Positions 1 to 36,308 of a DNA stretch of 36,308 bases are shown piece after piece. Numbering within the stretch: position 1 is the first letter of the stretch; each line of letters starts with the position of its first letter. The notes below the pieces were generated by a model that did no database searches, was not told the DNA's origin, and was given only the letters and a program-made list of their open reading frames with translations. The translations under genes and the position numbers were made by a program. The stretch lies in the NCBI GenBank assembly GCA_900128395.1, contig LT649338.1, forward strand, positions 1 to 36,308, given 5' to 3'. Origin of the DNA: Stramenopiles sp. TOSAG23-2 (lineage: Eukaryota).

Positions 1-525
1 CAAAATTATTTTGCCAATTGATAGGAAAAATGGTATACTAGTGGAGCCTAACTTTAAAAAGGTATTTTCAATGTTTTTCCTTTGTTTTCATGTAATGAAA
101 TGAAAAATCCATCATCATAACAAGGAATTACTAAAATTTAGGTTGAAAATGTTAAAAATGATGAAATTTGATGGAAAATTTCCCTGAAGACTGTCTGTAT
201 TTTATACAATTTTAAAAAATAAAACTATTTACTATTGAAAATTTACATAGACTTTTTTTGACTAACCTCAATAATAATTTGGCCTCACGGCCTCACCAAT
301 ATTTGATAGGGATAAAGACCATGTAAGCATAAATAATGGTACTCTAAAGACACCGACCTCTCCAAATACCTTGGCACTATGCTATGCGAATATCATAGCT
401 GGATAGCCAGATAGCGGGGTTCCTGAGTACCTGGTAGTGAATCTCGTTGCAGGTAGAGAGCTGGCCCATCAGCTACAAATATAGTGCTAGTGGTGGTAAA
501 AAGTTCAAATTATGGAAGAGTAAAA

Positions 526-747
526 GATGTAGATAAGATGGTAGTTGGTAGCGGGAGACATAAGCAAACAAAATAAGAGGAAGCAAACGATGGCATCATT
601 AGCAAGACCGTTAACCCCGGGAAGAGGAGCAAAGTGGATGTAGATAAGATGGTAGTTGGTAGCGGGAGACATAAGCAAACAAAATAAGAGGAAGCAAACG
701 ATGGCATCATTAGCAAGACCGTTAACCCCGGGAAGAGGAGCAAAGTG
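526..747 (+). repeat. Exact 111-bp tandem duplication (526-636 and 637-747) spanning the 5' UTR and start of the PHD gene
   Basis: gatgtagataagatgg...gaggagcaaagtg occurs twice back-to-back; the ATG copies are at 590 and 701. Confidence 0.95.
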
Positions 748-2281
748 TGTCATATGCAACACTGATTCTTCCCCTGATTTACTGGTGTCGTGTTTAGGTT
801 GTGGTGTGACAGTCCATATTGATGAATATTATACTCATTGGGAAAAAGGAGAAGAAATACCAGCCGAATGGTATTGTAAGTTATGTGAAGTAAATAACGC
901 GAGACCGGATCATGCACCTAAATGTGTACTATGTCTAAAAACTACCTTTAAATATCCCTACCTTCCCGTTCAAGAGAATGAAAAACTGCAGCACATTGGA
1001 AAAACATTAGGTTCCCATTGGGCCCATGCGCATTGCGTAAATTTCAATAAAGAACCTTGGCAGGATACAGATTCAACAGCGGTTGTGAACTTAGATCTTG
1101 AAGGTGAAGTAGAAAAGGATGAGGCATATTGGCATATCAGTAAAGACCGCGTAAACCTCGAATGCATGGTATGTAAGAAGAAAGGCTGGAAACATGGAAA
1201 ATATCGAAGCATATGTTGTCAATGCAGTGAGGAAACATGTACTTATGCGTTTCACGTGACCTGTGGGTTACTCAACCAAAGAAAAAAATTTCATACTATT
1301 GTTGATTTTGAAAAAACTTCATTTCAAATGTTCTGTCCGGACCACTCATCTAAATTTAAAAAAAAAAAGGCTGCAAAAAGAAAGAAAAAGAAACTTGATG
1401 CTTCTACCAGCGTCGTTCGTGCAACGAGTTTTGATGGGGCTAGCAAAATTACTACTACCACAACGACTACCACTATCACTACTGGAAAATCAAAATTGAG
1501 TGATGATGACGATAATTATGTTGATACACAACCAAGCAAAAAGCGACGTATAACAGAAGTAAGTGGTAACATGATGACAGATGAATATGTTAATCAATCA
1601 AATGAAAAAGGTCCAGCTGTTGAAAACTCGGATGAAGGTGCTACATTAAAGTCTACAAAGTTGCGAAGGATAAGTTCAACTGATGCGAAAGACTTGTATT
1701 CATCAACAGAAATTTCAAACGCAAAGAGAACAATTACAGAACTAATCAACGAAGAAACAAACACTTTTCATGGAGACGATATGGAAAAACTGGTGCAGTG
1801 TATGTTTAAATGTATTAATGTAAATACTCAAATAAACGTTCTTAAAGCGTTGAGGAATTCAAACTTATCATGTATACATGCTTTTTTACAACAACCATAT
1901 CCTGAAACACTGCAATTTTGTAAAAACTCAAAGGTGATTCCTGACGATTTTCGTCCTTCAAAATATGGCGGGTTGATAGCTATCTGTAACTGGATTTACA
2001 AACAACAAAAATTCTCACAAATCGACCGTCCAGAGCTATATAAGCAATTTGTATATTTTATTAAAGAATTAGATCTATCGCATGCACAATTGAGGATTTA
2101 TAAAGTTGGCGCAACCTATCAGAATACTAAGAAAACTAAGGTCAAATTGCAGCCAATGGGTAAGATTATTAAAGAATTATCAGAAGCTAGTGAGAAGTTG
2201 AACATCCACGGAACAGCGAGGGAGATTTATGAAGGATATGAAAAAGAACAAGGCCAAATACAAGATGTGTTTAATGCTTAA
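701..2281 (+). CDS. PHD finger + extended PHD (PZP-like) chromatin protein with possible C-terminal TFIIS N-terminal-like domain
   Basis: CVIC..CLGC..H..WYCKLC, then CVLC..WAHAHC..CMVC..CQCSEETC..FHVTC..FCPDH; basic NLS. C-terminal GGLIAICNWI..ELDLSHAQLRIYKVG resembles TND helices. Start moved from TTG 656 to ATG 701. Confidence 0.8.
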   Translation: MASLARPLTPGRGAKCVICNTDSSPDLLVSCLGCGVTVHIDEYYTHWEKGEEIPAEWYCKLCEVNNARPDHAPKCVLCLKTTFKYPYLPVQENEKLQHIGKTLGSHWAHAHCVNFNKEPWQDTDSTAVVNLDLEGEVEKDEAYWHISKDRVNLECMVCKKKGWKHGKYRSICCQCSEETCTYAFHVTCGLLNQRKKFHTIVDFEKTSFQMFCPDHSSKFKKKKAAKRKKKKLDASTSVVRATSFDGASKITTTTTTTTITTGKSKLSDDDDNYVDTQPSKKRRITEVSGNMMTDEYVNQSNEKGPAVENSDEGATLKSTKLRRISSTDAKDLYSSTEISNAKRTITELINEETNTFHGDDMEKLVQCMFKCINVNTQINVLKALRNSNLSCIHAFLQQPYPETLQFCKNSKVIPDDFRPSKYGGLIAICNWIYKQQKFSQIDRPELYKQFVYFIKELDLSHAQLRIYKVGATYQNTKKTKVKLQPMGKIIKELSEASEKLNIHGTAREIYEGYEKEQGQIQDVFNA

Positions 2282-2678
2282 GGACTAAAAGGGACATGCA
2301 ACGTGCACATGTACGAAGCGTAATGGATGTATTTGATACCGGAAGTTTTATATTTTTTTTACGCGTGTAGATTTTTATAGTATATATATATATATTATTT
2401 AACCATCATTTATGTACGAAGTGTATTATTCTCTTACACTCATCATATATAATACGAAGTACGAAGTATTCGTACGAGTATATGATAAAATATGCATAGT
2501 TCTTTGACAAATATGATATGATACGAGTATGTATGATAATCGTTTTTTAAAAAATAACAAAAATGTACTCTCCTCGCGTATTTTATCATAGGCATATCAG
2601 TACGCACAAACACGCCTTCTCGCCTTCTCGCCTTCTTTTTTTTCTCTTTTCTCTCTCTCTCTCTCTCATTTTTTTTTT

Positions 2679-5600
2679 TTAACAATTTGTCACGCTGATT
2701 CTTGGCACAATATTCATTGCTTGCAATTCCTGAAACAATAATTTTGCTGCATATGGCAATTTCAACTCTGTTAATTCATAATCAACACCAACATTTTCAC
2801 AATAACTGCATTTACCAGGAAATGCCAACAAGCCACATGATTGGCAGACAGTTGCTGAATAGACATCACTTGAAATCATCAATCGTTCCAACAACAATGA
2901 ACTAGCACCGTATCCAATTAGGCAATCACGTTCCATCTCACCTAAACGTAAACCACCATCTCTTGCTCGACCTTCCGTTGGTTGTCGTGTTAATACTGCT
3001 CTTGGTCCTCGGGACCTAGCATGCATTTTATCTAAAACCATATGCTTTAATTTTTGATAGTAGACAGGGCCCATAAATATATATGCACTCAAAGGTTCCC
3101 CCGTGGTGCCAGAATACAGCATATCCTTTCCTGCATAATTGTAACCATAATCAATCAACGTTTGACTACATTCATCTACCCCTACAGCGCCACCATAATC
3201 CTCACCAAATGCAGTACCATACATACGTTTTCCAGAAAGCACGCCAGCTTTCGAGGCAATTAATTCAATCATTTTTGCAACCGTCATACGTGATGGGAAA
3301 CCATGAGGATTCATAATCATATCAGGGCATAGACCATCATCTGAAAACGGCAAATCTTCCTGTGGCACTATAATACCACATACACCTTTTTGACCATGCC
3401 TACTACTGAATTTATCTCCTAACTCTGGTATTCTCATTTGACGTATAAGGATTTTAATCATTATCGTTTCATCTTGATTAGAGGTGATCAAAACTTTATC
3501 AACAACACCATCCCCTCCAACAGGGGCTTTGTATACTAAATTAGACTCTTGGTATTCAATATCAGGTTCTGATTGTTGTTCATATTCGATGCCATCTATT
3601 GTGTTTTTAGGGGTATCTTTCCGTACTAATGTAAATTTTGGTTCAACCTTTCTGCCTACACCTACAATACCATCGCTATCAATAGCTTGCAAATTGTTTT
3701 TCTTACTCGCACTGATATTTTCCCATGCCCCTTCCCCTTCTGCAGTGCCACGAATGCGATCACGTGTATTATTAGCATATCGTCGTACGGTAGTACCAAA
3801 TTTTTTCATTACCATACATCGTCCATACCCTCTATCAACACTTGCTTTATTTAGCACCACTGCATCTTCAATATCATAACCACTATAACTCATGACAGCT
3901 ATAATAGCATTTTGCCCTGCTGGTAATTTATCAAAATTGACCAAATCCAACACCCTTGTCGTTACTAATGGTTTCATTGGGTACAACATTAAATACAATA
4001 AAGTATCTACGCGATTGTATTGATTATATCCAATAGTTCCTATTGCTTGTTTTCCCATAGCGCATTGGTATGTATTGCGTGGACTTTGATTGTGATGTGG
4101 GAATGGAATTAAACCAGCAACTGTTCCTAATATACTCATTGGATCTATTTCCATATGTGTATGTTTCGTAGTAGCACCACGTTCATCGATACATATATAA
4201 CAGTTATTTTCTTCGTTTACGTCAATAAATTCGACTATCCCTAAATCGACTAAATCCCAAAATTCCATTTCATCATTTGGATCTTTTATACGATCAATAT
4301 GTTTTTGTTCTAATTCACAGATCCCATTTTCAACGATTAGCAATGGTCGGCAAACACGACCAGCATCAGAGGATATATATATGCAACGATGTTCTTCATG
4401 CAAATGGATACTAACGTACCTGCCAAATTTACGTGCACGACGTAGGCATTTCAATTCGCGCTCAAATTTACGAGGATTTCTATGTGCCCCAAGTAATCTC
4501 CCATTTAAGAACACGATGAAATTTTCTTCTGAATATAATTCTTCCCCAGTCAATTCAGATGCATCGACAACACCCAATGTAAATGCAAGTCTTGATATTG
4601 GTCCCTCCTCTTCATCAGATGTTACATGCGTTAGTAATGCTAAATTTTTTACCAAACCACATGATTCCCCTTCCGGTGTATCACTTGGACACAGCATACC
4701 CCATTGTGAACTTTGCAATGAACGTGGACCACTAACTTTTCTCGTCTTTTCAAATTGACTTGTTATTCTGGACATATGCCCTAATGATGATATGTATGAT
4801 AAACGTGACAGTTGCTGTGTGACACCTTGTCGATCCATGCGAAAACGTTTTAAGCTCCAATTTCCCGTTGATATCATTTGTGTAAATCCATTTGTAATAG
4901 TATCTTCTCTTATATATTTCAATGCATTAAATTTTGCAGACCGATTGTGCTTTGTTAAAATGATATCAGCCTGTCGTTGGATTTCAGTATTAAAGCGTTT
5001 AAATAAATCTTCAAATAATAATGACATTAATGAGCCTGCTAACTCTAATCGTTTGTTTCCATAATAATCTTTATCGTCTAAACGACTTCTATCAATATGG
5101 GCAATAATTGCCATGCGAGTCATATAGGCGACGTAAATCGCTTTTTGATGAAAATTATACGATGGTGATGGAATATGTGGCAAAACAACAGATGCAATAA
5201 CTTCCCTGGCTTCATCTGCTGGATCTCTATCTCTGTGATGCCATCTACGCCTTGCACTCCTTGCTTTCATATTTTTGATGCGCGTACCGATTAATACATG
5301 AGCTTGTTCACATGTGTATATATCCATCTCATGTATCTCTTGAAAGGAAGGTGTCAAAAGGGAAGCTATTCTTCCATCCGTCCCAGCAATTAATGATACA
5401 ATTTCTGCATCGCTTTCAATGCCTAATGCTTTTAAAAAAACAACAATTGGTATATCCTCTCCAAGGGTATTTTGTTTCATATATAATTTACCATTTTTTA
5501 AAACAATAGCGCAACGTGATTTGCGTTCATGTGTAGAGCTCATAACAGTGGAACAAATATTACCTTTACCACTAATTTCAACAATAACTCTATTTTTCGA

Positions 5601-6246
5601 TAATTGTTCATGTATTAAAATAACTTTTTCTTGCCCTTTAACAATAAAATAACCACCTGGATCCATTGGACCTATATATGACATGGAACAAAATGATTGT
5701 TAGAGAAAAGAAAAATACAATATAAGTGTGTGTGTGTAGTAAGAAAAAAGGAGAAAGACAAATAATAATTTACGGACATTCTTTCAACGTAGCTAATTCT
5801 TTTTCAGATTTGCCTCTTAAATTACAACGGCAACTTTTTAACATTATAGGTACACGTCCAATACAGACATTTGTTTTTGGCGTCATTACTTGCCCCTTAC
5901 GATACATAATATCAACAAAAACAGGGGCGCTATAAGTCAGATCTTGCAATCTGCACATAATTGGTGTAGTTGACATCACTTGTTCATAACCCAGCTCTAC
6001 GTTGGGGAAGCCAACACGAATTTTAGAGTAAGAAATAATAACTTTACCATCAACAGTACTTTTAACTACCCGGTTTGATTTAATTATTTTGTGAATTTCC
6101 TCACGTAAAAAATGGTCAAAAGAATCAATGTGTTGTCTAACTAAACCACGTACTCTTAAATAATCAGGTATTAATTGCCACTTGTCTTCAAGGCGTTTTA
6201 TAGAGGCACCAGGTGCTCTTTCTCCAAAACTCTTATTGGAAAACAT
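2679..6246 (-). CDS. RPC2: RNA polymerase III second-largest subunit; exons 6246-5778 and 5671-2679 (~1153 aa)
   Basis: Pol III-type motifs GLVRQHIDSF, KTRKVSGPRSLQ, HHNQSPRNTYQCAMGKQA, GDKFSSRHGQKG, LRLGEMERDC; the splice restores conserved ECPMDPGGYF. Confidence 0.96.
5672..5777 (-). other. Spliceosomal intron of RPC2 (106 bp, GTCCGT...ATAG)
   Basis: This GT-AG pair keeps the frame and gives ECPMDPGGYF. Confidence 0.85.
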
Positions 6247-6911
6247 ATTTTATATAATTTATTTACGTATGTATATATACTCCTTATGTCCGTATATATA
6301 TATATATATATGTATTTATTGATACTATGTATAACTAGTTATCTTACAAAAATGGGAGATGATGATGTTGATGATGATGATGAAAATAAAAAATGTGTAT
6401 ATATATATATCTATTATACAACGTGGTCTTTTTCTTTACAATTATAATAACAGCAAACAACTTGAAAATGTGATGCTCCGTACTAAAATATTATAATCTT
6501 CGTGTTTGATATATATGTTCAATATCCAATTATTTACAATATCATTTTATACATATATGATTGATAAAAAATAATAGACGATATCTTATATTCATATTTA
6601 TACAAATCTATTGGATGGGAGGTGTGTTGAGGCAGAGCTCTCTGGTTGAGGCGGTGTGTTGGAGGTGTTGTTGTTTTTACAACAACAGGTTTTGGGAAAT
6701 TCTGGCCTTAGCTATCTTTCTTTTTCTTGCAGCCGCCAGCTTGCTGGGCTTGCCTTAGACTAGGCTTGGTTCTTCTTGGTTCTCGTTCGCCTCCTCTGTT
6801 CGCTATGAGCCTGCTGTTTTTGGGAATGGTTTTTCCTTAATTGTGTGAGCGATTGAAATATTTTTTTAAGAGTATCAAGTTTGGCAGAGTTCTCTAGGCA
6901 AAAAATCCAGC

Positions 6912-7192
6912 ACAGTTTAAGGTTTTACGACGGACCGTACAATTTAAGGTTTTACGGAATAGTGCATTTCGTCCAAAAACTGTACACTACCAAATTAACC
7001 CTATTCACTATGGGAAATATGTCTTATCGTTTTCTAAAATGCCAATTTTATTTTTCATATATTTGTAAAAAAATAGCAAATATCCGAAAATATAGAAAAA
7101 ATGATGAATATTTTCCCCCATAGTGAATAGTGTTTAGTGTACAGTTTAAGTTTTTACGGTTTAGAGGGTGTCACTGCGTATTTTCGGATATT
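6912..7192. repeat. Cluster of short direct and inverted repeats, possibly a degenerate MITE or transposon end
   Basis: ACARTTTAAGKTTTTACG at 6912, 6939 and 7141; imperfect IR 6977-7020 vs 7108-7147; 14-bp IR 7079-7092 vs 7179-7192. Confidence 0.6.
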
Positions 7193-8124
7193 ATTAGATT
7201 AAATAATTTTATTTTTCAAGTTATTTGTCGTTTTCGTCATTTTCGTCATTTTAATAATGATACCAATTAGTTTTTCACTGAGATATTTTTCACTAAAAAT
7301 TTTACTTAAATCATTGTTGTCATTTTTGGAATTTAGATGTCGATATTTTTTCGATCTGAAAAAAAAAATGTTCAGCAAAGTGCCATTCATGAGTAGATAA
7401 CCTAAATAAAATGCTCGAAGATAAATCTACATCTATAGATACCAAAGTATACAAACGTTATCATCATTATATATACAAAGATATTCCATTGCGGTATAAC
7501 AATATGAGCCATATGCGATACGATATAGATCGTTTCACATCGTTGCAACCGCAAAGTGCGCCATTAATTCAAAATTTACGTTTTAAACGTATTCTTACGA
7601 AAATAAGCTCTCGCAATAGGACTGCTGATTTTTCACAATTATTCAATTTAAGACGCAGAAAATGATATTTCACCGAATCCTTGTTCATATTCTTTATGAT
7701 AGTTGTTTCTGGTATTCTTTCTCGTAAAGCTGTTTGGTCATCAAATTCTCTTTTTAAACTAGTTGACCATTCTCTTACACACTTTTTATCGCTTTCCCCT
7801 AATTTTTTTAATTTGTTTTCATCATGGGCTTCGTCGGTTTTTTGGTCGGTTTTTTCAAATTCGTCTAACTCTACCTTTCCTATATGTATTATATATACTT
7901 GATAGTATACAAATATGAAAAAAAAATATTGCCAAAATTTCCTCTCCGGAGTCGCAAAGGTTTTTTTTTTGTTGTTCGAACAACATATATAGAATAAACA
8001 ACAATTCAATTTTTTATAAGCTATAGATTTTTTACAAGAAAATTAGTTATTGAGGGAAAATTGGAAAAGGAAAAGAAAGATAGAAATTTTATAGAACAAA
8101 CAAACAAAACGAAATATAAAAAAT

Positions 8125-8514
8125 ATGATACGGAATTTAATACAAGTAGCGGCGAAAAGAACCAACCAAATTGGGGGCAGAAAGAATGCATTGCCAAGTG
8201 CATTAAATAGTCAAAATAAAAAATTTTTTTATCAATTATTTAGTAGTGAAAGTGTAAATAATAACGAAGCACCAGAATTAAAAATGGAAAATATATTACG
8301 TGAAGAGTTAGGTGCAGACCATGTTAAAATCGAAGATATATCAGGTGGTTGTGGTTCTATGTATAAAATGTTTGTTGTCTCGGAAGAATTTGAAGGCCTA
8401 AATAAAATAAAACAACATCGTTTGGTACAAAGAGCATTAGCAAGTGAAATTGCTGATATGCATGGATTAATTCTTGATACAATGCCAGCTTCTAAATATA
8501 GTGAAACAGAATGA
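8125..8514 (+). CDS. BOLA3: BolA-family protein, BolA3-type, with probable mitochondrial transit peptide
   Basis: DISGGCGSMY, FEGLNKIKQHRLV..AL..EI..MHGL; basic, acid-free N-terminal extension. Confidence 0.9.
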   Translation: MIRNLIQVAAKRTNQIGGRKNALPSALNSQNKKFFYQLFSSESVNNNEAPELKMENILREELGADHVKIEDISGGCGSMYKMFVVSEEFEGLNKIKQHRLVQRALASEIADMHGLILDTMPASKYSETE

Positions 8515-8950
8515 TAATAATAATAATAATAACAAATTACGTACACATGTATTTAAACCATTTACAAGAGGTACATCAAGATATGAACAAATACGATTAA
8601 ATGATTTGAAACATGTTAAATTATCTAAACCAATTGAAATATTTAATATGATTGATTTGGCAAGTGGTACTGAACCAAATGAAAAAGAAATGTATCCATA
8701 CGTGGATCGTATTATTGAAAATGGTTATGCTAATGCCATTGCATTGTATTTTGATGTATATTTAGATAGTGAGAAACAAATTGTTTTAACAACTTCCCCA
8801 ACAAATACATCAACGTGTTGGGGTCAAGCCATACAAATATTTGACAAAGAAATTGAATGCAACCAAAACGAACCAATTGTATTACATGCAAAACATGATT
8901 TTACAAGTATTAAAGTGAGACTTGCGGAGGATTTAGATTTTGATATATAG
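8515..8950 (+). pseudogene. Orphan C-terminal beta-barrel fragment of a protein arginine methyltransferase (PRMT7/9-like)
   Basis: GYANAIALYFDVYLD..IVLTTSP..TCWGQAIQIF resembles the PRMT barrel/THW-loop region; no SAM-binding domain or upstream exon visible; abuts the BolA stop at an (AAT)n tract. Confidence 0.65.
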
Positions 8951-9073
8951 TTCTGGTAGTGTGCCAGTGTGTACTCGTAAAAATTAATTTAATAAATTCT
9001 ATAAATAGACTTTTTTATTAGATGAAAATATAAAATATATGTAAAAATATAAAAAAAATTTTATCTCTCTTTT

Positions 9074-9526
9074 TTAACACCCATCAACACCATCACCAAC
9101 ATAATTCTTCCATACATTATTTGGAATTCCATGATTTTTATGTCCAACAGGACCACGTAATTGTTGCTCAAAGCGCATACTACTACTTTCCTTTAAACCG
9201 TCTAATTTTGATTCACCAACGGTGGCTTTTAAAAATGTAAGTACTTCATCATCACTTTTACTCCTTTGTACAACTTCACTAAAAGTCGATGATTGTACAC
9301 CTAAGCTAGTGAGCAATTTATTATCATTAGGACATGGGTATTGCAAATCACCACCTAATTTACCATCTTGTGATAATTGGGCTTTATCCGTCATTCTTGC
9401 CAGGTGTGAAATTCCACCTATTTGTATGGTCGAATGGCGTGGTTCAGATAGGACAGGAATGCCCTGTCCTTCCTGAACCACCACCACCACCACCAATATT
9501 ATCAATAAATATATATATGTATACAT
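9074..9526 (-). CDS. DUF5069-like protein (start uncertain; possible acceptor at 9473)
   Basis: PRH...IGGISHLARMTDKA.....GKLG..LQYPCPND..LL..LG....F..VV...SDDEVL matches my recollection of the DUF5069 pattern. Confidence 0.7.
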   Translation of the reverse strand: MYTYIYLLIILVVVVVVQEGQGIPVLSEPRHSTIQIGGISHLARMTDKAQLSQDGKLGGDLQYPCPNDNKLLTSLGVQSSTFSEVVQRSKSDDEVLTFLKATVGESKLDGLKESSSMRFEQQLRGPVGHKNHGIPNNVWKNYVGDGVDGC

Positions 9527-9851
9527 CTATTTATCTATCTATATCTATATATATATAAAATGTTTTAATATTTATATTTATATATATTTATATATATATA
9601 TATTATATTATATCTTCTCTATACACTTCTATGTTTCATACCACTAGTATTATTATTATTCAGGTATTTTTATATATATTTTCCCCTCCGTTTTTTTATT
9701 TCATTTGCAACGCATTTCTTCTTTCTTTGCACCTTTGTGTTGCACAGAAGATGATTTTACCTCATTAATAAATCAGATTTAGTATCGGTATAGCATTGTA
9801 TTATATATCCCTATCAGATGGTGTATTGTTTAGTAGCATAGCGAGTATAGC

Positions 9852-10792
9852 TTACTTTAACCCTACTAAGAACACAAAAAATGGTAGGTGCTGACACATC
9901 TTGATTTTACTATTACACATTTGTTGCATTTTGGCCAAGATGCCCACCAATTTCTCAAATGCCTGCATGTAAATCGATTTATTTTGCACTAGAGACTGTA
10001 GATACTCCATATAGACACCCATATCAATTCTTTTATTAATTATACTTCCTCCTTTTCCTTGATAGTTTAATTCAACCATAGATTCACCAATAGACACCAA
10101 ATTTTGGACTTCCAGCAACAAAATTCCACTCCCACTTTTGTCCTTCTTTTGCCCAGCCCCTGGCCTCACACCTGATTCAAGTAACATGTGTAGAGACACA
10201 TATTTCTGTTTTACAATGAATATTTTCTTTTATATAATCCTGTAACATCTTAACTTTAAATGATTTTACCTTTAAATGCTGGACTTGATAAACTTACAGC
10301 ACCCATTTGCAAATAAGCACTGTAATAATCATCACCACCATTTAATACTGCATATTTTAATTTTAGGTGCTCATCCACATAGTACCACATTAATTTGTAT
10401 GAAAAAGATTTATGCCCCAACAAACCTGATACTTCCATTAACACTTTTTCATTTGCATTTTTTCATCTAATAGGACTATATATTTAATTGGTTCAATTAC
10501 ACCACTTGTTAGATATTCATTCATAAGATTTTCATATTTCCAAGAAGACCACCAATTTCTAATATGCCTACAAGTTATTCCATTGTCATAATGTTTCAAT
10601 ACTATGCAGTGGTAGATTATCATCATCTATATCTATTTTAGTTTCTTCTTGTATTGTATTATTATTTACAGTAGGACTAACATTATTGTTATTATTATTT
10701 GTTGATGTTGTTGTATTATTTCTAGGAGATGGCCTTGGATTTAAATCATTTTCATTGAATATTGGATGTGGATATATTTGTACAGATGGCAT
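9852..10792 (-). pseudogene. Frameshifted, degraded gene of unknown family; CpG-depleted
   Basis: Four consecutive minus-strand ORF pieces in shifting frames, starting with an Asn-rich N-terminus; internal repeat TCRHIRNWWSSW / TCRHLRNWWASW in different frames. Confidence 0.65.
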
Positions 10793-11622
10793 AATATAAT
10801 ATATCGTTTAGGGATTAATGTCATTTGATGTTTCTCTATATATTATACGTACAACAATAAGTCTTTGATGATATCTCTCTCTCTCTCTCTCGAAATAAAT
10901 ATATATATTGAACTTATAAAATGTATAAAAATGTATTAAATATTGTGCATTATAATACCAGGTAAGTATATGAGCAGTTGCATGACACATTTTAGCTATA
11001 CCAGGTATATTTAGAATATTGGAAAACCTATGTACATCTGTAATGACATTTTGATATTTTGACCTTAAAACCTGGAGAAATCGTTTTCGGTGCTTTTCTT
11101 CGCGTTTTATCGTTTCGCGTTTTTTATGCTATAATACTGTAAATTAATAAGCGCACTTCACTATATTAGCACTACAGCACTACGCTGTGTCTATACTAGC
11201 GGCATTATTAATACCACCAGATAGCGACATCTTAATCTGAGTCTTACCGAATTGATTGCCAGATTGCAATTTTTTTAAATTGAAGAAGGTGTGAATCACG
11301 ACACCACATCATTTCATCATGGACACACCAGGTTGCATCATCTTAAAAAAAGATATGTGCATAGAAGATAATATTATTTAATATCTATTTATTGTTTTTT
11401 TGTATAAACTAAACAATAAACAAAGGAATCAAACTAACTACAGCAAAAGAGTGAAATGTAGATTATATATATATATATAGTAAATAAAGTAACAATATTT
11501 CAATAACAAAGTGAAAATAGGAAAGACGTATAGTATACATTATATTTACATGTATATATATATATTTGTATAGATTTCCTTTTAAAATAATAATAATAAT
11601 TAAAAAAAAAAAATAATAAAAC

Positions 11623-14081
11623 ATGGCTGAGGATGGAGGTGTAGAAATGGAAGGTATGGATACTTCTCCAAATGTTTCTAGCATGGGAGAAGATATTGGT
11701 TCCGACAGGCGTCAGTCGTCACACGGTACTTTCCGTAGAAGCCTCACAATGGATGGTCATTCTGGTCATGCATGGTATAAAAAGGCAGGACAGACAACTT
11801 GGTGGATTTCGTACATACTTACCGGATTTTTTGTTGTTGGTACTGGAAATTTTTTCACCGCAACAATGAGAGTAGATGCTAGATATACTGCAGCATATCA
11901 AATATTGTTGGCTGTATATGAACTACTTTGGCATCCATTTGCGGGGTATATAGTGGATGCTGAAATCGGTCAATCAGCTATGAATAGGTGTGGCTTATCG
12001 CGTAGAAAGTGTGGGAGACGCGTGCCATATTTTGTCACAAGCAATTTACTTGTCCTCCTCTTAGGTTTCTTCACATGGAGACCAATATCGTTAGGTGGCA
12101 ATGATAAATGGGCAACAATGGCCACTAAAATCGAACCGGATCGACGTTTACACGGTTATGAATTTGCTCAATATCAATATTATGGAGACGATATAAAGCC
12201 ATGGCCAAGTAATGGATTGATGACATCAAATGGTTTTGACTGTTCAAAAAAATTAAGAGTATTTACTAAAAATGGTACTAGTGATACTTCGGTGTTTAAT
12301 TTTAACGTAACAAGAAATACTGGAACGGCAACTGAAGTTCCAATGTATGGGAGTAACATGTGTGAAGCACTTGTTTCAAAAAGGTCTGTATGTTGGCCTG
12401 GACCTATAGGTGCAGAAGTTGAAGGCGATGGAGGTAAACGTGTATGTGCATATATGGCACATCAACGTTTGGCAAACCATTTCTTTATCTTATCGTTGCT
12501 TGTTTATATGTTTTCATCGCCTGGTGCACGTTCAGCCGCAGCAAGTACAATTGAAGTCTATCCATGGAAAGAGGAACGGATGCAATTAAAATCATATAGT
12601 CCATTTATTGGTGGATTTTCATTTACATTATATTTAACCATGAATTCAATTATCACTTCGACTAATGAACATACAACAGCTCCAACCGGGTAAGTTTATA
12701 TAACGTAAATCATGTGTATATATATATATATATATATATATTGATACATACACATAAAAGAACCGACTCTAACAAGACATCACAATTACAAAACACGAAA
12801 AACACATTATCATATATATAATATATATATATATTCGTATATATATACAGCGCGATTGGACTTCGCAATACGATTGCTATCGTTTATCCAATATACAATT
12901 TGATTAGTTTTTTTAGTGTTCCTGCTATGAAGGATGCAAAACAAGTAACAAAAATTGATGAAAAACCAAGTAACATTTTGGCAGAGTATTATGATATTCT
13001 TACATGCCCTTCTTGTTTCTATGTTCGATGGATGTGGATATTAGGCTTTCCAATAGGTATATATGGATCGTATTGGATCAATACCATTTTGTATTGGTTA
13101 TTTATTTCGTATGGATTGGCCCAAGAAGACTATGGTATCTTTGCCGTTATCTCTGGATTTACAGGGTTGATTGTATCGTGCTGTTGCAATTGTTTCTGGG
13201 GCATTGGTTATTTTGGTAAAAAGTCAAAGAAAGGTAGGGAATATTCTATAAATCCACGGAATTATGCAATAGCTTTTACAGTGATTGCATATGCTATTAG
13301 TCAAACCGTTTATTGGACGTTATATCGACCTCTTGATCGACAGACTTTGTTGGATGGTGGAAAAAATGACTGGGTAAAATTGTATTTAGGTGGTGTGATT
13401 ACAGGCTTTTGGGGATTTCCTCAAAGTTATTGGTCATCTGCTGCATGGCAATGGGCAATTGATTTTGACAACCAATCAAGACATAAAAAAGGCCATAAAC
13501 GCAGGGAAGCGGTGATTGGCGCATTATCCGCAACCATTAGTGCTGTATGCACTGTTATTGGTCGCGCCATCGCACAATCTCTTTTTTTGGGCAATAATCC
13601 ATTATGTGATACTACACTTCAACCAGGATATCAAAAAGAAGAATGTTATATGACTTTGTATTACTCGTACTTTTATCCTACGTTGTTTCTATTCCCATTT
13701 GGATTAGCTGGCATGTATTTCTACCCTATAAAAGGGGAAAAATTGAAACAATTGTATCGAAAACAAGGTGATTATCAAGATGCTATCCAACATACCGATT
13801 CATGGGCAACAGTCGTACAAGCCACGCCAACGCCAATTCAAACGCTTAATCCATCCAATGTTAGCATTGTTCAGCAAAATTCTCAACCTGGTGTTGTGCA
13901 ACCGGTTGTTGGTAACCCTCTTGTTGTTCAACAGGTTGTTAAACAAACCGTCCCTGTTACAATACCTGAAGGTGCAGAACCGGGTATGGTATTAGAGATT
14001 CCATTGAGCAATGGTACTAAATTGAAATTTGAGGTCCCACAAGATAAAAAACCAGGTGATGTTTGTCAAGTTCCAGTTTAG
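11623..14081 (+). CDS. GPH/MFS_2-like transporter; exons 11623-12689 and 12851-14081 (~765 aa)
   Basis: ELLWHPFAGYIVD...CGRRVPY resembles the GPH motif DP..G.LSD...GRRRP; many TM segments; the intron joins the two ORFs in frame (APTG/AIGLRN). Confidence 0.75.
12690..12850 (+). other. Spliceosomal intron (161 bp, GTAAGT...TACAG)
   Basis: Canonical sites, TA-rich interior, frame preserved. Confidence 0.9.
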
Positions 14082-14693
14082 TTTCTATATCTGAAGTACC
14101 ATACATACGAGAAAAAAAATGATATATATAATAAAAAAATATAATAAATATTTGCGTTTTGAATAAAACCAAAAATATTTAATATAATATATGATACGCA
14201 CACATATACTCGTATATAATAAAAAAAAATGAAAAAGTAAGGACAAGTGAGGCTAAATTATATATATATATCATAAGCTTAAATTAATTATTTAGATATA
14301 TTGTACCACATTTAAATTAAGGTAAAAACGTGGTAAAGTATATTATTTAGAATACATATGGAACACTAATATTCCTATATATCTCAAATTGCTAAATTTT
14401 TTGAATTTTGATTTACTTTTTTTGGCACAAAAATAATAAGCACTGATGTGCACATTGTAACATCATAACACGTATTAGTATTGAGAAAAACACATATATA
14501 TATATTAGATATTCAGATAGATATATACATATACATCCATATATACATATACATATATATATATATAATTGATAAGATACATTTATTATTTAACGTCCAT
14601 ACTGAAAAAGATCTCTCTTTTTCTTTCTCTGCAAACGCACGCACACATACACACACACACACACACCAAGAACAAAAAGATTATATCAAAACC

Positions 14694-16076
14694 ATGCCAC
14701 GTGAAATTATTACTTTGCAAGCTGGACAATGTGGGAATCAAATTGGTAGTGAATTTTGGAAAAAGTTATGTCAAGAACATGGTATATCAGAGGAAGGACA
14801 ATTACAAGATTTCGCAACTGCTGGGAATGATAGAAAAGATGTATTTTTTTACCAAGCGGATGATGAACATTATATACCACGTGCGTTATTAATGGATTTA
14901 GAACCACGTGTATTAAACTCGATACAAAACTCTGCATATAAAAATTTATTTAATCCAGAAAATTTCTTCGTTGCTAAAGAAGGTGGTGGTGCTGGTAATA
15001 ACTGGGCAAGTGGATATAGTCAAGGTGAACGTTTACATGAAGATCTAATGGAAATGATCGATCGCGAAGCGGATAATAGTGATAGTCTAGAAGGTTTTCA
15101 ATTATGCCATTCCATTGCTGGTGGTACTGGATCTGGTATGGGCTCGTATTTATTAGAAAATTTAAATGATCATTTTCCAAAAAAATTAATACAAACATAT
15201 TCCGTATTTCCAAATACAGATGCATCACAAAGTGATGTTGTTGTACAGCCATATAATTCTTTATTAACGTTAAAACGTTTAACATTAAATGCTGATGCAG
15301 TTGTCGTATTGGATAATACGGCATTGAATCAAATTGCTGTAGATCGTTTAAGAATTCCAAATCCATCTGTTGGTCAATTGAATTCATTGGTATCGACTGT
15401 CATGGCAGCAAGTACGACTACGTTGAGATATCCTGGATATATGAATAATGATTTAATTGGTTTAGTAGCAAGTTTAATACCAACACCACGTATGCACTTT
15501 TTAATGACTGGGTATACACCAATGACGGCAGAGCATAAAGTCAGTCGTGTACGTAAAACAACTGTATTAGATGTTATGAGACGTTTGTTGCAACCTAAAA
15601 ATATTATGGTTAGTTCGAATACAAGAAAGGGATGTTATGTTTCAATTTTAAATATCATTCAAGGTGATGTTGATCCAACACAAGTACATAAAAGTTTACA
15701 ACGTATTAGAGAACGTAAATTATGTCGTTTTATTCCATGGGGACCAGCATCTATTCAAGTAGCATTATCAAAACAATCACCCTATGTAGAACATCAACAT
15801 AAAGTTAGTGGTTTGATGCTTGCAAATCATACAAGTATTGCAGGTTTATTTGCTAGAACGTTGAAACAATATGATTTATTAAGAAAAAGAAATGCATTTT
15901 TAGAAGTATATCGTAAAGAAAGAATGTTTCAAGATGGTTTGGAAGAATTTGATAGTGCAAGGGAAATTGTTGATCAATTACGAAAAGAATATGTTGCATG
16001 TGAAAAGTCTAATTATGTAGATTATGGTTCAAATAATAGTGATGGATTTGATGATAGTATTGTATTAGATGATTAA
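14694..16076 (+). CDS. TUBG1: Gamma-tubulin (intronless)
   Basis: [45 protein letters not shown]; true start is ATG 14694. Confidence 0.97.
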
Positions 16077-16235
16077 AAGGTTTATGAAAAAGAGAGGGGG
16101 GGTGTACTAGATCCAATAGCAACAAGATAATAAATATAATAATTTATTAAAATATCATATCATTATAATATATATGATATATCATAAGTATGCATATTAT
16201 GATATATAAATTATAAAATATATATACATAAGAGA

Positions 16236-16832
16236 CTAAAAATATTTACTTTTATTAACATTATCTCTATTTGTTTTTTGGCAAATACTATCTTTCTTAC
16301 TGGTTTTCTTATTTATATTTACATGAAAGTATTTACTATACGTTCCAATACACATCTTTTTCATTATTCTTCTTAATGTTTTACTAGCTTTATTTCTATT
16401 GTCTAATGTATTCCAAAAATGACTAACTCCACTCGGGTGCGGCAAAATCACCCCCCTTGATAAATGTTGCAAATGATCTTCCTTGGATAAATAAACTTCT
16501 TTAAATAATCTTGGCCGTTTTATTTCAAACGCTTTTGCTACATTCAATCCTAAAAATACCACCAATCTATATTTATCTAGATCCATTTGTTTTGCCAATA
16601 TCCTAGCTTTTTGCATATCAAATTGATCCCCTTTACTATGTCGCATTTTACCGGGGAAATGCTTAAAGATATTTTTCTTATCAAAGTATTTATTTAGTTG
16701 TTTCTTTGAAAGTCCACACAGTTTTTCTAATCTTTTTGAACTCTTTCCAATTAATGGTTCTTTTTGACCATGAAATGCTGGTGCTTGGCCAATAAATATT
16801 GCCTGCTTCATAGATATTTTATATTTTCCCAT
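16236..16832 (-). CDS. Uracil-DNA glycosylase superfamily protein
   Basis: IFIGQAP...LIGKSSKRL (cf. GEAP..F.G.AG..L), VVFLG..VA and LPHPSG motifs. Confidence 0.75.
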   Translation of the reverse strand: MGKYKISMKQAIFIGQAPAFHGQKEPLIGKSSKRLEKLCGLSKKQLNKYFDKKNIFKHFPGKMRHSKGDQFDMQKARILAKQMDLDKYRLVVFLGLNVAKAFEIKRPRLFKEVYLSKEDHLQHLSRGVILPHPSGVSHFWNTLDNRNKASKTLRRIMKKMCIGTYSKYFHVNINKKTSKKDSICQKTNRDNVNKSKYF

Positions 16833-17286
16833 GATATATATACATATTGAAGTTATATATATATATGTATGTATGTGTATATATGTATCTTCTGTATTAT
16901 TATTATTCTTTTTTAACTTTTTTTATATATTATATTAAATATTTTTTAGTGTAATATATACTGTAGTGTGTGTAATAATTATTACATGTAGACGAGACGG
17001 TAAAGAAAGAAATACACTCTGAAAAAGAAAAATACTGGGAGAACGCGTCGCGTATAAAAATCAATAACAAGGTATTTAATATAAACAATACGTTGTATTT
17101 CTTCTCACTCTTTTTTTGAACGAACGCGCATATATAATATTTTTATTCCTTTTTTACTTTCTTCACAGATCTCTTGGTACATGTTAATGTCTTCCATGAA
17201 GTAAAAGATATTTTTAAAACATTTTACAAAAGCGTATTCCATATTTATCTCTGTTCTCTTCTTCTTCTATGCATACTACTTCTGTT

Positions 17287-18351
17287 TTAACTTGAAGTTG
17301 TATATACATTTATCATATCAAATCGTTGTACTAATATGCAAAATACAACAAACGAAAAGATAAATACACAGATATCATCTAATATACCACGAAGGTGATT
17401 CATTAATTGTACTATTGATGCTATACTACCAGCGTTGTCTGATGATTCGACACTTAACATTGGAAAGTATCTAATTCGTAATATATAAAATAATGTTTGT
17501 ACAACTAAACGTAGAAAAATAATTGCAAAACCAATATTTTGTATTGGAAAAGATTCCATAGATGAATAAATCAATACGCCAAAAGGTTGCTGCTCTCTAT
17601 TGTCAATATTATTATTATTATTGTTATTAGATTCTTGTCCATCTTGAAGATCAGCAATTTTAGTAACAATCAATATATTTACAACAATAAATGCGAATAA
17701 TACTTGTATCCATGTACAACAAAACTCCTCTGTTTTATTAAATTTTTCATAATTTTTTTTACGATTCATAACACTTGATCTAGCAGCTAAAGATGTTTCT
17801 TTCGAAACAGAACTAGAAGTATTATTACTTTTATTATCATTATTTTCATCAGATTCTTTTTCTTCTTCGTTTACTCTTTTTTTACGTGCTCGTCTTCGAA
17901 ATGAACTTGAAAATGTAGCAGATCTTGAAGCTGTCCATGTTTCCTGTCGTAGAAATTTTACATCCGCTTCATCATCCACATTATCACTGTTTTTTTCCTT
18001 TTTTTCTTCTTTTACTTTGTCACTATCTACAACATTTGCTGTAGCTGGCATTTTATTTCCTTTCTCAGTTTCTGTTTTCTCAAGCTTTATGCTTGATAAG
18101 CTTTCTTCGTTATCAACATTATCATTACTGCTGATCGCGGATGAAGTTGATTCTAAGCTGTTTGTCATGAAACTTGGACGTTGTCTTCTACGTCGTCTAG
18201 GTTTCTTTTCACTATTATTCTCACCATTTACAGAATCAATATTTCCTTGTCCAGATACAACTGACATTCTAGCTTGACTTTTTGCTAATATTCTTTGCCT
18301 GCGACGTTCCGCCGCTCTTTTTGATTTATTCGCTGCATCCACATCACTCAT
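17287..18351 (-). CDS. GET2/CAML-like ER tail-anchored-protein insertase subunit
   Basis: N-terminal AERRRQRILAKSQARMSVVSG resembles the GET3-binding motif; disordered linker; three C-terminal TM segments. Confidence 0.7.
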   Translation of the reverse strand: MSDVDAANKSKRAAERRRQRILAKSQARMSVVSGQGNIDSVNGENNSEKKPRRRRRQRPSFMTNSLESTSSAISSNDNVDNEESLSSIKLEKTETEKGNKMPATANVVDSDKVKEEKKEKNSDNVDDEADVKFLRQETWTASRSATFSSSFRRRARKKRVNEEEKESDENNDNKSNNTSSSVSKETSLAARSSVMNRKKNYEKFNKTEEFCCTWIQVLFAFIVVNILIVTKIADLQDGQESNNNNNNNIDNREQQPFGVLIYSSMESFPIQNIGFAIIFLRLVVQTLFYILRIRYFPMLSVESSDNAGSIASIVQLMNHLRGILDDICVFIFSFVVFCILVQRFDMINVYTTSS

Positions 18352-18588
18352 TTTGTCTGAACTTTCTATCTTATCAACGATATATAATCTTTGTTAATAA
18401 TAGTTTCTTCTTTTGTATTATTCTATTTTGTATATCTATTAATTCATTTTTTTAATAGTTAGTATATATACATATATCTATAATATTATAATATATTTAG
18501 CACATAAATAGCATTATTATAAAGCATATTTTATATAATATAAAAAATATGTAATATACTCCCTCACACACATACTTGATTTACCACT

Positions 18589-21462
18589 TTACGTACTTTG
18601 CAATTGTTCAATTAATTTTTTTGCTTCCTTTAATTGATCTTCTAAATTACTTTTATCTTTTTCTAATCGTTGTATTCGTTGCCTTTGGATATCCCATTGA
18701 TTTGCCATGTCAATTACTTGTGTCGTAAATGCAGTTGTTTGACGTTGGATTTTTTTTGCATCTGATATTAATGTTTTAAATTTACCAGAATTAGTACCAG
18801 CTTCTTTTTCTACCTGTTTCCCTTTATTATCTAAACGTTGAATAATAGCATCAAGTTTGGTAACCATATCATTATTTCTTTCAGTTGAAGCTGTTTCAGC
18901 ATCTGCAATTGCTGACAATATTTTAGAATTACCCTTTCCAACATTAACATTATTATTGCTGTTGTTACCATCTTTCAAAATCGACGGTGATGGTGTATCA
19001 TTATCAATACGAAATCCATCATTGACTTTAAACAATGTTTGGGACACACCACGGACACTTTCAGACATTTCACTCTCTGAACGACTATGTATTGGTGAAC
19101 TTGGGGTATCTTCCTCTATACGCAAATCTGAATCTTTATCATTCTGACCAGGTGTTTCATATGTAACTTTAAAACGTTTCAATTGCATCGCAGGTGCAAC
19201 AAATACTTCGTCGTCTTCATCATCGTTGCTATACAACACATTATCCATTTGTAATTTTAATTTCGCTTCCTCTTCTTTTTTAATTAAATCTGCGGCTTCA
19301 TTTAACAATCCTATTTTCTCTTGTGCATCCAAATTCTCTGCCGCGGTGCTTTTCTTGAGCCCTTCGTCACTACCAGTACCATCTTCATCAAAACCTTCGG
19401 ATTTAGAGGAAATGTAACCATTGCTATTGTAGTCATCCTGATCGATCGTTATAATTTGTGATGGCGATGATTTACGAACTTCATCTCCAGACACTTCAAC
19501 TACTTCAAATCGACTTGCAGTGGCATTCGTAGCGGATGAGCCATCATCGATTTCATTAGTGGGTGTTTCAAGAAGGTTATTGTTTTCGTTCCTATTACCC
19601 TTACTATTATTTTGGGTATCATTCGTGGGTGATATGACTTTAAAGCGTGATCCGACAGCGTTATTGTTATTATCATTATTTGAATTGTCCGTTCTTTGTT
19701 GTGTGTCTGTCTCATTATCAATTACATCATCATTATAACTTGTGTCATTATCGATGATTATATTATCCGATTTATTATTATTTGGTTCATCTATTGGAAC
19801 CTTCTCTTCCACGATGGTAAATCTACCTACTTGGACTTCATTTGTTTCTTCTTCTTCTTCGCCATCTTCTTCTTTATTAATATTCTTATTGGCATTGTTA
19901 TCGTTGGGCGTAACTTCCATATTGTTAATGTTACTCAATCCTCTTTCTTCTAATGTATCAATTTGCAATGGTATCGCTGGTGGCTTTTCTTCTTCAACAA
20001 GTGTAAATCGTCCAACATTTGTAGTAGTAGTGGTAGTAGTATTACTACTCATGCTATTATTATTGTTATTATTATTATTGTTGTTGTTGTTGTTATTTGT
20101 TACAGTCTTCCCATTGTTTGATTTGCTTGTCACTTTTGATGTAGTAGATTGTACAGTAAAACGTCCGACATGTACAGGTTCCGTTGTTGTTGCTTTCTTG
20201 CCGTTATTAAGTGTACTTTGTGACGTATTTGATGATGATGATGCTACTGTTGTTGTTGCTGAACGCGCTGTAAAACGACCTACTTTTGCTACTGGTTCTT
20301 CAACTTTTGAAATATTAGTAGACTTACTTGAGTTGCTATTAACTGCATTTGAGGACGTATTTAATGTTGTTGTTGTTACTGCTGAACGTGCTGTAAAACG
20401 ACCTACTTTTGCTACTGGTTCTTCGACTGTTGAATTGTTATTAGTATTATTGCTATTGCTTGAGTTGTTATTATCAATTGAACGTGCTGTAAAACGACCT
20501 ACTTTCGCTACTGGTTCTTCGACTTTTGATATATTATTAGTATTATTATTATTATTATTTGAGATTTTAGTATCCACTGAACGTGCTGTAAAACGACCTA
20601 CTTTGGCTACTGGTTCCTCGACTTTTGAAATATTATTAGTATTATTGCTATTATTGATATTATTATTATTTGAGGTGTTAGTATCAACTGAACGTGCTGT
20701 AAAACGACCTACTTTTGCTACTGGTTCCTCGACTTTTGAAATATTGGTACTATTATTTTTCATCGCATTATTACTCTTTCCGTTGCTATCATCAACTGAA
20801 CGTGCTGTAAAACGACCAACTTTTGCTACCGGTTCTTCTACTTGTGAGATACTATTACTATTATTATTATTTTTAATCACATTATTATTACTATTCCTAT
20901 TGTTATTGTTATTCACGCTATTGTTGTTGTTTTTGCTATTTTGCTGATTCGAGTTTTTATCATTAATACTAGTATCCGTCATACTTCGAGTAGATATAGT
21001 AAAACGTCCAACTTTTTTTTCAACTGGTTGTGGTTCAGAAATATTCTTATTGTTCTTATTATTATTACCAGCCTTTGTCGCATTAGAGGAACTATTATTT
21101 CTGTAGTTATTGTTGTTACTATTATTACTATTATTATTGTTGTTATTATTATTCTTATTATTGTTATTATTGTTATTATTATTCTTATTATTCTTATTAT
21201 TGTTATTGTTTGCCACAACAACATTATTACTAGGTGTTGATGAATGTATTTTGAATCTACCAATATTTAAAACGCTAACATCTTCTTTAATACTACCATT
21301 TGATAATGCACTATAATCAAGACTTTTAGACGAGTCACCCTTGTTGTTGTTCTTGTTGTTGTTGTTATTATTACTTGAACTTTCACTTGTAGAACTAGAC
21401 CGTTTAGTAGCATTATTTACTGATGCAGCAATTGTAAATCTTCCAACTTTTTTTTCTTCCAT
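18589..21462 (-). CDS. Asn-rich disordered protein with 15 RFx-hydrophobic motifs and C-terminal coiled coil; the 3' end may be spliced
   Basis: 957-aa ORF with repeated (V/I)GRF(T/K)x; heptads in the last ~95 aa; GTACGT donor candidate at 18596. Confidence 0.85.
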   Translation of the reverse strand: MEEKKVGRFTIAASVNNATKRSSSTSESSSNNNNNNKNNNKGDSSKSLDYSALSNGSIKEDVSVLNIGRFKIHSSTPSNNVVVANNNNNKNNKNNNNNNNNNKNNNNNNNNSNNSNNNNYRNNSSSNATKAGNNNKNNKNISEPQPVEKKVGRFTISTRSMTDTSINDKNSNQQNSKNNNNSVNNNNNRNSNNNVIKNNNNSNSISQVEEPVAKVGRFTARSVDDSNGKSNNAMKNNSTNISKVEEPVAKVGRFTARSVDTNTSNNNNINNSNNTNNISKVEEPVAKVGRFTARSVDTKISNNNNNNTNNISKVEEPVAKVGRFTARSIDNNNSSNSNNTNNNSTVEEPVAKVGRFTARSAVTTTTLNTSSNAVNSNSSKSTNISKVEEPVAKVGRFTARSATTTVASSSSNTSQSTLNNGKKATTTEPVHVGRFTVQSTTSKVTSKSNNGKTVTNNNNNNNNNNNNNNSMSSNTTTTTTTNVGRFTLVEEEKPPAIPLQIDTLEERGLSNINNMEVTPNDNNANKNINKEEDGEEEEETNEVQVGRFTIVEEKVPIDEPNNNKSDNIIIDNDTSYNDDVIDNETDTQQRTDNSNNDNNNNAVGSRFKVISPTNDTQNNSKGNRNENNNLLETPTNEIDDGSSATNATASRFEVVEVSGDEVRKSSPSQIITIDQDDYNSNGYISSKSEGFDEDGTGSDEGLKKSTAAENLDAQEKIGLLNEAADLIKKEEEAKLKLQMDNVLYSNDDEDDEVFVAPAMQLKRFKVTYETPGQNDKDSDLRIEEDTPSSPIHSRSESEMSESVRGVSQTLFKVNDGFRIDNDTPSPSILKDGNNSNNNVNVGKGNSKILSAIADAETASTERNNDMVTKLDAIIQRLDNKGKQVEKEAGTNSGKFKTLISDAKKIQRQTTAFTTQVIDMANQWDIQRQRIQRLEKDKSNLEDQLKEAKKLIEQLQST
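20261..20845 (-). repeat. Six near-identical coding repeats (VEEPVAKVGRFTARS) separated by variable Asn/Ser/Thr spacers
   Basis: gaacgtgctgtaaaacgacctacttttgctactggttc core at about 20261, 20384, 20480, 20579, 20690 and 20798. Confidence 0.95.
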
Positions 21463-22196
21463 TTTCGATTATATTTATATTCTACTTTATATATATGTAT
21501 CGTATCTTCTTTTGTGTCTATCTGTGTGTGTGTGTGTGTGTATATATATATGCTTGTGCTTGTACATTTTATACGGCTACATGTACACACTTCAATATAT
21601 CTATCTATACATTATCGATAGATCCACATTAATTTTGTTTTTTTAGTTTACTGTAATAATCAGACCTCCCTACTCGCACTCCTCCAGCACTCTCCTCTGT
21701 GCTGTAATGCTGTAATTCATTTTAATTGGATTTTTTTTGGTACCTGATGGTATGGAAATTAGAAGACGAAAATAATATATTTATACCTTAAAAGGGAATT
21801 ATACCACAGCCATCTTTTATAGCCATTTATAGATCATATAATAGATATAAACGCGAAGAGACGGAGTACAGATGGTAAGCGAAGAGGCGCGGATCTCGAC
21901 TATCATATTCGTAGAGATATCTAGAAATGCTAACTTTTTTTACGAAGTAATTATATATATGTATAATAGCTTAATATATATACATATTTATTAAATGATA
22001 AAGAAATTATTTTTTATTTTATTTTTTACGCGAATAATATACTCTTTCAACTCTATCTCTCTCTCTCTCTCTTCTCTGTTTTTCTTTTGTGTGTGTGTGT
22101 GTGTGTGTGTGAATATCAAAGGTATGATATATTTTATACACAAGATATATCTCTTTTATACACAAGAGTCGAATATATTATGTACACGTACTCTTT

Positions 22197-23090
22197 TTAT
22201 GCAGTGGATGGTGCAGTTGCTGGAATATAATTACCAATAATTGGTGCTAATGCAATTAAACGATCTTGTGGGATTTTATCTCTTGCTGTCATGACGGAGC
22301 CACCACCAAATAATGCACCTTGTGCAGCTGGTTTATCACCTTTGTGTTCTGCTACTAATTTAATTGCTTCTGCTACAATTTTTTTAGCATTTGTTACATT
22401 AGCAGCTGCAGTTTTCATAACTTGTTCAACTGTTACAGATTCATGACCAGTTCTCCAACAATCATAATCAGTTGCCATTGAAATAGTTGCTAAACTAATT
22501 TCTGCTTCACGTGCTAAACGTGCTTCCGTCATATTTGTCATACCAATCACTTTAGCCCCCCAACTACGATGCATATTACTTTCAGCTTCAGTTGAAAATG
22601 CAGGTCCTTCCATATTCACATAAATACCACCCATGTGATATACAACACCGTCGACCTTTTTACAAGCAGATTCTAAATAACCACGCAATACATCGCATAA
22701 TGGCCTAGCAAATGGCACATGTGCAACAATTCCTTTTTCAAAAAAAGTTGCTGGTCTTTGCACGGTACGATCAATAAATTGATCAATAATAACCATATGA
22801 CCTGGTACAATTTCTTCTTGTAAACTTCCACAAGCAGTTACACTAATAATCCATTCAACACCAAGCATTTTCATACCCATGATATTTGCTCTGTAATTGA
22901 CTTCTGACGGATTGACAACATGTCCACGGCCATGCCTAGATAGAAATGCAACCTCAATACCATTTAACGTACCAACAATGTAATTATCACTTGGTTTCCC
23001 AAATGCAGTATCTAATGTTACCTCTCGTACATTTTCAATACCTTCCATATTGTATAAACCACTACCACCTATAACTCCTATTTTTGGCAT
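22197..23090 (-). CDS. MTAP: S-methyl-5'-thioadenosine phosphorylase
   Basis: IGVIGGSGLY, RHGRGH, VNYRANI, TACGSL, MEGPAFSTEAES, GMT..TEARLAREAE, TDYDCW. Confidence 0.95.
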   Translation of the reverse strand: MPKIGVIGGSGLYNMEGIENVREVTLDTAFGKPSDNYIVGTLNGIEVAFLSRHGRGHVVNPSEVNYRANIMGMKMLGVEWIISVTACGSLQEEIVPGHMVIIDQFIDRTVQRPATFFEKGIVAHVPFARPLCDVLRGYLESACKKVDGVVYHMGGIYVNMEGPAFSTEAESNMHRSWGAKVIGMTNMTEARLAREAEISLATISMATDYDCWRTGHESVTVEQVMKTAAANVTNAKKIVAEAIKLVAEHKGDKPAAQGALFGGGSVMTARDKIPQDRLIALAPIIGNYIPATAPSTA

Positions 23091-23827
23091 ATTTGTGTTT
23101 TCTTTTTGTGTGTATGTTTTCGTATTTTTCTTTTATAAAAATAAATAAATAATATACAATTCGATTGTCGTTTTGTATAATTGATTGTCGTATATGGATA
23201 TTGAAATATACCAACGGCAGTACAGTAAAAATATATCTATCTTCATCTGTGTAGGAAAAGATTCATCTTTTATGTGTGTGTATGTGGCTATGATGCATCA
23301 TGTGTGTGTTTATTTCTTAAGCCTGGTATATGCTGCTGTGGTATGCTAATGATGTGGTGTTTTGGTCTCGCGTCGTGAAACAACTTTTTTTTCAACAATA
23401 CTATTTCAATGCTATATCCTGGCTTTATCCAAATCCTTGGGGTTTTCGCAAACATTTTAATAATTCTACTACAATGCTGGAATGGCCTGAATCTATACTA
23501 AACTATATACTAAATCGATAGCTCAGCTATATAAATGAAATAAATTATTAGAAGAAGATGATTATTTTTTGGTGGTGCAAATATACGTTATAAATTTTAT
23601 TGGATTATCATAATAAAACAAACATACATACATGATGACAGAGAGGATGATGATGTGAATAAAACAAATGATTATATATTGCTTTGCATAAAATTTATAT
23701 GTAGAGGATAGACATTTGTCATAAGACATATACATATATCTTATATTTTCTTTTTGGAGGTTTCTATCTCTCTCCCTCTCTGTATATATATAAATATACA
23801 CACATATAGAATAACAACAGTGTGTTG

Positions 23828-26059
23828 ATGGAAACATTATCACCACGTTCGTTGTTTGCTGCATTGGATACCTTTCATGAGGAAACGGTGAAACGACGTC
23901 CAGGCGGAGGAAGAAGAAGAAGAAGGCCACAATCAGCATCTGCGCCGTCTTTAGGTTATCATGATAGTTTATTTGAAGAGTTAGATGAGGTGAAAAATAA
24001 AGCAAAGAAATACAAAGGAAATAAATATAATAAACCATTACGAAAGTCAAAAAGTTTACGATGCGCTACTGCAAATAAAAATAGATCATTGCCATGGGGT
24101 AGTAGTGATGGTGAATTAGCATGGAGAGGTTTTGAGGAAGCAGCAAGTACAATAGATAAAGATATAAATAGAGTTAGATCGTTAACATCAGAAGGGAAAC
24201 GACGTGTAAAATATCATAATAGAACACAAGCAGTACGTAATAAACGTTTAGTTAAAGAAAAAAAAAAGTTACGAGCTATTGCTAAACGTAGAAAATTAGA
24301 GTTAGAAGAAGCTGCTAGAGATGCATTGTTTGAAACAACTGGCGTAAGACCATCACCAAATGAAACTGGTGGTTTAGATGGAAAAGAATTAAAAAATTGG
24401 AAACAATATATGGATTTACATTGTAGAATAATTAAAACGGCAAAACCAACTATGAAAAGTCGGCTGCCAAAGTTTGTTGAACATCGTAGAAAAGATTTAA
24501 AGAAGAAACGATTAGCTAAACGAGTTGGGAGGACATTAAATGATGGTGATTTGGGTGGACCAAAATTATTATGGTGGAGAAAACAACGTGCATTACATGA
24601 TAGAGTTGTTGGTGGTGCAACTGCTAGAGTTTCGCAAGAATTGCCAAAGCATGTAAAAGAAGAAATAGAAATAAAGGAAGAAAAATTGAAAAAAAAATAT
24701 GCAAATTGGAAGTTAGAAAATGGTGGATTAGTAGGCTCAGCAAAAATCCATTGGGATCATATGCGAGAATTACATGAACGAGTTGTTGGAGATGCAAAAT
24801 CATCCGTCTCGACAAAGTTACCAAAACACGTTAGAGAATATAGAGAATATTTAAAAACACAACAAGGTGCACGTAATAATGAAACGTTACATGGAAAAAT
24901 AATGCGTGAAATGCATGAAAAAGTTATCGCAGGTGCAAAGAATATAGTACATTCAAAATTACCAAAACATGTAGAAAATCTAAGAGATATTAAAAGAAAA
25001 AAACATAATGATAAATTTAAAAACTTTAATCCAAATGATGGTGGGTTAGAAGGAAAAGCGCGTTTACATTGGCGTATAATGAAAAAGCAACAAAAAGAAT
25101 TATTAGATCATGTTTCCCCTAAAATACACCAAGAATTGCCAAAACATGTGAGAGAAAGAGGAAAAGAATTAGAAAGAAGGCGAAAAATGAAATATGAAAA
25201 CTGGAGATTAGAGGATGGTGGGTTAGAAGGTACGGCTAAATTACATTGGCGAATTATGCGTCAATTGCATGATGAAATTGTTGGTACTGCAAGTAAATCT
25301 GTCAGTATGAAGTTAGATAAACATGTTGAACATTACAGGGATTATTTAAAAAAAAGAAGCAAAGAAAAATTCAATAATCCAGATAATGCTGGGTTAACTG
25401 GCAAAGAGTTGAAACATTGGCAAATATTATTAGAAACTCATAATAAAGTTGTTGGTGGTGCGGAAGTGCAAACAGAAACAACGTTGCCGCAACATGTAAA
25501 ACGTTTAAGAAAGTTAAAACATACTAAATTAAAAAGGAAAATAGAAAATAGAACGCCAGAAGATGGAGGATTAGAAGGGAAAGAATTAGCACATTGGAAT
25601 GTCATGAAAGAATTGCATGAGCATATTGTCAATAAAGCTGCCCCAGCAGTTGATACTAAACATGAAAAACATGTTATTAGATATGCAAATCATGTAAAAG
25701 CAAAATCAAAGAAGAAATTTGCTGAAATGCATATAGATGATGGATTATTAGAGGGTCGTGAACGAGATTGGTGGAGAAAACAAAGAGAAGTTCATGAAGG
25801 TATAGTTGGAAGGGCAAAATCTTCAGTCGATAATTGGTATGGCGGAAAGCCAGATCAAAGAGATAAAAATGAATTGAGAGTATTTCCACGTCGTGTTGAA
25901 AGTAACGAGACGAAATTAGAGAAAAAGCGTGAGGAGCGTAAGATAACACAGGCGGTAAATGCACAAAATGTTGTAGAAGCATTAAAAATTGTTGAAGAAT
26001 ACAAAGCGCAAGGTTTAATAGAAGAAGCAAAATTGACACCACGAAGTAAAACTATGTAA
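23828..26059 (+). CDS. Basic protein with nine ~57-59-aa tandem repeats, possibly axonemal (CFAP97-like motif)
   Basis: Repeat consensus DGGLEG..L.HW..M.ELH..IVG.A...V...LPKHV; first ATG at 23828. Confidence 0.75.
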   Translation: METLSPRSLFAALDTFHEETVKRRPGGGRRRRRPQSASAPSLGYHDSLFEELDEVKNKAKKYKGNKYNKPLRKSKSLRCATANKNRSLPWGSSDGELAWRGFEEAASTIDKDINRVRSLTSEGKRRVKYHNRTQAVRNKRLVKEKKKLRAIAKRRKLELEEAARDALFETTGVRPSPNETGGLDGKELKNWKQYMDLHCRIIKTAKPTMKSRLPKFVEHRRKDLKKKRLAKRVGRTLNDGDLGGPKLLWWRKQRALHDRVVGGATARVSQELPKHVKEEIEIKEEKLKKKYANWKLENGGLVGSAKIHWDHMRELHERVVGDAKSSVSTKLPKHVREYREYLKTQQGARNNETLHGKIMREMHEKVIAGAKNIVHSKLPKHVENLRDIKRKKHNDKFKNFNPNDGGLEGKARLHWRIMKKQQKELLDHVSPKIHQELPKHVRERGKELERRRKMKYENWRLEDGGLEGTAKLHWRIMRQLHDEIVGTASKSVSMKLDKHVEHYRDYLKKRSKEKFNNPDNAGLTGKELKHWQILLETHNKVVGGAEVQTETTLPQHVKRLRKLKHTKLKRKIENRTPEDGGLEGKELAHWNVMKELHEHIVNKAAPAVDTKHEKHVIRYANHVKAKSKKKFAEMHIDDGLLEGRERDWWRKQREVHEGIVGRAKSSVDNWYGGKPDQRDKNELRVFPRRVESNETKLEKKREERKITQAVNAQNVVEALKIVEEYKAQGLIEEAKLTPRSKTM

Positions 26060-26678
26060 AAACTAAAAAAGTATTGTCATACGATTCGTATCAGGGTATA
26101 AAATCATATACGAGCGAACAAGATACTTTTCAAAATGAAACCAAAATGTGTAAAAATATATAATTTAAATTTAATGATATAAAAAATTCTCTTATTTATA
26201 ATTTATATATATATAAAGATTTTATTTTACTCATAATGTTATATTCACTATGATATAAAAAATTCTCTTATTCATAATTTAAAGATTTTATTTACTCATA
26301 TTGTATATATATATGTATGTAATTACTAGAAATAATAATTAAATGAGAGATATAACTAAACCGGAAAGACCTGTGAAAGAATTACTTATATTGTTTAGAT
26401 CCAGGGGAAGCAAGAGCTGTGCCTGGAGGTCGTGATTGTTTTTGTTTCTTGTTGACTTGACGTCGTAGCATTTTAACTCGCGCTCCTATACTCTGTGAAC
26501 CTGAATTGTCCTTAGTGGCTAAATTTCACTATGATATATATGTGTAGTTACCAGAAATAATTAATACGAAGATTCGAAGATTCGTACTATGTGTAAATAT
26601 ATATATATATATATGATAGTATTATTAAAATATATTAATATATATACACACAATTATTTACACGACGCACACGTCGTT

Positions 26679-28322
26679 TTACCTTGCTGTATGTCTACAT
26701 ACGGGGCAATTTAACTTCACTTCTTCATTTGAAAATGCATTATTTTTTTTACTTGTAAACCATTCCTCAATACAACATTCATGAAAAACATGTCCACATG
26801 GTAAGCATTTTATTTGCTCTTGTGCAACTGTGGAATTTATATCAATATTATCCAGACAAATGACACAATTGATATTAGAAGTATTCGAATCACTGGTATC
26901 TTTTTTGCTATTTGGTGTGTCTTCTTCTACATTTGTTTTCAAATTGTTATTATTGTTATTATTGTATTGTTTCTTTTCATTATGTGAAATAACATGGGTC
27001 TCCATATTTTTTAAATTATGATTTACATGATATTTACTCTTATTATTTTTCATGCGATGATTACTACCACCACTATTTCTCCTACTATTATTATTATCAT
27101 CCTGCATAGTATTAATTGGATTTCTATTAGGATTTCTATTAGGAACAACATTACGTTCATTAATATTATTATTGTTATTGTTGTTATTAATAAAACGACC
27201 AGCTCGGGGCAATCTATTTTGTTGTTCTTCATCCAACAACCGTTGTCGATTTGCATCAATATTTCTTCCAGCCAAAAGTCTTGAAATTCGAGTCGATCTT
27301 CTAATACTAATTAATCGTGCATTATTATTATTACCATTTACTGCTTGATTTGCATTGCCATCCAGTAAATTACTATAATTATTATCATTTTCTTCGAATT
27401 CCACCAAATCACTAACAAATTTAACCCACACGTACCATTTAATAACACATATTAAACATATGAATATAGAGCTAATCATTAATAATAACAAGGATATATT
27501 TGGGGTGTCTGTGGATAAAAATTTTATATTAATTGATACCTTACAGTTTTGATGCAAAACTTTGCAATAATCTTTTGCTAATGTTATTGAATCTACTTTA
27601 TCCCCATATATACTTTCTAAATGTTTTCTTGTAGTTACGGAAATAATATCATCACAATCTGGTTGTTTGCTTTCAATCTCCGTTGTTAATGATACTATAA
27701 ATGAACATAATAATAGTAAGAATTTTGGAAAATAATTTCCACGTAAAATTGAAATTGTAGGATACGCAAATAAAGGCTCTGGCAAGTCAAAAGGTCTATT
27801 ATTATTATTATTCCTTTTTTTGAAACAAGAATTATACCCACAACAACAAAGACTGTATGGGAATTCCATATTTAGCAACGTTATTATATTAAGTCCCAAT
27901 GTAATTCCTAATAAAATGTTATAACCATTGTAATTTGGTACTGCTGTAAAAGCAAGTGACGTTTTTTTAGTTTTTGCAATATAATCTATTAAATCTAACG
28001 TTTTTTTTATATCAGCCGGATTTTTCTGGTCTTTTATACAGGATTCTAATTCATGAGACAATGGTGATACCAACTCTACATCCACTTGTTTAGCACGTTC
28101 CATAGATGTAGGTTTGTAAATTTGAAGAGCTATTAAAAACAGAATTAATCCAATAGCATTGCATATAAAAAATGTTTGAAACAATGTATTCCATTTATGT
28201 TTATTACCGTGGTTATTATTATTATTATTATTTGATGACAAAGGACGACGTGACGACGGTGATGATGGTTGCGATGATTGTTGACGACGAGCATTACTTC
28301 TATAATTATTTGTCGACAGCAT
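26679..28322 (-). CDS. Multi-pass membrane RING-H2 E3 ubiquitin ligase
   Basis: C-terminal CVICLD...LPCGHVFHECCIEEW...CPVCR; about four hydrophobic segments N-terminally. Confidence 0.88.
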   Translation of the reverse strand: MLSTNNYRSNARRQQSSQPSSPSSRRPLSSNNNNNNNHGNKHKWNTLFQTFFICNAIGLILFLIALQIYKPTSMERAKQVDVELVSPLSHELESCIKDQKNPADIKKTLDLIDYIAKTKKTSLAFTAVPNYNGYNILLGITLGLNIITLLNMEFPYSLCCCGYNSCFKKRNNNNNRPFDLPEPLFAYPTISILRGNYFPKFLLLLCSFIVSLTTEIESKQPDCDDIISVTTRKHLESIYGDKVDSITLAKDYCKVLHQNCKVSINIKFLSTDTPNISLLLLMISSIFICLICVIKWYVWVKFVSDLVEFEENDNNYSNLLDGNANQAVNGNNNNARLISIRRSTRISRLLAGRNIDANRQRLLDEEQQNRLPRAGRFINNNNNNNNINERNVVPNRNPNRNPINTMQDDNNNSRRNSGGSNHRMKNNKSKYHVNHNLKNMETHVISHNEKKQYNNNNNNNLKTNVEEDTPNSKKDTSDSNTSNINCVICLDNIDINSTVAQEQIKCLPCGHVFHECCIEEWFTSKKNNAFSNEEVKLNCPVCRHTAR

Positions 28323-28486
28323 TGCTCTTTGTTGTTTTTTTTTGTCTTTTTTACAATTCTACTGTATCCTAGGTTTTTGTTCTAATCTCTACGACCGTAC
28401 AACTTTCCAAATTTGGAAAACCTTTTAGTTGGTGCGTTGAAAATATTTTTAGTAGTTCGAATTCTAAAAGAAGAAGTCCAGAGAAG

Positions 28487-29455
28487 TCAAAAAGAAAAGA
28501 GGTGACTCTTAATGGTAAGCCCATGTAATTTCCATACGCCAAAAACTTGGCCGGTAAAATACCTTATTTTATGTTAAAATACATAGACACAGCATTAGTC
28601 TCATGTAAATAGGCTGGATTAAACAGAAAAGCCATTCCGTATAACAATACACAAAGAAATATTTGTAATGGATGATTGTACATCAAAACTTAGCGGTCTA
28701 TCTCCTCCGAGACGCGATACGAATGATCCCTGAACTTTTAGTATGTTTAATAAAACATATTTACTTGTGTACTAAAAGAACTCCTGAAGAGAAATATTAA
28801 TTTTTAATATATTTTGTATGTGTGTTCATGTCTAATGTTGTTCATGATTTTCACAATTTTAGGGCTGTGTCTATATATATTGGGTATATTTTTTGAGATA
28901 TATTTTGATAGGAATATTATGTACTTGAGTCAATAGACACTACGACACAGAGGACTAAATCGTGCATTTGAGCTGAACTTCTAAAAAATCAAGAATTTCA
29001 ATATCATTTTAGTAGTGTCTATTGACTCAAGTACATAATATTCCTATCAAAATATATCTCAAAAAATATACCCAATATATATAGACACAGCCCTAAAATT
29101 GTGAAAATCATGAACAACATTAGACATGAACACACATACAAAATATATTAAAAATTAATATTTCTCTTCAGGAGTTCTTTTAGTACACAAGTAAATATGT
29201 TTTATTAAACATACTAAAAGTTCAGGGATCATTCGTATCGCGTCTCGGAGGAGATAGACCGCTAAGTTTTGATGTACAATCATCCATTACAAATATTTCT
29301 TTGTGTATTGTTATACGGAATGGCTTTTCTGTTAAATCCAGCCTATTTGCATGAGACTAATGCTGTGTCTATGTATTTTAATATAAAATAAGGTATTTTA
29401 CAGAACAGGTTTTTGGCGTATATGTGCCTGTTAGTGTCACCTCTTTTCTTTTTGA
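28487..29455. mobile_element. Long inverted-repeat (foldback/MITE-like) element; core arms 28554-28943 and 29012-29401, 68-bp spacer
   Basis: 390-bp arms are reverse complements with 3 mismatches seen; further paired blocks ATACGCCAAAAAC and a perfect 20-bp pair at 28487-28506 / 29436-29455. No TSD found, so the mobile-element status is inferred while the IR itself is certain. Confidence 0.6.
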
Positions 29456-29753
29456 GATTATTATACAGAACGCACTTACCTAGTAAATTACCTGATGATA
29501 TTAATACCTGTAGATTAAATTTCAATTAAAAATAGTAGACGAGAGACTCAACTCGAGAAAAAAGGTTGAGAGGATCCGACGCAGACTAATAAGACTCAAC
29601 TAAATATTATAACACAACACCAAGCATAAATGGCATCATGTCCCCAGATCTATTTTAAAAAGAAAATAAAACAAAGAAAAACAAATTCAATAATATCTCT
29701 CGTATACAACAAAAAGATAGAAACAATATATTTTAACGCCAAACATAAGTTTC

Positions 29754-30734
29754 ATGTCAAGATCTATTATAACAAAAAAAAATATCTTACATAATAATAT
29801 TAATTATCATAAAATAAAAGGAGTATTTGCTGGTAGTGGTTCAGATGCTTTGAACAATCCTGAAATTTGTGAAAGGGTTATTCAATTAACAAATAAAAAA
29901 GCAGAAGATATCAATTTACTTTACATTGGTACGGCAACTTATGATTCAGAACAAGCTATGACTAAGCAAACTATTTGCTTTCAAGATAGTGGGGTTAATA
30001 TAATACCTTTTGAATGTACACTAAAAACTCCGACAGAAAATGAAATTATTGATGTAACGTCAAAAGCAGATATCATTTTAGTTAGTGGTGGAAATACATT
30101 ATATGCTTGTGACAGATGGAAGTCGCTAAATTTGCAAGCACATTTAGCCAGTGCAGCAATTAGGGGATGCGTTTTGACTGGTGGTAGTGCTGGTGCTATT
30201 TGTTGGTTTACAGCGGGGCATTCTGATAGTATGGATCCTCAGACTTATAGAAAAGATAATATTCCTGATTCAGATAAAGGAGATACGACGTGGGAATATA
30301 TTCGTGTACCTTGCCTTAATTTTATCCCTGGCTTGTGTTGTCCTCATTATGATAAAATTCAATCAAATAATATACATCGTGCTATTGATTTTGAAAATAT
30401 GATGAGACGCCATTCAAATGAACGTGGGATTTGTATAGATCATTGGGCTTCAATTGTCATCCCAGGAGATGGCACATTTGAAATATTTTCCCCTAAAGAC
30501 AAAGTTGGTTCTGTAAATTTAGAAACCAAAACATTTGATCAGGATAGAAATGGTGTTCCAGGGGTTTGGATAAAAGATGTTGTAAATAAAGAAGATGTTA
30601 AAACCGAATTAATTGGGACACATGGGGCAAAAGGTTCTATTGAATATTTATTTCGTGGGACCATTGATAATAGTGATGTTATTGAAGATCCTAGGATAAA
30701 TAAAGCCAGGACAGAGAATTCAATAACGTTTTGA
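29754..30734 (+). CDS. Peptidase S51 family (dipeptidase E-like, class I GATase-like fold)
   Basis: LYIGTA, ADIILVSGGNT, nucleophile elbow GGSAGA, CPHYD. Confidence 0.88.
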   Translation: MSRSIITKKNILHNNINYHKIKGVFAGSGSDALNNPEICERVIQLTNKKAEDINLLYIGTATYDSEQAMTKQTICFQDSGVNIIPFECTLKTPTENEIIDVTSKADIILVSGGNTLYACDRWKSLNLQAHLASAAIRGCVLTGGSAGAICWFTAGHSDSMDPQTYRKDNIPDSDKGDTTWEYIRVPCLNFIPGLCCPHYDKIQSNNIHRAIDFENMMRRHSNERGICIDHWASIVIPGDGTFEIFSPKDKVGSVNLETKTFDQDRNGVPGVWIKDVVNKEDVKTELIGTHGAKGSIEYLFRGTIDNSDVIEDPRINKARTENSITF

Positions 30735-31097
30735 TAAAATTTTGAGTATGATACTTCGTACGATATTTTTAATATATTTAATTTAATTTACGCATAATTT
30801 ATTTTTAATTTACTTAATATAAAAATAAATATACGACGAGTACGAGTAGTTGATACCACATCTATTTACCTTCATTGGTTTTCTCTATTATGGGAATATC
30901 AACACACTAGTGTGAGATAGATTATTTCAGTTATTGTATTCTTTTGAAGAGTAGGAATTATCATTTTTGAGTAAATTAAAACAATAAATTAAATGCGTAA
31001 ATTAAATTAATATATGCATATCAAAATATGTACCATAAAATTTTTGAGTATCATACTTCGTATGATATTTAATATGATATCAAAATATGTGTATACC

Positions 31098-34000
31098 CTA
31101 AAATTTTTTATAAGACATTTCCTTTGCACGTTGTGCTAGCCTTCTGCCCCTCTCAGTCTCTCTTGCACTCCCAGCAACTTTGTTCCTCTTCAATTTCTCT
31201 CTTATGGTATTATTCCAATCATTGATATTTCTCTTTTGATATGGTGGTTTGAATTTTGTTTTTCTTGTACGAGGAATTTCTCTTTTACCAAATTTATAAT
31301 TTCTTTCCTCATTTGACATGCCACGTAAAAGATTAGAGCGTTTCAATTTTAACGCTCGTAATAACGATTCATATTCTATACGACCATCATCGCGTCTATT
31401 CATTGCTCTAATCAAAGACTTTTTTTGATTTTTATTTAGACGTAAATCTAAATTTTCGATTGCTTGTTCAAATTGACTGGAATATATCAAACCATCGCCT
31501 TTGCGATCGTAACGACGAAATGCTACACGAACATTCTCAATTAATCTCCCAAAAAGTCCTTTTTGTTTATGTATAACACCGGCAATAATTTCCAACAATC
31601 TATCTTTTGCAACTTCGTCAAAATTCTCTATTTCATTATCATCCGTGGCTATTGGTGGTGGTGGAGGAGGAGGTATAAAAGTACCATTACTATTAACTGC
31701 TGTAGAATTTTGCCGTATTTGCCCTGAAACATCATCAAAATCATTACCAATATAATTATCATCATATGCATCATTTGTTCCCATCTCTTCAATTGTTGTT
31801 GTACTATCTTCCATTGACATTGCTTCTGGGGGTGGTATTAAAGGGGTTGAATTATCTTTTTTTGCTGGACCATCTTGTTGGTTATTCCTATTATCGCTGC
31901 GATTATACTCTTTTGTAACATTTACCTTTTGAAAAGATGTATCACTAATTGGCGTTCTAGCCTCTACTGAATTGTCAAAATTCATAACATCGTTTCTCTT
32001 ATTGCGCTTATTATTATTACTATCGACTTGAATATTTTTGTTTTTCTCCGATATTGATTTAAGACGTTTTTCGATATCCGACATAGAAGATGATTCTGCA
32101 AGATCATGAATAGTAGTTGTATCCGAATCTTGTTTGTGGCTATTATCGTTGTTATTTATTTCGTCGTTATTTTTCTGTTCTTCTGCCTTATTTTTCTCTT
32201 CGTTGTTTTTACTTTCTAAAAGTTTCATACGAGCATGTTTGGGCAATAATCGTATCATGGCGGGTGTCAATTTTAAATGATAACTGTCTTTCCGTTTTTG
32301 TTTCTTTCCATTATTACTGTTTCTATTGTTTATTGCAATATTTGTTTTAGCCAAATTGTCTCTTCGCGTCGTAAAGTAACCATCTTCTAATTCTTCTTCT
32401 GAAACGTCGTCATCCGTACTCATTAATCTCCTACTTGAAGGACTTGATTTTGAAGTGTAATTATTACGTTTTATTGGGAAATTGATGCGTTTAATTTTAT
32501 TTGTCCTATTGTTTTTAAAACTTAAATTTCTAAATAGTTGTTTTGTACTTTTTGATTCCTTAATATATGCCAATAGATCGCCACGGTTGTTATTAAGATG
32601 ATCATTTGCTTTTTTCGCCTTTTCATAATCTCTGCGATTTTTTACAACTAGCCTTGTTTCTTCGCGATCTATTGCCCTGCTGGCATCATTTACTTTTTCA
32701 ACAGCAAACACAACTGATGCATAAATTGCAGCAGGTTCATCGTGCGAATCGCTGAGCTTCATTTCTGCACTTTGAATTGCCGCTTCCGCAGATTGTAACG
32801 CATCTATTACAACATGTTTATCTGCAAATATATCTTGCACAATTTTTATCTGGCTGCGTGCTTTCAATGCGCTTAATTTTTGCATCGCATAGTCAAATTT
32901 TGAAAGCGCATCTTCTATGTACCTCTTATCTTTTACTATTTTACTTTCCAAAATACCTTTTTCAATTGCTATCTTTGCCTCTCTGTGAGCTGTTTTCTTC
33001 GCTAGTTCAGTTAACGATAATGCTGATTTTACATTTGCATCCACTAGTTCTACAGGAATATACTCTGAAACATCTTCGAAGCCAAGAGAAAACTCAAAAT
33101 TTTCCATTTTGCATGAATCCTGTGCTTTTTCCAATGCCTCTTTTGCCGTTCTCATTGCAACACGGACGACATCCTCGTCATTTACTTCGTTCTTTTCTAA
33201 ATAACGTTCACAGTCATCAAATGTCTGTAATGCGCCTAATAAGCGTGCGTAATGCAATTGCTTTTTCCTCTTATTCATCATATATTTAGATTTTTCGACT
33301 TTGACATGTTTCACCGTTTCCTCTAAATGATCTACCATTTGTTTTGTTGCTTGTGTAGCTGTTATAGCCAAGGTTGGATCTCCACTTAAAAGTTGAGTCT
33401 GTGCATTTGCAACCGCTCTTTTTGCAGTTTTCAATCGTTCTTGGATCACTGGCACATTACTGATGCCTTGCAACTCAATTAAGCCTTGAATATTTGCAAG
33501 TTGAGCTGTTGCTGGGTCAAGCATCAAAGCTGCTTTTTCCCGAAGCTTTGCACTATCTTCCTCTCTTTTCCTGAGTTCTTTTGCTTCCACTTCCTCTTTT
33601 CGCCTTTCTTCCATTTTTCGTTGTCTTGTCAATCTCTGAGCCTCCTTTTTTGATTGAACTTCTTGTGTCACTAATGTTTCATATGATGTTACCGCGAGAC
33701 TGGATTCCCTTATTAGATCTCGATAATGATCTGATGACCTTACAACTTTAAAAGAACTAGTATATTCATCATCCATGTCATCATTCACATCTGCTAAAAA
33801 GAAATCCGTTGCTTTTTTCAAGGTTGCCTTTGCATGTTTTTTTGCATTAACAACAGACTCTTCAGTTTCCACATCTCCAACTTGAGCGCGAATTTCTGCA
33901 TTGCTAAGCATTTGCTTCAAGTCTGACAACGTCTGCATTGCTTTTTTTAAGTCTGATTTAGCTTTTGATAAGCGCTGCAATTCCAAACGTACGACCTCAT

Positions 34001-36308
34001 CTAGTTCATCGGTTTTCTCTTTTGCAATAGAAACAGCAGCTAGAGCGGACGCTGCGATTGTATTTACCTGAATTGTATGCTGAGCGCTATTAACAGCTAA
34101 TTTTGCCGTCTCAAGCGCTTCTTTCACCATATCAACTTCATGCAAAGTATTTACTTCAATGCTACCGATTGCTTGGGCTAATCGCTCTTTAACAGGATCT
34201 AATTTTTGATTTGCTTCCAACAATACACGCTCTTCTTCCTCTTTGCGTTTTTCTTCTACTGTTATCAACGCTCTAACTTTTGCAAGTTTTGAAGAGACGT
34301 CATCAATCGCAGTGGATGCAATGACAGCATTATCAGATCTGCCACTTCTTAATATTTGTCTTACATAATCAATCGATTTATGGGCGGAAGAAATACCATC
34401 TTCAATCGGATCAATGTGTTGCATACCACCATCTGTAATAATAGCATCAATATTGGAACATTCATCTACTAATGGTTCTAGTGCTTTCCATAATCTTCGC
34501 TTCTCTCTCGTCCATTTATCACGCCCTTCTTTTTCCTCTTTCATAACGCTAGAAACCGTCTTAACTTCTTCAATTGCAAGTGAAACTGCATTGTTGAAAC
34601 GATCTAAAAATGATATATCCTTTTCCTTTAAAACGGATTCCGCGTCTTCAACAGCTTTTGTTGCGGCTTGCAATGCATTTGTTACATGTGGTGCATCACC
34701 TAAATTTGAAACTTCGACTGTTGCTCTCACAATATTTAATTCATCAATATATGGCTCTAGCATTTCCAATGCTTTCTTACGTTGCTCTTCCAAATGAGCC
34801 ATTGCATCTTGTACTCTTGAGACCTCCGCTTCTGCTGCATCGACGTGCGTGACTGCATTGGCAACTGCGCTATGTATTTCAGAAGCAGTTCCACTTTCAA
34901 TTGCTTGCACAGCAACATTAATAGCCCTTTCAGCGACATTAATACAGTCATCTATTTCCAGTACGGTAGAAAGGTTATTTACTTTTACTAAGGCGCAAAT
35001 AGTGCTGAATTTTTCCATTGAGGGTTCTAAGTGACTTTGGCCATTTTGACGATCTTTATCTAATTTATATTTCTTTTCCTTCTCTGTTTTACATATGTCT
35101 TCTGCTTTTGCAATTTCTACATCTGCAACTTTCACAGCAGAAATAAATGCAGATGTACTAGAACTTACAGAGCATCTACGAGCCGTCGCTATTGCATTTT
35201 CCGCAACTTGTTTCGCTGATTTGACGGTGTAAATATCTGATATACCAGATGCATTTGCGCTCTCCTGTATATTATATAACCGTCTCGTACATGATTGTAA
35301 ATTTTCCTCTGCAATTGCCATTTCTTTTTCGATTTTTTTCTTTCGATTATCCTCTGAAATGACTACCGAATTAGCATTTGATATTTTTTCTGCCAAATCT
35401 TTCAACAGCCCGCGGTATGTATCTACGTCTTCGCTTTTATTAATAACAATCTCAACATCATTTATTGATCTTTGTGCATCATCCATCACTGATTGTACAT
35501 GCGCAGAGCTCCATAATGAATTTTCATCAGCAATGGACATTCCTTTTGAAAAATTATCCACAAGATCACTCAACGAAGTTAATGCAGCTGCTCGCTCGTT
35601 CGACACTTTATTTATTCTTTGTCTTTCCGTTTCAACTTGGTTGCTTGCATCATTTACAGCATTTGTTGCGGTTTGAAGGGCCGAAAAAAATGATGCCGTG
35701 TTATCTGTGGTTAAAATACCTTCGCATGCTTTTATGGACTTAAATGCTGATGATACAGATGAAGATGTAGCATCGGATACTTTGACATTGCTATTGTTAA
35801 TGTCCGTCAAAGCTTCGTACATTGTACTCATATCATCGCACTTATTTTTTACTTCGACAAGCTGCTCCCGCACATTTTTCCTAGCATCATTTATCTGTGC
35901 TCTTCTGTCAACATGTTCACGTACAACTTTCGAATACATCTGGATTGACTCAGTTGCACTTTCTAAATCTCCCTTTACATGCACACCATCCGAACTGACT
36001 TTACCCCCCTTTTCATTATATAATGACTGTTTTACACGATCTAACAAGTTTTGCGCCTGTGTTGCACATTTTGCTACAGCTTGGATATTATGCACTACAC
36101 TCTCTTTTGCGACTAAATCTATATTTTCCAATTCTTCTTGCGCTGCGGTAACTTTGTTAGCCATCACGTTAAATTGTGCACGGCGTCTAGCCGTACGCAA
36201 TTGATCTTTCATTTCTCGACGAGCTAAATATCCCCGTAATAGTCGTTGACATACCATAACACTAGCAACGGTTTGTGCAAATCTTGTCCTTGCAACTCGT
36301 CCTCTGAA
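31098..36308 (-). CDS. 5'-truncated giant protein: IQ motifs, long array of ~90-aa helical repeats, disordered Pro-containing region, EF-hand-like pair; possibly a myosin neck and tail
   Basis: Frame is open to the window edge (FRGRVARTRF...CQRLLRGYLARR = tandem IQ-like motifs); AFRRYDRKGDGLIYSSQF and MNRRDDGRIEYESL are EF-hand-like. Confidence 0.75.
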   Translation of the reverse strand, partial: FRGRVARTRFAQTVASVMVCQRLLRGYLARREMKDQLRTARRRAQFNVMANKVTAAQEELENIDLVAKESVVHNIQAVAKCATQAQNLLDRVKQSLYNEKGGKVSSDGVHVKGDLESATESIQMYSKVVREHVDRRAQINDARKNVREQLVEVKNKCDDMSTMYEALTDINNSNVKVSDATSSSVSSAFKSIKACEGILTTDNTASFFSALQTATNAVNDASNQVETERQRINKVSNERAAALTSLSDLVDNFSKGMSIADENSLWSSAHVQSVMDDAQRSINDVEIVINKSEDVDTYRGLLKDLAEKISNANSVVISEDNRKKKIEKEMAIAEENLQSCTRRLYNIQESANASGISDIYTVKSAKQVAENAIATARRCSVSSSTSAFISAVKVADVEIAKAEDICKTEKEKKYKLDKDRQNGQSHLEPSMEKFSTICALVKVNNLSTVLEIDDCINVAERAINVAVQAIESGTASEIHSAVANAVTHVDAAEAEVSRVQDAMAHLEEQRKKALEMLEPYIDELNIVRATVEVSNLGDAPHVTNALQAATKAVEDAESVLKEKDISFLDRFNNAVSLAIEEVKTVSSVMKEEKEGRDKWTREKRRLWKALEPLVDECSNIDAIITDGGMQHIDPIEDGISSAHKSIDYVRQILRSGRSDNAVIASTAIDDVSSKLAKVRALITVEEKRKEEEERVLLEANQKLDPVKERLAQAIGSIEVNTLHEVDMVKEALETAKLAVNSAQHTIQVNTIAASALAAVSIAKEKTDELDEVVRLELQRLSKAKSDLKKAMQTLSDLKQMLSNAEIRAQVGDVETEESVVNAKKHAKATLKKATDFFLADVNDDMDDEYTSSFKVVRSSDHYRDLIRESSLAVTSYETLVTQEVQSKKEAQRLTRQRKMEERRKEEVEAKELRKREEDSAKLREKAALMLDPATAQLANIQGLIELQGISNVPVIQERLKTAKRAVANAQTQLLSGDPTLAITATQATKQMVDHLEETVKHVKVEKSKYMMNKRKKQLHYARLLGALQTFDDCERYLEKNEVNDEDVVRVAMRTAKEALEKAQDSCKMENFEFSLGFEDVSEYIPVELVDANVKSALSLTELAKKTAHREAKIAIEKGILESKIVKDKRYIEDALSKFDYAMQKLSALKARSQIKIVQDIFADKHVVIDALQSAEAAIQSAEMKLSDSHDEPAAIYASVVFAVEKVNDASRAIDREETRLVVKNRRDYEKAKKANDHLNNNRGDLLAYIKESKSTKQLFRNLSFKNNRTNKIKRINFPIKRNNYTSKSSPSSRRLMSTDDDVSEEELEDGYFTTRRDNLAKTNIAINNRNSNNGKKQKRKDSYHLKLTPAMIRLLPKHARMKLLESKNNEEKNKAEEQKNNDEINNNDNSHKQDSDTTTIHDLAESSSMSDIEKRLKSISEKNKNIQVDSNNNKRNKRNDVMNFDNSVEARTPISDTSFQKVNVTKEYNRSDNRNNQQDGPAKKDNSTPLIPPPEAMSMEDSTTTIEEMGTNDAYDDNYIGNDFDDVSGQIRQNSTAVNSNGTFIPPPPPPPIATDDNEIENFDEVAKDRLLEIIAGVIHKQKGLFGRLIENVRVAFRRYDRKGDGLIYSSQFEQAIENLDLRLNKNQKKSLIRAMNRRDDGRIEYESLLRALKLKRSNLLRGMSNEERNYKFGKREIPRTRKTKFKPPYQKRNINDWNNTIREKLKRNKVAGSARETERGRRLAQRAKEMSYKKF

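Follow-up and report, generated by a model that had tools for sequence, protein, structure and literature searches.

A marine protist protein family with an array of VGRFx[V/I] motifs and a predicted C-terminal zipper, a candidate analogue of TSC22D-type scaffolds

Analysis of a 36,308-nt stretch of DNA from Stramenopiles sp. TOSAG23-2 (contig LT649338.1 of assembly GCA_900128395.1; hereafter the window) revealed a gene whose product carries a long array of RF motifs and a C-terminal helix predicted to form a parallel dimer. It is a genuine gene, with an intronless coding sequence on the minus strand (18589..21462; 957 aa plus stop), and its protein, together with the orthologues found in three or more further marine protists, is a new protein family. 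The motif conserved in this family is longer than RFxV, namely V(-3) G/S(-2) R F x V/I(+2), and agrees with the flank preferences described for ligands of the OSR1/SPAK CCT domains (PMC12413468). The family is plausibly a convergent scaffold resembling TSC22D or KS-WNK1.

All 15 RF dipeptides of the 957-aa protein belong to RFx[V/I/L/A] motifs, in exact agreement with the list of 15 motifs in an earlier note on this DNA: RFTI at residues 8, 153 and 547, RFKI at 69, RFTV at 434, RFTL at 485, RFKV at 606 and 763, RFEV at 651, and six RFTA between residues 217 and 396. The canonical RFx[V/I] core is found in eight of them, and position +2 is Leu in one and Ala in six. In 2000 shuffles of the protein, RFx[V/I/L/A] appeared 0.19 times on average and three times at most, compared with 15 times in the real sequence. 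Twelve further ORFs in the window, 7,008 aa in total, had six RF dipeptides and no RFx[V/I]. The motifs hold 15 of the 21 Phe residues of the whole protein. Twelve of them, of the form [V/I]GRFx[V/I/L/A], lie in the disordered N-terminal part (residues 5-551; 19810..21450, minus strand), with their RFxX core codons on the same strand at 21430-21441, 21247-21258, 20995-21006, 20803-20814, 20695-20706, 20584-20595, 20485-20496, 20389-20400, 20266-20277, 20152-20163, 19999-20010 and 19813-19824. The motifs had been described as regularly spaced: the array is there, but its regularity is loose, with gaps of 32 to 112 residues from one motif to the next.

The RFTA motifs belong to a tandem array of six EEPVAKVGRFTARS units with Ala at +2 (20259..20875, minus strand; period 99-111 nt, 80-83% matches). 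In the 14-aa EEPVAKVGRFTARS core, the six copies differ at five codons, always synonymously. Six RFTA copies were also found at each of the loci L001 and L002; with six in all three complete array sequences, the valency, which the earlier note had called expanding, is therefore not visibly expanding at present. Its suggestion that RFTA is a putative low-affinity variant fits the human data, in which Ala at +2 of six motifs lowers affinity by one to two orders of magnitude or leaves binding undetectable (PMC12413468). The constrained RFTA unit comprises 14 residues, more than a CCT ligand, and may thus point to a reader other than CCT.

Across the orthologues the motifs are kept, and the spacers are divergent and unalignable. 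One orthologue, P0013 (658 aa), has five VGRFxV and three distal motifs, and another, P0008 (596 aa), has four N-terminal and three distal motifs; P0007 and P0015 are partial sequences. The four species provide 33 motif instances, all 33 of which have R and F. Position -2 is Gly in 22, Ser in seven and Asn in two (31 of 33), position -3 is Val in 21, and position +2 is Val or Ile in 22, Ala in six, Leu in two and Gln or Glu in three, the last in distal motifs of two orthologues. Ser or Thr at +3 occurs in only seven instances, and Pro between -4 and +4 in three, all of them distal motifs of orthologues. A comparison of motif with spacer conservation favoured the motifs: among three full-length orthologues, all agree at 20 of 46 motif columns, against 21 of 360 columns elsewhere in the disordered part. 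Three near-identical environmental variants carry one substitution, an exchange of L for I at +2, in 222 aligned motif residues versus 52 in 2,260 others. The description of the chain as rich in Asn, Ser and Thr holds for the window's protein (192, 113 and 83 of 957 residues, respectively), but its Asn-richness is not shared by the orthologues (21.6% Asn in the window's species, 4.3% and 5.8% in orthologues); since it is confined to the window's species, it is no argument for condensation.

A phmmer search of 1.84 billion representative sequences returned 11 matches, ten of which were pieces of the window's gene or unnamed relatives. Two candidate relatives were rejected: P0011 (phmmer, E 8.9e-4), an unrelated repeat protein, and L006, which a scan of metagenomes brought up at 35% identity across 43 residues and which is an unrelated membrane protein. 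A word-index search with the whole 957-aa protein found no relatives, probably because low-complexity words crowded them out, and the same search with P0008 retrieved only P0008 itself.

The three remaining motifs are distal and conserved in position. The first, GSRFKV (residue 606; 19636..19647, minus strand), has the counterparts SRFKQ (P0013) and NRFKE (P0008), which makes position +2 degenerate here. At the second, ASRFEVVEV (residue 651; 19501..19512, minus strand), the three other species have SRFEVVEV, SRFSIV and SRFSLVV. The counterparts of the third, KRFKVTYETPG (residue 763; 19165..19176, minus strand), are RFNVTYETPG, RFVQHYNTPA and RFKVNFNTPA, i.e. RFxxx[Y/F]xTP. These three motifs might serve other partners.

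An AlphaFold2 model of P0013, built on a shallow alignment of five sequences, had pLDDT below 50 for 525 of 658 residues, comprising nearly all of residues 1-534, and confident C-terminal helices at 538-573 and 582-657. It also contained short strand pairs at two motifs (127-136 and 199-206; pLDDT about 52-56). The window's protein ends in a conserved helical domain (residues 864-957; 18592..18873, minus strand) with 27 columns invariant in five sequences, among them FT.QV.DMANQW and, at the heptad positions, I/L/K/L/L/A/I/L. The last 94 residues were modelled as helices 2-24 and 29-93 with a mean pLDDT of 85.9, in line with the C-terminal coiled coil noticed earlier.

We predict that this helix forms a parallel coiled-coil dimer. 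Complex prediction for a pair of chains comprising the last 94 residues gave a median score of 0.40, compared with 0.00 for the best of three controls, and placed a parallel, in-register interface (zipper) at residues 916-955 (18598..18717, minus strand). The closest pairs of the model (67:67, 70:70, 77:77, 84:84 and 88:88, counted within the 94-aa segment) fall on invariant heptad residues; across the runs, contact agreement was at least 46% and partner pLDDT at least 68. The score mark used here was reached by 21 of 30 one-chain pairs and 0 of 23 single chains in a microbial benchmark, and by 17 of 29 pairs and 0 of 30 single chains from eukaryotes, but by only one of the seven pairs without an older solved relative. 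Coiled coils are abundant among solved structures, so the dimer may have passed by likeness to them.

Domain and profile searches detected no homology of the 957-aa protein to TSC22D, WNK or any named family at the level of sequence. The whole protein matched no Pfam family at E≤1, consistent with the absence of a catalytic domain reported in the earlier note. At E≤10, TSC22 (PF01166) was absent from the best 25 of the 41 families matched by the window's C-terminal domain (the 25th at E 0.23), and from the 25 most shared of the 68 families matched by the five C-terminal domains; among the matches listed for these five, there were only generic coiled-coil families. A profile search of the PDB with the C-terminal domain (E≤10) similarly gave generic coiled coils, the best being the BST2 coiled coil (E 0.016). 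The WNK kinase and CCT-like domains had no Pfam match and did not appear among the 11 phmmer matches. No TSC22 or WNK cluster was found in the ESM Atlas, where the best scores were 0.81 and 0.86 and recognition was low; the neighbours there (SIR4, NBP1 and TACC_C, scores ≤0.86) are generic disordered or coiled-coil scaffolds and serve as leads only. We also looked for RW-type motifs: the single Trp of the window's protein lies in DMANQW, with no RW, and the RW dipeptide was absent from the relatives P0002, P0006, P0007, P0008 and P0010.

The family motif resembles known CCT ligands, the RFx[V/I]/RxFx[V/I] class of short linear motifs bound by the CCT (PF2, Pfam OSR1_C) domains of OSR1/SPAK. 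The ligand of the OSR1/SPAK CCT domain in human WNK4 follows the VGRFx[V/I] pattern (LVGRFQV; reference peptide QLVGRFQVTSSKE), and affinity is raised by branched residues at -4/-3 and by Gly at -2, where OSR1 strongly prefers Gly, followed by S, T, H and N; validated motifs have Val at -3 and Gly or Ser at -2 in common, and Pro is disfavoured near the core (PMC12413468). Set beside this description, the core R-F-x-V/I occurs in 22 of the 33 family instances, and the flanks agree too, with Val at -3 in 21 and G/S/N at -2 in 31. The motifs lie in a region modelled as disordered in P0013. The family differs from this ligand class in having Ala (six), Leu (two) or Gln/Glu (three) at +2, and in the weakness of the +3 Ser/Thr of validated animal motifs (seven of 33).

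In architecture the closest comparison is with the long isoforms of TSC22D1/2/4 and Drosophila Bunched. According to PMC12266122 and 10.64898/2026.04.15.718729, these also have a long disordered N-terminus with CCT-binding R-phi/beta-phi motifs (one a canonical RFRV), a short C-terminal helical domain, and no catalytic domain, and WNK, NRBP1 and SPAK are brought together by TSC22D as a scaffold; the helical domain forms a coiled-coil homo- or heterodimer there, and a predicted dimer here. The differences are several. TSC22D has three motifs, compared with 15 here, nearly all of one class. It also has a short conserved block in which RFRV is flanked by an R-phi-B motif (RWTC) that binds NRBP, whereas the protist protein has no RW. 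The sequence preceding the zipper in TSC22D differs from the conserved FT.QV.DMANQW box. A co-evolving NbrT region of NRBP is a further mark of the metazoan family. Finally, TSC22D is reported only for Metazoa, with none detected in choanoflagellates, filastereans or ichthyosporeans (10.1101/2024.02.13.579840), whereas the present family comes from marine protists. Thus, of the proposed analogy to TSC22D, the motif array, the lack of a catalytic domain and the coiled coil stand, but a TSC22 domain was not detectable in the searches above, and the protein is therefore an analogue at most.

WNKs also have coiled coils. Their C-terminal region is likewise disordered and contains several RFx[V/I] motifs to which OSR1/SPAK are drawn by their CCT domains (PMC12413468), and the kinase-less isoform KS-WNK1 is a pathway scaffold found in condensates (PMC12321387). 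The 957-aa protein differs from both in having neither a kinase nor a CCT-like or other WNK domain, and in having more motifs, which precede a single terminal zipper. Xiao et al. (10.1101/2024.02.13.579840) state that protists and algae possess genes for WNK kinases. Our literature search for work linking RFXV motifs with protists found none, and the accessible part of the review PMC13686953 contains nothing on protists.

From these comparisons, we consider it an even call that the family members are CCT docking scaffolds, that is, cytosolic zipper dimers whose [V]-[G/S]-R-F-x-[V/I] array clusters WNK- or OSR1/SPAK-like kinases. The protein would be a cytosolic scaffold without an enzyme domain, displaying many copies of the motif on a long disordered chain, and the C-terminal helix would zip two chains together in parallel, so that a dimer would offer about 30 docking sites in the window's species. 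The putative partners would be the CCT/PF2-type domains of such kinases, binding by beta-strand addition as with VGRFQV of WNK4. By clustering the kinases, the dimer could raise their local concentration, possibly in condensates, and promote trans-activation, as do the TSC22D long isoforms and KS-WNK1; the six RFTA units might bind weakly and so tune avidity. What we observed is the motif array with its conservation, the modelled disorder, the RNA-library contigs and the dimer model; partner, clustering and any connection with cell volume are what we infer. A bolder version of the docking account, which we regard as rather doubtful, is that scaffolds of the TSC22D/KS-WNK1 type, until now credited to animals as an invention for WNK "crowding-sensor" bodies, arose independently in a lineage of marine protists, where the VGRFx[V/I] array of a zipper-dimerised disordered chain clusters CCT-domain kinases, three conserved distal classes address different CCT-type domains, and tandem amplification from 4-5 to 12 N-terminal copies (six of them weak RFTA) sets the clustering threshold.

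The match to the known motif class at five positions could instead be convergence on another partner. The architecture would then be the same, dimeric and multi-motif, but VGRFx[V/I] would be read by a lineage-specific non-CCT domain, for which cytoskeletal, membrane-traffic and RNA-granule proteins are candidates, and the likeness to WNK4 would be convergent. We view this as a tentative possibility. It is favoured by the constrained EEPVAKVGRFTARS unit, which with Ala at +2 is longer than and unlike a canonical CCT ligand, by the unmet preference for Ser/Thr at +3, and by the generic character of the nearest ESM Atlas neighbours, taken as leads. To our knowledge, none of the other short motif classes considered (PP1 RVxF, LIR, B56 LxxIxE, cyclin RxL, calcineurin PxIxIT) fits the spacing and flanks of the family. 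A basophilic phosphosite at the motif Thr was rejected on its pattern, with T at +1 in only 16 of 33 instances. The five conserved positions themselves (V at -3, G/S/N at -2, R, F, and V/I at +2), however, agree with measured CCT specificity (PMC12413468), which argues against a non-CCT reader.

Binding to CCT domains might also serve sequestration, the protein acting as a sponge that keeps kinases from transporters and other substrates and thereby regulates them negatively. High valency without a substrate or catalytic part would suit this role, and activation and inhibition look alike in the present observations; the animal scaffolds of the same layout, TSC22D and KS-WNK1, however, promote signalling (10.64898/2026.04.15.718729 and PMC12321387), and we regard a sponge as improbable. 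It is very unlikely that the RF motifs act as beta-strand "stickers" for one another and build a gel or fibre without any signalling partner. Strand pairs were modelled at two P0013 motifs, and most aromatics of the disordered part in the window's species sit in motifs (15 of 19 Phe), but confidence in the modelled strands is low, a purely hydrophobic sticker would not be expected to have an invariant Arg and a Gly/Ser at -2, and the sequence of the 957-aa protein, inspected by eye, has no signal peptide or hydrophobic N-terminus.

Returning to the docking scaffold, its interest lies in a shared three-part logic: a chain that is disordered, ligand motifs of the CCT type, and a zipper at the end through which the chains dimerise. 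The scaffold layer of the WNK pathway (TSC22D, the NRBP binding region and the long disordered tails of WNKs) has been placed at the origin of animals (10.1101/2024.02.13.579840). If the partner is a CCT domain, multivalent docking scaffolds for cell-volume kinases arose more than once, and the family would provide a natural valency series for relating motif number and affinity to clustering, with 4-5 N-terminal motifs in orthologues and 12 here, including six with Ala. Independent invention, if true, would make condensate signalling by multivalent CCT motifs a general eukaryotic rather than a metazoan solution. Should the partner be something else, the family nonetheless represents a strongly constrained new linear motif awaiting its reader.

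The gene itself is well supported, and reading it as a chance ORF in low-complexity, AT-rich DNA, which could appeal to the Asn share of about 20%, to a 401-aa ORF on the opposite strand and to the relatives missed by the first word-index search, is refuted by orthologue loci that are richer in GC (44-47%) and share with it the order of the motifs and both termini, by RNA-library contigs on the gene, and by the exclusively synonymous changes within the repeat core. In L001, a near-identical locus, an in-frame stop is followed two codons later by the start Met. RNA-library contigs from three studies cover 18513-20014, which corresponds to the 3' half of the gene, without joints and with 0-5 mismatches, and one contig of 1259 nt lies on 18616-19874 with a single mismatch; these contigs derive from poly(A)/oligo-dT libraries and metatranscriptomes, and alone do not prove transcription. 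Over the repeat array and the 5' third, RNA cover was patchy in all four runs, and many of the "joints" there have sides of 20-30 nt within repeats, so gaps and joints were left uninterpreted. A dictyostelid origin, first suggested by the richness in AT and Asn, was rejected because marine and seawater metagenomes contain the stretch, and RPC2 (1258 bits for human, 1184 for yeast) was uninformative on the lineage. Twelve studies have the stretch in their marine metagenomes and metatranscriptomes, one of them possibly being its source, and the family marks an abundant, uncultured group of marine protists.

The frame at 18589-21462 on the reverse strand is single and open over 957 codons. Its product (the window protein) contains 15 Arg-Phe dipeptides, all of which continue as x-[V/I/L/A] with coordinates checked: RFTI (three), RFKI, RFTV, RFTL, RFKV (two), RFEV and RFTA (six), a list identical to that of the earlier note. 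Shuffled versions of the protein (n=2000) had on average 0.19 such motifs, and three at most, and 15 of its 21 Phe sit inside RF motifs. In the 12 other ORFs of the window (7,008 aa) there are six RF and zero RFx[V/I]; therefore the motif array is not a genome-wide habit. The multi-motif observation is robust. Tandem repeats with periods of 99-111 nt (80-83% matches) encode the six RFTA motifs. Distances between motifs range from 32 to 112 residues, so that the spacing, formerly described as regular, is so only loosely and not strictly. No Pfam family matched the window protein at E<=1.

An artefact ORF was excluded as an explanation. The stretch occurs in metagenomes and metatranscriptomes of marine origin and from seawater; among the matches listed, at least 20 of 24 rows carry the whole or part of it, from 12 studies (one of them maybe the source), and RNA libraries account for six of the rows (four studies). 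The organism thus belongs to the uncultured marine protists, and a dictyostelid, at first suggested by the AT- and Asn-richness, was rejected. Four RNA libraries (three studies) have contigs that map to 18513-20014 with 0-5 mismatches and no joint, although such contigs alone are no proof of transcription; one of them has 1259 nt and covers 18616-19874. The repeat array assembles poorly in all four RNA runs.

An exhaustive phmmer search of the window protein against 1.84 billion representatives yielded 11 matches. Several were pieces of the window's own gene, P0002, P0004, P0006, P0007, P0008 and P0010 are relatives in other organisms, and P0011 is an unrelated protein. P0013 (full-length, 658 aa) and P0015 came from a further search with a C-terminal domain profile. 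None of the relatives is named or has a Pfam domain, no family name was present in the databases and sources searched, and the literature searched gave no match for RFXV motifs and protists together. A metagenome scan identified six loci: L001-L003 are near-identical copies of the window gene, L004 (GC 0.47) belongs to the P0013 species, L005 (GC 0.44) belongs to the P0008 species, and L006 is a false positive. At 4255-4275 of L004, a G-run one base off the reading of P0006 and P0013 splits the orthologue frame; this homopolymer frameshift appears to stem from an error in sequencing or assembly and not from pseudogenisation. In P0016 (200 aa, on an 857-nt contig), the final 59 residues of the window protein (100% identity) follow an unrelated N-terminus that has a hydrophobic segment; P0016 is probably chimeric, through either assembly or gene calling.

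Full-length members share a common plan. They start with Met and a few acidic or basic residues, and the first VGRFx[V/I] lies inside residues 1-20. N-terminal motifs of the VGRFxV type number five in P0013, four in P0008 and 12 in the window protein. Next come three distal motifs whose positions are conserved, GSRFK[V/Q/E], SRF[E/S][V/I/L]V and RFxxx[Y/F]xTP, and after them a strongly conserved C-terminal helix. Asn makes up 21.6% of the disordered part in the window protein, versus 4.3% in P0013 and 5.8% in P0008; this richness mirrors the AT-rich genome of the window's organism and is not a family trait. An extra RF starts the conserved helix in P0008 (RFLR, 537-540) and P0013 (RFQR, 594-597); the same site reads KIQR in the window protein (residues ~905-908) and KFQR in species B, so this RF falls outside the motif array.

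The earlier note had made its scaffold proposal depend on the motifs being conserved relative to the spacers, and the alignment, the codons of the RFTA core and the natural variants all agree with this. In three full-length proteins, identical columns amount to 20 of 46 in motifs, 21 of 360 in the other disordered part and 31 of 106 in the C-terminal part; the motif-spacer contrast is somewhat circular, because the alignment was anchored on the motifs. The six RFTA units share a 14-residue core, EEPVAKVGRFTARS, in which five codons vary, all differences being synonymous. Three environmental variants have one substitution in 222 motif residues (Leu to Ile, +2, with Arg as -1 and Phe as 0) versus 52 in 2,260 elsewhere; about five would be expected on motif residues, which weakly supports motif constraint. 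At the residue equal to window 488, L002 has RFTI, the window and two others RFTL, a +2 polymorphism towards the canonical residue.

Across 33 motif instances from four species, Arg and Phe are present in all 33. Position -3 is Val in 21; -2 is Gly in 22, Ser in seven, Asn in two, and Lys and Gln in one each; +1 is free (Thr 16, Lys 8, others); and +2 is Val in 16, Ile in six, Ala in six, Leu in two, Gln in two and Glu in one. For ligands of CCT, the OSR1/SPAK-type docking domain, Taylor et al. (PMC12413468) report Arg(-1) and Phe(0) to be essential, weaker binding when Ala replaces the branched residues at -4/-3 or when Gly at -2 is changed to Ala or Ser, and Pro to be disfavoured within and around the core. 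OSR1 strongly prefers Gly at -2, then Ser, Thr, His and Asn, and validated motifs have in common Val at -3, Gly/Ser at -2 and Ser/Thr at +3 (PMC12413468). The family consensus V-G-R-F-x-V/I agrees at five of five constrained positions, and its distal motifs have Ser or Asn at -2; the sole preference not shared is +3 Ser/Thr, found in seven of 33 motifs. By sequence definition, then, the window protein fits the CCT-ligand motif class. Changing +2 V/I to Ala in six proteins lowered affinity by one to two orders of magnitude or made binding undetectable (PMC12413468); by analogy, the RFTA units would be weak CCT sites. The main rival keeps the same architecture and has the motif recognised by a reader other than CCT. 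We regard it as possible but rather improbable, its best argument being the constrained 14-residue RFTA unit.

The AF2 model of P0013 (five-sequence alignment) has pLDDT <50 for 525 of 658 residues, nearly all of 1-534, where two motifs form short strands at low confidence, and confident helices at 538-573 and 582-657. The last 94 residues of the window protein were likewise modelled as helices (2-24 and 29-93, pLDDT 85.9). When this piece was modelled as a pair, the median complex score over three runs was 0.40, versus 0.00 for the best of three controls; the runs agreed in at least 46% of contacts, and partner pLDDT was at least 68. The 0.40 mark is reached in microbes by 21 of 30 solved one-chain pairs and none of 23 solved single chains, and in eukaryotes by 17 of 29 pairs (1 of 7 without an older solved relative) and none of 30 single chains; coiled coils being very common among solved structures, the pass may rest on likeness. 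The in-register contacts (67:67, 70:70, 77:77, 84:84, 88:88 and 91:91, in 94-residue numbering) fall on family-invariant residues, so that the model speaks for a parallel, two-stranded zipper.

Long TSC22D isoforms are described as disordered proteins that carry three CCT-binding motifs, dimerise through a C-terminal coiled-coil domain, and scaffold WNK, NRBP1 and SPAK (PMC12266122; 10.64898/2026.04.15.718729). According to Xiao et al. (10.1101/2024.02.13.579840), WNKs are encoded by protists and algae, and TSC22D is confined to Metazoa. No TSC22 domain is among the Pfam matches listed for the family C-terminal domains and the window protein has no RW motif; the protein therefore lies outside the TSC22D family. 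Nor is it a WNK fragment, because neither Pfam nor phmmer sequence searches gave WNK similarity. The window protein may be a dimeric, disordered, multivalent docking scaffold with CCT-type ligand motifs, a reading that we rank as the most likely and give about an even chance, its central link being one that we infer. The dimer would cluster WNK- or OSR1-like kinases through its putative CCT-ligand motifs, in the manner of TSC22D or KS-WNK1 while unrelated to either. A sponge role for the protein, or a self-assembling material formed by it, is less likely.

The surrounding genes are ordinary eukaryotic ones: RPC2, tubulin, a UDG-family protein, an MTAP-like phosphorylase, a RING protein and an S51 peptidase. 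The 1001-aa ORF at 2679-5684 (-) matches RNA polymerase III, namely its second-largest subunit RPC2 (1258 bits to the human protein, 1184 to that of yeast); an upstream exon probably exists, since the ORF start aligns to position ~162 in the solved chains. The downstream neighbour at 17287-18351 (-) encodes a protein of 354 aa, basic and rich in Ser/Asn in its N-terminal part and with hydrophobic segments at the C-terminus, which has weak matches only (DUF5090, E 0.042). Upstream of the gene, the intergenic stretch 21500-22100 contains (GT)n/(CA)n microsatellites, which two short ORFs translate into CVCVCVCV. Finally, the ORF at 23822-26059 (+), of 745 aa and without a Pfam family, has about nine repeats of ~55 residues with the pattern DGGLEGK..LHW..M..LHE..VG.A...V...LPKHV..., and its stretch shows strong positive GC and AT skew.
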